Shown here one piece after another: positions 1-64,000 of a stretch of DNA of 64,000 bases. The position numbers and the translations under genes were made by a program. Origin of the DNA: Longimicrobiales bacterium (lineage in GTDB: Bacteria > Gemmatimonadota > Gemmatimonadetes > Longimicrobiales > Gaopeijiaceae); the NCBI GenBank assembly GCA_965221535.1, contig OZ244894.1:2609059-2673058 (forward strand). Reading direction: 5' to 3'. How positions within the stretch are numbered: the stretch's first letter is position 1; every line of letters begins with the position of its first letter. The notes under the pieces were generated by a model that made no database searches, was not told the origin of the DNA, and saw only the letters and a program-made list of their open reading frames with translations.

Positions 1-1089
1 GAGCGTGTCGTCTTCCTCTTCGGGCTCGGGCTCGGGCCTCGGCGCCGTGCCGAAGCGGACGCGCCCGCCGCCGTCCGAGAAGGTCACGTTGCCGTTCTCG
101 CTCACCCACCAGCCGTCCGGCACGCCCTCGGTGGCCGAGCTGGCCAACAGCGCCCCCGTCCACGACGGTCCCGCGCCGTGGTACAGCGCGAACTCGGGCT
201 GGTCGGCCTCGTAGTCGTCCCGGTCGGTGAGGAACGCGACCTGCGACCCGTCGTCGGCAACCGCCAGCTGCGCGTAGTTGCCTTCGCCTTCGAGCACCGC
301 GTGGCGGGTCATGTCGCCCAGGTCGACCACGTGGACGCCGTCGCCCGAGCCGTCCCGGGTCGAGGTGGCGAAGGCCAGGACGGGCGCGTCATCGGCGAAG
401 AAGTAGTCGGTCACCTTCTCGTAGCGCGTCTCGTCGCCATTTCGCAGGTTCAACAGCACCAGCGTCGCGCCTTCTTCCTTGTCCCGATCGTCGCCGTCGT
501 CCGATTCGTCGCCCTCCTCCTCCTCGGGCTCCTCCGGCTCGGGCTCCGCCGCCTGCTCGGCTGGCTCCTCGGCCTCGCCGGCTTCCTCGTCGTCCTCGTC
601 CTCGACCGGCTTGTAGGCCAGCCAGCTGCCCTCGCCGGCCACGCGGAAGTTCTCGACCGCCCCCAGGACCCGCGGCTGCGCTTCGCCGCCCAGCAACGCC
701 GCGACATCGGCAAAGGCGAGCGTGTCCCCGGGCAGCTCGCTGCGTCTCGTGCCTTCGCGCCTGAGCGAATCGACGACCGCCTCGACCGGCGGCACCTCGT
801 ACACCACGAAGCGCGAATCGGAGGTGAAGCGCGGGGTCGCCCCCCGGAACGTCATCGGCTCGGCCCCTTCGCGGGCGGCCCGGATGGTGAGCGCGGGGTC
901 GCCCTCCATGGCCGTCAGCACGAAGACCAGCCACGCGCCGTCGGGTGACAGCGACGGGCTGCCTATGGTGTTCCAGAGGAGGACGTCCTCGTGGTCGAGG
1001 GCCCGCTGCTGCGCGAGGACCGGGGAGGCGGCCGCAAGGAGAGCGAGCGAGAGGGCGAAGGCGGTCGTGCGGGAACGTGCGTGGCGCAT
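1..1089 (-). CDS. TolB-like beta-propeller secreted protein (partial; C-terminus lies beyond the window start). Signal peptide, acidic low-complexity linker, propeller repeats
   Basis: Translated by hand from the minus strand, frame ≡0 mod 3. It is not in the ORF track because it is truncated at the window edge. ATG at 1089..1087 gives MRHARSRTTAFALSLALLAAASPVLAQQ (signal peptide). Downstream comes ...SPSLSPDGAWLVFV... (classic TolB-like blade motif), ...DGSQVAFLTDRDDYEAD..., and an E/D-rich linker encoded at about 481-600. Sense-like codon usage throughout. Confidence 0.75.
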   Translation of the reverse strand, partial: MRHARSRTTAFALSLALLAAASPVLAQQRALDHEDVLLWNTIGSPSLSPDGAWLVFVLTAMEGDPALTIRAAREGAEPMTFRGATPRFTSDSRFVVYEVPPVEAVVDSLRREGTRRSELPGDTLAFADVAALLGGEAQPRVLGAVENFRVAGEGSWLAYKPVEDEDDEEAGEAEEPAEQAAEPEPEEPEEEEGDESDDGDDRDKEEGATLVLLNLRNGDETRYEKVTDYFFADDAPVLAFATSTRDGSGDGVHVVDLGDMTRHAVLEGEGNYAQLAVADDGSQVAFLTDRDDYEADQPEFALYHGAGPSWTGALLASSATEGVPDGWWVSENGNVTFSDGGGRVRFGTAPRPEPEPEEEDDTL

Positions 1090-1263
1090 GGGTGGGTCTC
1101 CGGTTCCGGGACGCGGCGCGCCGCCTTGGCGCGGCGGCGCTGTCAGCCAAGAAGCTGCCCCGGATCGGCGAAATCCGCCAGTGGCGCGGGTGGGCCGTCC
1201 AGCCGGCCCCGGCGTCCACCCGCCCGGCCGGTCCGGCGCGCCGCCCACCTCAGGCGTCGCGGC

Positions 1264-1629
1264 TCAGCCGCCTCCCGTCCCGAAGACCGACGCCAGGATG
1301 TCCTGGTTGTAGCCCACCACGAAGGTGGCGCCGACCCGGAGGGCCGGGGCTCTCAGCTTGCCCCAGCGGCTCACCATCATGTCCACCAGCTCGCTGTCGG
1401 CGGGGCGGTCGCCGGCCGTCAGGTCCACCTCGACGACCTTCCTGCCCTTGGCCACCCGGAGCTCGGCGACACCGTCGAGCAGGGCCAGCGCCTCGTCCCT
1501 GGTCACCGGGTTCTTCGTCGCGCTCCTCGTTTCGGCCGCTTCGATTCCGTTCTGCGCAAGAAACTCCTGCGTGCGTTTGCAGCTGGTTCAGCCAGGGCGG
1601 TGGTAGCGCCACTCAAGCTTGCGGCTCAT
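1264..1629 (-). CDS. Spx/ArsC-family (YffB-like) thioredoxin-fold protein with in-frame TGA at 1588-1590, i.e. a candidate selenoprotein (UxxC active site)
   Basis: The ORF track shows only the C-terminal 80 aa (1264..1506), which start at GTG directly after a stop. In the same frame, ATG 1629..1627 (preceded by GGAGG at 1641..1637, 7-nt spacer) encodes MSRKLEWRYHRPG, then TGA (1590..1588), then TSCKRTQEFLAQNGIEAAETRSATKNP, then the 80-aa ORF. The joined 121-aa product aligns along its whole length to Spx/ArsC. YHRPG-U-TSCKR matches Y(T/H)SP(S/R)-C-TSCRK, so the TGA falls exactly on the first Cys of CxxC. The C-terminal GKLRAPALRVGATFVVGYNQD matches [21 protein letters not shown]. Confidence 0.6.
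1555..1571 (-). promoter_or_regulatory. Candidate SECIS-like hairpin 17-33 nt downstream of the in-frame UGA
   Basis: mRNA 5'-CGCAGG AGUUU CUUGCG-3' forms a 6-bp stem (one G·U) with a 5-nt apical loop containing G and U. Its distance from the UGA is compatible with bacterial SECIS spacing. Folded by eye only. Confidence 0.3.
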
Positions 1630-1673
1630 TGCTGGGCCTCCTTGCAAAGTAGACATGTCAACAGTGTCGGCGG

Positions 1674-2912
1674 CTAGCCACCGCTCACAACGAGCTCGCG
1701 GACCTCGACGCGCTCCACGCCGAGCTCGCCGTGGTGGGCGCCGATCGCCTGGCCCCCGGCGACCGCATGGAGCGCGAAGCCCGACGGCATCGCCACGTGG
1801 CCCAGGTGGCGCCCGTCGTCGGCGAACACGTCCCACCTGGCGGTCGCGGGGCCGCCGCGCACCCTGTAGCGGAGCGCCCAGAGCTGGCCGTCGTCCGCAA
1901 TGCGGAGGTCGGTGTACGCGGGCATGCGCTCGGGGAGCGACATCTCGCGGTACATCGCGACCATCTGCCGGATGGAGGCGTCGTCCGCGGCGGATGGGCC
2001 GCTGGTGCCGCGAACGTAGGCTTCGAGGTGCTCGTCGGTCAAGCGCTCCGGCGCTTCGTCGAGGCGCACGATCCGGCCGAGCCGGCCCGTCTGGTCGAAG
2101 ATTCCGACTTCGTACGCACGCCCCCCGGTCACGGCGGCGCCCCGATCCGATCCGGTCGCAGCAGGCTCCGGCGAGAAGGGAACGCGCAACAGCGAAATGC
2201 TGTTGCCGGAGGTCGACGCCGACATCATGAGGCCGGGGTGCTCGGCGAGCGTGTCGACGAGCGTCCCGTCGAGCCGGTACAGCATGAATTGCTCGGGAGG
2301 GCCGACGTCGCCCGCGAAGGCCTCCTCGACGCTCCGGATCGGGTTGTCGGTGGACGGCGGGGTGAGCGATCTGACCTTGCTGACGAAGGTCTCGGAGCCG
2401 ACCGGGCCGACCGGCGTCAGCATGTCCATGTCTCCCAGCCCCGACAGCGCCCCGGTTCCGAGAAGCGCGCCCTGCGAGTCGAACCGCGTCATCCGCTGGA
2501 GGCGCCTGTCGGCCGCCACGATTGCACCGTCGGCCGTCGGCCAGGCCCCGGCCAGCGCCTCGAACTCGCCGGGACCCTCTCCGCGGCCTCCGAACGAGCG
2601 CACGTGCGCGCCGTCGGCGTCGAAGATCCGGATCTCGCCTGCCCCGTTGTCGGCGACGACGAGGTTGCCCGCCCGGTCGCGCGCGACCGTGATGATTCCA
2701 GCGAACATAAGCTCTTCGGGGCCGTCCCGGACGCCGATCGACAGTGTGGGCTCCGGCGCGACCTCGGCGTAGACGGCGTCGCTGGCCGGGCTGGTGGTGA
2801 TGGCCACGCCCGCCGAGTCGACCGTCTCCACGCCCGTCGCGCCGCCGGGCGGTGCGGCGTCGCCGCAGCCGAGCAGCATGAGCGCCACGAGTCCCGGGCC
2901 GATTCGTCTCAT
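1674..2912 (-). CDS. Lipoprotein, six-bladed beta-propeller (NHL/TolB-like) hypothetical protein
   Basis: Sub-range of ORF 1674..3047. ATG at 2912 gives MRRIGPGLVALMLLGCGDAAPP (lipobox). Repeated blade motifs such as GRGEGPGEF. Confidence 0.75.
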   Translation of the reverse strand: MRRIGPGLVALMLLGCGDAAPPGGATGVETVDSAGVAITTSPASDAVYAEVAPEPTLSIGVRDGPEELMFAGIITVARDRAGNLVVADNGAGEIRIFDADGAHVRSFGGRGEGPGEFEALAGAWPTADGAIVAADRRLQRMTRFDSQGALLGTGALSGLGDMDMLTPVGPVGSETFVSKVRSLTPPSTDNPIRSVEEAFAGDVGPPEQFMLYRLDGTLVDTLAEHPGLMMSASTSGNSISLLRVPFSPEPAATGSDRGAAVTGGRAYEVGIFDQTGRLGRIVRLDEAPERLTDEHLEAYVRGTSGPSAADDASIRQMVAMYREMSLPERMPAYTDLRIADDGQLWALRYRVRGGPATARWDVFADDGRHLGHVAMPSGFALHAVAGGQAIGAHHGELGVERVEVRELVVSGG

Positions 2913-3034
2913 CTGTTGTGCCTTTCCGTCGGGGGGATTAAGCTCGCACCTTACTTTGGATGGCCCGTGCGGCGGCATTCGTTGCCCGTCCCACTCGGCC
3001 CCACCCCCGCAACCTACGCGAAAGGCAAGCTTCG

Positions 3035-3595
3035 ATGACCCAGGCAATCCAGCGCGACGCGCTCCCGCACAGCTCCCTCCGGCGCAGCTCAGTCCAGCGC
3101 AGCTCTTTCCGGCGCAGCCTCGCTTCGGCGTGCGTGGCGGTCGCCATTCTCTTCGTTTCGGCGGCGTGCGAGGGCGCGGGCGCCCCCGCAGCCGACCAGA
3201 TGCGCAGCGCGGGCCCGGTGGTCGAGTTCGTAAACCCGCGCTCGCCTGCGGACGGCGACGGCGTGACCCCCTTCAGCGGCGCGGCGTGGGTCGACAACAC
3301 GCTCTACCTGTCGGGCATGCTCGGTCTGGAGGGCGGCCAGGTTCCCGAGACCGCCGAGCAGGAGGCGGCCAACGTGCTCGACGCCATGAAGGCCGTGCTC
3401 GAGGGCGAGGGCCTCACCATGGACGATCTGGTCGTGGTGCAGGTGTACGCCTCCGACGTCGCCGACTACGGCGCCTTCAACAGCGTCTACCGCACGTACT
3501 TCACCAGCGAGTTCCCGGCGCGGGCGTTTCTGGGGTCGGGGCCGCTGCTGTTCGGCGCCCGCTTCGAGGTGATGGGGACGGCGGTCAGGCGGTAG
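3035..3595 (+). CDS. ridA: RidA/YjgF/TdcF family protein with N-terminal signal/lipoprotein sequence
   Basis: Sub-range of ORF 2960..3595. ATG at 3035 gives MTQAIQ...ACVAVAILFVSAAC. The C-terminal domain has a RidA-like fold (…VQVYASDVADYGAFNSVYRTYF…). Confidence 0.75.
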   Translation: MTQAIQRDALPHSSLRRSSVQRSSFRRSLASACVAVAILFVSAACEGAGAPAADQMRSAGPVVEFVNPRSPADGDGVTPFSGAAWVDNTLYLSGMLGLEGGQVPETAEQEAANVLDAMKAVLEGEGLTMDDLVVVQVYASDVADYGAFNSVYRTYFTSEFPARAFLGSGPLLFGARFEVMGTAVRR

Positions 3596-3652
3596 GCAGG
3601 GGGCGCAGGCCAAGGGCAGTCCGGCGCCGGGCCAGGCGCCGCACCCGGCGCG

Positions 3653-4933
3653 CTACCCCAGAATCACGCCCCGGAGCGCCCGCGCCCCCTGGACGGCGCG
3701 CTCGACGTGGGCGCGGGTGTTGTACACGTGCGGGCAGAGCCGCAGCCCGCCGGTCGTCGCACCGGCGATGCCGTGCTCTTCGTACAGCCGACGCCCCGCG
3801 GCGGCGCGGTCGCCGGGCGCCTCGACGATGCACACCCCGCCGGACAGCTCCGGCGCCATCGGGGTGACCAGGGTCAGGCCCAGCTCCGCAAGCCCCTCCT
3901 TGAGCGCGGTCGCCAGCTCGGCCACGCGCGCCTCGGTGGCCGCCGCGCCGATCGCGCCGTGGAGCTGGGCTGCGGTGCCGACCGCCGCCAGGCAGGCGTC
4001 GTCGCGCTGCCCCAGCGACTCGAACTTGCGCGCGCCGACCACGTCGGGCTCGGCGTCGTCGCCCCAGCCCGGCGCGACGACGTTGGGCCAGATCGCGGCG
4101 ATGCGGGATTCCCTGACGTAGAGCAGCCCCGCCTCCTTCGGGCCCATGAACCACTTGTGCGCAGAGGCGGTGTAGGAATCGCAGCCGAGGTCGCGAAGGT
4201 CGACGTCCAGCGCGCCCCAGCTCTGGGCGCCGTCAACGTGGACGTGGATGCCGCGGGGGCGCGCCGCGTCGGCGAGCTCGCGCACGGGCAGCCGGACGCC
4301 GCTGACGTTCGAGACGTGGGTGACCGACAGCACGCGGGTCCGGTCGGTCAGAGCCGCGACGAAGGGGTCGATCAGGTCCTGGGCCGAAGCCGGGCGGCGC
4401 GGGACGGCCACCCTCTTCACCACGATCCCGAACCTCGCCGCCCGCACGTCCCACGCCACGTTGTTGGTCGGGTGGTTCTGGTCCCACAGGACCACCTCGT
4501 CGCCCGCCGCGAGCGGCACGCCGTTGTTGATCGCGTTGTTGGCCTCGCTGGTGTTGCGGACGAGCGCGATCTCGTCGGGGGCGACGCCGAGCTGGGCCGC
4601 CACCGCCGCGCGGGACGCCTCGGTCAGGGTGCGGAACTTGGCGCGGTTGTTGAACGAGCAGTCGCGGTCGATGTCGCGGGTCAGCTCCTCGACGCGCGCC
4701 GCGACCGAACGGGGCGAGGGGCAGAGGTTGGCCGCGTTCATCGGCACGCGCTCCTCGGTGAACGAGAACTGCGCGCGGACCAGCTCCCACCACGCCTCGT
4801 CGCGGGCGGCGGCGGGGAGCGACGGGAGCGCGGGCGCGCGCCCCTCCCGGGGCGGCGACAGCACGGGCGGCAGGACGACGGCCCCGGCGGCCATCTCTGC
4901 GAGGAAGTTGCGGCGGCTGGTCTGGCGCTTCAT
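3653..4933 (-). CDS. Class V aminotransferase-fold PLP enzyme (cysteine desulfurase/isopenicillin-N-epimerase-like) with twin-arginine (Tat) signal
   Basis: Sub-range of ORF 3653..5080. ATG at 4933 gives MKRQTSRRNFLAEMAAGAVVLPP (Tat motif SRRNFLA). The PLP-lysine context is SAHKWFMGPKEAG. Confidence 0.8.
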   Translation of the reverse strand: MKRQTSRRNFLAEMAAGAVVLPPVLSPPREGRAPALPSLPAAARDEAWWELVRAQFSFTEERVPMNAANLCPSPRSVAARVEELTRDIDRDCSFNNRAKFRTLTEASRAAVAAQLGVAPDEIALVRNTSEANNAINNGVPLAAGDEVVLWDQNHPTNNVAWDVRAARFGIVVKRVAVPRRPASAQDLIDPFVAALTDRTRVLSVTHVSNVSGVRLPVRELADAARPRGIHVHVDGAQSWGALDVDLRDLGCDSYTASAHKWFMGPKEAGLLYVRESRIAAIWPNVVAPGWGDDAEPDVVGARKFESLGQRDDACLAAVGTAAQLHGAIGAAATEARVAELATALKEGLAELGLTLVTPMAPELSGGVCIVEAPGDRAAAGRRLYEEHGIAGATTGGLRLCPHVYNTRAHVERAVQGARALRGVILG

Positions 4934-5103
4934 GTGGCGACCTCCGGGTGGCGGCGGCGCGCCCGGGCGTCCGGACCCGCATCTGCGGGCGGTTTCCCGG
5001 CGCGCGGCTTGGCGGGCGGGCGGCTTGTGTTGATCATACTTGCGGCGCACCTTGCCTTGCCAGTCGCGCCCCACCGCCACTTCCCAAAAGCGAGCCGCCC
5101 GCC

Positions 5104-6420
5104 TTGACCGTGATCGCCCGCCGCATGCGCCAGCTGGGCACCGAGAACGCCTTCAAGCTGGGCGACGACATCCAGCGCTGCGTCGAGGGGGGCCTGGACG
5201 TGATCCGCTTCAACCTGGGCGCCCCCGACTTCAACAGCCCCGCGCACCTGAACCGCGTGGCGATGGACGCCCTCGACGCGGGGCGGGCCGGCTACTGCGA
5301 CCCCGCCGGGATCCTCCCCTTCCGCGAGGCGGTCGCGGCGCACGTTTCGCGCACGCGCGGCATCGAGGTGTCGGCCGACCGCGTGGTGGCCACCCCCGGG
5401 GCGAAGCCGTCGATCGGGTACACCATGCAGACGTACGTCGACGAGGGAGACGAGGTGATCTATCCGTCGCCGGGCTTCCCGATCTACGAGTCCTGGGTGC
5501 GGTACGTGGGGGCGGTGCCGGTGCCGCTGCGGCTCGACGCCGACCGCGACTTCTCGTTCGACGCCGGCGACCTCGCGACGCTGATCACGGAGCGCTCCAA
5601 GGTGATCGTGCTCTGCTCGCCGTCGAATCCCACCGGCGGCGTGCTTTCGCGCGACGAACTGGCCGGCATCGCCGAGCTGGTGCGCGAACGCTGCCGCCCG
5701 GACGTGCGCGTCTACTCGGACGAGATCTACGAGCAGATCCTCTTCGACGGGCTCGAGCACGAGAGCATCGCGTCGCATCCGGGCATGCCGGAGCGCACGG
5801 TGCTTGCGAGCGGGCACTCGAAGGGCTTCGCCATGACCGGGTGGCGGCTGGGGTGGGCGGTGCTGCCGACGCCCGAAGAGGCGGCCGTGTTCAAGCGCAT
5901 CAACATCAACATCGTGTCGTGCGTGCCGCCGTTCCTGCAGGAGGCCGGGGCGGCGGCGTATACGGACCCCGCCTCGGCGGGCGAGGTGGCGCGCATGGTC
6001 GCCGCGTTCCAGCGGCGGCGCGACTGGATCGTGCCGGCGCTGAACGACATTCCCGGAGTGAGGTGCCTGACGCCCAAGGGCGCCTTCTACGTCTTCCCCG
6101 ACGTTTCGGGGCTGTGCGAACGGCTGGGCGCGCTTGGGGCGCACATGGCGCTGCCCGACGCGGCGCGGCGCCGCACGACGCCGGCGGGCATGCTGCAGAT
6201 GTTCCTCCTGTACCGCTACGGCGTGGCCACGATGGACCGCGCCTCGTTCGGGCGGATCGGCGGCGACGGGCAGCACTTCCTGCGCATCTCGATCGCAAAC
6301 GGCATGGACGACATCCGGCGCGGCGTCGCCCGCATGGCCAAGGCCGCCGACGACCGCGACGGATTCGCCGACTTCGTGCGCGCCGAGGCGGTGCCGGGCG
6401 GGGGGGGGCTGTTCTCGTGA
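5104..6420 (+). CDS. Class I/II PLP aminotransferase (aspartate/LL-DAP aminotransferase-like)
   Basis: Within ORF 4948..6420. Motifs LGAPDF, SPSNPTGGV, SGHSKGFAMTGWRLGW (SxSK…GxRxG). The start is uncertain (TTG 5104, GTG 5110 or ATG 5125). The stop overlaps the downstream DapB-like gene start. Confidence 0.75.
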   Translation: MTVIARRMRQLGTENAFKLGDDIQRCVEGGLDVIRFNLGAPDFNSPAHLNRVAMDALDAGRAGYCDPAGILPFREAVAAHVSRTRGIEVSADRVVATPGAKPSIGYTMQTYVDEGDEVIYPSPGFPIYESWVRYVGAVPVPLRLDADRDFSFDAGDLATLITERSKVIVLCSPSNPTGGVLSRDELAGIAELVRERCRPDVRVYSDEIYEQILFDGLEHESIASHPGMPERTVLASGHSKGFAMTGWRLGWAVLPTPEEAAVFKRININIVSCVPPFLQEAGAAAYTDPASAGEVARMVAAFQRRRDWIVPALNDIPGVRCLTPKGAFYVFPDVSGLCERLGALGAHMALPDAARRRTTPAGMLQMFLLYRYGVATMDRASFGRIGGDGQHFLRISIANGMDDIRRGVARMAKAADDRDGFADFVRAEAVPGGGGLFS

Positions 6421-6422
6421 GC

Positions 6423-7220
6423 GTGCGGGTCTGCGTGGCGGGGGCGACCGGCTGGGCGGGGCGGGCGGTGGCGAGCGCCGTGCTGGACTCCGACGACTTC
6501 ACGCTGGCCTCGGCGGTGGCGCGGTCCGCCGCCGGCCTCGACGTCGGCCCCGCGATCGGCCGAAGCGCGCGGACCGGCGTGACCGTCACGTCGGACCCGG
6601 CCCAGGCGCTGAAGGCCAAGCCCGACGTCTGGATCGACTACACGCACCCTGCGGCGGTCAAGGAACACGCGCTCGCGGCGCTGGCCGAAGGCGTCCGGGT
6701 CGTGATCGGCACCTCGGGGCTGGACGAGGACGACTACCGCGAGATCACGTCCGCCGCGCTCGCGGCGCGCTCGGGGGTCATCGCGGCGGGGAACTTCTCG
6801 CTCACGGCCTCGCTGCTCAAGCACCTGGCCGGGATCGCCGCGCGCCACCTGCCCCACCGCGAGATCATCGACTACGCCGACGCCGGGAAGCCGGACGCGC
6901 CCAGCGGCACCGCGATGGAGCTGGCCGAGCATCTGGCGACCATCTCGCCAAACGAGCTCGGCCTGCCCGTCGACGAGACGCTGGGCGTGCCCGAGACGCG
7001 CGGCGCCGAGATCGGCGGCACGCAGGTGCATTCGCTGCGCCTGCCCAGCTACCTGATCTCGATCGAGGCCCTCTTCGGGCTGCCCGACGAGCGGCTGATC
7101 ATCCGCCACGACGCCGGCAACAGTCCCGAGCCGTATGTGGCGGGCACGCTGCTGGCAGTGCAGCGGGTGGGCGAGGTCACCGGCCTGGTCCGGGGCCTGG
7201 ACGAGCTGCTCCTGGGGTAG
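6423..7220 (+). CDS. dapB: 4-hydroxy-tetrahydrodipicolinate reductase family protein (DapB-like; canonical HH motif not conserved)
   Basis: Tail of ORF 5040..7220. GTG at 6423 gives M(V)RVCVAGATGWAGRAV (Rossmann). Also GNFSLTASLL, KPDAPSGTAMELAEH and VHSLRLPSYLISIEALFG. E. coli-type EAHHRHKVDAPSGTA reads IDYADAGKPDAPSGTA here. Confidence 0.75.
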   Translation: MRVCVAGATGWAGRAVASAVLDSDDFTLASAVARSAAGLDVGPAIGRSARTGVTVTSDPAQALKAKPDVWIDYTHPAAVKEHALAALAEGVRVVIGTSGLDEDDYREITSAALAARSGVIAAGNFSLTASLLKHLAGIAARHLPHREIIDYADAGKPDAPSGTAMELAEHLATISPNELGLPVDETLGVPETRGAEIGGTQVHSLRLPSYLISIEALFGLPDERLIIRHDAGNSPEPYVAGTLLAVQRVGEVTGLVRGLDELLLG

Positions 7221-7235
7221 CGTTCCCGCGCCCGC

Positions 7236-8009
7236 TCAGCCGTCGATCGCGATCTCGAACATCTCGGGCCAGAGCTTGCCGGTCACGTAGTAGGTGCCCG
7301 TCGCCTGATCGCGCGCGATCCCGTTGAAGACCGCGCCCGCGTCGTTCGGCCTGCCGCTGGCGAGCGCCAGCCCCAGCGCGTCGAGCGTGCCGGTGATCGC
7401 GCCCGAGCGCTTGTCGATCCGCACGATCTCGTTGGTCATGTAGATGTTGGCGTAGATGTCGTCGCCCACGCACTCGAGCTCGTTGAGGTTGCGCGTGGAA
7501 AAGCCGTCGCGCGTTACCCGCACCTCGCCGAGCACCGCGAAGGTCGACGGATCGCGGCGGCGGAGCGTGCCCGAGCCGTCGGACTGGAAGAGCGACTCGC
7601 CGTCGTAGCAGAGCCCCCACCCTTCGCCCTCGTACTCCAGCGTGTCGAGCGGCGCGAAGGTCTCGACGTCGTAGACGAACGCCAGGCCGGCCTTCCAGGT
7701 GAGCTGGACGACCCGGTCGCCCACGACCGCGATGCCCTCGCCGAAGTGCGCGTCCGAGAGGGGGACGGCGTCGAGCACCTGGCCGGTCTCGATGTCGACC
7801 CGCCGCAGCTGCGACTCGCCGTACTGGCCCGTGCTCTCGAGGAACGCGCCGTTGTGGATGAGCAGGCCCTGCGTGTAGGCCGCCGGGTCGTGCGGGAGCG
7901 TGCGGACAAGCTCGTAGCCGAGCTCGGGGACCGCAGCCTCCCCGCAGGCGACGAGGGACACGGCCAGCCCCGCCAGGATTGGGGGCGTCCTTGCGACTGC
8001 CAGCTTCAT
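7236..8009 (-). CDS. Glutamine cyclotransferase (bacterial/plant-type glutaminyl cyclase), lipoprotein
   Basis: Sub-range of ORF 7236..8042. ATG at 8009 gives MKLAVARTPPILAGLAVSLVACG. The body matches the five-bladed glutamine cyclotransferase family (…TWKAGLAFVYDVETF…). Confidence 0.8.
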   Translation of the reverse strand: MKLAVARTPPILAGLAVSLVACGEAAVPELGYELVRTLPHDPAAYTQGLLIHNGAFLESTGQYGESQLRRVDIETGQVLDAVPLSDAHFGEGIAVVGDRVVQLTWKAGLAFVYDVETFAPLDTLEYEGEGWGLCYDGESLFQSDGSGTLRRRDPSTFAVLGEVRVTRDGFSTRNLNELECVGDDIYANIYMTNEIVRIDKRSGAITGTLDALGLALASGRPNDAGAVFNGIARDQATGTYYVTGKLWPEMFEIAIDG

Positions 8010-8157
8010 GCTCGTTCCTCCTGCCCTTCTGCTTTGCGCCACCCGCTGCTTTGCGCCACCCGCTGCTCTGCGCCACCCAGCTGCCCCGCGCCAACCCTAC
8101 GCGAACGGGCCGCCAAGGGCTAATGTAGTAGCTTCACCCGACCGCAAGGAGGCGGAC

Positions 8158-9306
8158 GTGCCCGGGCTGCACCGCCATATCGACCCCGACGGACCTCTAG
8201 AATACTCGGTCGTCTTCACCGACCGGTCACTGAACCACATGTCGGCACGGTTCCGCGAGGTGATGCGGACGATTTCGGCCACGCTCAAGGATGTCTACGG
8301 GGCCGACTCGGTGGCGGTCGTGCCGGGCGGCGGCACCTTCGCGATGGAGGCGGTCGCGCGGCAGTTCGGGACCGGCAAGCGGTGCCTGGTCCTGCGCAAC
8401 GGCTGGTTCAGCTACCGCTGGACGCAGATCTTCGACGTGGCCCGGATCCCCGCCGAATCGGTCGTGCTCAAGGCCCGGCCGGACGACGACGGCCCCGCGC
8501 CCGCGTTCGCCCCCGCGTCGATCGACGAGGTGGTCTCGACCATCGCGGCCATGCGCCCGGACGTGGTGTTCGCCGCTCACGTCGAGACTTCCGCCGGCAT
8601 CCTGCTGCCCGACGACTACCTGCGCGCGGTTGCCGACGCCGTCCACGCCGCCGGCGGGATCTTCGTGCTCGACGCAATCGCCTCGGGCGCGCTCTGGGTC
8701 GACATGCGGGAGTCGGGCGTCGACGTGCTGATCAGCGCGCCGCAGAAGGGCTGGAGCGGATCGCCGTGCGCCGGGCTGGTCATGTTCGGACCCGAGGGCC
8801 GGGCGCGCGCCGCGGCGTCGAAGAGCACCAGCTTCGCAGCCGACCTGCACATGTGGGCGAGGGTCATGGACGCGTACGTCGACGGCGGGCAGCTCTACCA
8901 CGCCACAATGCCCACCGACTCGCTCAAGTTCTTCCACGACGCCATGCTCGAGACCCGCGACTTCGGGTTCGAGAACGCGCGCGCGCGGCAGTGGGAGCTG
9001 GGGAACCGAATCCGAGCCCTTCTCGCCGAACACGGCTTCCGCAGCGTTGCTGCCAAGGGTTTCGAGGCGCCAGGAGTCGTCGTCTGCCACACAGACGACC
9101 CGTCCATACAGACCGGCGTCCGCTTTGCCCAGGCAGGCCTGCAGATTGCCGCCGGAGTGCCGCTGCGCTGCGGCGAGCCCCTTGGCTTCCGCACGTTCCG
9201 GCTGGGGCTTTTCGGCCTGGACAAGCTCGGCAACGTCGACCGCACCGTCGACACGTTCCAGGCGGCGCTGGAACAAGTCCTAGCCCCCACCCCGAGCGCG
9301 GTCTGA
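8158..9306 (+). CDS. Class V aminotransferase (serine/alanine–glyoxylate/pyruvate aminotransferase family)
   Basis: Within ORF 8008..9306. AAGGAGG at 8145-8151, then GTG at 8158. Motifs …TDRSLNHMSARFREVM…, VVPGGGTFAMEAV, SAPQKGW (PLP-Lys). Confidence 0.8.
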   Translation: MPGLHRHIDPDGPLEYSVVFTDRSLNHMSARFREVMRTISATLKDVYGADSVAVVPGGGTFAMEAVARQFGTGKRCLVLRNGWFSYRWTQIFDVARIPAESVVLKARPDDDGPAPAFAPASIDEVVSTIAAMRPDVVFAAHVETSAGILLPDDYLRAVADAVHAAGGIFVLDAIASGALWVDMRESGVDVLISAPQKGWSGSPCAGLVMFGPEGRARAAASKSTSFAADLHMWARVMDAYVDGGQLYHATMPTDSLKFFHDAMLETRDFGFENARARQWELGNRIRALLAEHGFRSVAAKGFEAPGVVVCHTDDPSIQTGVRFAQAGLQIAAGVPLRCGEPLGFRTFRLGLFGLDKLGNVDRTVDTFQAALEQVLAPTPSAV

Positions 9307-9314
9307 CGGCGCAC

Positions 9315-10871
9315 ATGCCGACGCGCAGGCCGCGGACGCCCCGGACGCGCACCCCAGCGCCGGTCCCGGCAGCCGCGCCCGCGCTCCTTCTTGCGGCCGG
9401 CGCCTTCACGGCCTGCTCCCTAGCGCCCCCGCCCTCGACGCCCGCGCCCGCGGCCCGCCTCCCCGACGCGTTCGCCGAAGGCCGCGCCGCGGGCAGCCAC
9501 CTGCCCCAAGAGTGGTGGCATGCATTTCAGGACCCGGCCCTCAACACGGTCGTCGACTCGGTGCTGGCCGCGAACTTCGACCTTGCCGAAGCCGTGGCGC
9601 GCGTGCAGCAGGCCCGGGCCCAGGCGGGGATCGCGCGGGCGGGTCTGCTTCCCACACTGCAGGCCAGCGCCACCGCATCGGACCAGAACACCCCCAGCAA
9701 CGCGGGCTTCGGGCAGCAGTTCCGGGAACTGTCCGGCGGCGACGGCGGCCCCGTGCCGGGCGGATTCGAGTTCCCGGAGCGCCTGGGGATCACCACCTAT
9801 TCGCTGGGCGTCGACTTCGCCTACGAGCTCGACTTCTGGGGCCGCGCCCGCAACGACTCCCGCGCGGCGGCCATGCAGTACCTGGCGTCCGAGTCGGACT
9901 TCCGGGCCGCGCGGATCGGCGTGCTGTCCGAGACGATCACCACGTACTTCGAGATCGTCGACCTGCGGCGCCGCTCGGCCCTGGCCCGGGAGACCGCCGA
10001 GGTGCTGCGGGAGGGCGCCGACCTGGCGGAAGACCGCTACGATCGCGGCCTGGCGACCTCGTTCGAGCTCTACCAGGCGCGCCAGGCGCTGAGCAGCGCC
10101 CAAGCCGGGATTCCGCAGCTCGAGAGCCAGCTGACGAATGCCGAAGGGCGCCTGGGCGTGTTGATCGGGGGATTTCGCGCCAAGCTGGACGCGATCCTGC
10201 CCGATTCGCTTGCGCCCGTGGCGCCCGGCCGCGCGGTCCCCGCCGGGGTCCCCGCCGACCTTCTGCTGCAGCGTCCCGACGTGCGCGCCGCGGGCGAGCG
10301 TCTGGAGGCCGCGCGGTTCGCGATCGGGGCGCGGCGGGCCGAGCTGCTGCCGTCGCTGTCCCTGAGCGGCACGATCGGCCTGCAGTCGGCCGACGTGGAC
10401 GGGCTCTTCCGGGTGGACCAGTGGTTCCGCAACCTGATCGGCGGCCTGACCGCGCCGATCTTCCAGGGTGGGCGGATCCGGAACAACATCGCGCTTGCGC
10501 ACGCCAGCTTCGGTCAGGCCGCCGCCGCGTACGGGCGCGCGGTGGTGACGGCGGTGCACGAGGTCGAGGGCGCGCTCGCCGCGCTGGACAACGAGGGGCG
10601 CCGCCACGCGTTCCTGGAATCGCAGCGCGAGGACGCGGCGGCGGCGGTCGCGCTCCAGGCGGAGCGGTACGCGTCGGGCGTGGCGGGCTACGCAGACTAC
10701 CTGGACGCGGTGCGCGCCCTGCTGGCGGTCGAGTCGACGCTGGCCGGCGCGCGGCGCGACCTCGCCCTGGCGCGGCTCTCGGTGCACCGCGCCCTGGGGG
10801 GAGAGTGGACCGCGCCGCCCGAGGCGCAAGAGGAGAGTGAGCACATGAGCCGCACGGAGGTTGGCCGATGA
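9315..10871 (+). CDS. RND efflux outer-membrane factor lipoprotein (NodT/OprM family)
   Basis: Tail of ORF 8382..10871. ATG at 9315 gives MPTRRPRTPRTRTPAPVPAAAPALLLAAGAFTACS (lipobox). Two OEP repeats. The stop overlaps the start of the membrane-fusion-protein gene (ATGA at 10868). Confidence 0.85.
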   Translation: MPTRRPRTPRTRTPAPVPAAAPALLLAAGAFTACSLAPPPSTPAPAARLPDAFAEGRAAGSHLPQEWWHAFQDPALNTVVDSVLAANFDLAEAVARVQQARAQAGIARAGLLPTLQASATASDQNTPSNAGFGQQFRELSGGDGGPVPGGFEFPERLGITTYSLGVDFAYELDFWGRARNDSRAAAMQYLASESDFRAARIGVLSETITTYFEIVDLRRRSALARETAEVLREGADLAEDRYDRGLATSFELYQARQALSSAQAGIPQLESQLTNAEGRLGVLIGGFRAKLDAILPDSLAPVAPGRAVPAGVPADLLLQRPDVRAAGERLEAARFAIGARRAELLPSLSLSGTIGLQSADVDGLFRVDQWFRNLIGGLTAPIFQGGRIRNNIALAHASFGQAAAAYGRAVVTAVHEVEGALAALDNEGRRHAFLESQREDAAAAVALQAERYASGVAGYADYLDAVRALLAVESTLAGARRDLALARLSVHRALGGEWTAPPEAQEESEHMSRTEVGR

Positions 10872-12151
10872 GCCGCGTTCGCCGCCCCTGGCTGCTGCCC
10901 GCAGCGATCCTTCTGGGCGCCCTCGCGGCGGCGGTCGTCATGGTGCGGCTGCGGCCCGAGCCGCCGCTCAGGGAGCCGCCTTCGCTGCTTCCGTTCGTCT
11001 CGACCGCCCCCGCCGAAGCGCGGCAGGGGTCGATTCCGGTCTTCGGCGCGGGCACGGTGCGGCCGCGCGCCGAGATCGACGTGGCGGCCGAGGTCGGCGG
11101 CAGGGTCGCCTGGGTGGCGCCAGCGTTTCAGAGCGGAGGCCGGGTGGGGGCGGGCGAGGCGCTGTTCCGCATCGACGACGCCGACTACAGGAACCGCGTG
11201 CAGCAGGCGCGGGCCAACGTGGCGGCGCAGCGGGTCGCGCTCCTGCAGGCCGAGGAGGAGGCGCGGATCGCGCGCGCCGAGTACGAGAGCTTCAGGCGCC
11301 GCAGCGCGGGTGGATCGGCTTCGGGGCAGCCGAATCCGCTCGCGCTGAGGGAGCCGCAGCTCGAGGCCGCGCGGGCGGCGCTGGCGAGGGACAGCGCCTC
11401 GCTCGCCGACGCCGAACTGGCCCTGGCGCGCACCGAGGTGGTCGCGCCGTTCAGCGGCATCGTGCGCGAGGAGACGGTCGCCGTGGGGCAGTTCGTCGGC
11501 CCGGGGCAGAGCGTGGGGCGCCTCTTCGCCGACGACGCGGTCGAGGTGGCGGTGCCCCTCGCGGACGGCGACGCCGCGCTGATCGCGGGACTGTGGGCGC
11601 TCGGGGCCGGCGACGGGAATCGGCGCGTGGCCGCCGCCGTGTCGGCCCGGTACGGCGACATGACCTACGCCTGGAGCGGATACGTGGACCGGGCCGAGGC
11701 CGCGCTCGACGAGCAGACCCGGACGATCGACGTGGTCGTGCGCGTCCCGCGCCCGATGGCGGGGGGCGCGCCGGTGGGCGGCGGGGTGGCCGGGGGCGGG
11801 GTGGCCGGGGGCGGGGTGGCCGGCGACGCCCCGGCCGGCGGGGACCCGGCGGCCCCCTCGCGCGAGTCCAGCGCAGCCCCGCCGCTGCTCGTGGGCCAGT
11901 TCGTCGAGGTGCGGATCGACGGGGCGGCGCCCGAGCGCTACTTCGCGATCCCGCGCGCCGCGCTCAGGACGGGCAACGAGGTGTGGGCGCTCCGGGACGG
12001 GAACCGGGTCGCGATCGTCCCGGTCCGGGTGCTGCAGCGCGCGGACGAGGTGGCCTACGTCGCGGGCGGTCTCGAGGACGGGCAGCCGGTCGTGGTGAGC
12101 GGCATCCGGATCGCCACCGAGGGAATGGCCGTGCGCACGGGCGCCGAATGA
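10868..12151 (+). CDS. RND efflux membrane-fusion protein (periplasmic adaptor, HlyD family)
   Basis: ORF 10868..12151. N-terminal TM, coiled coil, beta-barrel and MP domains. Contains the 15-bp x3 tandem repeat encoding GGGVAGGGVAGGGVA. Its stop overlaps the RND pump start (ATGA at 12148). Confidence 0.85.
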   Translation: MSRVRRPWLLPAAILLGALAAAVVMVRLRPEPPLREPPSLLPFVSTAPAEARQGSIPVFGAGTVRPRAEIDVAAEVGGRVAWVAPAFQSGGRVGAGEALFRIDDADYRNRVQQARANVAAQRVALLQAEEEARIARAEYESFRRRSAGGSASGQPNPLALREPQLEAARAALARDSASLADAELALARTEVVAPFSGIVREETVAVGQFVGPGQSVGRLFADDAVEVAVPLADGDAALIAGLWALGAGDGNRRVAAAVSARYGDMTYAWSGYVDRAEAALDEQTRTIDVVVRVPRPMAGGAPVGGGVAGGGVAGGGVAGDAPAGGDPAAPSRESSAAPPLLVGQFVEVRIDGAAPERYFAIPRAALRTGNEVWALRDGNRVAIVPVRVLQRADEVAYVAGGLEDGQPVVVSGIRIATEGMAVRTGAE

Positions 12152-15100
12152 GCCGCGACGACGGCCTTCGACCCCGCGAACGGCGCGGGCCGATCGGCTA
12201 CATGGCCCGCAACGGCGTCGCGGCCAACCTCCTCATGTTCTTCATCCTGATCGCGGGGTTCTTTGCGCTCTCGACCCTCGTGCAGGAGGTCTTTCCCGAG
12301 GTCTCCCTGGACCGCGTCCAGATCTCGGTTCCCTACCCCGGCGCGACCCCCGACGAGATCGAGGAGTCGATCGTCCTGAAGATCGAGGAACAGATCGAGA
12401 GCGTCGAAGGCCTGAAGCAGATCAGGTCCACGGTGTCGGAGGGCGGCGGATCGGTGGTGGCCGAGGCCGAGCGGGGAACGGACCTGAGCCGGTTCCTCGA
12501 CGACATCAAGGCCCAGATCGACCGCATCCAGACCTTCCCCGCAGGCGCGGAGCGCCCCGAGGTCACGGAGCTGACGAACCGGCAGAGCGTGATCCGGCTG
12601 GTGGTCTACGGGGACATCGCCGAACGCGCGCTCAAGGAAATCGCGTACCAGACCGAGGACGCGCTTTCCGCCCTTCCCGAGGTCTCGTACGTCGAGACGA
12701 CGGGCGTCAGGGAGTACGAGATCTCGATCGAGGTGCCGCTGCATCGCCTGCGAGCCCTGGGGCTGACGCTGCGGGACATCTCGGCCGCCGTGCGCGGGGG
12801 CTCGCTGGACCTCTCCGCCGGGAGCATCGACACGCGCGAAGAGGAAGTGCGGATCCGCACCACGGGCCAGAACTACACGCAGCAGGACTTCGAGGAGATC
12901 ATCGTCGTGAGCCGCGCCGACGGCACGGCCGTGCGCCTGGGCGACATTGCCGAGGTGCGGGACGGCTTCCGCGACGTGGACCTGATCGGACGCTACCAGG
13001 GGCAGCGCGCGGCCTACGTCGAGGTCTTCCGCACGGCCGACGAGAAGGCGCTCGAGATCGCCGACGCGGTCGAGGCGCACCTGGAGGACGAGCTGGTCCC
13101 GTCGCTCCCGGCGGGCGTCGGAATCGAGATCTGGAACAACGACGCCGACATCCTGCAGGACCGCCTGGGCCTGCTCGTCAAGAACGGCCTGCTCGGACTG
13201 GCCCTCGTGCTGATCGCCCTGGCCCTCTTCCTGGAGATCAGGCTGGCCTTCTGGGTCGCGGTGGGCATCGCCGTCTCGTTCGTGGGCACGTTCGGCGTGA
13301 TGGCCGTGCTGGGCGTGTCCATCAACCTCATGTCGCTCTTCGCCTTCCTCCTTGCGGTCGGCATCGTCGTCGACGACGCGATCGTCGTGGGCGAGAACAT
13401 CTACGCCGAGCGCGAACGCGGGAGCCGGGGTGTCGCGGCGTCGATCCGCGGCACCCGCAGGATCACCGGGCCCGTGATCTTCGCGGTGCTGACCACGGTG
13501 GTGGCCTTCTGTCCGCTCTTCTTCATCCCCAGCTCGATCGGGAGCATTGTGGGCGAGGTCCCGATCATCGTCATGTCGGTGCTGATCTTCTCGCTCATCG
13601 AGTCCCTGCTCGTCCTGCCGAACCACCTCTCCCACCTTCCCGCCCCCGGCGCCGGGCCGGGGCGCGGACTGCGCGCGGTCGGCCGGATCCAGTCGCGGGT
13701 GCAGTCGGGGCTTCAGCGGCTGATCGACGGGCCGCTCGACCGGAGCCTGCGCCTCGCGACCGGACGGCCCGGCGTCGTGATCGCAGCCGGCGTCGCGATG
13801 ATCATCGTGTCGGTGGCCACCATCCCGGCGGGGATCGTAAAGGTCGACTTCATGCCTTCGGTGGAGGACGACCTTGTGACGGCCAGCCTGATCATGCCCG
13901 AGGGCACGCCCGTGCAGCGAACGTCCGAGGTGGCGCAAAGGCTGGAGGCGGCCGGGCACGAGGCGATCGCGCGGCTGGCGTCGAGCAGGGGCGGGGGCGG
14001 CGAGAATCTCGTGACCGGCGTCAACGTCACGATCGGCGCCCTGGCGCGGCAGAGCGGGCCCACCGGAGACGGGTCCGGCGGCGCCGCTCCGCAGGCCAGC
14101 GTCGCGGCGGTCGAGTTCAAGCTCGTCGGCGCCGATGAGCGCGACATCTCGGCGACCGACGTGCAGCAGGAGTGGCGCGAAGCCGTCGGCGCGCTCCCCG
14201 AGGCCAAGTCGCTGACGATCTCGGCCGAGCTGATCAGCTTCGGGGCCCCGGTCCACGTCGAGCTCTCCCACCCGGATCCCGACCGCCTCGCCCCGATCGC
14301 CGATACGGTCATGGCGCGGCTCCGCGAGCTCGCCGGCGTCTTCGACGTGCAGGCGGACCAGGAACGGGGCCTGAGGGAGATCCAGCTCGACCTTCTTCCC
14401 GAGGCGCGGACGCTGGGGCTTGCGCTGGACAACCTGGCCCGGCAGGTCCGGGCCGCGTTCTTCGGCGACGAGGCGCTCCGCGTTCAGCGCGGACGCGAGG
14501 ACATGCGGGTCTACGTGCGGCTGCCCGAGGAGGAGCGCAACGCCATCTCCGACGTGGAGGGCTACCTGGTCCGCACGCCCGGCGGCGGCGAGGTGCCGCT
14601 GGGACGCGTCGCCTCGGTCCGGTTCGGCAGCTCGCCCACGACCATCCAGCGCAAGGACGGGCAGCGGATCCTCACCGTCACCGCCGACGTGAACACAGGC
14701 GTCGTGACGGGCGGCGAAGTCACCAGCCTGCTCGAGAGCTCGGTCCTTCCCGAGATCGCCGGCCTCAACCCGGGGCTCGCCTATTCGTTCGGCGGCGAGC
14801 AACAGCAGCAGGTCGAGTCGTTCGGCGCGCTCGGCGGCGGCTTCGCGCTGGCGCTGCTGGCGATCTACGCCCTGCTGGCCATCCCGTTCGGGTCGTACAC
14901 CAAGCCGCTGATCATCATGGCGGCCATCCCGTTCGGGATCATCGGCGCCGTCCTGGGCCATGTCGTGCTAGGGCTGCAGATGGCGATCATGTCGCTGTTC
15001 GGCATCATCGGCCTGAGCGGCGTGGTGGTGAACGACTCGCTGGTCATGATCGACTTCATCAACGAGCGGCTGCGCCAGGGCATGCCCGGCCGCGAGGCGA

Positions 15101-15333
15101 TCGTCGAGGGGGCCAAGGCCCGCTTCCGCCCGATTCTGCTGACCTCGGTCACCACGTTCCTGGGCGTGGCCCCGCTCGTCTTCGAGACCAGCCTTCAGGC
15201 GCAGTTCCTGATCCCGATGGCGGCGTCGCTCGGCTTCGGGATCCTGTTCGCCACCGTGGTGCTCATGATGATCGTGCCCGCGCTGGCCATGGTGCAGCAC
15301 CGGCTGATGGGGGAACGGGCGCGGCGGGGGTGA
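12148..15333 (+). CDS. RND multidrug/heavy-metal efflux pump (AcrB/HAE1 family inner-membrane transporter)
   Basis: Tail of giant ORF 10861..15333, starting at ATG 12148 (MSRDDGL…MARNGVAANLLMFFILIAG). About 1061 aa with 12 TMs and two large periplasmic loops. Translationally coupled to the upstream membrane-fusion-protein gene. Confidence 0.85.
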   Translation: MSRDDGLRPRERRGPIGYMARNGVAANLLMFFILIAGFFALSTLVQEVFPEVSLDRVQISVPYPGATPDEIEESIVLKIEEQIESVEGLKQIRSTVSEGGGSVVAEAERGTDLSRFLDDIKAQIDRIQTFPAGAERPEVTELTNRQSVIRLVVYGDIAERALKEIAYQTEDALSALPEVSYVETTGVREYEISIEVPLHRLRALGLTLRDISAAVRGGSLDLSAGSIDTREEEVRIRTTGQNYTQQDFEEIIVVSRADGTAVRLGDIAEVRDGFRDVDLIGRYQGQRAAYVEVFRTADEKALEIADAVEAHLEDELVPSLPAGVGIEIWNNDADILQDRLGLLVKNGLLGLALVLIALALFLEIRLAFWVAVGIAVSFVGTFGVMAVLGVSINLMSLFAFLLAVGIVVDDAIVVGENIYAERERGSRGVAASIRGTRRITGPVIFAVLTTVVAFCPLFFIPSSIGSIVGEVPIIVMSVLIFSLIESLLVLPNHLSHLPAPGAGPGRGLRAVGRIQSRVQSGLQRLIDGPLDRSLRLATGRPGVVIAAGVAMIIVSVATIPAGIVKVDFMPSVEDDLVTASLIMPEGTPVQRTSEVAQRLEAAGHEAIARLASSRGGGGENLVTGVNVTIGALARQSGPTGDGSGGAAPQASVAAVEFKLVGADERDISATDVQQEWREAVGALPEAKSLTISAELISFGAPVHVELSHPDPDRLAPIADTVMARLRELAGVFDVQADQERGLREIQLDLLPEARTLGLALDNLARQVRAAFFGDEALRVQRGREDMRVYVRLPEEERNAISDVEGYLVRTPGGGEVPLGRVASVRFGSSPTTIQRKDGQRILTVTADVNTGVVTGGEVTSLLESSVLPEIAGLNPGLAYSFGGEQQQQVESFGALGGGFALALLAIYALLAIPFGSYTKPLIIMAAIPFGIIGAVLGHVVLGLQMAIMSLFGIIGLSGVVVNDSLVMIDFINERLRQGMPGREAIVEGAKARFRPILLTSVTTFLGVAPLVFETSLQAQFLIPMAASLGFGILFATVVLMMIVPALAMVQHRLMGERARRG

Positions 15334-16348
15334 AGCCGGGCGTGCGGTCGGGGCGGGGGTCGGGGCCGGGGTCGTCTCGGGGGTCGGGGCCGAGCTCGAA
15401 GGGCAGGTCGTGGCGGGCCCCCCAGTCGCGCCAGCTGCCGTCGTAGAAGACGATGTCGAGGCCGTGCATGCGGGCGGCCATGTAGACCACGCTGGCGCGC
15501 ATTCCGATCATGCAGTAGACGACGTGGGTCTTGCCCTCGCCCGCGCCGTGCCGTTCCAGAATGCGCGCGATCCGGTCGCGCGGCAGGAAGCGGGCGTTGT
15601 TCGCGGGGTCCATCAGCTCCTCCCAGTAGAGCTGGGCCGCGCCGGGAATATGGCCGGGGTTGCCCCCGTCGCCGAGGCCGCCGTCGTCGCCGGTGTACTC
15701 GTCGTCGGGGCGCGCGTCGAGCAGCGCGACCGAGGGGTCGCCGAGCCGCTCGTGCACCCAGTCCGCCGAGACGCGGAAGTCGACGGGGCTGCGCGCGACC
15801 ACGTCGCCGGGCTCGACCGGGGGCGCTTCGCCGCTCTCGACGGCACCGCCCGCAGCCTTCCAGTCGGCGATGCCGCCGTCGAGCAGGAATGCGCGGTCGC
15901 CCAGGCCAAGGAAATCGAACGTTGCCCACGTCCGGGCGGTGGCCGTCATGCTCGTGCCGTAGATGACCACCCTCGAGTCGCGTTGGATGCCCGCCGCGCG
16001 GAGGACGGCGACAATTTCATCCACCTCAGGAAACTCGACGATCCAGCCCTCCTCGCCGTCCCAGGTGATGTCCTGGAAGCGCAGGGGCCGGGCCCCGGCG
16101 ATGTGCTCCTCTGCGAACTCGCCAGGCCTGCGTTCGGCTTCGACCACCACCACGTCGTCGTCGGCGATGTGGCGCAGCAGCCATTCGACCTCGACCAGCG
16201 GATCGACCGGCAGGGTCTGCAGGCGCGGCTCCTGGGCGGCGAGCGGGGCGGCGAGGGCGGCGAACGGCGCGGCGAGGGCGGCGAACGGCGCGGCTAGACC
16301 GGCCACGACGGCCAGCGGCGCGGCGGCGCGCCAATGTAAACTTGACAT
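15263..16348 (-). CDS. Rhodanese-domain sulfurtransferase (tandem rhodanese domains, thiosulfate/3-mercaptopyruvate sulfurtransferase-like), secreted
   Basis: ORF 15263..16369. Probable start is ATG 16348 (MSSLHWRAAAPLAVVAGLAAPFAALAAPFAALAAPLAAQ), which is embedded in the AT-rich motif. Two rhodanese domains with an active-site Cys (VVYCMIGMRAS). Its 3' end overlaps the RND gene convergently by about 70 bp. Confidence 0.75.
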   Translation of the reverse strand: MSSLHWRAAAPLAVVAGLAAPFAALAAPFAALAAPLAAQEPRLQTLPVDPLVEVEWLLRHIADDDVVVVEAERRPGEFAEEHIAGARPLRFQDITWDGEEGWIVEFPEVDEIVAVLRAAGIQRDSRVVIYGTSMTATARTWATFDFLGLGDRAFLLDGGIADWKAAGGAVESGEAPPVEPGDVVARSPVDFRVSADWVHERLGDPSVALLDARPDDEYTGDDGGLGDGGNPGHIPGAAQLYWEELMDPANNARFLPRDRIARILERHGAGEGKTHVVYCMIGMRASVVYMAARMHGLDIVFYDGSWRDWGARHDLPFELGPDPRDDPGPDPRPDRTPGFTPAAPVPPSAGAAPWPARARSS

Positions 16349-16376
16349 GACAATTTGTAATTTTGACATTACATTC
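16335..16376. repeat. AT-rich ~21-bp motif, 2 tandem copies, overlapping the rhodanese start codon
   Basis: TGTAAACTTGACATGACAATT / TGTAATTTTGACATTACATTC in a ~70% GC background. Same family as 54028-54111, 35543-35574 and 46596-46650. Confidence 0.7.
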
Positions 16377-16391
16377 TGCCGACAACTCGGC

Positions 16392-18671
16392 TCAGAAGCG
16401 AGAGGTTACGGTGATTCGGAGGCTGCGCGTGGCGCCGGGGTTGCGCTCCTGCACATCCACGTATTCGGCCTGAAGAAGGTTGGCGATCTTGGCCTGGATG
16501 TCCATGCCGCCGACCCGCGCGTTCGTGCGCAGATCGACCACCGTGACGTCGCCCCGGTCGTCGAGCGGAAAGGCCAGCACCTGGTCGGCGCGGCTTCGGT
16601 AGCGCATGTCGAGCGCGACCAGACCGGCCCAGCCCGAGAGCGTGGCGGTGACGTTGTGGGCCGACCTGTAGACCAGGGGCCGCTCGGTGATGTGGTCCCA
16701 TGCATCGAGGTAGAGGTAGGTGGCCTGCAGGTTGAGCTTCTCGGGCACCAGACCGACCCGCGCGCCCAGATCCAGCCCGCGGACCCTTGCCTCGGAGACG
16801 TTGCGGAACTGGAAGGTCACGATCTGGCCCGGCGCGCCGGACACCTCGATCAGCCCCTCGTACTCGCTCCAGAAGAGGCCGGCGTCGAACCACAGCCGGT
16901 TGGCGGGGCTGAACGTCGCGCCCACTTCGCCCGCCCACGCCGACTCGCCGCGAAGCTCGAGGTTGGGGACGACGCGGAAGCCGAACACCGTGGTGGAGCT
17001 GTACTGCTCGGCGACGCTGGGCGCGCGGTATCCCCGGCTGAGCGACGTGCGCAGGCTGAACCGCTCGGACGGCGAGAAGACGACGCCGACCTTGGGGTTG
17101 ACCGAGAGCTCGCGCTCCACCGCCGAGGCGCGGTGGCGGTCGATCCGGATCCCCACGGCGCCCCGCACGCGCTCGGAGAACGCGATCTCGTCCTGGACGT
17201 AGGCGGCCAGATCGGTCACCGTCGGGGTCGGCTCGAGGAAGTTAGACGAAATCGTGGTGTAGGCGGCCTCGGCGCCGGCTGTGAACGAGTGGGGGCCGTC
17301 GGTGAGCCGCGAGATCTGGAGGTCGGTGCCGTAGCGGGTGGAGCGGTGGAAGTCGTCGTTGTCGTGGAAGTGGTTCTGCGAGCGGATGTGGTAGAGCTGG
17401 GGCCGCAGCTGGACCTTCAGCAGCCGGGTCACGACGGGGTTGGCCGTCATGCCGACGACAAGGTCGGTGGAGCGGATCCAGTCGCCCAGCTGCACAGGCT
17501 GCACCTCGAGGCGGCGCTCGGGGGAGCGCCAGGTGAAGAACTCCTCGGCGTCGTCCCGCTTCCAGCTCAGGAAGAGCTCCAGCGGGCCCGGCGAATCCGC
17601 GCCGAAGACCGTCTTGGCCCGCACGCGCCACCGCTGCAGGCTGCCGTTCTGCCGGAAGCCGTCCGATCCCTCGCGCGCGACCATGACCGTCATGTCCGCG
17701 CCGCCCACCCGCCGCGCGTGCTGAATCTGCAGTCCCTGCATGTCGAGGCGCTCGTCGGTGAAGCTCGTCTCGACCGGCGTGTCGTACACGCCCCAGTAGC
17801 CTCGCACCACGGTTCGCGTGCCGTCGACCGGGGGGCGCGTGATCACGTTGACCACGCCGCCCATCGCATTGGTGCCGAACAGCGTCGAGTGCGGCCCCTT
17901 GACGATTTCGATTCGCTCGACATCGAGAACTGGAAGCATGCCGAAGTCGATGCCCGAACCAACCCCACCGAGGACGCGGTGTCCATCGACGAGCATCAGC
18001 ACGCGGCTGCCCACCCCGCGCGCGATTCCGCTCGACCCCCTTATGTCCATCTGGCCTGCGTTGAAGGTCACGCCCTGAGCGAAGGGAAGCGCCTGGTCGA
18101 GGCTGGTGACATCGCGGCGCTGGAGCTCGTCCCCGCTCACGACCGCCACGCTTACGGGCGCCTCGCCCGGCTGCGCATTGCCGCGGTTGGCCGTCACGGT
18201 GAGGCCCGGCACTTCGAGCAGCGCCCTCTCCAGGGCAATGGCGAGCGGGCCGGCCCCCGCCTCGAGCGGATCGACCGCGCGTTCCACCGTCGTGAACCCG
18301 GCCGCCGCCACGACCAGCTGGACCGCATCGCCGACGCTCGGCAGCTCGATCTCGAAGCCACCGTCCTCGCCCGTGTACGTGCGCAGCTGGGTGGAACGGA
18401 CCAGCACCTGCGCCCGAGCAACCGCCTCGCCCGATGCGGCCGCCACCACCCGGCCGCGGATCGTGGCGGTCTCCTGCGCGGGGGCGGGGGCGGCGGCGAG
18501 GGCGGCAGTGCCTGCGGCCGCGGCGGAAGTGGCCGCTGCGGCGGAAGTGGCGGCGGCCGCTGCGACGGGGAGGAACGGCATCGCGACCGCCGCCAGCACG
18601 GGGGCAGCGAGGCGGGCTCCCGGCTGCAACCCGCGTCGGCGCGCGATCGCCCGCAAAGCGCGTCGGCGCAT
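16392..18671 (-). CDS. TonB-dependent outer-membrane receptor (carboxypeptidase-regulatory-like N-domain + plug + barrel)
   Basis: ORF 16392..18689. Signal peptide, IRGRVV…, plug motifs (LDVERIEIVKGPHSTLFGTNAMGGVVNV), C-terminal …RITVTSRF. Confidence 0.85.
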   Translation of the reverse strand: MRRRALRAIARRRGLQPGARLAAPVLAAVAMPFLPVAAAAATSAAAATSAAAAGTAALAAAPAPAQETATIRGRVVAAASGEAVARAQVLVRSTQLRTYTGEDGGFEIELPSVGDAVQLVVAAAGFTTVERAVDPLEAGAGPLAIALERALLEVPGLTVTANRGNAQPGEAPVSVAVVSGDELQRRDVTSLDQALPFAQGVTFNAGQMDIRGSSGIARGVGSRVLMLVDGHRVLGGVGSGIDFGMLPVLDVERIEIVKGPHSTLFGTNAMGGVVNVITRPPVDGTRTVVRGYWGVYDTPVETSFTDERLDMQGLQIQHARRVGGADMTVMVAREGSDGFRQNGSLQRWRVRAKTVFGADSPGPLELFLSWKRDDAEEFFTWRSPERRLEVQPVQLGDWIRSTDLVVGMTANPVVTRLLKVQLRPQLYHIRSQNHFHDNDDFHRSTRYGTDLQISRLTDGPHSFTAGAEAAYTTISSNFLEPTPTVTDLAAYVQDEIAFSERVRGAVGIRIDRHRASAVERELSVNPKVGVVFSPSERFSLRTSLSRGYRAPSVAEQYSSTTVFGFRVVPNLELRGESAWAGEVGATFSPANRLWFDAGLFWSEYEGLIEVSGAPGQIVTFQFRNVSEARVRGLDLGARVGLVPEKLNLQATYLYLDAWDHITERPLVYRSAHNVTATLSGWAGLVALDMRYRSRADQVLAFPLDDRGDVTVVDLRTNARVGGMDIQAKIANLLQAEYVDVQERNPGATRSLRITVTSRF

Positions 18672-18673
18672 CG

Positions 18674-19156
18674 CTACTGCCGCTGCCACACGGTGGTCGA
18701 CGCGTTGAGCGCCGGCTCCGTCACCTCCACGGTCAGCACGTTGTTGACGAACTCGTATGTGCCGAGCGCCTGCACCAGATTCCCCGCCTGCTCCCAGGTC
18801 CCGTCGAAACGGACGGTGTAGGTGCCGGTGTCGACGATGTCCGTGGTTCCCCCAAGGCCGTCCGGGATGGTCAGGTCCATCGTCATCGTGCCCGAAGCCT
18901 CCTGCCCGACGGGCGCCGACTGCTGCAGCGTGAAGGTCCCGGTCGCGTCGGGGGGCGTCATGACCGCGCCGCCGGTCACCAGGGCCACGATCGAGACCAG
19001 CGTGTACGTCCCGGACAGGTCGGGCGGCGCTTCATCCGGCTCGACCGGGTCCTCGCCGCCCCCGCAGCCCATGGTCGGCGCCACCGCCGCCAGCGCCCAC
19101 ACGAGCCGCCGCACGCCTCGCCCAGACCTCAGAAAAGTCACGGTTCTGCCTCCCAT
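18674..19156 (-). CDS. Hypothetical lipoprotein (lipocalin-like size), immediately upstream of the TonB-dependent receptor
   Basis: ORF 18674..19156 with lipobox …APTMGCGGG. Only a 2-bp gap to the receptor start, so it is operonic. Confidence 0.6.
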   Translation of the reverse strand: MGGRTVTFLRSGRGVRRLVWALAAVAPTMGCGGGEDPVEPDEAPPDLSGTYTLVSIVALVTGGAVMTPPDATGTFTLQQSAPVGQEASGTMTMDLTIPDGLGGTTDIVDTGTYTVRFDGTWEQAGNLVQALGTYEFVNNVLTVEVTEPALNASTTVWQRQ

Positions 19157-19261
19157 GCTTGAGCTTTCGCCTGCCTAGGCGACAACGTAAGGGGCTGTCC
19201 GGCGTTCCACCAGACGGGGCGCCTTCTCGGAATCCACCCCAAGAACAGGACGCGCCAGCGC

Positions 19262-19798
19262 ATGGCCGACAATCCGCCACCACTCGTCGACGGCACGCCG
19301 CCCCGAGGCGCCGCCGACCTCTTCGCGCGGCTGGACGAGCTGGGAATCGAGCACGCGACGATCGATCACGCGCCGGTCTTCACGGTGGACGAGGCGCGCC
19401 GCCTGAGGGGGCGGGTCGAGGGGGCGCACTCCAAGAATCTCTTCGTGCGCGACAAGAAGGAGAACCACTGGCTGGTGTCGTGCCTGAGCGAACGCACGAT
19501 CGACCTGAAGTGGCTGGCGAACGAGCTCGGCACCAAGCGGCTCACCTTCTGCAGCGCGCGGCGGCTTGCGGGCTACCTGGGGATTCGGCGCGGGGCCGTG
19601 TCGCCCTTCGCGGTGCTGAACGACGTGGGTCGCGTGGTGAGTGTGGCGCTCGACGCCGATCTGGCGGATGCCGAACCGCTCAACTTCCACCCGCTCGACA
19701 ACAGCAAGACGACGACGATATCGAGGTCCGGGCTGATGCGCTTTCTCGAAGCCGAGGGGCAGCCGGCACGGATCATCCGGTTTCCGCAGGACGGATAG
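19262..19798 (+). CDS. ybaK: YbaK/ProX-family aminoacyl-tRNA deacylase (Cys/Ala-tRNA(Pro) editing domain protein)
   Basis: ORF 19262..19798. Motifs HSKNLFVRDKK, WLVSCL and GAVSPFAV are typical of YbaK/ProX. Confidence 0.8.
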   Translation: MADNPPPLVDGTPPRGAADLFARLDELGIEHATIDHAPVFTVDEARRLRGRVEGAHSKNLFVRDKKENHWLVSCLSERTIDLKWLANELGTKRLTFCSARRLAGYLGIRRGAVSPFAVLNDVGRVVSVALDADLADAEPLNFHPLDNSKTTTISRSGLMRFLEAEGQPARIIRFPQDG

Positions 19799-19847
19799 CC
19801 GCCTCGGGGAAACGCGGCCTTGGGGGGCGTTCTGCGGGCCGCGCGGG

Positions 19848-21026
19848 TCAGCGAAACGCTGGGATGATGTCCTCGACCAGGACATCCATGGCGAGGCGCT
19901 CGTACAGGCCCGGGCCACCGTCGTCGCGCACCCGGTGCCAGTCGTTGGTGGCCACCGCGACCAGCCGCAGCTCCGGCACCACCACCACGAACTGGCCGCC
20001 GTATCCCCAGGCGAAGTACAGGGACTCGGGCGCTCCCGGGGCAACCCACCAGAGATAGCCGTACGACGCTGCGCCCAGCGAGGGAATCCCGGCGAGCGAC
20101 CCGGCGCCCACGGGGCTGCCCGCCCCGTCGTCCGAGGAAAGGTCGACCCAGTCCGCCGGAATCACGCGGCGCCTGCCGCTGGAGCCGCGCTGGAGGAAGA
20201 GCTGCCCGAACCGAGCGAGGTCGCGGGGGCGCAGGTCGAGCCCGGCGCCACCGTTGTGGAACCCTCCGCCGAGCGACTCCCAGCGGCTGCGGGAAATCCC
20301 GATTGGGTCGAAGAGGGCGTACTGGGCAAGCGTCGGCAGCTGCATGGTCGTGGCCTGCTCCAGCACCACGCCCAGAAGGTGGACCGCCGCCGAGTTGTAG
20401 TTGAACCGGCTGCCGGGCTCCGCGACGAAGGGCCTGTCGAGGAGGAAGCCCAAATGGTCGCGCGAGCGGATCCAGTCGCTGTACGATCCGAACCCTCCCG
20501 ACTCGTCCCACTCCAGGCCGCTGGTCATGGTCAGCAGGTGGCGAATGGTGATCGCCCGCTTCCCGGGGTCGATGTCGGGCGCCAGCGGACCCAGGTAGTC
20601 GGCTGCACGGTCGTCGAGACTGCCGATGTCGCCCCGCGCGAGGGCCACGCCGGTCAGCGCGGACACTACGCTCTTGGTGACCGACCTCACGTCGTGGAGG
20701 TCGTCGGGACCGGCGCCGCCGAAGTACTCCTCGACCACGAGGCGCCCGTCCTTGACGACCAGCAGGCTGCGCATGCGGTGACTCTTGCGGGCGCGGTCGA
20801 CGCCGCGGTTCACCAGGGTGGCCGAGCCGCCCGCCTCCGCGACGGTGGCGGTGCTCCAAGGCAGCGCCAGATCGACGTCGAGGGGCTGTCCGGCTTCGGG
20901 CCCCGACGGGATGTCCGCGCATGCCGCCATGACCAGGGCGGCGGCCGCCAGCAGCGGGGCGGAAAGGTCCGCGCCGCGGCGAGGACGACGAGGCGCCGGA
21001 CCGGCAGGGCGCGACGAAGGCTGCAT
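19848..21026 (-). CDS. Beta-lactamase-fold serine hydrolase (class C/PBP4-like), lipoprotein
   Basis: Sub-range of ORF 19848..21164. ATG at 21026 gives MQPSS…LLAAAALVMAAC. SVTKS (SxxK) and YxN-like motifs. Confidence 0.75.
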   Translation of the reverse strand: MQPSSRPAGPAPRRPRRGADLSAPLLAAAALVMAACADIPSGPEAGQPLDVDLALPWSTATVAEAGGSATLVNRGVDRARKSHRMRSLLVVKDGRLVVEEYFGGAGPDDLHDVRSVTKSVVSALTGVALARGDIGSLDDRAADYLGPLAPDIDPGKRAITIRHLLTMTSGLEWDESGGFGSYSDWIRSRDHLGFLLDRPFVAEPGSRFNYNSAAVHLLGVVLEQATTMQLPTLAQYALFDPIGISRSRWESLGGGFHNGGAGLDLRPRDLARFGQLFLQRGSSGRRRVIPADWVDLSSDDGAGSPVGAGSLAGIPSLGAASYGYLWWVAPGAPESLYFAWGYGGQFVVVVPELRLVAVATNDWHRVRDDGGPGLYERLAMDVLVEDIIPAFR

Positions 21027-21343
21027 GTCAGCGCCTGCGCGGCGGGTCTTCTGTGGTTTGGACAGCACCAGGTTGAGAGCTCCGTTGCCTTTCCGTGTTC
21101 CATCTCCAGAGGGGGCAATCTGCGACCTTCGCCCGACCCCGCGCCAGTGGCCGCGGGCCCGCAACTGCGGCGCGCGACCCGCAACTTCCGCGCGCGATCG
21201 GCGTACGGGTCCTATCTTTGGACCTTCGCGAAACGCCGGACGGTTGCCCGGAGCGTCGGACCGTCGCCCCGGAACGCCGATCCGGCGCCCGAAAGAACGA
21301 GCCCGGCGCTCGTCCCATCCCCTTCAGCCTCCGAGGTGTTGAA

Positions 21344-21931
21344 ATGCTCACCCGACGCGCTTCCCTTGCCCTGGGGCTCCTGGCGATCTCGGCCAGCTGC
21401 AGCCCCGCGGCGCCCCAAGTGGCCAACCCCGAGGAGCAGATCGCCCAGGCGCTGGTCGCCGCTCCCGAAGACAGGGCCGACGGCGCCCGCATCCTCGGCT
21501 ACGCGACCGACGGGAGCGTGGTCGAGCTCCGCGCTGGATCGAACGACTTCATCTGCCTGGCGTCCAACCCGGCGAACGAGCGCTTCTCCAGTTCGTGCTA
21601 CCACGCGTCGCTCGAGCCCTACTTCGCGCGCGGTCGCGAGCTGACCGCCGAAGGCGTCTCGACCGAGGAACGCTACCGCATCCGGTTCGACGAGATGGAG
21701 GCCGGCACCCTCGCCATGCCGGTCATGTCGGCCACGCAGTACGTCTTCGACGGCGTGTGGAACTCGGAGATGGAGACCGCCGAGGGGGTGGTGCGCTGGG
21801 TGATCTACGTGCCCGGCGGAACTCCCGAATCGACCGGACTGTCGGCGATGCCGCAGGAGGGCGGTCCGTGGATCATGGACCCGGGCACGCCCGGCGCCCA
21901 CATCATGATCGTGCCGCCCCGCGGCGAATAG
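21344..21931 (+). CDS. Hypothetical lipoprotein
   Basis: Sub-range of ORF 21095..21931. ATG at 21344 gives MLTRRASLALGLLAISASCS. No family recognised. Confidence 0.55.
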   Translation: MLTRRASLALGLLAISASCSPAAPQVANPEEQIAQALVAAPEDRADGARILGYATDGSVVELRAGSNDFICLASNPANERFSSSCYHASLEPYFARGRELTAEGVSTEERYRIRFDEMEAGTLAMPVMSATQYVFDGVWNSEMETAEGVVRWVIYVPGGTPESTGLSAMPQEGGPWIMDPGTPGAHIMIVPPRGE

Positions 21932-22058
21932 TCCGCCGCCAGCCCGTGGAAGGTCCCGGCGTCGCCCCAGGGGCGGCGGGGCGGCGCGCGGCGTTCGCGG
22001 CGGAGCGGCGCGCGGCGTTCGCGGCGGGGCGGCGCGCGACCTTGGCGGCGGGAACTGC

Positions 22059-23501
22059 ATGCTAGCGAACATCTCGACGTTCGCCTTCACGGTGGCGGCG
22101 TACGCGCTTCACGTCGTCTTCGTGATCTACGTGCTGCTGCGCCCGCGATCCAGGCAGCAGTCGTCGATGGCGTGGATCCTGTTCATCGTCGCGGTGCCGT
22201 TCGTAGGGGTCGTGCTCTACCTGGTGGTGGGCGACGTCCGGGCCGGCAGCCGGCGCAAGCGGCGCCACCGGAGGATCCGGGCCAACATTCGCGCCGCGCT
22301 CAGGCGCGTGTGGAGCGACGCCAGCTCGACCGCGATCGTGCCCTGGGGCACGGAGGCCATCGCCCGCCTGGCGCGCCTGGGCAGCGACACCCTGCCCCGC
22401 GACGGCAATCGGCTGCAGCTGCTGACGGGCGCACAGGACTTCGCCGGCGCGCTGGTCCGCGACATCGACGGTGCGCGCGATCATGTCCACCTGCTGTTCT
22501 ACATATACCTGGACGACCGGGTGGGCCGCGCAGTGGGCGACGCGCTGGTCCGCGCCGAGGCCAGAGGGGTCGAATGCCGGCTCCTGGTCGACCACGTGGG
22601 ATCGAGCGAGTTCCTGAAGTCGGAGCTGTGCCGCGAGCTGCGGCGCGCAGGCGTGCAGGTGGTGCGGGCGCTGCGGACCCATATCACCCAGATCGCCTCG
22701 ATCCGCTTCGACATGCGCAACCACCGCAAGATCGCGGTGCTCGACGGCAGGGTGGGATACACCGGAAGCCACAACGTCGCCGAAGAGGCGTTCCACCCCA
22801 AGCCCCGATTCGCGCCCTGGGTCGACGCCACGCTGCGGATCGAGGGGCCAACGGTGCGCGACCTGCAGGCCCTCTTCATCGAAGACTGGTACATGGACAG
22901 CGCCGAGAACCTCGACCACCTGATCTCGGTGGAACCGGAGAAGCACGAGGACGGGCGGATCGTGCAGGTGGTCGGCACCGGCGTGAACTCGCAGAACGAG
23001 GCCCTGGTGCGCGTGATCCAGTCGGCGGTGCACATGGCCCGCGAGGAGCTGATCCTAACCACTCCCTACTTCGTCCCCGACGAAGGCACCCTGGCCGCAA
23101 TCACGACCGCCGCCGTCCGGGGCGTCCACACGATCATCGTGGTTCCAGCGCGAAACGACTCGCCGATCGTGGCCCTGGCGAGCCGCAGCTTCTATCAGCC
23201 GCTGCTCGAGGCGGGGGCCGAAATCCACGAGTACACCCGCGGGCTCCTGCACGCCAAGACGATCACGGTGGACCGCGACTTCGCCATGGTGAGCACGGCC
23301 AACCTCGACCGCCGCAGCTTCGAGATCAACTTCGAGATCAGCACGCTGGTGTACGACAGCGACTTCGCCTCGGAGCTCCGGCTTCTGCAGAAGCGCTACC
23401 TGGAGGACTGCCGCCGGGTGGACTTGCGCAGGTGGGCGGCGCGCAGGTGGCCGCGGCGGCTGGTCGAGAACGTGGCCGGCCTGTTCAGCCCGCTGCTGTG
23501 A
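22059..23501 (+). CDS. cls: Cardiolipin synthase (PLD superfamily, two HKD motifs)
   Basis: ORF 22059..23501. N-terminal TMs, HRKIAVLDG…GSHN and HAKTITVD…STANLD. Confidence 0.9.
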   Translation: MLANISTFAFTVAAYALHVVFVIYVLLRPRSRQQSSMAWILFIVAVPFVGVVLYLVVGDVRAGSRRKRRHRRIRANIRAALRRVWSDASSTAIVPWGTEAIARLARLGSDTLPRDGNRLQLLTGAQDFAGALVRDIDGARDHVHLLFYIYLDDRVGRAVGDALVRAEARGVECRLLVDHVGSSEFLKSELCRELRRAGVQVVRALRTHITQIASIRFDMRNHRKIAVLDGRVGYTGSHNVAEEAFHPKPRFAPWVDATLRIEGPTVRDLQALFIEDWYMDSAENLDHLISVEPEKHEDGRIVQVVGTGVNSQNEALVRVIQSAVHMAREELILTTPYFVPDEGTLAAITTAAVRGVHTIIVVPARNDSPIVALASRSFYQPLLEAGAEIHEYTRGLLHAKTITVDRDFAMVSTANLDRRSFEINFEISTLVYDSDFASELRLLQKRYLEDCRRVDLRRWAARRWPRRLVENVAGLFSPLL

Positions 23502-24553
23502 CGCGCCCCGGCGGCGACGACCCCGCCCCGCTGGTCGCGGCCGAATGGGCGCGGGTCCGCCCCCCCGCCCCGCCACCCCGGCCCGGCGACCCCCCCGACC
23601 CCCCCGCCCACCCCCCCACCGCCCTGATCCTGGGCGACCCCACCCCCCACCTCGCCCGCGCCCTGCGGGACGCCGGCCACTCGCCCACCGCCTGGAGCCG
23701 CCACCTCGCCCGGGGCCGGCGCTGCGCCCCGTGGCCGCCGCCCGGCCCCTTCGGCGAGGCGTGGGTGCGCATGCCGCGATCCTCGCGCGAGGCGGCCATG
23801 CTCCTCCATGCGGGCGCGGCTCGCATTCCCGACGGCGGCAGCCTCTTCCTCTACGGCGCCCGCGACGAGGGCATCCGCTCGGCTGCGCGCCACTTCCCCG
23901 CGGGCGCCGACGGCCCCCGCCCCACCCTGGTCAAGCGCCGCTGCCGCGTTCTCGCCTCCACGCGCACCCACGCCCCGCCCCGCCCCGACGGCCTCGAAGC
24001 CTGGGAGATCCGCGCGCCCATCGACTGGGGCGGGGGCCGGCGCGACTGGACGCACTACCCCGGCGTCTTCGCGTGCGGGCGCCTGGACGACGCCACGGCG
24101 CTCCTCATCGACCACCTGCCGCACATCCCCCCACGGGCGCGCGTCCTGGACTTCGGCGCGGGCACCGGGCCCATCGGCGCCGCGATCCTGGAGCGCCACC
24201 CCGCCGCCGCCGTGACGCTCCTCGAACGGGACGCGATCGCGCTGACGGCGGCGGCGCGCAACGTCGACGGCGCAACGCGCGTTCTGGGCAGCAGCCTGGA
24301 GCACGCGCCGGGCCCCTTCGACCTGATCGTCTCCAATCCGCCGATCCACATCGGCAGGTCGCAGAGCCTGGAGACGGTGGCGGCGCTGATCCGCGACGCG
24401 CCCGGAGCGCTGCCCGCCGGGGGAGCGGTCATGCTGGTGGCCCAGCGGCGGCTTCCCATCCCCGCGCTGCTGGGACGATCGTTCCGGCAGGTGCGCCCGG
24501 TCGCCGACCGGGGGCCGTTCAGGGTTTGGCGGGCCACGCGCCCGCAGCGCTGA
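23498..24553 (+). CDS. Class I SAM-dependent rRNA methyltransferase (RsmC/RlmG-like, N6-adenine/N2-guanine MTase NPPxH motif)
   Basis: Tail of ORF 22172..24553. GTG at 23498 overlaps the cls stop. Motifs VLDFGAGTGPIG and IVSNPPIH. Confidence 0.7.
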   Translation: MTRPGGDDPAPLVAAEWARVRPPAPPPRPGDPPDPPAHPPTALILGDPTPHLARALRDAGHSPTAWSRHLARGRRCAPWPPPGPFGEAWVRMPRSSREAAMLLHAGAARIPDGGSLFLYGARDEGIRSAARHFPAGADGPRPTLVKRRCRVLASTRTHAPPRPDGLEAWEIRAPIDWGGGRRDWTHYPGVFACGRLDDATALLIDHLPHIPPRARVLDFGAGTGPIGAAILERHPAAAVTLLERDAIALTAAARNVDGATRVLGSSLEHAPGPFDLIVSNPPIHIGRSQSLETVAALIRDAPGALPAGGAVMLVAQRRLPIPALLGRSFRQVRPVADRGPFRVWRATRPQR

Positions 24554-24560
24554 AGCCTGG

Positions 24561-24578
24561 CGGCGCGCGGTTGCGCCG
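24561..24578. terminator. Short GC hairpin between the convergent RsmC-like gene and pstB
   Basis: CGGCGC-gcggtt-GCGCCG. Short stem; weak. Confidence 0.2.
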
Positions 24579-24579
24579 G

Positions 24580-25365
24580 CTACCCGTACCGCCCCTCGAT
24601 GTAGTCGGCGGTCTTGGAGTGTTCCGGCGCCAGGAAGAGCTCTTCGGTGCGGCCGTGCTCGATGATCCGTCCCAACAGCATGAAGACGCACTCGTCGGAA
24701 GCTCTGCGCGCCTGGGCCATGTTGTGCGTGACCATCAGGATGGTGTAGTCGCCGCGCAGCTGCCAGATCATCTCCTCGACGGCTTCGGTCCCGGCGGGGT
24801 CGAGCGCCGAGCAGGGCTCGTCCATGAGCAGCACCTTGGGCTTCACGGGAAGCAGCCGCGCAATGCACAGCTTCTGCTGCTCCTCGAGCGAAAGTCCCGT
24901 CGCAGGCTTGTTCAGGCGATCCTTCACCGTGTCCCACAGGAGCACCTGGCGCAGCGACGACTCCAGGACCTCGTCTTCTTCGGCGGCCGACACCTTGCGT
25001 ATTCTGGCCTCGTGCAGCCGGAAGCCGAACAGAACGTTGTCGCGGATCGAGATAGGAAGCGGATTGGGGCGCTGGAACACCATCCCGACCTGCTTGCGCA
25101 CCTGCACCAGCTCGACATCGTCGCCGAAGATGTCGTGGCCAAGCACGTACACGCTCCCGGTCGTGCGCACGTAGCCGAGCCGCTCGATGATCCGATTGCA
25201 CGTTCTGAGCAGGGTGGTCTTGCCGCATCCCGAAGGCCCGATCATCGACGTGATGATCCCCCGCTTCACCTCGAGATCGACGTCAACGAGCGCCTGAAAG
25301 TCGCCGTACCAGAGGTTGAGGCCCCGGGTCTCGATGGCGCAGTCCGCGCGGTGGCCGCTATCCAA
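24580..25365 (-). CDS. pstB: Phosphate ABC transporter ATP-binding protein PstB (paralogue 1)
   Basis: Within ORF 24580..25503. A TTG at 25365 gives 13 aa before IETRGLNLWYG, matching the E. coli PstB N-terminal length. Walker A GPSGCGKTT, signature LSLEEQQ, Walker B LLMDEP. Confidence 0.8.
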   Translation of the reverse strand: MDSGHRADCAIETRGLNLWYGDFQALVDVDLEVKRGIITSMIGPSGCGKTTLLRTCNRIIERLGYVRTTGSVYVLGHDIFGDDVELVQVRKQVGMVFQRPNPLPISIRDNVLFGFRLHEARIRKVSAAEEDEVLESSLRQVLLWDTVKDRLNKPATGLSLEEQQKLCIARLLPVKPKVLLMDEPCSALDPAGTEAVEEMIWQLRGDYTILMVTHNMAQARRASDECVFMLLGRIIEHGRTEELFLAPEHSKTADYIEGRYG

Positions 25366-26173
25366 AGCGCCCCTCGATGTATCCGGTGGTCCGCTGGTCG
25401 GCCACCTTGCCCTCGAACAGGTCTTCGGTGTCCCCGATCTCGACGAGTTCGCCCATGAGGAAGAACGCGGTCCGGTCGGCGAGCCGGCGCGCCTGCTGCA
25501 CAAGGTTGGTGACCAGAACGATCGTCATTTCGGAGCGCAGTTCCTTCAATACATCCTCGATGCGCATGGTCGTGACCGGGTCGACGGCGATCGAGAACTC
25601 GTCCAGCAACAGCAGCTCCGGCTCCTGCGACAGCGCGCGCGCAATGGTCAGACGCTGCTGCTGCCCTCCGGACAGCAGGCTGCCCAGCGAGTCCAGCCGA
25701 TCCTTGACCTCGTCCCACAGCGCGGCCCGCACCAGGCAGCGCTCCACCACCTCGTCGAGCTCGGCCTTCCTGCGAATCCCGCGCAGACGCGGCGAAAAGG
25801 CGACGTTTTCGTACACGGTAAGCGGCAGCCCGACCGGCAGCGGAAACACCACGCCGATCCGGCTCCGGAGCGCGTACACGTTGCGCCAGTCGTTGATGTT
25901 CTTGCCGTTCAGCCGGATGCTTCCTCCGACCTTCATGGCGGCGTCGAAGGCGTCCATCCGGTTGAGCGCGCGCAGGAACGACGTCTTGCCGCTGTTGGCC
26001 GGGCCGATGATCCCGAAGATCTCGCGCCGGTGAATGTCCAGGTCCACGCCCTGCAGCGCGGCCTTGCCGCCGTACGCGATGTTCAGATCCCGCACCTCGA
26101 TGATCGGCGGCTCGTCGTACGCGGGACCGGGAACGCCGTGCGCGGCGGCCGTCTTCGGCGCGACGTCTACCAC
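25358..26173 (-). CDS. pstB: Phosphate ABC transporter ATP-binding protein PstB (paralogue 2)
   Basis: C-terminal part of ORF 25358..26890. GTG at 26173 overlaps the pstA stop. IIEVRDLNIAYGG, GPANSGKTSFLRALNRM, LSGGQQQRLTIARAL, LLLDEF. Confidence 0.8.
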   Translation of the reverse strand: MVDVAPKTAAAHGVPGPAYDEPPIIEVRDLNIAYGGKAALQGVDLDIHRREIFGIIGPANSGKTSFLRALNRMDAFDAAMKVGGSIRLNGKNINDWRNVYALRSRIGVVFPLPVGLPLTVYENVAFSPRLRGIRRKAELDEVVERCLVRAALWDEVKDRLDSLGSLLSGGQQQRLTIARALSQEPELLLLDEFSIAVDPVTTMRIEDVLKELRSEMTIVLVTNLVQQARRLADRTAFFLMGELVEIGDTEDLFEGKVADQRTTGYIEGRFG

Positions 26174-27036
26174 TTCTTCAGCCCCCGCAGGTAGACCCGG
26201 AAGGCAATGGACACGGCGTTCATGGCGAGCACGATCCCGATCAGCACCAGGGCCACGCCGAAGGTGAGCTGCTCGGGCACGTCCGTCGCCTGGGTCTGGA
26301 GATAGTACAGATGGTACGACATGGCCATCGTCTGGTCGAAGACGCTCGCGGGGAGGAACGCCAGGAAGGCGGTGGCGCCCGTGAACATGATCGGAGCGGT
26401 CTCGCCGGACGTCCGCGACACTTCGAGGATCACTCCCGTCAGGATGCCGCTGATCGAGTTGGGGAGAACCACCTTGCGGATCGTCTGCCAACGCGTGGCG
26501 CCCATGTTCCAGCACGCCTCCCGGAACGCCTGCGGCACCGCCTGAAGCGCCTCGCGCGTGGCGACGATCACCACCGGCAGCGTCATGACCGCCAGCGTAA
26601 GGCCCGCCGCCAGAATGGAAGCGCCGAACCGGAGGAAGTACACGAAGGCGCCGACGCCAAAGAGCGCGTGCACGATCGACGGCACGCCGGCGAGGTTGAT
26701 GATGGCGAGGTTGATCGTCCGGGTAAGCAGGTTGTCCGGCGCGTACTCGCTCAGATAGAGCGCCGCGGCGACGCCGACCGGCACCGACGCCAGCAGCGCG
26801 ACCACCACCAGCCAGATCGTGCCCACCAGCGCGGGGAATATGCCGCCGGCCGTCATGTTGTCCCGCGGGGCGGTGAACAGGAACTCCCACGAGAGCGCCG
26901 GGCCGCCCCTGACCACCAGCGTGCCCACGACGATCAGCACCGGGATCACCAGCGCCACCGTCATAAGGAAGAACACGGCCCTCGCCACGTTCTGGTTGCG
27001 GTGGCTGCGCCGGTTGAGACGGGTTGCGGCGAACAT
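26167..27036 (-). CDS. pstA: Phosphate ABC transporter permease PstA
   Basis: C-terminal 289 aa of ORF 26167..27909, from ATG 27036 (MFAATRLN…). Six TMs and an EAA-like loop. Confidence 0.85.
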   Translation of the reverse strand: MFAATRLNRRSHRNQNVARAVFFLMTVALVIPVLIVVGTLVVRGGPALSWEFLFTAPRDNMTAGGIFPALVGTIWLVVVALLASVPVGVAAALYLSEYAPDNLLTRTINLAIINLAGVPSIVHALFGVGAFVYFLRFGASILAAGLTLAVMTLPVVIVATREALQAVPQAFREACWNMGATRWQTIRKVVLPNSISGILTGVILEVSRTSGETAPIMFTGATAFLAFLPASVFDQTMAMSYHLYYLQTQATDVPEQLTFGVALVLIGIVLAMNAVSIAFRVYLRGLKKW

Positions 27037-27041
27037 GGGGC

Positions 27042-27929
27042 TCACTTGTTCCGGATTCCGCGGACCACGATGTCCGCGGTGAGGTTGATCACGAAGGTGA
27101 CGACGAAGAGAAGGATGCCCAGCGTGAAGAGGGAGCCCCAGTGGTCGCCGCCCTGAACCGTGTCTCCCAGCTCGGACGCGATGGTCGCCGTAAGCGCCCG
27201 AACCGAATCGAACACGCTCGTCGGAAGGTTGATGGCGTGCCCCGAGGCCATCAGGACGGCCATGGTCTCCCCGAATCCCCTCCCGACCCCCAGCAGCACC
27301 GCCGCCAGCAGCCCGTTGCGGGCCGCGGGAATGACCACCTTGACGATCACCTCCCACCGGGTCGCCCCCAGGGCCTCGGCCGCTTCGCGGTATCCGTCGG
27401 GCACCGCCTTGAGCGCGTCCTCGGCGATCGTGGTCATGATCGGCGCCGCCATGAGCCCCAGGATGATTCCCGCGTTCAGAACGCCAAGCCCCACCGGAAC
27501 GTCGAAGATCCTGATGATCAGGGGGTGCATGATCGCGGCGCCGACGAACCCCCACACCACCGACGGAATCGCCGCCAGCATCTCGACCAGGATCTTCAGC
27601 GCCTCGCGCGTCTTGCCCGTGGCGAACTCGGCGATGAAGAGCGCCGCCCCCAGGGACAGCGGAACGGAAAGCAGCATCGCCAACCCCGTCACGCTGGCGG
27701 TCCCCACGATCAGCGCCAGCGCCCCGTAGGTCGGGTTGTTGGATGTGGGCCGCCACTCGATCGAGGTGAAGAGCTCTCCCAGGTTGAGCGGTCCCAGGAC
27801 GAAGTCCAGCCCCTCCTTGGCGATGAAGACGAAGATGGCGGCGACGAAGACGATCGCCGAGATGCCCCCGACGAACACAAGCACCTGGGCGGCACGATCC
27901 ACATGCCATGCCATGTCCCTGCGGTCCAT
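27042..27929 (-). CDS. pstC: Phosphate ABC transporter permease PstC
   Basis: ORF 27042..27974. Start ATG 27929 (MDRRD…) or 27914 (MAWHV…). PstC-like TM topology. Confidence 0.8.
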   Translation of the reverse strand: MDRRDMAWHVDRAAQVLVFVGGISAIVFVAAIFVFIAKEGLDFVLGPLNLGELFTSIEWRPTSNNPTYGALALIVGTASVTGLAMLLSVPLSLGAALFIAEFATGKTREALKILVEMLAAIPSVVWGFVGAAIMHPLIIRIFDVPVGLGVLNAGIILGLMAAPIMTTIAEDALKAVPDGYREAAEALGATRWEVIVKVVIPAARNGLLAAVLLGVGRGFGETMAVLMASGHAINLPTSVFDSVRALTATIASELGDTVQGGDHWGSLFTLGILLFVVTFVINLTADIVVRGIRNK

Positions 27930-27970
27930 TGCGCCGCGCCCCGGCGCGGCGCTTCGACTATCCACCGGCG

Positions 27971-29053
27971 TCACTCCGAGTCCCGCACTCCAAGGGTCGT
28001 CATCAGACCGCGCACGCGCACCATGAGGGCGCGGTACAGCTCCTCGGCCTCGGATTCGCCGTCAACCCCGTCTTCCGTCAGGTCCCACTGCAGCGTCGCC
28101 GTGGGGTAGGGCACGACGAAGTGCCGCGACGGATCCACGCCGATGCCCACGACCACATGGTAGTGCGGGCCCACATCGAGCGCGTCCTCGAACGACCGGG
28201 GAGCGTCGTCTTCCGGGAGCGCTATGCCCCTTCGCCGACAGAAGTCGCCCAGTCGGGGATCGAACTCGCCGGCGGGCGCGAGGCCCGCGGAACCGAAGCG
28301 CCCCGCGTGCGGATAGCTCTCCTCGAGCGCCACCTGCGCCAGCCTGCTCGTCAGCGCGTGGTCGTCGTCCACAAACAGGATGCGATAGCGCTTTTCCTCC
28401 TTGCGCTTGCCCTTGACGGCGAACAGCGTCATCTCGCAGATGTTCTCGGCCTGCTCGGCCGTCCTCTGCAGCAACCTGAACACGAGCAGCGCGCCGAAGA
28501 GGTCGCGGGCCGGGCGGCGCTCGCTGTCGGCCGCGTCGATCAGGATCTCCAGGGCATAGGGATAGATCCGGGCCGTCTGCGACGCGATGCCGCGCGAGAC
28601 TCCGGCGCTGTCGGGGTCGCCTTCCACGAAGCCCTTCAACGCGGTGCCGAGCGCCTTGCCCGCGTGTCCGCCCATCATCTCCATGTTGTGCCGCACGGTG
28701 TCCGGAAGCCGAGCGCCGATCTGGCGCGCCACCCGACAGATGGCCACGGCGTAGTCGCCCGCCCGCTCCAGGGCCACCGACAGCCGCAGCACGGCCGAGA
28801 TGAACCGCAGGTGGCTGCCGCTGGGAAGGTGGCGCGCCACGAACAGATGGCACCGGTGGTCCAGGTCGCGGATGGCCTGGTTGACCGCGCGGTCCTTGAT
28901 CAGCGTCTCGTTGGCCAGGCGCGGATCGGTGTCAAGCACCGCCCTGACGCTGTGCCTGAGATTGTCCTCGACCTGTTCCGCCACCGGCCGGAGGCGGGCC
29001 AGAATGTCGAGCCGGTCCGCTTCCAGGCGCTCTTCGTAGAGGCTCAAGCGCAC
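27971..29053 (-). CDS. phoU: PhoU (two PhoU repeats) fused to a C-terminal LMW-PTP/ArsC-fold domain in which the catalytic Cys, Arg and Asp are all replaced
   Basis: C-terminal 358-360 aa of ORF 27971..29923. The start is GTG 29053 or TTG 29047, overlapping the pstS stop. PhoU repeats (…LANETLIKDRAVNQAIRDLD…; …ILIDAADSERRPARDLFGALLVFRLLQRTAEQAENICEM…). The tail RILFVDDDHALTSRLAQVALEE…RFGSAGLAPAGEFDPRLGDFCRRRGIALPE…HYHVVVGIG…VVPYP aligns with the LMW-PTP VLFVCLGNICRSPMAEAVF…DPYYG; the P-loop CX5R becomes DDDHALTS. Confidence 0.7.
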   Translation of the reverse strand: MRLSLYEERLEADRLDILARLRPVAEQVEDNLRHSVRAVLDTDPRLANETLIKDRAVNQAIRDLDHRCHLFVARHLPSGSHLRFISAVLRLSVALERAGDYAVAICRVARQIGARLPDTVRHNMEMMGGHAGKALGTALKGFVEGDPDSAGVSRGIASQTARIYPYALEILIDAADSERRPARDLFGALLVFRLLQRTAEQAENICEMTLFAVKGKRKEEKRYRILFVDDDHALTSRLAQVALEESYPHAGRFGSAGLAPAGEFDPRLGDFCRRRGIALPEDDAPRSFEDALDVGPHYHVVVGIGVDPSRHFVVPYPTATLQWDLTEDGVDGESEAEELYRALMVRVRGLMTTLGVRDSE

Positions 29054-29913
29054 TCCATTTCGGTGTGAGGTGCGTACCCGCGCGCCAGGATCAAGCACTG
29101 GCCCTCTGCCGAGAGGATCCAGTCCATGTAGCCCTTGACCGCGCCCTGGGGCTGGCCCGCCGTGTACATCATGAGCGGGCGGGCGATAGGATAGCGACCG
29201 TCGACGGCCGTGGCCATCGTCGGCTCGACGCAGTCGCCGCCGTCCTCGACCGAGATGCAGGGCATGCCCACGTGCTCGGTCGCGTAGGCGAGGCCGCTGT
29301 AGCCGATCGCGCAGGGCGTGTTCTCCACCAGCTCGACAACGTCCTTGGAGCCGTGCATGTCCCGCGATCCGAGCTTGTATTCGCCTTCGTCCCCCAGCAC
29401 CGTCTCCTTGAAGTAGACGTACGTGCCCGAGTTGTTCTGGCGGCTCACGAGCACGATCTCGTCCGAGGTGCAGCCGGGGACGCTCACGCCCAGGTCGGAC
29501 CACCTCGTGATCGATCCCCCGTCTCCGTAGATCGCCCTCAGCTGCGACAGGCTCAAGCCTTGGATGGGGTTGTCCTCGTGGAGGTAGACCGCGAGCGCGT
29601 CGTAGCCAACGACGAACTCGACGGGCTCCACCCCGTTCTCGCGGGCCGCCTCGATCTCCATGTCGCGCATCTTGCGGGACGCGTTGGCGATGTCGACGCT
29701 GCCGTTGATCATCGCGGAAATCCCGGTGCCGGACCCGCCCCCGGTCACGGCGACGGCCACGTCCGGATTGACCGCGGCATACGCTTCGGCCCAGGCCTGC
29801 GCGACGTTGAGCAAAGTGTCCGAGCCCCGGTTCTGGATCAGCGCCCGCTGGTCGCGGTCGCCGCCGCCGCAGGCGACCAGCGCCAGCGCGACGAGGGGGA
29901 TGCATCGCTTCAT
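29044..29913 (-). CDS. pstS: Phosphate ABC transporter substrate-binding lipoprotein PstS
   Basis: Sub-range of ORF 29044..30024. ATG at 29913 gives MKRCIPLVALALVACGGG (lipobox), with a GGAGAGGAG-like RBS upstream. PBP fold (GGGSGTGI, SRKMRDME). Confidence 0.85.
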   Translation of the reverse strand: MKRCIPLVALALVACGGGDRDQRALIQNRGSDTLLNVAQAWAEAYAAVNPDVAVAVTGGGSGTGISAMINGSVDIANASRKMRDMEIEAARENGVEPVEFVVGYDALAVYLHEDNPIQGLSLSQLRAIYGDGGSITRWSDLGVSVPGCTSDEIVLVSRQNNSGTYVYFKETVLGDEGEYKLGSRDMHGSKDVVELVENTPCAIGYSGLAYATEHVGMPCISVEDGGDCVEPTMATAVDGRYPIARPLMMYTAGQPQGAVKGYMDWILSAEGQCLILARGYAPHTEMECA

Positions 29914-30141
29914 GTTCGTCCAACTCCTCTCTTCCGAGTCCGCTTGTCCACCTCTGCGAGCGTGGAACGCTTCGTGTCCGCGTGGAACTGCACTAGTGTC
30001 CGGTTGGCACTGTGTCAGGCGCAACGCTACTGGCCGTTTGTCACAGCGGGGTCACGGCACGGTGACGAGACTGCACCGGCCAGCGAGCCACACGCGCCCG
30101 ACCGGCTGCCCGGCCGCCCCGACCGGCTGCCCCCACCCCCG

Positions 30142-31209
30142 TCAGTAGTACAGGTAGGTCTGCAGCTTGAACGAGAACTCCGTGGGATGCGACTGGGCGC
30201 GGTAGATGTCCAGATTGGCCCCGATCCGGTTCTTCCCGGCCACATACAGAAACACGCCGGGCGTGACCAGCAGCCCGGAGTCGTCGGAGGCGCCCCGATC
30301 CGGATCTCCCCAGCTGACGCGCGCCATGGGCTCGACGCCCGCGAACTGTCCGCCGTCGAGCGGGACGTAGCGGCTCAGGATGGCCTGGCCCGTCAGAAAC
30401 CTCGGCGCGTCGCCCGCCATGGACGATTCGGCCCGCCAGTTCGCGCCCCCGACGAGGCCGATCTGGAGGTGCGTCCCGCTCCGGAATTCACCGACTTCCA
30501 GATCGGCGCCCCACGCGGTTCCTGCGCCCGGATCCCCCGCGCCATTCGTGAAGTCGTGGCGGGACACGTTGGCCGAGATCGAGACCGCGCCGGGCAGCCG
30601 CAGCGACATGCGCCCCGCGATCGACTTGCCCGAGTTTTCGTCCGATCCCGAAGTGCCCGTCCCGTTCGTCAGCGTGGCCATGTAGCTCAGGCGCCCGCCA
30701 ATGGCGCCCTCGGCCTTGAAGCCGATGTCGCGGTCCGAATACGCCAGCTTCTCGGTAAAGCGACTGAGCGTGCAGACGCCCCCCGCTCCGGCGCACCCGC
30801 CCGCTCCGTCGATCCTGCCCGTGCGCTCCACCACAACGATGTCGGTCGAGCTGTCGAGCTCGAAGATGTCGAAGGCCCTCTTGAACTGACCGACCGAGAG
30901 TCTGAATCGGGGATCCACGTTGAGGCGGAAGTAGGCGTCCTTCAGGTCGAGTTCGCCCCCGCCGAAGTCGGGCTGCACCCGGCCATCGAGAAGATCCGAA
31001 ACCGCGACGTCGAGCGTGAGGCGCGCGCGCCGCGTGAAGAAGTCCGTCGCCTTGCCCGCTTCGGCGGAACTTGTCGCAAACTGGGAATGGAGACGGCCGC
31101 CCAGGCGCACCTGCGCGCTGCGGGCGGAGATTTCGACCTGGGCCTGAAGCGCCGGTGTCGCGCCGGCCGACAGTGCGACCGCCGCGCCGAGCGCACGGAT
31201 GCTGATCAC
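30142..31209 (-). CDS. Phosphate-selective porin OprO/OprP family outer-membrane beta-barrel
   Basis: C-terminal part of ORF 30142..32301. GGAGG, an 11-nt spacer, then GTG at 31209 gives M(V)ISIRALGAAVALSAGATPALQAQ. Ends …FSFKLQTYLYY (aromatic C-terminus). Sits directly upstream of pstS. Confidence 0.7.
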   Translation of the reverse strand: MISIRALGAAVALSAGATPALQAQVEISARSAQVRLGGRLHSQFATSSAEAGKATDFFTRRARLTLDVAVSDLLDGRVQPDFGGGELDLKDAYFRLNVDPRFRLSVGQFKRAFDIFELDSSTDIVVVERTGRIDGAGGCAGAGGVCTLSRFTEKLAYSDRDIGFKAEGAIGGRLSYMATLTNGTGTSGSDENSGKSIAGRMSLRLPGAVSISANVSRHDFTNGAGDPGAGTAWGADLEVGEFRSGTHLQIGLVGGANWRAESSMAGDAPRFLTGQAILSRYVPLDGGQFAGVEPMARVSWGDPDRGASDDSGLLVTPGVFLYVAGKNRIGANLDIYRAQSHPTEFSFKLQTYLYY

Positions 31210-31361
31210 GAGTGCGGAAACCTCCGATTGAATGGAGCGGGAACCAATGCCCGTTACATGGAAGCACCGCCATGTCACGAAACGGTGACGGGCACGCGAC
31301 GCCGGCGTAACCAATCGGCGGCGCGGGCCCGGGGCGCCGCTCGCGCCCCCCCTTCCCCTCC

Positions 31362-32639
31362 CTACGCCCCCTCGTCGCCCACCGCCTTCTTGAGCACCTT
31401 CTGGATGTCGAGCCCCAGCACCGAGGCGAGCCCCTCCATGGTGCCGTACGCGCCCTTCACCCGCTGGTTGAGCGCGTTCGAGACGCCTTCGCCCTGGCCG
31501 CCGTCCATGACCACCACCCGGTCGATGTCCACGCCCTCGACCGCGCCCACCGCGATCTCGAGCAGCTCGGGCAGCTTCTCGGCCATGAAGACCGCGAACG
31601 CGGCGTCGCCCCCGGCCCCGACCTCGGCGTACAGCCGCCTCAGCACCTCGACCTGGGCCTTCCCTCGCTCCAGGATCGGCGCCGCCTCGGCCTCGGCGCG
31701 CGCGAACGCCGCCATCTTCTCGGCCTTCGCCGGCTCGACCACATCGGCGCGCAGGCGCTGCTCCTCGCGCTCCACGCGCTTCATCTCGAGGACCTTCTCG
31801 GCCTCGACCTCGGCCTCCTGCGCCTTGACCCGCGATATCTTCTCGGCAGTCTCGCCCTCGCGGTCCAGCTCGGCCTGACGCACGCGCAACTGGTTCCGGG
31901 CCTCGGCGACCTTGATCGATGCCGCCGCCTCGCGCACCTCGGCGCGCCTTCTCGCCTCCGCCCGAGCCTCCCGCGTGTCGGCCTCGGCCTGCGCTTCGGC
32001 AATCTCGGCCTGGCGGATCGCCTCGGCGGACTTCTCGCGGCCGATCGCCTCGAGGTAGCCCCGCTCGTCGCTCACGTTCTGGATCTTCAGCACGTCCAGG
32101 TGGAAGCCCAGCGACGCCAGATCCTCGCCCGCGTCCTCGGACAGCGCCTTCGCGAACCCCAGCCGGTCCTCGTTGACCGCCTCGGGCGTCAGCGTCGCCA
32201 GCACGCCGCGCAGGTTGCCCGTCAGCGTGTCCTGCGCCAGCGCGCGGATCTCGTCCTCGGTCTTGCCCAGCAGCCGCTCGACGGCGTTGTTGAACACCCA
32301 CTCGGGCTGGGACGCGATCTTGACGTTCGCGATCGCCTCGACGTTCAGCGGGATGTTGCCCTTCGAAAAGGCGTTGTTGACCATCACCTCGATCGGAATG
32401 GTCTCCAGGTTCATGTCCTGCACGGTCTCGATGATCGGCACGCGGAACGTTCGCCCGCCGGAAATCGAGCGGTACCCCACCTTCTGCCCGTCGCCGAGCA
32501 TCCGGTTTCTGCCCGTGAGCACCGCGGCCTGGTTGGGCGGCGCGATCACGATCAGGTTCTTGATGGTCACGACGACCATGACGATGACGATCAACGCCAC
32601 GAAGCCCAGTCCAAGGGCGACTATCGGATCGGTAAACAC
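31362..32639 (-). CDS. Flotillin-like SPFH/band-7 domain protein (YqiK/FloA family)
   Basis: C-terminal 425 aa of ORF 31362..33311. AGGAGG, 4-nt spacer, then GTG at 32639 gives M(V)FTDPIVALGLGFVALIVIVMVVV. SPFH domain followed by a long E/A/R-rich coiled coil. Confidence 0.8.
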   Translation of the reverse strand: MFTDPIVALGLGFVALIVIVMVVVTIKNLIVIAPPNQAAVLTGRNRMLGDGQKVGYRSISGGRTFRVPIIETVQDMNLETIPIEVMVNNAFSKGNIPLNVEAIANVKIASQPEWVFNNAVERLLGKTEDEIRALAQDTLTGNLRGVLATLTPEAVNEDRLGFAKALSEDAGEDLASLGFHLDVLKIQNVSDERGYLEAIGREKSAEAIRQAEIAEAQAEADTREARAEARRRAEVREAAASIKVAEARNQLRVRQAELDREGETAEKISRVKAQEAEVEAEKVLEMKRVEREEQRLRADVVEPAKAEKMAAFARAEAEAAPILERGKAQVEVLRRLYAEVGAGGDAAFAVFMAEKLPELLEIAVGAVEGVDIDRVVVMDGGQGEGVSNALNQRVKGAYGTMEGLASVLGLDIQKVLKKAVGDEGA

Positions 32640-32683
32640 TTTTCCTCCTGTGGTTTGCCGGGGCGCGGGCCCCGAGTTGCGGC

Positions 32684-33259
32684 CTATTCTTCGAGCAGCT
32701 TGGTGTCTACTGGCGTAACAAGCGCGACCCCTTCGGTCACGTCCACCACAACGACCGCGGAACCGGCCTCGAGCGTTTGCGCGGCCCCGGGGGGAAGGTC
32801 GGCGCGCGCGCGCATCTCGTATCTCCGCTCGCCGCTCCGGATTCTCACGGCGCCGGTCTCGCCCTCGCCGATGGCCATCACGATCTTGCCGCTCAGCCCC
32901 ACCAGCGCCCGCTCCCCCGGGATCGCCCCGGCCTCGGTTCGCTTGAGGTAGCCGAAGACCGTGCTGACCAGGGCGCCGCACCCCAGCCCCATGCCTGCGG
33001 CGATCAGGGCGGAGAGCATCGGCGGCGTGCCGGCCCACACCAGCAGCAGCCCGCTGCCGCCGAAGCCGAAGAGCGCGTACACGAGCGAGCGGAGCGAAAG
33101 CAGCTTCGCGATCTCGCTGCCGCCCGACAGCGCGTCGGCGTCGGCGTCCATGCCGATGTCGGCCTCGGCGTCGACGTCGCCGCCGAAGAGGTCGCCGAAG
33201 AGCGTGAGCGTCAGAAGCCCTCCTCCGACCACGAGCGAGAAGATGAAGGCTGTAAGCAT
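32684..33259 (-). CDS. NfeD-like membrane protein (partner of the SPFH/flotillin protein)
   Basis: ORF 32684..33259. N-terminal TMs plus a C-terminal OB-fold (…VVVVDVTEGVALVTPV…). Lies immediately upstream of the flotillin gene. Confidence 0.7.
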   Translation of the reverse strand: MLTAFIFSLVVGGGLLTLTLFGDLFGGDVDAEADIGMDADADALSGGSEIAKLLSLRSLVYALFGFGGSGLLLVWAGTPPMLSALIAAGMGLGCGALVSTVFGYLKRTEAGAIPGERALVGLSGKIVMAIGEGETGAVRIRSGERRYEMRARADLPPGAAQTLEAGSAVVVVDVTEGVALVTPVDTKLLEE

Positions 33260-33422
33260 CGAATGTCCTCCCGGGTTGGCGGACAGTACCTTGATACGCG
33301 ACGGATGCCAATCATCTTCACCGCTCGACGGCCCGGCAAGCCCGCTCGCGCCCGCTTGCCCGACAGCTCCCGAACCGGATCGGAGCCCGAACTTGCGAAC
33401 TCGTCCCAGGATCTTGACCCAA

Positions 33423-35456
33423 ATGCCCGCCGCGGCGGGGGCTGCGGCGGGGACCGCTTCGGCTGCTGCGGCGCGGACCGCTTCGGCGGCGGCGGCGCGG
33501 ACCGCTTCGGCGGCCCCGGCGCTGGTCGCTGCGCTGGCGGCGGCCCTGTGCGCGCCCGTCGCGGCCGCGGCGCAGAGCGGCGCCGCCGACGGACAGTGGC
33601 GCCACTACGGCGGCGACGCCGGCAGCACCCGCTACGCCCCCCTGGACCAGATCAGCCGCGACAACGTGGCCGAGCTGGAGATCGCCTGGCGCTGGAAGTC
33701 GGACAACTTCGGCCCGCAGCCAGAGTTCAACTATCGGACCACACCCCTCATGGTGGACGGCGTGCTCTACGCCACGGCGGGGTACCGCCGCACGGTTGCG
33801 GCGATCGACGCTGGCACGGGCGAGACGCTGTGGACGTACCGGCTGGACGAGGGCGACCGGGCGGCGCCCCGCCGCAACTCGGGCCGGGGCGTGGCGTGGT
33901 GGGAGTCGGCCGGCGTCGCGCCGCGCATCTTTATGGTGACGCCCGGGTTCCAGCTGGTGGCGCTCGACGCGGCGACGGGCCGCCCGGTCCCCGGCTTCGG
34001 CGACGGCGGCGTGGTGGAGCTGCGCGTGGGACTGGGCCGGGAGATCGACCTGATCGACGCCCCCATCGGCTCGAGCTCGCCGCCGATCGTGGTGGGCGAC
34101 GTGATCGTGGTGGGGTCGGCGATGCCGTCGGGCGGCGCGCCCCGCTCTCGCGAGATGCCGCCGGGACACGTGCGCGGCTACGACGCCGTCACCGGGGCGC
34201 TCAGGTGGACGTTCCACACCATTCCACAGCCGGGCGAGCACGGCCACGAGACCTGGGAGGACGGGTCGTGGGAATACACCGGCAACGCCGCCGTGTGGAC
34301 CGCGATCAGCGCCGACATGGAGCTCGGCTACGTCTATCTTCCCGTCGAACTCGGGACCGGCGACTACTACGGCGGCCACCGCCCGGGCGACAACCTCTTC
34401 TCGCAAAGCCTGGTCGCGCTGGACGCCTCGACCGGCGAGCGCGTCTGGCACTACCAGACCGTGCGGCACGGCGTCTGGGACTACGACCCCCCGGCCGCGC
34501 CCGTGCTGGCCGACCTGGTGGTGGACGGGCGCGAAGTCCCCGCCGTCGCGCTGATCACCAAGCAGACCTTCACCTTCGTGTTCGACCGGCGCACCGGCGA
34601 GCCCGTGTGGCCGATCGAGGACCGGCCCGTGCCGCAGTCCGACGTGCCGGGGGAGCGGACCGCGGCGACGCAGCCCTTCCCCACCAAGCCGCCCCCGTAC
34701 GACCGCCAGGGGGTCGACCCCGCCGACCTGATCGACTTCACGCCCGAGCTGCGGGCCGAGGCGGAGGAGATCCTGGCGCAGCTTCGCCACGGCCCGCTCT
34801 ACACGCCGCCCACCGTCCCGGTCGAGGGCGGCCCCCAGGGCACGCTCATGGTGCCGGGCTCGCTGGGCGGCGCCAACTGGCCGGGCGGCGCGCTCGACCC
34901 CGGGAGCGGCTACCTGTACGTGCAGTCGGCGACCGCGCCGAGCGTGATTGCGCTCGTCCACGAACCCGACGTCTCCGACATGGACTACATTCGCGGCGGG
35001 GGCCTGAGGCTGCGGCAGGGCGGCGGCCCCCAGGGCCTCCCGCTCTTCAAGCCGCCGTGGGGCCGAATCACCGCCATCGACCTGAACCGCGGCGAGATCG
35101 CGTGGCAGGTCCCCAACGGCGACGCGCCCGACTTCGTGAAGAACCACCCCGCGCTCGAAGGGATCGACGTGGGAAGGACCGGGAGGCCGGACCGGGGCGG
35201 CCTGCTCGCCACGAGCACGCTGCTCTTCGCCGGCGAGGGCGGCGGGATGTACGCCGCCTTCGGCTCGGGCGGCAACAAGTTCCGCGCGCACGACAAGGCG
35301 ACGGGCGAGGTGCTGGCCGAGATCGAGCTGCCCGCAAACCAGACGGGGCTGCCCATGACCTATATGCACGGGGGGCGCCAGTACATCGTGGTGGCGGTGG
35401 GGGCCCGGCGGCACCCCGGCGAGCTGGTGGCGCTGGCGCTGCCGCCGGACAACTGA
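33423..35456 (+). CDS. PQQ-dependent dehydrogenase (quinoprotein glucose/alcohol dehydrogenase family, eight-bladed propeller), secreted
   Basis: Tail of ORF 32961..35456. ATG at 33423 gives MPAAAGAAAGTASAAAARTASAAAARTASAAPALVAALAAALCAPVAAAAQ. W-docking motifs (…AWRWKSDNF…, …RWTFHT…, …VWHYQT…, …IAWQVPNG…). Confidence 0.8.
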   Translation: MPAAAGAAAGTASAAAARTASAAAARTASAAPALVAALAAALCAPVAAAAQSGAADGQWRHYGGDAGSTRYAPLDQISRDNVAELEIAWRWKSDNFGPQPEFNYRTTPLMVDGVLYATAGYRRTVAAIDAGTGETLWTYRLDEGDRAAPRRNSGRGVAWWESAGVAPRIFMVTPGFQLVALDAATGRPVPGFGDGGVVELRVGLGREIDLIDAPIGSSSPPIVVGDVIVVGSAMPSGGAPRSREMPPGHVRGYDAVTGALRWTFHTIPQPGEHGHETWEDGSWEYTGNAAVWTAISADMELGYVYLPVELGTGDYYGGHRPGDNLFSQSLVALDASTGERVWHYQTVRHGVWDYDPPAAPVLADLVVDGREVPAVALITKQTFTFVFDRRTGEPVWPIEDRPVPQSDVPGERTAATQPFPTKPPPYDRQGVDPADLIDFTPELRAEAEEILAQLRHGPLYTPPTVPVEGGPQGTLMVPGSLGGANWPGGALDPGSGYLYVQSATAPSVIALVHEPDVSDMDYIRGGGLRLRQGGGPQGLPLFKPPWGRITAIDLNRGEIAWQVPNGDAPDFVKNHPALEGIDVGRTGRPDRGGLLATSTLLFAGEGGGMYAAFGSGGNKFRAHDKATGEVLAEIELPANQTGLPMTYMHGGRQYIVVAVGARRHPGELVALALPPDN

Positions 35457-35542
35457 GGGAGGGCCGACGCGGTGCGTGCGAAGCTGGCTGACATGGGGAT
35501 ATCGGAAGCGGATGTCGCTGCGGCGGTGGAGTGGGCACGCCA

Positions 35543-35574
35543 AGTAAGGTAAACATGACATTTCTTGACATTCC
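35543..35574. repeat. AT-rich motif, about 1.5 copies, overlapping the acyl-CoA synthetase ATG
   Basis: AGTAAGGTAAACATGACATTT + CTTGACATTCC. Same family as 54028-54111. Confidence 0.6.
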
Positions 35575-37072
35575 GAGCCTTGTGCACGCCGGCGCCGACG
35601 GCGACGTGGCGCTGTCGGCGCCGGGGCGGCCCGACCTGACCTACGGGGGACTGCGGCGGCAGGTGGAGGCCACGGTGGCGGCGCTCAACGAGCGCGGGAT
35701 CGGGCGCAACGACCGGGTGGCGATCGTGCTGCCGAACGGGCCCGAGATGGCGAGCGCATTCGTGGCGATCGCGGCGGGGGCGACGACCGCGCCGCTCAAC
35801 CCGGGGTACCGGCGCCCCGAGTTCGAGTTCTACTTGCAGGACCTGGGAGCCAGGGCGGTGGTGCTGGCCGAGGGCGACGACTCGCCGGCCCGGGCGGCGG
35901 CAGCCGCGCTCGGGGTCGAGGCCATGGACATCCGGGCCGAGCCGGGCAGCCCGGCAGGCACCTTTTCCTTCGTGGGCGCGCCCGGGGGCGGAGCCGCTGC
36001 GCGCGGGGGCATGGCCGGGCCCGACGACGTCGCGCTGGTTCTCCATACATCGGGCACAACGTCGCGACCCAAGATCGTGCCACTGCTTCACCGCAACGTC
36101 TGCGCCACGGCAGACAACATTGTGCGCACGCTGCGGCTGGTGCGCGGAGACCGCTGCCTGAACGTGATGCCGCTCTTTCACATTCACGGGCTGATGGCGT
36201 GCGTGCTGTCGACGCTGCGCGCGGGGGCGAGCGTGTACTGCGCCCCGGGGTTCAACGCGCTCAGGATCTTTGCGTGGCTCGCCGACGCCGACCCGACGTG
36301 GTATTCGGCGGTGCCCACGATGCACCAGGCGATTCTGGCGCGGGCGGGGCGGAATGCGGACGTGGTCGAGGGGCTGCGGCTGCGCTTGATCCGGTCGTCG
36401 TCGGCGGCGCTGCCTTCGCGGGTGATGGGCGAGCTGGAGGAGGCGTTCGGGGCGCCGGTCGTGGAGGCGTACGCCATGACCGAGGCCGCCCACCAGATGA
36501 CGTGCAACCCGCTGCCGCCCGCGCCCCGCAAGCCGGGGACGGTGGGTGTCGCGGCGGGCCCGGAGGTGGCGGTGATGGACGCCGGCGGCAGGCTGCTGGG
36601 GCCGGGGGAAGAGGGCGAGATCGTGATCCGGGGGCCGAACGTGACGCCGGGCTACGAGAACAACGAGGCGGCGAACCGCGAGGCCTTCGCGGGCGGGTGG
36701 TTCCGCACCGGCGATCAGGGCCTCTGCGACGACGACGGGTACTTCACGATCACGGGGCGCCTGAAGGAGATCATCAACCGGGGCGGCGAGAAGATTTCGC
36801 CGCGCGAGGTTGACGAGGTGCTGATGGAGCACCCCGCCGTGCAGCAGGTGGTCACGTTCGCGATGCCGCACCCGAAGCTGGGCGAAGAGGTGGCGGCGGC
36901 GGTGGTGCTGCGCGACGGGATGCAGGCGGCCCCGGGCGAGGTGCGCGAGTTCGCGGCGGCGAGGCTGGCGGGGTTCAAGGTGCCGCGCAAGGTGCTGGTG
37001 CTGGACGAGATCCCGAAGGGGCCGACGGGCAAGCTGCGCAGGATCGGGCTGGCGGAGCAGCTGGGGCTGTGA
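35555..37072 (+). CDS. AMP-dependent synthetase/ligase (acyl-CoA synthetase/ANL superfamily)
   Basis: ORF 35531..37072, with ATG 35555 (MTFLDIPSL…). Motifs LHTSGTTSRPK, GYENNEAAN, GWFRTGDQG, KISPREVD and the terminal Lys (GKLRR). Confidence 0.85.
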   Translation: MTFLDIPSLVHAGADGDVALSAPGRPDLTYGGLRRQVEATVAALNERGIGRNDRVAIVLPNGPEMASAFVAIAAGATTAPLNPGYRRPEFEFYLQDLGARAVVLAEGDDSPARAAAAALGVEAMDIRAEPGSPAGTFSFVGAPGGGAAARGGMAGPDDVALVLHTSGTTSRPKIVPLLHRNVCATADNIVRTLRLVRGDRCLNVMPLFHIHGLMACVLSTLRAGASVYCAPGFNALRIFAWLADADPTWYSAVPTMHQAILARAGRNADVVEGLRLRLIRSSSAALPSRVMGELEEAFGAPVVEAYAMTEAAHQMTCNPLPPAPRKPGTVGVAAGPEVAVMDAGGRLLGPGEEGEIVIRGPNVTPGYENNEAANREAFAGGWFRTGDQGLCDDDGYFTITGRLKEIINRGGEKISPREVDEVLMEHPAVQQVVTFAMPHPKLGEEVAAAVVLRDGMQAAPGEVREFAAARLAGFKVPRKVLVLDEIPKGPTGKLRRIGLAEQLGL

Positions 37073-38073
37073 AGGTCGCGATCTACGGCGCGGGGGCGAC
37101 GGGCGGGTACCTGGGGGTGAAGCTGGCGCTGGCCGGGATCGACACCACCCTGATCGCTCGGGGGCCTCATCTAGAGGCCATGCAGCGCAGCGGGGCGCGG
37201 CTGCGAATCGACGGCGAGGAGCTGGTCGCGCGCCCCTTCTGCACCGACGACCCGGCCCAGGCGGGACCGCAGGACTACGTGATCATCACGCTCAAGGCGC
37301 ACTCGGCGACGCGCGTGGTCGACGCCATGCAGCCGCTTCTGGGGCCGGACACGGCGGTGGTGACCGCGCAGAACGGCGTGCCGTGGTGGTTCTTCCACGG
37401 CATTGGCGGCAAGTGGGAGGGGCTGCGCCTGGAGAGCGTCGATCCTGGCGGCCGCCAGTGGGACGGGATCGGTCCGGAGCGCGCGATCGGCTGCGTGGTG
37501 TACCCCGCGACCGAGATCGTCGAGCCGGGGGTGATCCGGCATTCCAGCGGCAACAAGTTCAGCCTGGGCGAGCCGACCGGCGGGAAGACGGAGCGGATCA
37601 GGGCGCTGAGCCGCGCGCTTGCCGAGGCCGGGCTGCGCGCGCCGGTGCGGCGGATCCGCGAGGAGATCTGGGTGAAGCTGCTGGGCAACGTGTGCTTCAA
37701 CCCCATCAGCGCGCTCACCCTGGCCACGCTGGACCGGGTCGCGACCGAGCCCGGCACGCGGGGCGTTGCGCGCGCGATGATGCTCGAGACGCGCGCGATC
37801 GGCGAGGCGCTGGGCGTCCGCTTCCGGCTCGACGTGGAGCGGCGGATCGACGGGGCGGCGGCCGTGGGCGCGCACCGCACGTCGATGCTGCAGGACCTGG
37901 AGAGGGGCCGCGCGATGGAGATCGACGCGCTAGTGGCCTCGGTGCAGGAGCTGGGGCGGGTGGTGGGGGTGCCGACGCCGACCCTCGACGTGGTGCTCGC
38001 GCTGGTGCGGCAGCGGGCCGGGGTGGCGGGGCTCGACCCGTCGGCGACCGGGGTGGCCGGGCTCGGCCCGTGA
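37069..38073 (+). CDS. panE: 2-dehydropantoate 2-reductase (ketopantoate reductase, PanE/ApbA)
   Basis: ORF 37069..38073. GTG overlaps the upstream stop (GTGA). MKVAIYGAGATGGYLG, KLLGNVCFNP, SMLQDLERGRAMEIDA. Confidence 0.85.
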   Translation: MKVAIYGAGATGGYLGVKLALAGIDTTLIARGPHLEAMQRSGARLRIDGEELVARPFCTDDPAQAGPQDYVIITLKAHSATRVVDAMQPLLGPDTAVVTAQNGVPWWFFHGIGGKWEGLRLESVDPGGRQWDGIGPERAIGCVVYPATEIVEPGVIRHSSGNKFSLGEPTGGKTERIRALSRALAEAGLRAPVRRIREEIWVKLLGNVCFNPISALTLATLDRVATEPGTRGVARAMMLETRAIGEALGVRFRLDVERRIDGAAAVGAHRTSMLQDLERGRAMEIDALVASVQELGRVVGVPTPTLDVVLALVRQRAGVAGLDPSATGVAGLGP

Positions 38074-38136
38074 GCGACCGGGGGTGCGGGGCTCGACCCG
38101 TCGGCGACCGGGGTGCGGGGCTCGGCCCGTCAGCCT
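38017..38136. repeat. About 4 tandem ~30-bp GC-rich repeats spanning the panE 3' end, the intergenic region and the NRAMP stop
   Basis: ACCGGGGTG(G)C(C)GGGGCTCG(A/G)CCCGT(C/G)AGCG repeated. It encodes ATGVAGL(D/G)P in the panE tail. Confidence 0.7.
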
Positions 38137-39563
38137 CCGAACAGGGCCACGTTGAAGATCCTGCCCAGGATTAGGACCAGGCTCATTCCGGTGAACACCA
38201 CGATGCTGATCCAGGTGAAGGCCCGCGCAAACCGCGACGGGTAGAAGTGCGGGTCGTCCTTCGGGATCACCTTGAGGCAGTAGTGGAAGTTGAGGCAGAA
38301 GATGACCGGCGCCACGAAGTAGGCCAGCGCCGAAGCCACGAGCACCAGATGCACCGGGCGGGGCATGCCCGCGATGATGGCGACCGAGGCGACCAGCGAG
38401 AACAGCATGGTGGCGCGGTAGATGTTGTACTCCGAGCAACAGCGTCGGCGGTGGTCGGGGGTGAGCCGGTCGGCGGCGGTCCCCGCGAGCGCCGCGGTCG
38501 GGCGGAAGAGGTTGCGGCAGCACGCGCCCACGATGCGGGGCCAGCCGTCGAAGTAGTTGAAGGCGGTCGTGAAGGTCGCGGCGAAGGCGCCGAGCATGAA
38601 GACGGTCATCATCCAGGGGCCGACGCTCTCGGTGAAGATGCCCGCGATCTCGCCCATCACCGCCCGCCCCTCGACCGGGTTGGGGTAGAGCCAGACGGCG
38701 GCCAGCAGCACGAAGATGGTCGCGATCACGAACGACACCGCGTGGCCGAGCCGGAAGTCCCAGATGCTGATGCGGAAGCAGCGGCGGCTGTACTCCACGG
38801 CCCGCTCCGGCAGCCCGCGCACGTCGACCGCGAGGTCCGACGCCCTGGGCGAGAACGCGTCGAAGGCGGGCGCGAGCCCGGCGGCCTCGAGCCGCCCCCG
38901 GATCCTGGCCATCCCCGTGCGCTTGGCCTTGCCCCATTCGGACGCCTGCAGAGACACGTCGATGCCGGTGGGAAGCAGGCCGAGGAAGCCGGCGATCACC
39001 AGCCACGACCCCTCCGGCGCGTCGAAGATCAGAAAGTGCCGGAGCTCGCCGATCGGCGCGGGGCGCACGAAATACACGACCACTGCCGATGCGAAGAGCA
39101 GCCCGCCGGCGATCTTGGCCCCCGCTTCGAGCGCCGCGTACCTGCCCCACAGCAGGATGGCCACCGACGCCGCGCCGAGCAGCGCGCCCCATCCCCAGAG
39201 CGGCACCCCGAGCCCCAGCTGCGTCGAGAACAGGTAGTAGAGCACCGCCGCGGCCGCGATCAGTCTTCCCGCCTGCCCCACCGCGCACTGCACGATCGTG
39301 GTGACCAGCACGTACCAGACGGGCAGCTTGCCCGGCGCGGTCGCGTACGCCGCCATCAGGCTCTTGCCAGTGGCGTTGGTGAAGCGGAAGGCCAGCTCGA
39401 AGCCGTAGTACTTGAAGACGTAGGCGAGCAGCACGCACCAGAGCAGCGCGAATTCGAAGCGACCGCCCGCGGTCGGCGCCGTGACCAGGTGGCTCGTCCC
39501 GATCCCCGTCATCATCAGGATCATGCCCGGCCCGAACTGGCGCAGCAGGCTGCGCGGCCTCAT
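38130..39563 (-). CDS. mntH: NRAMP-family divalent metal (Mn2+/Fe2+) transporter (MntH-like)
   Basis: Sub-range of ORF 38130..39728, with ATG 39563 (MRPRSLLRQFGPGMILMMTGIGTSHLV…). Eleven to twelve TMs; conserved DPGN-like region degenerate (…MMTGIG…). Confidence 0.75.
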   Translation of the reverse strand: MRPRSLLRQFGPGMILMMTGIGTSHLVTAPTAGGRFEFALLWCVLLAYVFKYYGFELAFRFTNATGKSLMAAYATAPGKLPVWYVLVTTIVQCAVGQAGRLIAAAAVLYYLFSTQLGLGVPLWGWGALLGAASVAILLWGRYAALEAGAKIAGGLLFASAVVVYFVRPAPIGELRHFLIFDAPEGSWLVIAGFLGLLPTGIDVSLQASEWGKAKRTGMARIRGRLEAAGLAPAFDAFSPRASDLAVDVRGLPERAVEYSRRCFRISIWDFRLGHAVSFVIATIFVLLAAVWLYPNPVEGRAVMGEIAGIFTESVGPWMMTVFMLGAFAATFTTAFNYFDGWPRIVGACCRNLFRPTAALAGTAADRLTPDHRRRCCSEYNIYRATMLFSLVASVAIIAGMPRPVHLVLVASALAYFVAPVIFCLNFHYCLKVIPKDDPHFYPSRFARAFTWISIVVFTGMSLVLILGRIFNVALFGG

Positions 39564-39763
39564 GTCGGGGATCCGCAGGTCGTCGAACGAGTCGGGCGCG
39601 GGCGACGCGGGGGCGGCGGGGTCGGCCGGGTCGGCGGGGCTGGACGCGGGCGACGCAGGGGCGCGGCGGCTGGACGAGGCGGACAAGGGGCGACTCCGGC
39701 TCACGGTGGCTGATCGGGGAACGGTCACGTCACGGTAGGCGCCGGGGGATTGCGCGGCAAACC

Positions 39764-39873
39764 CCGGCGGCCCGTCCGGGCCGCCGGGCAGCCGCCCTTT
39801 CCCCCGGCCCCCGGAAGTGATACGATGGCCCCCGTCTTGACAGCGGCCCGCCGTCCGTCGCCGGACGGCGGGC
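39764..39873. promoter_or_regulatory. Two perfect GC-rich palindromes/hairpins in the divergent intergenic region between the NRAMP and GltD-like genes
   Basis: 39764-39787 CCGGCGGCCC-GTCC-GGGCCGCCGG (10-bp stem). 39846-39873 GCCCGCCGTCCG-TCGC-CGGACGGCGGGC (12-bp stem). A TTGACA lies at 39836. Confidence 0.5.
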
Positions 39874-39907
39874 CATCGAATCCCGCCCCGCAGCCCCTCA
39901 GCCCCCC

Positions 39908-41737
39908 GTGCTCAAGCCGACCGACACGACCGACCCGAGCCACTACCACCGCGTCGTGGACTGCCAGTGGGGCTGCCCGGCCCACACCAACGTCCCCGAG
40001 TACATCCGGCTCATCGCCAACGGCCACTACACCGAGTCGTACCTGCTCAACCGCAAGTCGAACGTCTTCCCCGGGATCCTCGGGCGAACCTGCGACCGCC
40101 CCTGCGAGCCGGTGTGCCGGCGCGTGCGGCTGGACGGCGAGCCCGTGGCCATCTGCCGGCTGAAGCGCGTCGCCGCCGACCTCCGCGACGACATCACCGG
40201 CTTCCTCCCCACGATCCCCGAGCAAAAGAACGGCAGGCGGATCGCCTGCGTGGGGGCCGGCGCCGCGTCGCTCACGGTGGCCAACGACCTCCTGCCGCTC
40301 GGCTACGAGGTCACGATCTTCGAGAAGCTGGCCAAGCCAGGCGGCCTCATGTGGACCAACATCCCCGAGTTCCGGCTCCCCGCCAAGGTCCTCTGGGAGG
40401 AGATCGACTACATCCTGGACATGGGCGTGGACTTGCGCTTGGACAGCCCCGTCGACAGCCTCGCCGCGCTGCTTGAAGAGAACTACGACGCCGTGTTCAT
40501 CGGCTCGGGCGCGCCCAAGGGCAAGGAGCTGAACCTGCCCGGCCGCTGGGAGCCCGAGGGGATCCACATCGGGATCGAGTGGCTCGAGTCGGTGCGCTTC
40601 GGCCACATCGAGAAGTGCGGCGACCGCGTGCTGGTGATCGGCGTCGGCAACACCGCCATGGACTGCTGCCGCACCGCGCAGCGCCTGGGCGCGAGCGACG
40701 TCAAGGTCATGGCGCGCAAGACCAAGCCCCACTTCAAGGCGTCGCCGTGGGAGCTCGAGGACGCGATCGAGGAGCGCGTCGAGATCCTGGAGAACCACTC
40801 GCCTTCGCGCTTCATCGTCGAGGACGGCAAGCTGGCGGCGATGGAGTTCGAGCTCGTCACCTGGCTCCCCGACGACAGCGGGCGACTCAAGGCGACGGTC
40901 CACGACCGCAAAGTCATCGAGTGCGACGAGGTGATCCTCGCAATCGGGCAGGACACCGCGTTCCCCTGGATCGAGCGCGACATCGGCATCGAATTCAACG
41001 AGTGGGACATGCCGATCGTCGACAAGACCACCTTCATGACCTCGCGTCCCGGCGTCTTCGCGGGGGGCGACGCCGCGTGGGGGCCCGAGAACATCATCTG
41101 GGCGGTCGAGCACGGGCATCAGGCGGCCATCTCGATCCACGCCTACTGCGAGGGCAGGTCGCTGACGGACCGCCCGCCCGAGGGCATGAACCTGGTCAGC
41201 CAGAAGATGGGGCTGCACGAGTGGTCGTATTCCAACGACTACGACGAGGCCGAGCGCGTCAAGATGCGCCACGTCGACCTGCAGGAGCGCTTCAAGCGCC
41301 TGGACATCGAGGTCGAGGAGGGGTTCGACTTCGAGCAGACGCTCACCGAGGTGGAGCGTTGTCTCAACTGCGACATTCAAACACACTTCGAAGCACATTT
41401 GTGCATCGAGTGCGACGCCTGCGTCGACGTCTGCCCTCTCGATTGCCTTACGATCACCCCAAACGGGGCCGAGGAAGAGGTGGTCGGCCGCCTCACGGCT
41501 CCGCTCCTGAACCCGGACGAGCCTCTCTACGTGTCGGAAGCGCTTCCGCAGACCGGACGGATCATGGTAAAGGACGAGGACCTGTGCATTCACTGCGGCC
41601 TTTGCGCCGAGCGGTGCCCCACGGCGGCCTGGGACATGCGCAAGTCCGACCTGCTCGTGCCGTACGCCGGCCTGCAAGCGGGCGAGGCGCATCCGAGCCC
41701 CCTGTCGGTGGTGCTTGCGGGCACGGGGATCGGGTGA
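39908..41737 (+). CDS. GltD-like NAD(P)H-dependent FAD oxidoreductase (glutamate synthase small-subunit family) with extra C-terminal 2x[4Fe-4S] ferredoxin domain
   Basis: ORF 39908..41737 (GTG start). N-terminal Cys cluster, GAGAASL (FAD), VIGVGNTAMDC (NAD(P)H), C-terminal CIECDACVDVCP…CIHCGLCAERCP. Confidence 0.8.
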   Translation: MLKPTDTTDPSHYHRVVDCQWGCPAHTNVPEYIRLIANGHYTESYLLNRKSNVFPGILGRTCDRPCEPVCRRVRLDGEPVAICRLKRVAADLRDDITGFLPTIPEQKNGRRIACVGAGAASLTVANDLLPLGYEVTIFEKLAKPGGLMWTNIPEFRLPAKVLWEEIDYILDMGVDLRLDSPVDSLAALLEENYDAVFIGSGAPKGKELNLPGRWEPEGIHIGIEWLESVRFGHIEKCGDRVLVIGVGNTAMDCCRTAQRLGASDVKVMARKTKPHFKASPWELEDAIEERVEILENHSPSRFIVEDGKLAAMEFELVTWLPDDSGRLKATVHDRKVIECDEVILAIGQDTAFPWIERDIGIEFNEWDMPIVDKTTFMTSRPGVFAGGDAAWGPENIIWAVEHGHQAAISIHAYCEGRSLTDRPPEGMNLVSQKMGLHEWSYSNDYDEAERVKMRHVDLQERFKRLDIEVEEGFDFEQTLTEVERCLNCDIQTHFEAHLCIECDACVDVCPLDCLTITPNGAEEEVVGRLTAPLLNPDEPLYVSEALPQTGRIMVKDEDLCIHCGLCAERCPTAAWDMRKSDLLVPYAGLQAGEAHPSPLSVVLAGTGIG

Positions 41738-43608
41738 TGGCCATGCAACCGGAGACCTTCGCGGCCAGCCCGAACGGCGGGCCGCCGACCCACCGCGTGA
41801 ACGACCTCGCCTTCAAGATCGGCACCGTAAACGGCACTGGCTCGGCCAGCGCCAACGGGCTGCTGCGGCGCGCCATCTTCCGCATGGGCATCCCCGTTTC
41901 GGGCAAGAACCTCTTCCCGTCCAACATCCAGGGGCTGCCCACGTGGTACGAGATCCGGGCCAACGCCCGCGGGCACACCGCGCGGACCGCCCGCTTCGAC
42001 CTGATCGTGGCCATGAACCCGGCCACCTACGCCCGCGACGTCGCCGAAGTCACCCAGGGCGGCTGGGTCGTGTACGACTCGACCTGGCCGCTGCCCCGCG
42101 AGCTCGCCCGCGACGACGTGACCTTCCTGGGCGTCCCGCTCGCGAAGATGACGGTGGACAACTTCGACGGGTCGCGCGTGCGGATCCTGATGAAGAACAT
42201 CTGCTACGTGGGCGCGCTGGCCGCGCTGCTCGAGATCGATCTGGACGTCGTGCGGGGGCTGCTCAAGGAGACCTTCGCGGCCAAGGCCAAGCTGCTCGAC
42301 GCCAACTACCTCGCGATCGACCTGGGCTACAAGTACGCGCGGGAGCACTTCGACTGCCCCCTGCCCGTGCGCCTCGCGCCCATGGACGGCAACAGGGACT
42401 CGATCGTGATCGACGGCAACACCGCGGCGGCGCTCGGGTGCGTGTACGCGGGCGCGACCGTGGCCGCATGGTACCCGATCACGCCGTCCACCTCGCTGGT
42501 CGACGCGTTCACCGCGTTCTGCCACCAGTTCCGCAAGGACCCGAAAACCGGCAGGAACCGCTTCTCGATCATCCAGGCCGAAGACGAACTGGCGGCTGCG
42601 GGCATGGTGATCGGGGCCGCGTGGGCGGGCGCGCGCGCCTTCACCTCGACGAGCGGGGCCGGTCTCTCGCTGATGGGCGAGTTCATCGGGCTGGCCTACT
42701 ACGCCGAGGTGCCGTCGGTGTTCTTCGATGTGCAGCGCGTGGGGCCCTCGACCGGGATGCCCACCCGCACCCAGCAGGGCGACATCCAGTTCGCCGCCTA
42801 CGCTTCGCACGGCGACACCAGGCACATCGTCATCTTCCCCGCCAACCCGCACGAGTGCTTCGACTTCGCGGTCAAGGCGTTCGATCTGGCCGAGCGGTTC
42901 CAGACGCCGGTGTTCGTCCTGTCGGACCTCGACATCGGGATGAACGACTGGGTCGTGCCGAAGCTGGAATGGGACGACGCCTACCGGCCCGACCGGGGCA
43001 AGGTGCTGACGGCCGAGGAGCTGGAGGCCGCGACGGGCCCCTTCCACCGCTACCTCGACGTGGACGGCGACGGAATCCCGTGGCGCACGCTGCCGGGCAT
43101 TCACCCCAAGGGCGCCTTCCTGACGCGCGGCTCGGGCCACGACCGCTACGGCAACTACACCGAGGATTCGGAGCCGTACGCGGACGTCCTGGCGCGGGTC
43201 GGGCGCAAGATCGAGGGCGCGGCCCGCCACCTTCCCGCGCCCGAGATCCGGCTGCGCGAAGGCGCGAAGATCGGCCTCGTGACGATCGGCGGATGCCGCG
43301 GCGCCGTGCTCGAGGCGGTCGACGAGCTAGCCGAGCGCGGCGTCGAGGCCGACTACATGCGCATCCGCGCGTTCCCGTTCCACCCCGACGTCGAGCCCTT
43401 CCTGGCCGCGCACGACGTCAACTTCGTGATCGAGCAGAACCGCGACGGGCAGCTGCGCAAGCTGCTGATCGCCGAGACCGAAGCCGAGAAGCGCGCTCTG
43501 GTGTCGATCCGCTACTACGGCGGCTACCCCATGAGCTGCCACCACGTGATGGACGGGCTCGCCCCCCACATCAAGGCGGCGCCGGCGCTCGAAGGAGCAG
43601 CCCCATGA
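41737..43608 (+). CDS. korA: 2-oxoglutarate/2-oxoacid:ferredoxin oxidoreductase alpha subunit (KorA, fused gamma-alpha)
   Basis: Tail of ORF 40579..43608. ATG 41737 overlaps the upstream stop (TGATG). MAMQPETFA…; the 2-oxoacid:ferredoxin oxidoreductase alpha domain is recognisable by eye. Confidence 0.85.
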   Translation: MAMQPETFAASPNGGPPTHRVNDLAFKIGTVNGTGSASANGLLRRAIFRMGIPVSGKNLFPSNIQGLPTWYEIRANARGHTARTARFDLIVAMNPATYARDVAEVTQGGWVVYDSTWPLPRELARDDVTFLGVPLAKMTVDNFDGSRVRILMKNICYVGALAALLEIDLDVVRGLLKETFAAKAKLLDANYLAIDLGYKYAREHFDCPLPVRLAPMDGNRDSIVIDGNTAAALGCVYAGATVAAWYPITPSTSLVDAFTAFCHQFRKDPKTGRNRFSIIQAEDELAAAGMVIGAAWAGARAFTSTSGAGLSLMGEFIGLAYYAEVPSVFFDVQRVGPSTGMPTRTQQGDIQFAAYASHGDTRHIVIFPANPHECFDFAVKAFDLAERFQTPVFVLSDLDIGMNDWVVPKLEWDDAYRPDRGKVLTAEELEAATGPFHRYLDVDGDGIPWRTLPGIHPKGAFLTRGSGHDRYGNYTEDSEPYADVLARVGRKIEGAARHLPAPEIRLREGAKIGLVTIGGCRGAVLEAVDELAERGVEADYMRIRAFPFHPDVEPFLAAHDVNFVIEQNRDGQLRKLLIAETEAEKRALVSIRYYGGYPMSCHHVMDGLAPHIKAAPALEGAAP

Positions 43609-44678
43609 GCTACATCAAGAAGCCCCGCGTCCACCACCCCGGGCTGGCCCGCAACCGGCTCGGACTCACCCGGCGCGACTACGAGGGCACCATGTCCACC
43701 CTGTGCGCGGGGTGCGGCCACGACTCGATCACCGCCTCGATCATCGAAGCCTTCTGGAAGCTCGAGATCGCGCCCCACGAGGTGGCCAAGACGTCGGGCA
43801 TCGGCTGCAGCGGCAAGACGCCGCAGTACTTCCTCAAGGAGGCGCACGGGTTCAACGGCGTCCACGGGCGCATGCCGTCGATCACCACCGGCGCGCACGC
43901 GGCCAACCGCAGGCTCGTCTGCGTCGGCGTCTCGGGCGACGGCGACAGCCTGTCGATCGGCATGGGCCAGTTCGCGCACGTCGTGCGGCGCAACGTGGAC
44001 ATGCTCTACATCATCGAGAACAACGGCGTGTACGGGCTCACGAAAGGGCAGTTCTCGGCGTCGGCCGACGTCGGCTCCACCGCCAAGCGCGGCCAGATCA
44101 ACCGCGAGCACCCCATCGACTCCGTCCTCCTCGGCCTGAACCTGGGCGCGGGATTCGTCGCCAGGAGCTTCTCGGGCGACAAGGACCAGCTCGTCCCCAT
44201 CATCAAGGCGGGCCTGCGCCACCGTGGATTTGCGCTGATCGACGTGATCTCGCCGTGCGTCACCTTCAACGACCACCGCGGCTCGACCAAGAGCTACCAG
44301 TACACGCGCGACAACTACAACCAGCTGGTCTACGCCGACTTCGTTCCGCCCGCCGAAGAGATCGCCACCTCGATCGAATCAGGCGACGCGCGCACCGTCG
44401 CCATGCACGACGGCAGCCGGATCGCGTTCCGCAAGGTGCCCGAGGACTACGACCCCACCGACCGCGACCAGGTGTACAGCTACATCAGAGAGCGGCAGCG
44501 CGCGGGCGAGGTGGCCACGGGTCTGCTCTACGTCGAGCCGGCCCCTCGCGACGGCGCCGACGCAGTCGACTTCCACGGCCTCCAGGGCACCGTCGACGAA
44601 CCGCTGTCGAGCTACCCGTTCGAGGATCTGTGCCCCGGCGCCGAGAAGCTGGAGAAGCTGCAAGCGCGGTTTCGGTAG
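43605..44678 (+). CDS. korB: 2-oxoglutarate/2-oxoacid:ferredoxin oxidoreductase beta subunit (KorB, TPP-binding)
   Basis: Tail of ORF 41715..44678. AAGGAG, 7-nt spacer, then ATG 43605 (ATGA overlap with korA). CAGCGHD, GDGDSLSIG (TPP). Confidence 0.85.
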   Translation: MSYIKKPRVHHPGLARNRLGLTRRDYEGTMSTLCAGCGHDSITASIIEAFWKLEIAPHEVAKTSGIGCSGKTPQYFLKEAHGFNGVHGRMPSITTGAHAANRRLVCVGVSGDGDSLSIGMGQFAHVVRRNVDMLYIIENNGVYGLTKGQFSASADVGSTAKRGQINREHPIDSVLLGLNLGAGFVARSFSGDKDQLVPIIKAGLRHRGFALIDVISPCVTFNDHRGSTKSYQYTRDNYNQLVYADFVPPAEEIATSIESGDARTVAMHDGSRIAFRKVPEDYDPTDRDQVYSYIRERQRAGEVATGLLYVEPAPRDGADAVDFHGLQGTVDEPLSSYPFEDLCPGAEKLEKLQARFR

Positions 44679-44697
44679 GGGGATGTCCCAGCCCCCT
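44678..44697. terminator. Weak GC hairpin between convergent korB and membrane-protein genes
   Basis: GGGGG-atgtcccag-CCCCC. No clear U-tract. Confidence 0.25.
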
Positions 44698-45257
44698 TAA
44701 GGCCACAGCCAGCCGAAGGCGCCTCCTGTAAGTAGTCCGTAGATCAGCCCGTCGGCCATGCTCCGCGCCGTCGGGCCCCAGCCCTGGCTTTGCCAGATGG
44801 CGTCCTGGATGTGGGCGAGGGAGTATCCCATGAAGGCCGTGGTCGATGCGATGCGGAAGACGTCCATGTAGTCGGCGCCCGGGCCCAGGGCGCGGCCGGT
44901 CACGTAGGCCGCGAACAGGCCCACCAAGGCGCAGTAGGCGAACCACTGGACGAGCTCGCGATTCATGTTGAGGGGCTCGCGAACGGGCAGAATGGTGAGC
45001 ATGGCGGCCGGGCCGCGCCGCACCTTGTCCTGGAACTCCTTCGAGCCCTGGACCGCGGTGCTCCCGGCGTGGGGCAGCGAGTAGTTGCCGGGGGGCAGGT
45101 CGAAGCCGCGCAGCGCGTCCATCAGGCCGTCTTCGTCGGGGGCGGCGCGGAAGTCGTTGGCGTGCCAGTTGAGAAACATGTGGATCGCCGAACTCGCGAC
45201 GAACACGAGCACGGCGGACGCGAGGATCGGCATCCAGAGGCTGAGCGCAGGGACCAT
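44697..45257 (-). CDS. Hypothetical integral membrane protein (about 186 aa, 4 TMs)
   Basis: Sub-range of ORF 44697..45380. AAGGAG, 7-nt spacer, then ATG 45257 gives MVPALSLWMPILASAVLVFVASSAIHMFLNW…. Confidence 0.6.
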   Translation of the reverse strand: MVPALSLWMPILASAVLVFVASSAIHMFLNWHANDFRAAPDEDGLMDALRGFDLPPGNYSLPHAGSTAVQGSKEFQDKVRRGPAAMLTILPVREPLNMNRELVQWFAYCALVGLFAAYVTGRALGPGADYMDVFRIASTTAFMGYSLAHIQDAIWQSQGWGPTARSMADGLIYGLLTGGAFGWLWP

Positions 45258-45431
45258 GGTAGAGCTCCTTGGGGCTGTGGTGTGGTATGGCGACCGGAGA
45301 ATCCGGGCGCTGACCGCAGGCGTGGCGCGAGTCCGGCGACCGGAGATCCGCCACTCACTCGCCTTGCCGCCAGGGCACACTGCCGCAAGTGTGGAGGATC
45401 CGCGACCGCCCCTTCAACAGGAGTCTTCACC

Positions 45432-46499
45432 ATGCGAATCGCAAGAGTGCTCGCCCCGTGGGTCGCCGTGTGCGCGCTGGCCGCGTGCGAAATCCCGGAC
45501 TCGCCCGCCGCCGACGCCCCGCCCCCGCCCGGCTCCGACTACGTCGGCCCGGCCTTCGAGTTCGAAGAGGTCGTGCCCGGGATCTATCACGCCCGGGGGA
45601 CCGGCAGCCTGGCCGTGGGATCGCACGGCGCGGTGATCGTCAACGAGGAGGACGTGCTGCTGGTCGAGTCGCACATCTCGCCGGCGGCCGCCCGTGCCGT
45701 GCTGGACGAGATCGAGGCGCTGACCGACCGGCCCGTGCGGCATGTGGTCAACACCCACTACCACTTCGACCACGCGCACGGCAATCAGGCGTACCCGCCC
45801 GACGTGCACGTGATCGGCCACGAGACCACGCGCGAGATGCTGGAGAACGGCAGCTCGATGGGGCGCTCGTACCAGGGGTTCGTGGGCAGCCTGCCGGCCC
45901 AGGTGGCGGCACTCGAAGAGCAGCTCGCCGCTGCCGACGACGAAGAGGCGCGCGCCGACCTGGAAACCCGCCTCGCCTACGCGCGCAACTACCTCGCGGG
46001 ACAGCAGGATCTGGTGCCGGTGGCGCCCAACACCACCCTGTCCGAGCGCATGACGCTGTTCCGGGGCGGTCGCGAGATCCGTCTGCTCTTCTTCGGGCGA
46101 GGCCACACCGGCGGCGACGTTGTGGTGCACCTGCCGCAGGAGCGCGTGATCATCACCGGAGACCTGCTGCTGCCGGGCCTGCCGTACATGGGCGACGGCT
46201 ATCTGGACGAGTGGGACGACACCCTGGAGCATCTCAAGTCCCTGGAGTTCGACTGGGTTCTGCCCGGGCACGGCAACCCGTTCCAGGACAGGGAGCGGAT
46301 CACGCACCAGCAGGAATACATGCGGGACCTGCAGACGCGGGCGGCGGCCCTGCACGCCGAAGGGCTGTCGTACGAAGAGGCGGCGGTGCGGATCGACATG
46401 ACGGACCACGCGGACAACTACCCGCAGATCATCGGTCCGGGCGTGCCGGCGGTCGCGGTTCAGCGGATCTTCGAGCTGTTGGACGAGGGCGCCCGGTAG
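45432..46499 (+). CDS. MBL-fold metallo-hydrolase (metallo-beta-lactamase superfamily), lipoprotein
   Basis: Sub-range of ORF 44790..46499. ATG 45432 gives MRIARVLAPWVAVCALAACE. HYHFDHAHG motif plus downstream His/Asp ligands. Confidence 0.8.
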   Translation: MRIARVLAPWVAVCALAACEIPDSPAADAPPPPGSDYVGPAFEFEEVVPGIYHARGTGSLAVGSHGAVIVNEEDVLLVESHISPAAARAVLDEIEALTDRPVRHVVNTHYHFDHAHGNQAYPPDVHVIGHETTREMLENGSSMGRSYQGFVGSLPAQVAALEEQLAAADDEEARADLETRLAYARNYLAGQQDLVPVAPNTTLSERMTLFRGGREIRLLFFGRGHTGGDVVVHLPQERVIITGDLLLPGLPYMGDGYLDEWDDTLEHLKSLEFDWVLPGHGNPFQDRERITHQQEYMRDLQTRAAALHAEGLSYEEAAVRIDMTDHADNYPQIIGPGVPAVAVQRIFELLDEGAR

Positions 46500-46595
46500 G
46501 CCGCGGGCGGGGCACCGCCGTCCCCAATGGTGCGCAGTTCATTCAGTGTGTGAATGAAAGTCATTCACAACATGCATGAGTTCCATTCATTATCT

Positions 46596-46650
46596 AGATG
46601 ATTGTCATTCGCTGTTTACATGATTATCATTCACAACATGAATGATATAT
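46596..46650. repeat. AT-rich palindromic motif region (TCATTCA-N-TGAATGA inverted repeats plus a TGTCAT-N6-TTTACAT unit) overlapping the AAA ATPase start
   Basis: …ATGATTGTCATTCGCTGTTTACATGATTATCATTCACAACATGAATGATATAT…. Further cattca/tgaatg palindromes upstream at 46561-46590. Confidence 0.6.
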
Positions 46651-47927
46651 CCCTGCCCCGAGCGGTCTCCGAACGTCTGGAGGCGGCGCTGCGGGTCATG
46701 CCCGCCGTGGTCGTCGCCGGGGCGCGCCAGACGGGGAAGAGCACGCTGGCACGGGCAGCCGGGTCGGCGGAGGCCGCGCGGGCAGCCGAGGCCGCGCAGA
46801 CTGCCGGGTCGGCCAGCCACCCGCGACGGTACATGTCGCTGGACGACTTCGACGTGCTCGACCTCGCGCAGCGCGATCCGGAGGCGCTTGTGCGCGACTC
46901 GGGGCCGGTCACGCTCGACGAGGTGCAGCGCGAGCCCGATCTGCTGTTTGCCGTGAAGCGCGAGATCGACCGCGAGCGCCGACCCGGGCGCTTTCTGCTT
47001 ACCGGCTCGGCCAACCTGCTGCTCATGCGCCGCGTGTCGGAGTCGCTGGCCGGTCGCGCGAGCTACCTGACCCTGTGGCCGATGACCCGACGAGAGCAGC
47101 TTGGGCTCGGCCGGTGCGGAGTCTGGGAGGATCTGGTCGAGGTCCCCGACCGGGACTGGCCCGATGTCGTGGCTGCCGACGCCGCTGGGCCGGAGGACTG
47201 GCGGGAGTGCGCGCGACGCGGGGGATTCCCGTTCCCCGCCGTCCACCTTGGAATGGACGAGGAGCGAGCCATCTGGTTCGACGGCTACGTGCGCACGTAC
47301 CTCGAGCGCGACCTCCGGACGCTCTCCTCTGTCCATTCGCTGCCGGACTTCCGCAGGCTCATGCGAGCCGCCTGTCTGCGCATTGGCTCGACGGTGAACC
47401 AGAGCGACCTGGGCCGCGACGTCGGACTGAGCCAGCCAACGGTCCATCGCTACCTGAACCTGCTCGAAGCCTCGTACCTGCTGGTGCGCGTGCCGGCCTA
47501 CTCCGTCAATCGCACCAAGCGGCTGATCAAGTCGCCCAAGCTCTACTGGGGGGACACGGGGCTGGCAATGCACCTGTCGCAGGAGACGGAGCCCCGGGGC
47601 GCCCACCTGGAGAACCTGGTGCTGCAGGACCTGCTCGCCTGGCGTGACTCGCGGGCTGCCGCGGCCGAAGTGCTGCACTGGCGGGCGACAACGGGCGAGG
47701 AGGTGGACTTCGTGGTCGAGGCCGGGGGCGCGCTGCTTCCAGTCGAAGTGAAGGCGACCACGCGACCCCGGGTCGCGCACGCGGCCAACCTGCGCGCGTT
47801 TCGGACAGAGTACGGCGCCGCGGAATACGGCGGCGCGGCCCGCTCGGGCCTGCTCCTGCACGGCGGCGACTCGGTGGAGTGGCTCACCCCGGAGGTGCTT
47901 GCCGTGCCTTGGTGGCGGGTGATTTAG
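46620..47927 (+). CDS. AAA+ ATPase with DUF4143 C-terminal domain (AAA_14/DUF4143 family)
   Basis: ORF 46602..47927. Likely start ATG 46620 or 46638 (MNDISLPRAV…). Walker A GARQTGKST, FLLTGSANLL, C-terminal DUF4143-like region. Confidence 0.75.
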   Translation: MIIIHNMNDISLPRAVSERLEAALRVMPAVVVAGARQTGKSTLARAAGSAEAARAAEAAQTAGSASHPRRYMSLDDFDVLDLAQRDPEALVRDSGPVTLDEVQREPDLLFAVKREIDRERRPGRFLLTGSANLLLMRRVSESLAGRASYLTLWPMTRREQLGLGRCGVWEDLVEVPDRDWPDVVAADAAGPEDWRECARRGGFPFPAVHLGMDEERAIWFDGYVRTYLERDLRTLSSVHSLPDFRRLMRAACLRIGSTVNQSDLGRDVGLSQPTVHRYLNLLEASYLLVRVPAYSVNRTKRLIKSPKLYWGDTGLAMHLSQETEPRGAHLENLVLQDLLAWRDSRAAAAEVLHWRATTGEEVDFVVEAGGALLPVEVKATTRPRVAHAANLRAFRTEYGAAEYGGAARSGLLLHGGDSVEWLTPEVLAVPWWRVI

Positions 47928-47965
47928 AGACGGGCGCCGCATAGGAACGCGCGGCCCCCGCCCCC

Positions 47966-50900
47966 TCACCGCTCCGGCAGCGCCACCGCCTCGCCCGGCT
48001 GCGGCCTCACGCCTGGGGCGTAGAGCTGCGCGTTCAAGGCCGGCACGCGCGACGTGACGAGCTCGTTCAGCGGGCCGAGCAGCTCGGCGACGAGCTCCCA
48101 CGCATGGTCGACCTGCCACAGCTGGTCCTCGGTCGGCAGGGTGGACGAGCCCTGGATGGCTGACGCCACGCCCGCGTTGCGGCGCGCGTCCCCGACATCG
48201 TCGTCGATCTCGTCGAGGGCCTCGCGGATCGCGTCGAGCTCGTCGGCCAGGCCGTCGGGGGGCTCGTCGGCGGCCTCGATCAGCGCCTGGGCCGCGTCGA
48301 GCTGCTCCTCGAGCGCGCGGACCGCGCCGCCGGCCTCGTAGATCGCGGGGGCGAGACGGTGCAGGCTCATCAGGGTCTCCTGGCGGGCCAAGCGGTCGGC
48401 GCGGGTCATGGGGCGGCGCGGATCGGCCTGGATCTCGACGGTCGACGAGTACGTCTGCCCGCCCACCGTCATGCTGACCGTGTAGACGCCGGGCAGCGCG
48501 ACGGGGCCCTGCGGCACGCCCGGCTGGCCGAACCCGACCGGCGCAGGGGGGCCGTCGGGCTCGTAGGGCGCATCGAGGCGCCAGTCCCAGACGACCTCGT
48601 TGACGCCGGCGCCGGACGGGGCTTCCAGGGTGCGGACGTGGCCACCGTCCGAATCGGTGATGGTTAGCGCGAAGGCGGACTCTTGGGCAGGCTCGCCGTC
48701 GGCCATGTCGTCGCCGTCTCCGGCGCTGGGACCGTTGCCGTCGCCCGGATCGCCGGCCTCCTCCCCCTCTTCTTCGGCCATCGGCGCCCGCCAATCGTCG
48801 CGCAGGTAGTAGCGGACCAGGGTGCCGCGCGGGGGGTTCGGCGCGGAGTACGTGGCGCCTGTGAAGGGCCAGTCGCCGCGCTGGGCCCACATGATCGTCT
48901 CGCGGGCCTGCGGAAAGACGCGGCCCGGCTCGGCGAGGGTCTCGGCCGAGAGGTGCTCCAGGGCGGACACGTCGGCCAGGATCCAGAACGAGCGGCCGTG
49001 CGTGCCGACGAGCAGGTCGTTGTCGCGCGGGTGGACGAGGATGTCGTCGACCGGCACGACGGGCATGTTGTTCTTGAGCTGCACCCACTGCTCGCCGCGG
49101 TCGACCGAGACGAAGACGCCGATCTCGTTGCCGGCGAAGAGCAGGTTGGGCGCGCGGTGGTGCTCGGTGACGACGTTGACCGACCAGCCGTCGGGCAGGC
49201 CGTTGGTGATTCTGCGCCAGCTCTGGCCGTGGTCCTCGCTGACGTAGACGTAGGCCGCGTAGTCGGCGTTGCGGTGCCCGTCGAAGCTGGCGTAGACCCG
49301 GCCCTCGGCGTGGTGCGAGGGCTCGACGCGGCTCACGTAGGTGCGCTCGGGAAGGTCGGGAATGCGGTCGGCGACGCTGGTCCAGGTTGCGCCGTCGTCC
49401 ATGCTGACCTGGACGTTGCCGTCGTCGGTGCCGACGTAGAGCAGCCCGGGCACGAGCGGCGACTCGGCGAAGGCGGTCAGGTTGCCGTAGGTCGAGATGC
49501 CGTCGTTGACCGACATCTGCGGCTCGGACCCCGGCACGCCCATGATCTCGAGCTCGCTGCGGTCGATCTGCCGGGTCAGGTCGAGGCCGCCGACCTCCTC
49601 CCACGACATGCCGCGGTCGCGCGAGCGGAGCAGGTAGTTGGCGCCCAGGTACACGGTGGCCGGGTCGTGGGGCGACAGCTGGAGCGGCGAATTCCAGTTG
49701 AAGCGGTACGTCTTGGCGGTGTCGCCGTCGGCGCGGGGGCCGGTTATGGGACGCATCGGCGTCTTCTCGCCGGTGTTGAGGTCGTACCGGTTCATGTTCC
49801 CGTTCTGGGACTCGGAGAAGACGATGCTGGAGTCGGTCGGGTCGACGATGGTGAAGAAGCCGTCGCCGTACGCGGTCTCGTACCAGTCCTGGTGGCGGAT
49901 GCCGTGGAACGAGCGCGTGTTCGAGGGCCCGCACCAGGGGTCGTTGTCCTGCAGCCCGCCGCAGACGTAGTACGGGTCGCGCATGTCGAAGCCGATCGCG
50001 TAGAACTGCCCCAGCGCCAGGTTGTCGAACATGCGCCAGTGGCCGGTCCCGTCCCAGCTGGCGGCCACGCCGCCGTCGGTGCCCAGGATCAGGTGGTCGG
50101 GGTCGGCGGGGTTGATCCATAACGCGTGATGGTCGACGTGGATCTGCGTCGCGCCGTCGCTGCGGAAGGTGCGGCCCGCGTCGTCCGACACCATTAGCGC
50201 GCTGCCGAGCACGTATATGCGGTCGGGGTTGGTCGGGTCGATGCGGACCTGCGAGTAGTACATGGGGCGCGGGTTGGTGTTCGACATCTTCTCCCAGCTG
50301 TCGCCGCGGTCGAGCGAGCGGAAGAGGCCGCCTCTGGGCTCGCCGCCGCCCCCGCCGCCGCCGAAGAACCCCGCGCCGGGCGTGCGCGCGTCCGCCTCGA
50401 CGAGCGCGTAGACGACGCTGCCGTCCTGCCGGAAGACGTCGACGCCGATGCGCCCCTTGTCGCCGTCGGGCAGCCCGTCGGTGAGCTCGGTCCAGGTGTC
50501 GCCGCCGTCGAAGGTCCGGTGCAGGCCGCTGCCGGGCCCGCCGCCGTTGAACCCCCAGCCGGTGCGCTGCCGCTGGTACATGGCCGCGAAGATGGTGTTC
50601 GGGTCGCCCGGGTCCATGGCCAGGTCGATCGCGCCGGTGTGCTCGTCGATGTACAGCACCTTCTCCCACGTCTCGCCGCCGTCCCGGGTGCGGAAGACGC
50701 CGCGCTCCTCGTTCGGGCCCCACAGGTCGCCCACAGCCGCGACGTACACAACGTCGGGGTTGCGCGGATGGATGAGGATGCGCCCGATGTGCTTCGTGGC
50801 GTCCAGACCCATGTGCCGCCACGTGTTCCCGGCGTCGGTGGACTTGTAGACCCCGTTGCCCCAGCCCGAGGACTGCCGGTTCTGCGGCTCCCCGGTCCCC

Positions 50901-51259
50901 ACCCACACCAGATTCGGGTTGGACTGGTCGAGCGTGACGTCGCCGATCGAGCTGGTGGGCTGGTCGTCGAAGAGCGGCGTCCACGACGTGCCGTGGTTCT
51001 CGGTCCTCCACACGCCGCCCGTCCCCGTCGCGATGTAGAACACCTGCGGCTTCGACTCGACCACGGCCAGGTCCGAGATGCGCCCGCCCATGAGCGCCGG
51101 CCCGATCTCGCGGTACTGCATGTGCGAGACGGCGGTCTCGAGGGTGGTCTGGGCGGCGGCGGGCGGGGTGGCGAGGGCGAAGTGGGCGATGTGCGCCAGG
51201 GTGGCGGCGGTGGCGAGCAGGAGGGCCGGGGGGCGGGGGAAGGCGCGTGGGGTGTTCAT
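47966..51259 (-). CDS. Large secreted BNR/Asp-box repeat protein (sortilin/VPS10- or GH74-like double beta-propeller)
   Basis: C-terminal 1097 aa of giant ORF 47966..54022. ATG 51259 gives MNTPRAFPRPPALLLATAATLAHIAHFALA. Many SxDxGxTW boxes (STDAGNTW, TRDGGETW, TFDGGDTW, SLDRGDSW, SRDRGMSW, MDDGATWT, SEDHGQSW, SVDRGEQW). Overlaps the upstream hydrolase gene by 4 bp. Confidence 0.8.
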   Translation of the reverse strand: MNTPRAFPRPPALLLATAATLAHIAHFALATPPAAAQTTLETAVSHMQYREIGPALMGGRISDLAVVESKPQVFYIATGTGGVWRTENHGTSWTPLFDDQPTSSIGDVTLDQSNPNLVWVGTGEPQNRQSSGWGNGVYKSTDAGNTWRHMGLDATKHIGRILIHPRNPDVVYVAAVGDLWGPNEERGVFRTRDGGETWEKVLYIDEHTGAIDLAMDPGDPNTIFAAMYQRQRTGWGFNGGGPGSGLHRTFDGGDTWTELTDGLPDGDKGRIGVDVFRQDGSVVYALVEADARTPGAGFFGGGGGGGEPRGGLFRSLDRGDSWEKMSNTNPRPMYYSQVRIDPTNPDRIYVLGSALMVSDDAGRTFRSDGATQIHVDHHALWINPADPDHLILGTDGGVAASWDGTGHWRMFDNLALGQFYAIGFDMRDPYYVCGGLQDNDPWCGPSNTRSFHGIRHQDWYETAYGDGFFTIVDPTDSSIVFSESQNGNMNRYDLNTGEKTPMRPITGPRADGDTAKTYRFNWNSPLQLSPHDPATVYLGANYLLRSRDRGMSWEEVGGLDLTRQIDRSELEIMGVPGSEPQMSVNDGISTYGNLTAFAESPLVPGLLYVGTDDGNVQVSMDDGATWTSVADRIPDLPERTYVSRVEPSHHAEGRVYASFDGHRNADYAAYVYVSEDHGQSWRRITNGLPDGWSVNVVTEHHRAPNLLFAGNEIGVFVSVDRGEQWVQLKNNMPVVPVDDILVHPRDNDLLVGTHGRSFWILADVSALEHLSAETLAEPGRVFPQARETIMWAQRGDWPFTGATYSAPNPPRGTLVRYYLRDDWRAPMAEEEGEEAGDPGDGNGPSAGDGDDMADGEPAQESAFALTITDSDGGHVRTLEAPSGAGVNEVVWDWRLDAPYEPDGPPAPVGFGQPGVPQGPVALPGVYTVSMTVGGQTYSSTVEIQADPRRPMTRADRLARQETLMSLHRLAPAIYEAGGAVRALEEQLDAAQALIEAADEPPDGLADELDAIREALDEIDDDVGDARRNAGVASAIQGSSTLPTEDQLWQVDHAWELVAELLGPLNELVTSRVPALNAQLYAPGVRPQPGEAVALPER

Positions 51260-52734
51260 GGGGTGTCCACCTTCCTCGAGAAGTTCCCGTGCACGGTGTA
51301 GCTCTCGATCGCGCCCGACTCGTCCCGCTGGAAGATGTAGGCCTCGCCCAGCTCGCCGTCGTCGCGCACGCGGCGGAAGGTGTCGTCCGACTCGCGGCGC
51401 AGCTTCGTCATCGCATTCACCGGATCGCCCGTGGGCAGGCCGACCGAGATCAGGCCGTCGTCCCAGCGCAGGATCGCCGACTCGCCCCAGTTGGATTCGT
51501 ACAGCCCCTCGTACTCGGCCAGCGAGGCCGGACGCGCGGTCCCCCCGCCAGGATCGCTCCGGATCGCCTCGAGCGCCGCCCCGACCGTCGACATCATCCG
51601 CGACCACACGTCGCCCGGGTTGGCCTGGGCGCTGAGCATCGCGATCCCCGCAAGCTTCTTGTCGGGCACCAGCTGGAACGTCGTGCGAAAGCCCGGGCAG
51701 CTCCCCCCGTGCCCCACCGTGCGCTCGCCGTCGCGCTCCCCGACCGAGAACCCGAGCCCCCACATGGCGTCGAAGTCGGGGTCCACCCAGTGCACCCGGT
51801 GCATCTCGCGCAGCGTGTTGACGTCCAGGACCTCGGTCCCGCCGTTCTCCAGCAGCCGGAACTGCCACGACGCCAGCTTGGCCAGATCCTCGACCGTCGA
51901 CGAGAACCCAGCCGCCGGCGCGATCCCGTGGGCCTGGAAGAATGGCGCCTCGGCGCGCATTCCGTCGCGCTTCAGCCGGCCGTACCCCGTCGCGTAGCGC
52001 CCGCCCCTGTGCTGCTCGGGAATGTCGGTGTACGTGTCCGACATGCCCAGCGGCTCCAGAATGTTGGCGCGGATATAGTCGTCGTAGCCCATCCCCGACG
52101 CCTGCTCCACGATCTGCCCCGCCAGCGCCATCCCCAGGTTCGAGTACTGGAAGTAGCGCTCGCCCGGGTAGAGCGTCTCCTGGTCCGACAGCCCGTCGAT
52201 GATCTCCTCGCGCGTGGGGAACGGGAACTCGGGCCCCGTCCAGTACGGGTGCGCCGACTCGCGCGGCAGCCCCGAGGAGTGGGTCAGAATCCCCTCGACG
52301 CGCACCGGAGGCCCGCCGGGATGCGCCTGCGCCACATCGTACCACGGCAGTATCTCCGACACCGGGTCGTCCAGCCGCAGCTTGCCCGCGTCGCGCTGCT
52401 GCATCACCCCGATCGACGTGAACAGCTTCGAAATCGAGCAGATCGAGTACATCGTCGACGCCGTCGCCTCGACACCCGTCTCGGGATGCGCATGCCCGTA
52501 GCCCTTCGCCCACACCAGATCCTGGTCGTGGACCAGCCCCACGCTCACCGCGGGAATCCTCTCGTAGTCCATCTTCGCGTCCAGCCAGACCTCGAACAGA
52601 TCGAGCGCCTGCCGAAAGCGCGGGTCCTCCGTGGGATCGGCCGACTGGGCGCACCCCGCCGTCGGAGCCAGAACGAGCAGGAGGAGGGAATTGAGGGCGA
52701 ACGCTCTGCCTCGGGAACAAGCTGGGCGCTTCAC
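51256..52734 (-). CDS. Beta-lactamase-fold serine hydrolase (class C beta-lactamase/esterase family), lipoprotein
   Basis: ORF 51256..52734. AAGGGAGG, 5-nt spacer, then GTG. MKRPACSRGRAFALNSLLLLVLAPTAGCAQ. SISK (SxxK) and YSN motifs. Confidence 0.8.
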   Translation of the reverse strand: MKRPACSRGRAFALNSLLLLVLAPTAGCAQSADPTEDPRFRQALDLFEVWLDAKMDYERIPAVSVGLVHDQDLVWAKGYGHAHPETGVEATASTMYSICSISKLFTSIGVMQQRDAGKLRLDDPVSEILPWYDVAQAHPGGPPVRVEGILTHSSGLPRESAHPYWTGPEFPFPTREEIIDGLSDQETLYPGERYFQYSNLGMALAGQIVEQASGMGYDDYIRANILEPLGMSDTYTDIPEQHRGGRYATGYGRLKRDGMRAEAPFFQAHGIAPAAGFSSTVEDLAKLASWQFRLLENGGTEVLDVNTLREMHRVHWVDPDFDAMWGLGFSVGERDGERTVGHGGSCPGFRTTFQLVPDKKLAGIAMLSAQANPGDVWSRMMSTVGAALEAIRSDPGGGTARPASLAEYEGLYESNWGESAILRWDDGLISVGLPTGDPVNAMTKLRRESDDTFRRVRDDGELGEAYIFQRDESGAIESYTVHGNFSRKVDTP

Positions 52735-52824
52735 GGCGACCTCCCTTGTTGCGGGACGGGTGAAAGGGGTCGGCGGTCCGACGCGGCTGCGGGTGCCCGC
52801 GCCTGGCCGCGCTGTCCTCGCAGT

Positions 52825-54042
52825 CTACGGCGTCGCGCGGCTGGCGACCACCCGCCGCACCACCACCCTCTGCACGCCCAGCGCGTCGGTCTCGATGAAC
52901 GCCACCAGCCCGCCCGGGCCGAACGCGTCGGGCATCCGCACACCGGCCGGGTAGCTGCCCAGATAGCGGCCGTCGGGCGTCAGCACGTCGATCGGCCCGT
53001 CGGTGACGGGGTCGGGGCCGCGGCGCCAGACCCAGATCGTGCCGTCGGGGGTGGTCTGCAGGTCCCGGATCACGGGCAGCTCGTGGTAGAACTCGAGCGA
53101 CTCGACCCGTTCGCGCATGATGGCGATCTCGCCGTCCGAAAGCGCGAGCGACTCGATCGCGCTCCGCAGCTCGGCCTCGTGAAGCTCGATTTCGGTCTGT
53201 CGGGCCGCCTCGCGCATGCGGTCGGTCATGGGCCTGGGCGGAATTGGGCGCGCCAGGACCCGCTGCAGGCCGCCGTCGGCATTGGCCACCTTGATCCGGT
53301 ACGCCGACGAATCCGAATACGCCAGGCCGCCGCCGGGGAGCGCCCCGACGAGCAGCGGCGGGGTCAGGCTGCGGTCGCGCTGCGCCCCGTTCGCGGCACG
53401 GTAGCGGCGCTGCTCCGGCCCCGGCATCCATGCCTGGGCGAGCGTGTCGGCACGCACGTCGAAACCGCCGAGAACCAGGCGCACGACGGGCCGGGAAGCT
53501 TCGAGGTTGGGGCCCGTGTCCCCCGCCAGCGCGGCCGTGAGCGACACCGAGTTCACCCTGCCGTTCGGCACCAGCGCGTCGCCGTCCGCCGCCACGTCGA
53601 ACTCGGGCACGACGCTGTAGTCGCCCGGGAAGCGGAACAGGCGCTCGAAGCGGCCGTTGGCGTCGAAGACGTGGAAGCCGTTGCGCTGGAAGTCGAAGAC
53701 GATGGCGCGACCGCTCTCGGACGCCCCGATCCAGGTCGCGTCCTCGAACTCGCCCGGTCCCTCGCCCGCCCGTCCGTACTCGCGGACGAGGCCGCCATTC
53801 TGGTCGAGCACGAACGCCCGCGCCGCCTGGCCGTCGAGGATGTGAAGGTTGCCCGCGCCGTCGAACGCGACGCCCGCGACCCGGCCGAACTGCTCCCACT
53901 CGGGCCCGTCGAGCGACCCGACCCGGTAGACCTCGGCGAATGCCGAGTCGAGCAGCCGGTCGTCTCCGGGAAGCTCGACGATCTCCTGCGCCTGCAGCGC
54001 GCCACCCACCGCCAGCAGGCACACAGCGCGTAAAGTCAACAT
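52825..54042 (-). CDS. Secreted six-bladed beta-propeller (NHL/TolB-like) hypothetical protein
   Basis: C-terminal part of ORF 52825..55959. ATG 54042 (or 54063) gives [19 protein letters not shown]. Motif [11 protein letters not shown] as in the 1674..2912 product. The start codon lies inside tandem-repeat unit 1. Confidence 0.7.
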
Positions 54043-54111
54043 TACATTTTGTAAGGTCAACATTACATTGCGTAAGCTCGACATTACGTTTTGTACACTC
54101 GACACTACACT
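54028..54111. repeat. Four tandem 21-bp AT-rich quasi-palindromic repeats (TGTAA-N-TTACA cores) at the 5' end of the beta-propeller gene
   Basis: CGTAAAGTCAACATTACATTT / TGTAAGGTCAACATTACATTG / CGTAAGCTCGACATTACGTTT / TGTACACTCGACACTACACTC. Conservation decays away from the gene start. ATG at 54042 and 54063 lie within units 1 and 2. Confidence 0.8.
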
Positions 54112-54185
54112 CCGCTCCGGTTGCAGCCCTTGTCGGAAAGCCCCCGCCCCGGCACCCCCACCCTTACGCGGCGCGACCGGGGCGC

Positions 54186-55751
54186 TTACTCGACGGGCAC
54201 TTGCGGCCCCGATCCGCCACCCCCCCGCCGCCGCTCGGCCGCCCACCTCGCCAGGCGCCGGTACGCCTCGCCCAGCCCCCACGCCACGGCCACCACGATC
54301 AGCAGCAGCGCCGCCCACCGTAGCGCAGCCGCCCCGAAGGCCGCGTCGAGCGCCGGGCGCTGGATGTTGTAGGCGGTCAGCACGGTCCAGCGCTCGGCCA
54401 TCCAGTGCCAGCTCGCGTGGGCCACGAGCGCCGAGATCAGCACCGCGCCGGCGCGCGCCGGGACGGCCTTGGCGAAGAGCAGCGCCAGCCCCGGAACCAT
54501 GATCAGGAGCGCGAAGAGCTGGCCGAACTCGACGCCCAGGTTGAAGCCGAGCAGCGAGGTGAAGAGGTGCGAGCCCGCGAACTGGAGCGACTCGCGCAGC
54601 TGGAACGAGAAGCCGAAGCCGTGCACGAGGCCGAAGCCGAAGGCCCATATCCAGCGGCGGGAGTGGCCGACGGGCGCGCTTGCGGGGCCGGCGGCCGAGG
54701 GGGGGCCATCGCCGCGGCCGGCCCCCTGCGCCGGGCCCGCTGACGCGGCGCCCGCGCTGCGCCAGATGTTTTCGAGCGCCATGAACACGATCGACGCCGC
54801 GATGAGCGTCTCGATCAGCGGGGGGAACCAGAGCGCGTTGGGGGCGATGCCGAGCACCGAGGCGCCCAGCGTGATCGAGTGGGCCGCGGTGAAGGCCGTC
54901 ACGACGGACACGAGGGGCCAGAAGCGCCGCAGCGGGATCACCAGGCAGAGCAGGAAGAGAAGGTGATCGATGCCGTCCAGGATGTGGGCGAACCCCAGCG
55001 CCACGAAGCGCAGGAACGCCTGGTGCCAGCGGGGGTCGAGGCGCACGCGCCCGGGGTTGCCCGCGTACTGGTAGACGCGTTCGGCGCCCTCGGGCGTGAC
55101 GAAGCGCAGCACGGTCGTGGTGCGGAGCCCCAGGTGGGCCCACTGGGGATCGATCGAGAAGCGCGAATCGGCGGACCGGACGGGGGTCTCGAGCACCACG
55201 TCGAGCATGGCCTGCTCCAGCACCAGGTCGATGCCGGAGGGAAGCGGGGGATCGCCGACGCGGGCGAGCGCGCGGTCGTAGTCGGCGAACGAGGGGTCGG
55301 AGGGCAGCGCGATGCGCGTCGCCGCGACGGTGGGGGCGGGCAGCGGCGTCCCGTCTTCGAAGAGCGCCACGTAGCCCGCGATCCAGATGGTGGCCTGGTC
55401 GGCCAGCAGCGCGCTCGCCTCGTCGATCTCGACGTAGCCGGGGCCCCGGACCGGGAAGTCCACGTCGCGCATAGAGACCAGGGGGACGCGCACGACGAGG
55501 CGCAGCGTGCCGCCTTCGGCCTTGACGAAGGCGCGCACGACCACGTCGGCGGGGATTTCGTGGGGGGGCGCGGGGCGCGGGGCCGCCGGGCGCGGGGGCA
55601 CGGGGGCGCGGGGCGCGGGGCCGCCGGGCGCGGGGGGCGGGGCGGGCCGCGAGGCGCCGGGCGCCACCTCGGCGGCCACCGTGGGGGCGCTCGCCACGGT
55701 GGTCATCCCCACGAGCAGCGCGATCAGGCGCGGCGTTCCGCAACGGTTCAT
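54186..55751 (-). CDS. HupE/UreJ_2-family membrane protein with N-terminal secreted domain and Pro-rich linker
   Basis: C-terminal 521 aa of ORF 54186..57437. ATG 55751 gives [45 protein letters not shown] and LVHGFGFS motifs; six TMs. Confidence 0.7.
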
Positions 55752-55895
55752 TGGGCGTCTCGGACAAGGGTCGCTCTGCCCGGCGGAGCCGGGAACCACA
55801 ACAACGGTCGAACGGGAAGCGTTGGCTGACAAGCGACCGATGCCGTACTTTGCACGCTTCCACAATTCTCCGCCCCACCCAAGGGAGACTCTGCA

Positions 55896-57071
55896 ATGAA
55901 GCGCAAGCTGCTTTTCGTTGCCGCCATGGTCGTTGCCGTGGCCGTCGCGTGCGTGGCACAGGACAGTGCCGAACAGACCGCGGCGTCGGACGGCGTGATG
56001 GCCCCGATGTTCGAGGTCGATCCGTTCTGGCCCAAGCCGCTGCCCGACCACATGGTGCTCGGCTCGGCCATCGGGGTCGGCGTGGATTCGCGCGACCACG
56101 TGTTCATCGTGCACCGGGGGAACCTGACCGAACGCACCGAGGGCGGGGCGGACGCGGATCCGCCGATCGGCGAGTGCTGCCGGGCCGCGCCGCCGGTGCT
56201 GGAGTTCGACCCCGAGGGGAACCTGGTCAATTCGTGGGGCGGGCCGTCGGACGACTACGTGTGGCCGGCGTCGAACCACGGGCTCACGGTCGACCACATG
56301 GACAACATCTGGATCGGCGGGAACGGGCCGAACGACACGCACGTGCTGAAGTTCTCGCGCGACGGCCAGTTCCTGGCGTCGTACGGGGAGCCCGAGGCGG
56401 GCGAGGTCGACAGCCGCAGCACCACGCGCTTCAACCGGGTCGCCAAGCTGGCGTTCGACGCCGAGGCCAACGAGGCCTACCTGGCCGACGGGTACGGGGG
56501 GCGCCGGGTTGCGGTGCTGGACGCCTCGACCGGCGAGTTCAAGCGCTACTGGGGCGCCTACGGCAACGAGCCCGACGACGCCCGGACGCCGCCCTACGAC
56601 CCCGACGCGCCGCTGATCCAGCAGTTCCGCACGCCCGTGCACTGCGCCGACCCGTCGCGGGACGGGCACGTGTACGTGTGCGACCGGCCCAACAACCGCG
56701 TCCAGGTCTTCACCACCGACGGCACGTTCGTCGACGAGGTGCAGCTTGCGCCCCGCACGCTGGGCGACGGCTCGACGTGGGACGTGGCCTTCTCGCGCGA
56801 CCCGGAGCAGAAGTACATGTACGTGGCCGACGGGAAGAACATGCGGGTGTACGTGCTGGACCGGCTGAACCTGGAGGTCCTGACGAGCTTCGGGGACGGG
56901 GGGCGGCAGCCGGGGCTGTTCTTCGCGGTCCACTCGATCGCCACCGACTCGCAGGGCAACATCTTCACGACCGAGACCTACGAGGGGAAGCGCGTCCAGA
57001 AGTTCGTCTACAAGGGGCTGGGCCCGGTGACGGCGGAGCATCAGGGGGCGCCGTGGCCGACGGGAGGCTGA
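55896..57071 (+). CDS. NHL-repeat six-bladed beta-propeller secreted protein
   Basis: ORF 55896..57071. AAGGGAG, 8-nt spacer, then [28 protein letters not shown]-like repeats ([28 protein letters not shown]). Confidence 0.8.
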
Positions 57072-57153
57072 CGCGCCGCGAGCGCGGGGCTCACGCGGCG
57101 GCAGACTAGGCGCCGACAACAACCGACACACCAGCGACAGGAGCGGTGACACC

Positions 57154-57900
57154 ATGAAGACCATGCCAGCGAAGACCATGCGGGCCAGGACCATGACACA
57201 CAAAACCTTTCCCCTTGCAGCCTGCGCCCTGCTTTTCGGCGCGCTCTTCGCAGGCGGCTGTGCCGCGGACGGCGGCGGGGCCGAGGCGGCAGCGGGCGGA
57301 GACGGGGGCGGCGAGCAGGCCCCGATGACGTTCTTCATCACCAGCGCGGGGTCGGGCGACGGCGCAAACCTGGGCGGCATCGAGGGCGCCGACGCGCACT
57401 GCGAGACGCTGGCGTCGGCCGTGGGGGCCGGCGGCATGGGCTGGCGGGCCTACCTGAGCACCATCGACGAAGACGGCGGCGCGGCGGTGCACGCCCGCGA
57501 CCGGATCGGCATGGGGCCCTGGCACAACCAGGCCGGGGCGCTTATCGCCAGCAGCGTCGAAGAGCTGCACTCCGAGGCGGCCAACCTGACGAAGGAGTCG
57601 ATCCTGACCGAGAACGGCGACATGGTGAACGGGCGCGGCGACGACCCCAACATGCACGACATCCTGACCGGCTCGAACATGGACGGCACCGCGTTCATGG
57701 GCGACGGATACGACAACTGCGGCAACTGGACCAGCAACGCCGAGGACGGCAGCACGGCGGTGGGCCACCACGACCGGATCGGCGGCGGCCAGAACCCGAC
57801 CTCGTGGAACTCGGCGCACACGTCGCGCGGGTGCAGCCAGGAGAACCTGCAGGGCACCGGCGGCAACGGCTTCTACTACTGCTTCGCGGCGGGCACCTGA
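57154..57900 (+). CDS. Hypothetical lipoprotein (Cys-rich C-terminal domain, DUF1554-like)
   Basis: ORF 57154..57900, alternative start ATG 57193 (MTHKTFPLAACALLFGALFAGGC). Its stop overlaps the next gene start (TGATG). Confidence 0.6.
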   Translation: MKTMPAKTMRARTMTHKTFPLAACALLFGALFAGGCAADGGGAEAAAGGDGGGEQAPMTFFITSAGSGDGANLGGIEGADAHCETLASAVGAGGMGWRAYLSTIDEDGGAAVHARDRIGMGPWHNQAGALIASSVEELHSEAANLTKESILTENGDMVNGRGDDPNMHDILTGSNMDGTAFMGDGYDNCGNWTSNAEDGSTAVGHHDRIGGGQNPTSWNSAHTSRGCSQENLQGTGGNGFYYCFAAGT

Positions 57901-58805
57901 TGCGCGGGGCGCCAAGGGCGACGCTGCCGGCCGCGCTCGCGCTCGTCGCGGGGCTCGGGGGGTGCGCGGGCCAGGAGGCCGGGGACATGGGAGCCGGCGG
58001 GGGTGGCGGGGCCGGGGCGGCTGACGGGGTCGCCGGCGGGGGCGGTGCAGCCGCCGAGGCCGGCGCGACGGGCGAGGTCAACACCGTCTTCATCGAGGAG
58101 ATGACCTGGACCGAGATCCAGGCGGCCATCGACGCGGGCACGACCACCGTGATTCTGCCCACCGCCGGGACGGAGCAGAACGGGCCCCACATGGTGATGG
58201 GCAAGCACCGCTACATCGTGGAGGAGGCCAGCGACCGGATCGCGCGCGCGCTCGGCAACGCCCTGGTCGCGCCCGCCGTGACCTATGTGCCGGAGGGGAA
58301 CGTCGATCCGCCCTCGGGACACATGCGATACGCCGGGACGATCACGCTGCCGAACGAATACTTCATGAAGCTGGTGGAGTACGCCGCTCGCAGTTTCCGC
58401 GCGCACGGCTTCACCGACATCGTGTTCATCGGCGACAGCGGCGGGAATCAAGGGGGCATGGAGGCCGTTGCGGCGCAGTTGAACGCAGAGTGGGGCGGCG
58501 ACGGCGCAACCGTGCACTTCGTCGGCGACTACTACGCGAACAACGGCTTCCGCGACTGGCTCGTCGAGCAGGGCGAAACCGACGAGACGATCGGGCGCCA
58601 CGCGGGCATCTCGGACACGTCGATCCTGCTCTACACCGACCCGCAGCACATACGGCGGGATCAGCTGGCGCCCGGCGGCGGCTTCGAGGGCAGCGGCGTG
58701 TCGGGCGATCCCACGCGGGCCTCGGCCGAGTACGGCCGCGTCGGCATGGAGATGCGGGTGGACGCGGCCGTGCGGCAGATCCGCGCGGCGACGGGCTCGA
58801 TGTAG
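57900..58805 (+). CDS. Creatininase-family (creatinine amidohydrolase-like) protein, lipoprotein
   Basis: Sub-range of ORF 57804..58805. ATG 57900 gives MRGAPRATLPAALALVAGLGGCAG. Creatininase fold (…ILPTAGTEQNGPHMVMGKH…FIGDSGGNQ…). Confidence 0.75.
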   Translation: MRGAPRATLPAALALVAGLGGCAGQEAGDMGAGGGGGAGAADGVAGGGGAAAEAGATGEVNTVFIEEMTWTEIQAAIDAGTTTVILPTAGTEQNGPHMVMGKHRYIVEEASDRIARALGNALVAPAVTYVPEGNVDPPSGHMRYAGTITLPNEYFMKLVEYAARSFRAHGFTDIVFIGDSGGNQGGMEAVAAQLNAEWGGDGATVHFVGDYYANNGFRDWLVEQGETDETIGRHAGISDTSILLYTDPQHIRRDQLAPGGGFEGSGVSGDPTRASAEYGRVGMEMRVDAAVRQIRAATGSM

Positions 58806-58811
58806 CCGGGC

Positions 58812-59645
58812 TTGCTCTGGCAGCCGGTGGCAAGGGTGCGCGCGGCAGTGGGGCGGTGCGGGTGGCGGTGCGGGTGCGCCGCGAGGGTCGCCTTGGCTGC
58901 CCTGCTCGCGCTCGCCCCCGCGGCCGCCGCCCAGGACACGGTTCCGCCCACGCCGACCTTCACCCTGGCTGGCCAGATCGTCGACGGCCTGAACGACCAG
59001 CCCGTCATCTCGGCGGTGGTCAAGGTTCCCGAGCTGCGGCGCTACGCGTTCTCCGACGTGAACGGGCGCTTCCGCTTCGCCGACTTTCCCGAAGGAACCT
59101 GGGAGATCGTGGTCGAGATGCTGGGATACCACGCGCTCGAGGGCTCGATCGCCGTTTCCGAGGGCAACGGCCTGCTGCTGCGACTGAACCCCGACCCGGT
59201 CGCGCTCGAGGAACTGGAGGTGCGCACGCGGTCCGCCGGGCTGCTCGATCGCCGCAGGCGCCGCTACCCGTTCCGCGTGACCACGATTTCGCCCCAGGCG
59301 ATCGCCGAGGCCATCAATCCCGACCCGGCCGCGATCTTCCGTCGGAACGCGAACTCGTTCGTGACGTCGTGCATCGACCAGTCCGGCTTCCTTACGCTGG
59401 GGGCCTGCTACTACAGGCGGGCCCGCAAGACGCGGGTCACCGTCTACCTGGACGAGGGCGAGCTGCTGGGCGGCATGTCCGAGCTGTCCATGTATCCGGC
59501 GCGCGACATCCACTCGATGGACTGGCTCAAGGACATCGGCGAGCTCCGCGTGTACACGCACTGGTTCATCGAGCGCCTCGACAACTCGCGATCGCGGCTG
59601 GCGCCGTTCAGGTGGCCGATCGGCGACGAGGATGGGTCGGAGTGA
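58812..59645 (+). CDS. Secreted carboxypeptidase-regulatory-like (CarboxypepD_reg) domain protein
   Basis: ORF 58812..59645. Signal peptide, then GQIVDG…VKVPELRRYAFSDVNGRFRFADFPEGTWEIVVEMLGYH. Confidence 0.6.
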   Translation: MLWQPVARVRAAVGRCGWRCGCAARVALAALLALAPAAAAQDTVPPTPTFTLAGQIVDGLNDQPVISAVVKVPELRRYAFSDVNGRFRFADFPEGTWEIVVEMLGYHALEGSIAVSEGNGLLLRLNPDPVALEELEVRTRSAGLLDRRRRRYPFRVTTISPQAIAEAINPDPAAIFRRNANSFVTSCIDQSGFLTLGACYYRRARKTRVTVYLDEGELLGGMSELSMYPARDIHSMDWLKDIGELRVYTHWFIERLDNSRSRLAPFRWPIGDEDGSE

Positions 59646-60834
59646 GTCGTCCGCGCGCTGCTGGCTGAGGCCGGCGCGGGTCGTTGCGGCGGCGGCCGTC
59701 GCAACCGGCGCGGCGTGCGCGCGAACGCTGCCCGACGCCGAGCAGGTCGGAGACCCGGTGCCCGGTCTGAGCTACCAGGCGCTGGCCCGCTTCGAAGCCG
59801 GGCGCGCTCTGTTCGACCGCGTCTTCTCGGTGGATGAAGGCACGGGGCCGCTCTTCAACGAGAACCAGTGCAGCGCCTGCCACACCTTCCCTGCGACCGG
59901 CGGGACGGGCGAGCAGCTCGTGATCAAGGCCACGCGGCGCCTTGAGGACGGGACCTGCGACATCCTGGCCAGCGAGGGCGGCGAGAATCTGCGGCGGCAG
60001 GCCACGCCCGCACTGGCACGGCTCGGCATCGAGCGCGACACGCTGCCCTCGGCCACCGCCGACATCGCCACGTTCGCGGTGCCGTTCCTGTTCGGGCTGG
60101 GCGCGGCCGATCTGGTCCCGGAGCAGGCGCTTCTGGACGCGGCCGACCCGGACGACCTGGACGGCGACGGCATCTCGGGACGGGTCGGGCGCACGCCCGA
60201 CGGGCGCGTGGGGCGCTTCGGGCGCAAGGCCGACGTGGCCACGCTGCACGACTTCACCCACCTCGCGCTCTTCAACGAGATGGGGATCACCACCACCGTG
60301 CACGGCAGCGAGCGCGGCCCGAACGGGGCGCCGCTCCCCGACGGCGTCGACCCCGCCCCCGACCCCGAGCTCGGCGACGACTCCGCCAACCTCATCACCG
60401 ATTTCGTGCGGATGCTCGCCCCCCCGCCCCGCCCCGCCCCCGACCCCGACGCGGCTGCCGCGATCGCGCATGGCGAAGCGCTCTTCGCGGCCACCGGCTG
60501 CGCGGCCTGCCACACGCCCCACGTCACCACCGGCCCTTCCCGGCTCGCGCCGCTCGACCGCGTGCGCGCGCCCCTGTACTCGGACCTGCTCCTCCACGAC
60601 CTCGGCCCGGCCATGGCCAGCACCTGCGCGCCCGGCGCGACCGAGAGCGAGTACCGCACGGCGCCGCTCCTGGGCCTGGGGGCGCGCCGGTCCTACCTGC
60701 ACGACCTGCGGGCCTTCAGCCTGGAACGCGCGGTCGAGTGGCACGGCGGCGAAGGCGAATCGGCGCGCCGCGCCTTCGAGGCGCTGCCCATCGCCGACCG
60801 GCAGGCGCTGCTCCGCTTCCTGAGATCGCTGTAG
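59632..60834 (+). CDS. DUF1111-family di-haem cytochrome c (putative thiol oxidoreductase/peroxidase)
   Basis: ORF 59632..60834. Two CxxCH motifs (CSACH, CAACH). Secretion signal. Confidence 0.75.
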   Translation: MGRSESSARCWLRPARVVAAAAVATGAACARTLPDAEQVGDPVPGLSYQALARFEAGRALFDRVFSVDEGTGPLFNENQCSACHTFPATGGTGEQLVIKATRRLEDGTCDILASEGGENLRRQATPALARLGIERDTLPSATADIATFAVPFLFGLGAADLVPEQALLDAADPDDLDGDGISGRVGRTPDGRVGRFGRKADVATLHDFTHLALFNEMGITTTVHGSERGPNGAPLPDGVDPAPDPELGDDSANLITDFVRMLAPPPRPAPDPDAAAAIAHGEALFAATGCAACHTPHVTTGPSRLAPLDRVRAPLYSDLLLHDLGPAMASTCAPGATESEYRTAPLLGLGARRSYLHDLRAFSLERAVEWHGGEGESARRAFEALPIADRQALLRFLRSL

Positions 60835-60882
60835 CCCCGCGCTGCAGCGCCCGCGCCGCGGCAGCACCGATGCTGCAGCCCG

Positions 60883-62145
60883 CTACGACTCCTTGCGGAA
60901 CAGACGGTCCGTCAGAATCGCCACCAGCGGCACGCCCACGGCGATCGTCGCCAGTCCCACGCCCTCCATCACGCCCGCGTCTTCGCGCTGTCCCGCAATG
61001 CCCAGCGCGTAGCCCGGGATCAGCGTCACCGCGGCGCCGATCAGCGCCGGGCCCAGCGAGCCGCGAGAGCGATCGGTCTCGCCGGCGAAGCGCGCCCCCA
61101 GGGCCGACCCCAGGGCGGGCAGGCCCACGGCCACGGCGGCGGCCGCCATGGTGGTCGTGGCGCCGCAATCGGTAATCACGGCGTCGTTGTCCGCCCCCCG
61201 AAAGCCGATGCACCGGCTCGCGACCGCAATGCCCGCGGCCAGCCCGAGCGCATTGCCCGCCGCCGACCCGAGGAACACCCTGCCGGTCCGGTGCGGCGCG
61301 GCCTCGAGCGACCAGTCGTGGCGCCCGGGTCCCCGCAGCTCCGAGTTCGGGGCGTCGTCCGGGTTCCGCCCGGACCGCCTGGTTTCGATGATCAGCGCGC
61401 CCCACATCGATCCGCTGCCGAAGCGGGCGCCGGCTTCGGACGGCTGCACCACTTCGACGCTCTCGATCGCCTCGATCGGCAGCGTGGCGTAGAGGTTGGC
61501 CGGGTTCGGCACGAGCACGCCGTCCAGGTAGACCTCGGGCGAGTTGCAACCCGGGTCGCTGCTCCCCAGCCCGCGGATGAAGTTTCCGGCGCGCGCGCCC
61601 CTGAACTCGAGGCAGGTCGGCTGCCCCACCACGCCGCTCCGCGTGATCTGCACCCCGGGGACCCGGGCGCTCAGGAGCTCGACCAGGCTCATCGCCGTGT
61701 TCTCGTATCTGCGGATCACGTCGCGCGAAATGCGGTTCAGCTGGCGGCCCTCGCCGCGCCGCTCCCGCTCCGCCCGGCTCATGGCCTCGACCACCAGCGG
61801 CGCCAGCCGGATCCCCTCCGGCGTCATCTGGACTGTGAGGCGCAGGGGTGCGGCGCCCACCTCGAGCTCGCGCCGGTGCGCTCCGTAGGCCACGTGCCGC
61901 ACCGCCAGCACCCAGTCGCCTTCGGGCACGGCGTTGAACTGGAAGAAGCCGCGCGCATCGGTGACGCGCTCGCCGACGCCGTCGATGGTCACCTGGACGT
62001 CGGCGACCGGCGCCCCGCTCGTGCGGTCCACCACCTGTCCGGCAACGGACGTGCCCTCCTGGGCTGCGGCTGCGCAAGGGACCGCCCAGGCGAGGATGGC
62101 CGCAAGAACGCCGGCCCGCGACAACCTCGGGCGACTGCACTTCAA
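60883..62145 (-). CDS. CarboxypepD_reg + TonB-plug domain protein lacking a beta-barrel, with C-terminal glycine-zipper TM segments
   Basis: Sub-range of ORF 60883..62598. GGAGG, 6-nt spacer, then TTG at 62145 gives M(L)KCSRPRLSRAGVLAAILAWAVPCAAAAQ. GQVVDRTSGAPVADVQVTI… is a CarboxypepD_reg motif, and …AMSLVELLSARVPGVQIT…GARFGSGSMWGALIIETRRSG is plug-like. The C-terminal approx. 130 aa are Gly/Ala-rich TMs. Confidence 0.6.
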   Translation of the reverse strand: MKCSRPRLSRAGVLAAILAWAVPCAAAAQEGTSVAGQVVDRTSGAPVADVQVTIDGVGERVTDARGFFQFNAVPEGDWVLAVRHVAYGAHRRELEVGAAPLRLTVQMTPEGIRLAPLVVEAMSRAERERRGEGRQLNRISRDVIRRYENTAMSLVELLSARVPGVQITRSGVVGQPTCLEFRGARAGNFIRGLGSSDPGCNSPEVYLDGVLVPNPANLYATLPIEAIESVEVVQPSEAGARFGSGSMWGALIIETRRSGRNPDDAPNSELRGPGRHDWSLEAAPHRTGRVFLGSAAGNALGLAAGIAVASRCIGFRGADNDAVITDCGATTTMAAAAVAVGLPALGSALGARFAGETDRSRGSLGPALIGAAVTLIPGYALGIAGQREDAGVMEGVGLATIAVGVPLVAILTDRLFRKES

Positions 62146-62323
62146 CGGGCACCTCCGGTGCTTGAGTGGGAGTCCGCCGACCGCCTGGCACGCAATGCTG
62201 GCGGAATGCTCGGCATTGCCTGTATGATGTGTGTTCCACAATAGCGGAGTGGGCGGTTGCGGCGCACCTCGCGCCCGCGCGTATACACTCCCGAGTCCAC
62301 CCCAGGGTCCATAGGAGGACGCC

Positions 62324-64000
62324 ATGGAACGAAGCACGCGTAGGAGACCACACCGCGGGGGAGGAGTCGCTGCTCTTGCGGCGCTCGCCCTCGCCCTCCC
62401 CGCCGCTCTCGACGCCCAGACCGGGTCGATTCGAGGAGAGGTGGTGGACGCAATCACGCAGAGGCCGGTCGTGGGCGCCCAGGTCGAGATCGTGGATTCT
62501 CGCCAGGGCGGCCTGACCAATACCGCGGGGCAGTACCTCATCCTCAACGTTCCGGTGGGCGAACACGAGGTGCGCATCCAGTTCATCGGCCTCGCCACCG
62601 TTTCCCAGACCGTGACGGTCGCAAGCGGCGAGACCGCCGTCGCGAACTTCGAGCTCGCCCAGGCGGCGCTTCAGCTCGACCAGATCGTGGTCACCGGAAC
62701 AGCGCGCGAGATGGAGGCGCGGTCCGTGGGGAACACGGTGTCGACGATCGACGCGGCCGAGATCGTGGAGCTCGCGCCGATCAGCACGGTGCAGCAGCTG
62801 CTCACCGCCCGCACCCCGGGGCTGACGCTCACCGCCAACTCCGGCCAGGCCGGATCCAGCTCCAAGCTGCGCATCCGGGGCGCCGGCTCGCTGGCCGCCG
62901 GACTCGAGCCCGTGGTGTACGTCGACGGCGTTCGCATGAAGTCCGGCACGCAGGGCGGGCTGGACGTGGGCTGGGGCGGCGCGCAGGGCACGGACGCCCT
63001 CGACTTCCTGAATCCGGCCGACATCGAGTCGATCGAGACGATCAAGGGACCCGCAGCCTCCACGCTCTACGGGGCCGACGCCGCCGGCGGCGTGATCCAG
63101 ATCATCACCAAGAAGGGCCGCGCCGGTTCCGGGCTGGTCTGGAACGCCTCGTTCGAGACCGGCTACAACGAGTGGGCGCTCGACACCCCGACGAACTACT
63201 GGCGGTGCACCGCGTCGAACATCTCCAATCCGAACATCTATCCGGGCTGTGCGGGCGTCGCCGAGAACACGGTGCTCACCGACGACCCGGTCAAGCGGCA
63301 CCCGCTGGCCCTGCGGCAGAACGAGGGCGGACCCGAGAGCTACGCCGACCTGAGCACGTTCAACCTTTCGGCCAGGGGCGGCGGCGAGGCGTTCAACTAC
63401 TACCTGTCGTTCGAGACGGGCGGCGAAGAGGGCGTCTACTACAACAACTTCCGCGACCGGACGTCGGGGCGCGCCAACTTCGGCTTCACGCCCACCGAGA
63501 GGTTCTCGGCCGCGGTCAACGTGGGGTACGTGCGCACCCACGTGCAGATGCCCTACGCGAACAACTCCTCGAATTCGATTCTGCGGAACGGCTTCAGGGG
63601 AAGGCCGGGCTCGTCGGCGCCGTGGGAAGAGGGATTCCGGGGCTTCGGACCCAACCTTTCCAACGAGTACGACAACCAGACCGAGGCCGAGCGCACGACC
63701 TTCGGCCTGACGGTCAACTACCAGCCGTGGGACTGGTTCACCAACCGCCTGACGCTGGGCATGGACAAGCAGGACCGGTACAACAGCGAGGTCTACAAGA
63801 TCGACACCACCGGCGCCCAGCCGTGGGGTCCGACCAACTCGGGCGGCCGCGTGCAGCGCGATCTGCCCGTCGAGCACTTCTGGACGCTCGACTACGCGGG
63901 CACGATGGGCGCCGACATCTCCGACGACCTGAACTCGTCGCTGTCCTTCGGGATGCAGCTCACGCGGGAGCAGTTCTCGTCGCACTATGTGGACGGACAG
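62324..64000 (+). CDS. SusC/RagA-like TonB-dependent outer-membrane transporter (partial, continues beyond window end)
   Basis: Not in the ORF track because there is no stop inside the window; translated by hand. AGGAGG at 62313-62318, 5-nt spacer, then ATG 62324. MERSTRRRPHRGGGVAALAALALALPAALDAQTGSIRGEVVD (CarboxypepD_reg), plug motifs (IESIETIKGPAASTLYGADAAGGVIQIITKKG). Confidence 0.8.
   Translation, partial: MERSTRRRPHRGGGVAALAALALALPAALDAQTGSIRGEVVDAITQRPVVGAQVEIVDSRQGGLTNTAGQYLILNVPVGEHEVRIQFIGLATVSQTVTVASGETAVANFELAQAALQLDQIVVTGTAREMEARSVGNTVSTIDAAEIVELAPISTVQQLLTARTPGLTLTANSGQAGSSSKLRIRGAGSLAAGLEPVVYVDGVRMKSGTQGGLDVGWGGAQGTDALDFLNPADIESIETIKGPAASTLYGADAAGGVIQIITKKGRAGSGLVWNASFETGYNEWALDTPTNYWRCTASNISNPNIYPGCAGVAENTVLTDDPVKRHPLALRQNEGGPESYADLSTFNLSARGGGEAFNYYLSFETGGEEGVYYNNFRDRTSGRANFGFTPTERFSAAVNVGYVRTHVQMPYANNSSNSILRNGFRGRPGSSAPWEEGFRGFGPNLSNEYDNQTEAERTTFGLTVNYQPWDWFTNRLTLGMDKQDRYNSEVYKIDTTGAQPWGPTNSGGRVQRDLPVEHFWTLDYAGTMGADISDDLNSSLSFGMQLTREQFSSHYVDGQ

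What the first reader, a model, noticed from the sequence alone, without database searches (positions are those of the whole stretch)
1555..1571. Candidate bacterial SECIS-like hairpin 17-33 nt downstream of the UGA
The mRNA just 3' of the UGA can form CGCAGG-AGUUU-CUUGCG. This is a 6-bp stem with one G·U pair and a G/U-containing 5-nt apical loop. It could be extended by C15-G36 across a small internal loop. Its distance from the UGA is within the range tolerated by SelB-dependent decoding. I folded it by eye only.
Basis: seen in the sequence. Interest (0 to 1): 0.5.

Follow-up and report, generated by a model that had tools for sequence, protein, structure and literature searches.

The report
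Conserved SECIS hairpin in ArsC-like selenoprotein
The small RNA hairpin just after an in-frame UGA in this gene is real, conserved across three bacterial phyla by compensating mutations, and is almost certainly the signal that tells the ribosome to insert selenocysteine there; the gene family is already catalogued as a selenoprotein, so this is solid but ordinary.

Summary
In this one sequence it is not beyond chance. The region folds no better than shuffles, and 12% of all TGA triplets in the window have an equal or better SECIS-like hairpin.

Comparison decides it. All 80 orthologous loci (Gemmatimonadota, Acidobacteriota, Latescibacterota) plus 3 distant homologues keep the TGA inside WRYHRPG-U-xSC and keep the hairpin.
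- 98.6% of stem cells pair.
- Two stem pairs switch among G-C/A-U/U-A and A-U/G-C/U-A, several times independently.
- They are the two top covarying column pairs in the alignment.
- The stem forces rare codons: TTT 95% against 5.5% background, CTT 88% against 8%.

The hairpin meets the published bacterial SECIS model: 7-bp stem, A-GUU-U apex, 23 nt from the UGA. TGA is also the ordinary stop in half of these genes.

The gene scores above cutoff for NCBIfam NF041106, "ArsC family (seleno)protein", which is listed in selenoprotein catalogues.

Verdict: a genuine SECIS element, a new member of a known kind. SelB binding is inferred, not shown.

The parts
1264..1629 (-). ArsC/Spx-like selenoprotein gene. 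It encodes 121 aa including Sec14, with ATG at 1629..1627 and the terminal TGA at 1266..1264. The redox motif is U-T-S-C.
   Evidence: Translation. NCBIfam NF041106 'ArsC family (seleno)protein' scores 111.2 bits against a cutoff of 85. The N-terminal WRYHRPG upstream of the TGA is conserved in all 80 orthologues. Public gene calls are truncated to 80 aa (P0002).
1637..1643 (-). Shine-Dalgarno-like AAGGAGG, 7 nt upstream of the ATG
   Evidence: Read directly from the sequence. It supports translation starting 13 codons upstream of the UGA.
1588..1590 (-). In-frame UGA, the proposed Sec codon (codon 14)
   Evidence: TGA in 81 of 81 genes (80 orthologues plus the window) at this position. It aligns with Cys in rare Cys forms. 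TGA is also the ordinary terminal stop in 41 of 81 of the same genes.
1572..1587 (-). 16-nt spacer between the UGA and the stem (ACC AGC UGC AAA CGC A). It contains the resolving Cys codon at 1581..1579 and an unusually frequent AAA Lys codon at 1578..1576.
   Evidence: The alignment is gapless, so spacer length is invariant. AAA is used in 58% against 10% background. No pairing partner was found.
1565..1571 (-). SECIS stem, 5' arm CGCAGGA
   Evidence: Alignment columns 32-38.
1562..1564 (-). SECIS apical loop GUU, closed by A1565-U1561. The G and first U are the presumed SelB contact.
   Evidence: G39, U40 and U41 are invariant in 80 sequences. GAG is used 81/81 and TTT 77/81 against 5.5% background.
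1555..1561 (-). SECIS stem, 3' arm UCUUGCG
   Evidence: Alignment columns 42-48. CTT is used 71/81 against 8.1% background.
1580..1594 (-). Possible 5-bp mini-helix that embeds the UGA (UGGCU / AGCUG). This is tentative.
   Evidence: RNAalifold predicts it. It is 97% pairable, but only through one-sided wobble changes. Pro -2 avoids CCG (5% against 55%) and Ser +2 is always AGY. Both preferences are lost in the older non-Sec forms L085 and L093/L105.

Best explanation
The hairpin at 1571..1555 (minus strand) is the selenocysteine insertion sequence (SECIS) of an ArsC/Spx-like thioredoxin-fold selenoprotein with a U-x-x-C redox motif.

Proposed mechanism, inferred by analogy with characterised bacterial systems. 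While the mRNA is translated, the 7-bp stem with its A-GUU-U apex sits just outside the ribosome's mRNA entrance when UGA 1590..1588 reaches the A site. The C-terminal winged-helix domains of SelB bind the apical G/U of the hairpin. SelB then delivers Sec-tRNA(Sec) to the UGA, so Sec is inserted instead of RF2 terminating. The ribosome then melts the hairpin and reads it as T-Q-E-F-L-A.

Shown here: the structure exists, it is maintained by selection on RNA pairing independent of the protein sequence, it sits at a fixed distance from a universally conserved in-frame UGA, and it fits the consensus bacterial SECIS model.

Inferred: SelB binding and actual Sec incorporation.
For: 1. All 80 orthologous loci from three phyla plus the window have TGA within a conserved WRYHRPG-U-xSCKRTQEFLA. 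Distant homologues at 41-47% identity also keep the TGA and the same hairpin.

2. On the 80-sequence alignment, 98.6% of stem cells pair. There are 23 cells with changes on both sides against 2.4 in shuffles (0/500 shuffles reach this), and slid-partner controls give 31-71% paired.

3. Pair 33-47 is GC:64, AU:7, UA:6. Pair 35-45 is AU:69, GC:9, UA:1, GU:1. RNAalifold recovers the helix without being given it. An unbiased mutual-information scan ranks these two pairs first and second of all column pairs.

4. Parsimony on a tree built from the rest of the protein indicates about 7-8 independent state changes per pair.

5. Synonymous sites are constrained. TTT is 77/81 against 5.5% elsewhere in the same genes. 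CTT is 71/81 against 8.1%. GCG is 65/66 and GAG 81/81. ACT (2.5% background) occurs only when its partner codon is GAG. Excess codon surprisal is confined to the element.

6. It fits the bSECIS model: loop 3-9 nt, stem 4-16 bp, G then U at the start of the loop, 16-37 nt spacing (PMC13188914). It also fits the description of a 6-8 bp stem with a conserved loop G about 20 nt after the UGA (PMC4605307).

7. TGA is the normal stop in 41/81 of the same genes, so the genetic code is not reassigned.

8. The protein exceeds the curated cutoff of NF041106 'ArsC family (seleno)protein'. That family is listed as a UxxC selenoprotein in PMC13188914, in PMC9312934 and, as 'Arsenate reductase 2', in PMC2398784.

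9. An older Cys form (L093/L105, TGC) has an uncompensated CTT-to-CTC change that puts an A.C mismatch in the middle of the stem.

10. One orthologue-bearing MAG has SelA, SelB and SelD by COG annotation: bin94, the source of L013 (PMC5649159 Table S4).
Against: There is no direct evidence of SelB binding or Sec incorporation.

The window contains no selA, selB, selD or tRNA-Sec, so the machinery is not demonstrated for this particular genome.

Thermodynamics are unremarkable. The bare hairpin is -7.1 kcal/mol, just above the -7.5 limit of the bSECIS model. Folding is no better than shuffles, and pair probability is 0.41 in one context.

Two non-Sec variants keep an intact hairpin with its rare codons: L081 (TGT) and L085 (GGT). 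Retention is therefore not strictly tied to the UGA, although both could be recent losses.

Some covarying changes also alter amino acids (Q/A to R/E). That could partly reflect protein-level coevolution, although the accompanying synonymous changes cannot.

No Rfam SECIS family matches.
Confidence: 0.88

Rival explanations
1. The hairpin is a conserved RNA structure with a role unrelated to Sec decoding, for example translational pausing for co-translational folding, mRNA stability, or binding of some other factor. It only happens to lie near the UGA.
For: Two non-Sec variants keep the intact hairpin and its rare TTT/CTT(A) codons: L081 (TGT) and L085 (GGT). In L085 the codons flanking the former UGA have already drifted (CCG, TCG), which suggests the loss is not very recent.
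Against: The distance to the UGA is invariant in more than 80 genes. The geometry and the G-U apex match the bacterial SECIS consensus. An older Cys form has an uncompensated break in the stem. Non-Sec forms are so rare (3 lineages) that recent loss is a sufficient explanation.
Confidence: 0.07
2. The hairpin is a chance structure. The nucleotide conservation only reflects the conserved peptide T-Q-E-F-L-A plus codon bias.
For: In the single sequence, the fold is no better than shuffles, and 12% of TGA triplets in the window have an equal or better hairpin. The arms lie in a strongly conserved helix of the protein.
Against: The codons used are the rare ones in these GC-rich genes (TTT 5.5% and CTT 8.1% background), yet they are nearly fixed here. 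Synonymous third positions covary with their pairing partners (ACT with GAG, CTC with CGR, CTA with CTG). The stem pairs top an unbiased mutual-information scan.
Confidence: 0.02
3. The UGA is not Sec. Either the organisms use a reassigned code (UGA = Gly or Trp), or the UGA is read through by a near-cognate tRNA with the hairpin acting as a generic read-through stimulator, or the gene is a pseudogene.
For: Some database translations show W at this position (P0026), which comes from TGA read with another code. One relative has a genuine Gly codon there (L085).
Against: TGA is the ordinary terminal stop in 41/81 of the same genes. The position aligns with the N-terminal Cys of a CxxC/UxxC redox motif and with Cys in rare homologues. 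The family is curated as a selenoprotein. Conservation of both halves of the ORF in 80+ genomes excludes a pseudogene. SelA, SelB and SelD are present in an orthologue-bearing MAG.
Confidence: 0.03

Closest known systems
Consensus bacterial SECIS (bSECISearch model of Zhang & Gladyshev, as summarised in PMC13188914 Fig. 2A)
   Same: A stem-loop inside the coding region, immediately 3' of the Sec-UGA. It has a small apical loop (3 nt, or 5 nt if the closing A-U pair is open) on a 7-bp upper stem. G followed by U occupies the first loop positions, so A-G-U-U-U fits N1-G-[G|U]-N-N2 with N1 and N2 pairing. There are 23 nt between the UGA and the loop, within the 16-37 nt range.
   Different: The bare hairpin is -7.1 kcal/mol, marginally weaker than the model's -7.5 limit. 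No conserved lower stem was found. Instead there may be a separate 5-bp mini-helix embedding the UGA, with an A-rich unpaired spacer.
E. coli fdhF/fdnG SECIS and the Moorella thermoacetica SelB-SECIS complex (from my own knowledge of the literature; the general description is cited from PMC4605307)
   Same: It is presumed to work the same way: SelB's C-terminal winged-helix domains recognise the exposed G/U of the apical loop of a 6-8 bp hairpin about 20 nt after the UGA, tethering Sec-tRNA(Sec) to the ribosome.
   Different: There is no bulged U in the upper stem. The loop is GUU rather than a GGUC-type loop. The loop G lies a few nucleotides further from the UGA. There is no sequence similarity, and no Rfam SECIS model matches.
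NCBIfam NF041106 'ArsC family (seleno)protein', also listed as 'Arsenate reductase-like protein, UxxC' (PMC13188914, PMC9312934) and 'Arsenate reductase 2, UxxC' in the GOS selenoproteome (PMC2398784)
   Same: The host gene scores 111.2 bits against a cutoff of 85, has the UxxC motif, and has the same length and architecture.
   Different: Nothing material. This is a member from a Gemmatimonadota-type genome. In public records the window's gene is called only as an 80-aa C-terminal fragment (P0002).
Spx/MgsR regulators and glutaredoxin-coupled ArsC (PDB 3l78, 1z3e, 1i9d)
   Same: A remote thioredoxin-like fold relative, with an N-terminal redox motif at the equivalent position.
   Different: Below the family cutoffs (TIGR01617 34.9 against 75; PF03960 22.5 against 24). 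It has Sec instead of Cys, and its biochemical function has not been established.

Membership tests
Bacterial SECIS consensus model (bSECISearch) | 3-9 nt apical loop on a 4-16 bp upper stem | tested here: met
   7-bp stem with a 3-nt loop, or 6 bp with a 5-nt loop. 98.6% of stem cells pair across 80 sequences.
Bacterial SECIS consensus model (bSECISearch) | At least one G in the first two loop positions, typically N1-G-[G|U]-N-N2 with N1 and N2 pairing | tested here: met
   The apex is A-G-U-U-U. G39, U40 and U41 are invariant, and A38-U42 pairs in 76/80. Criterion taken from PMC13188914.
Bacterial SECIS consensus model (bSECISearch) | [quoted passage not shown] | tested here: met
   23 nt (16-nt spacer plus 7-nt arm). 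This is invariant because the alignment is gapless.
Bacterial SECIS consensus model (bSECISearch) | MFE of -7.5 kcal/mol or lower | tested here: inconclusive
   The bare 17-nt hairpin is -7.1 kcal/mol in the window. The mean over 85 sequences is -6.97, and only 7 reach -7.5. The 61-nt context folds at -13.8 with extra, non-conserved pairs. The result depends on how much flank the criterion is applied to.
Bacterial SECIS (functional definition) | Lies directly 3' of an in-frame UGA that aligns with Cys in homologues | tested here: met
   TGA in 81/81 genes. Cys is found at the same position in L081 and in L093/L105. The position is the first residue of a UxxC motif.
Bacterial SECIS (functional definition) | Structure conserved by covariation among orthologues | tested here: met
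   Two pairs show three Watson-Crick types each, arising in several independent events.
Bacterial SECIS (functional definition) | Binds SelB and directs Sec insertion | not testable with these tools
   Needs EMSA or reporter assays, 75Se labelling or mass spectrometry.
Bacterial SECIS (functional definition) | Genome encodes selA, selB, selD and tRNA-Sec | tested here: inconclusive
   None are in the 64-kb window or within 6 kb of the orthologues (first 60 loci scanned, for tRNAs only). For orthologue-bearing MAG bin94 (source of L013), published COG counts give SelA 1, SelB 1, SelD 1. For bin61 (source of L053) they give SelA 2, SelB 1, SelD 0 (PMC5649159 Table S4). The window's own genome could not be searched.
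Rfam SECIS families | Covariance-model match at the gathering score | tested here: not met
   No match at gathering thresholds over the whole window. No SECIS family matches at E <= 10 on 1480..1660.
NCBIfam NF041106 ArsC family (seleno)protein (host gene) | HMM score at or above the curated cutoff of 85 bits | tested here: met
   111.2 bits, E = 3.4e-32, covering residues 5-111 of the protein and positions 1-106 of the 107-position profile.
NCBIfam NF041106 ArsC family (seleno)protein (host gene) | UxxC (or CxxC) motif near the N-terminus | tested here: met
   G-U-T-S-C at residues 13-17, conserved in the orthologues.
Spx/MgsR (TIGR01617) and Pfam ArsC (PF03960) | HMM score at or above the curated cutoff | tested here: not met
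   TIGR01617 34.9 against 75.05. PF03960 22.5 against 24. This is a remote relative only.

The most novel reading that the evidence does not exclude
The Sec-recoding signal of this family may have more than one part. Besides the SelB-type hairpin, there may be a 5-bp mini-helix that embeds the UGA itself (1594..1580), and a constrained A-rich spacer (AAA Lys at +4). Both are under synonymous-site selection, and the flanking-codon preferences disappear in the lineages that lost the UGA. Alternatively, the main hairpin may have a second, Sec-independent role, since it persists in two non-Sec variants. Either would mean that local context elements beyond the classical SECIS tune UGA recoding against termination in these phyla.
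Probability: 0.12. Interest if true: 0.5.

Novelty: new member of a known kind. Interest (0 to 1): 0.27.

Why it matters
The finding confirms that the 80-aa "hypothetical protein" called in public records is the C-terminal fragment of a 121-aa selenoprotein, and most of its relatives' gene calls (68-80 aa) look truncated in the same way. Annotation of this gene across Gemmatimonadota, Acidobacteriota and Latescibacterota should therefore be corrected.

It also provides an unusually clean bacterial SECIS supported by covariation: 17 nt, with an A-GUU-U apex, nearly invariant across three phyla. Bacterial SECIS elements are otherwise regarded as heterogeneous and hard to model (PMC12013277, PMC13188914). 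Such an element could seed a covariance model, and could serve as a compact test substrate for SelB from poorly studied phyla. It does not change what is known about how Sec decoding works.

Tried and rejected
1. The search for related loci with the 16-sequence alignment A1 failed because no stretch was conserved enough. The 8-sequence A2 worked.

3. I assumed the 'G' in P0001 was TGA translated with code 25. That was wrong: the contig has a genuine GGT. The 'W' in P0026 is indeed TGA.

4. P0009 (Cys, TGT) was intended as a negative control, but it still carries the intact hairpin. It is the only Cys-coded (TGT) member of its 90% cluster, so it is uninformative, being either a recent change or an error.

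5. The metagenome pattern scan for non-TGA forms gave 20 hits. Eighteen were unrelated (15 copies of one recurring sequence, most of them from contigs labelled human gut), and only L093/L105 were real.

6. A search of about 0.95 Mb (window plus loci) for other in-frame TGA sites followed by a hairpin with a GUU loop found only 3 wrong-frame artefacts. It therefore gave no independent SECIS examples from the same genomes.

7. tRNA scans of the window and of 60 loci found nothing.

9. The outer helix in the window's 61-nt MFE fold is not conserved; RNAalifold does not recover it.

10. No pairing partner was found for the AAA codon bias.

Full report
**1. What is in the sequence**

On the minus strand a gene starts at ATG 1629..1627, preceded by AAGGAGG at 1643..1637. 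It runs to a terminal TGA at 1266..1264 and contains one in-frame TGA at 1590..1588, which is codon 14. Read through, it encodes 121 aa: MSRKLEWRYHRPG-U-TSCKRTQEFLAQNG...

The 5' arm is CGCAGG(A), the apex is (A)GUU(U) and the 3' arm is (U)CUUGCG, starting at the 17th nt after the UGA. ViennaRNA adds the A-U closing pair, giving 7 bp with a GUU triloop, and places the hairpin in the MFE fold of the 61-nt and 141-nt contexts.

**2. Is it more than chance in this one sequence? No.**

- The region folds no better than dinucleotide shuffles (z = +0.44 and +1.19).
- The bare hairpin is -7.1 kcal/mol, and in a 63-nt context its mean pair probability is only 0.41.
- Of the 1052 TGA triplets in this 71% GC window, 23% are followed by some hairpin meeting the bSECIS geometry, and 12% by one at least as stable.

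**3. The host gene**

With Cys substituted for U, the protein scores 111.2 bits against NCBIfam NF041106, "ArsC family (seleno)protein", whose cutoff is 85. It scores only sub-threshold against Spx/MgsR, ArsC and glutaredoxin models. The nearest solved structures are Spx (3l78, E = 1e-5) and R773 ArsC.

A search of 5.8 billion proteins returned 115 relatives. Most are 68-80 aa fragments that begin after the UGA position, or begin "MSCK..." at the codon right after it. That is the signature of gene callers stopping at an in-frame TGA. The window's own gene appears in public data only as an 80-aa fragment (P0002).

**4. Orthologues**

A scan of one genome per GTDB species returned 153 relatives, of which 80 loci were kept. 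They come from Gemmatimonadota (mostly Longimicrobiales), Acidobacteriota (Vicinamibacteria and "Marinacidobacterium") and Latescibacterota.

All 80, plus the window, have TGA at the same position within W-R-Y-H-R-P-G-TGA-x-S/G-C-K-R-T-Q-E-F-L-A. Three more distant metagenomic homologues (41-47% identity, locus GC 57-69%) also keep the TGA and the same hairpin sequence. In the same 81 genes the terminal stop is TGA in 41, TAG in 36 and TAA in 4. UGA is therefore a normal stop in these organisms and the internal one must be recoded by local context.

**5. Structure conservation**

The 84-column alignment around the UGA is gapless. For the 7-bp helix:

- 98.6% of 560 cells form a standard pair.
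- 23 cells carry changes on both sides, against 2.4 +/- 1.4 in shuffles (0/500 reach the observed value).
- Sliding the 3' partner by 1-3 columns drops pairing to 31-71%.
- Pair 33-47 is G-C in 64, A-U in 7 and U-A in 6 sequences.
- Pair 35-45 is A-U in 69, G-C in 9, U-A in 1 and G-U in 1.
- Pair 36-44 alternates G-U and A-U.

RNAalifold predicts the same helix without being given it. An unbiased APC-corrected mutual-information scan ranks 33-47 and 35-45 first and second of all column pairs. The next-ranked pairs are not complementary and look like clade-level signals. Fitch parsimony on a neighbour-joining tree built from the rest of the protein suggests about 7 and 8 independent changes of state for the two pairs. 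The tree is noisy because it rests on about 100 aa, but the U-A/G-C variant sits in three separate places.

**6. Separating RNA constraint from protein constraint**

The arms lie in codons T-Q-E-F-L-A, and some covarying changes alter amino acids (Q...A to R...E, T...A to A...V). Protein coevolution could therefore contribute. The synonymous positions cannot be explained that way.

- Thr ACG becomes ACT (2.5% background) only when the partner Ala GCG becomes Glu GAG.
- Leu CTT becomes CTC when Gln CAR becomes Arg CGR, and becomes CTA when Gln becomes Leu CTG.
- The stem imposes codons that are rare in these genes, whose GC3 is 0.86. Phe TTT is 77/81 against 5.5% elsewhere in the same genes. 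Leu CTT is 71/81 against 8.1%. GCG is 65/66 against 44%, and GAG 81/81 against 67%.
- A codon-by-codon surprisal profile from -9 to +30 is flat, except at +9 (3.6 bits), +10 (1.6), +4 (1.8) and -2 (1.0).

**7. Fit to the known model**

The published bacterial SECIS model requires four things (PMC13188914 Fig. 2A): a 3-9 nt loop on a 4-16 bp stem; a G in the first two loop positions, typically as N1-G-[G|U]-N-N2; 16-37 nt between the UGA and the loop; and an MFE of -7.5 kcal/mol or lower.

Here the stem is 7 bp, the apex is A-G-U-U-U and the spacing is 23 nt, so the first three are met. The energy criterion is borderline: -7.1 for the bare hairpin.

PMC4605307 describes bacterial SECIS hairpins as 6-8 bp stems with a conserved loop G about 20 nt after the UGA, bound by SelB WHD3/4 near the mRNA entrance. 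No Rfam family matches. That is unsurprising given how heterogeneous bacterial SECIS elements are (PMC12013277).

**8. Controls with non-Sec forms**

These are very rare. Three lineages were found.

- **L081 (P0009, TGT):** it keeps an intact hairpin, in the CTG/CTA variant. It is the only Cys-coded (TGT) member of its 90% cluster, so it is either a very recent change or an error.
- **L085 (P0001):** it has a genuine GGT Gly codon, keeps the main hairpin, and has Pro CCG and Ser TCG next to the former UGA.
- **L093/L105 (TGC):** it has an uncompensated CTT-to-CTC change that puts an A.C mismatch in the centre of the stem. It also has CCG, GGA and TCC around the Cys codon.

So one of two older non-Sec lineages shows the decay a SECIS model predicts, and one does not. 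The sample is too small to be decisive, and I list it as the main evidence against.

**9. Sec machinery**

The window has no tRNA and no selA, selB or selD. Its genes are ordinary: an NHL/beta-propeller protein, a RidA-family protein, PLP enzymes, an RND pump, TonB receptors, pstSCAB, a PQQ dehydrogenase and others. The first 60 orthologue loci, each with up to 6 kb of flank, hold no tRNA either.

Published COG tables for two MAGs that carry orthologues give the following counts (PMC5649159 Table S4):

| MAG | Phylum | Locus | SelA | SelB | SelD |
|---|---|---|---|---|---|
| bin94 (MPNE) | Gemmatimonadetes | L013 | 1 | 1 | 1 |
| bin61 (MPMW) | Acidobacteria | L053 | 2 | 1 | 0 |

The window's own genome could not be searched.

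**10. Secondary features**

RNAalifold also draws a 5-bp helix that embeds the UGA, at 1594..1590 with 1584..1580. It is 97% pairable but only through one-sided wobble changes. Codon bias is consistent with it: Pro -2 is CCY in 77/81 (CCG 5% against 55% background), and Ser +2 is always AGY. Both preferences are absent in L085 and L093/L105. This is suggestive only.

Lys +4 is AAA in 58% against 10% background, with no identifiable pairing partner. That remains unexplained.

**11. Verdict**

The hairpin is a genuine, selected RNA structure (confidence about 0.95) and most likely the SECIS of a known ArsC-like UxxC selenoprotein family (confidence about 0.88). The family is already catalogued (NF041106; PMC2398784, PMC9312934, PMC13188914) and the mechanism is the standard bacterial one. 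It is therefore a new, well-supported member of a known kind rather than a discovery. Its practical value lies in correcting gene annotation, and in offering a clean SECIS example supported by covariation from under-studied phyla.

Noticed in passing
window 1580..1594 (-): There is a possible 5-bp mini-helix (UGGCU/AGCUG) with the UGA's U paired and its GA in the loop. It is 97% pairable in 80 orthologues, but only through wobble-type changes. Pro -2 avoids CCG (5% against 55% background) and Ser +2 is always AGY. Both preferences are lost in the non-Sec forms L085 and L093/L105.
   Followed up: partly
window 1576..1578 (-): The Lys codon at +4 after the UGA is AAA in 58% of orthologues, against 10% AAA elsewhere in the same genes (1.8 bits excess). 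The mutual-information scan found no pairing partner. The reason is unknown.
   Followed up: partly
L081 68-415; L085 488-892; L093 and L105: Rare non-Sec variants of the family exist. L081 has TGT (Cys) with an intact hairpin. L085 has GGT (Gly) with an intact hairpin. L093/L105 have TGC (Cys) with an A.C mismatch in the stem. The first two look like leftover ('fossil') SECIS elements.
   Followed up: partly
window 1264..1506 (-) and most hits: Public gene calls for this family are almost all truncated to 68-80 aa, or start at 'MSCK...', because callers stop at the Sec-UGA. The window's gene is on record only as the 80-aa fragment P0002. A few translations show W at the Sec position because TGA was read with another genetic code (P0026).
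   Followed up: yes
window 1674..3047 (-): The upstream gene encodes a 457-aa NHL/beta-propeller-like protein ending ...GVERVEVRELVVSGG. The same C-terminal motif sits immediately upstream of the orthologue in several loci labelled Longimicrobiales or Gemmatimonadetes (for example L004, L016, L018, L021, L023, L027), so the gene pair is syntenic.
   Followed up: no
window 2960..3595 (+); L081 506-886: A RidA/YjgF-family gene lies about 1.3 kb from the selenoprotein gene in the window. A RidA-family gene (PF01042) also directly follows the Cys-form homologue in L081. This may be coincidence.
   Followed up: no
window 3653..5080 (-): A 475-aa class-V PLP enzyme (PvdN/SufS-like) has an arginine-rich N-terminal region that could be a signal peptide (not tested). 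Among many sub-threshold hits it weakly matches the selenocysteine lyase SclA model (61 bits against a cutoff of 525). This is far too weak to infer a link to selenium.
   Followed up: no
window 16392..18689 (-): A TonB-dependent receptor gives weak partial hits (about 35-42 bits against cutoffs of 800-850) to NCBIfam models of Sec-motif TonB receptors (FCYXU, PCPU and PUIUD types). This is probably generic plug-domain similarity, and the ORF has no internal TGA.
   Followed up: no
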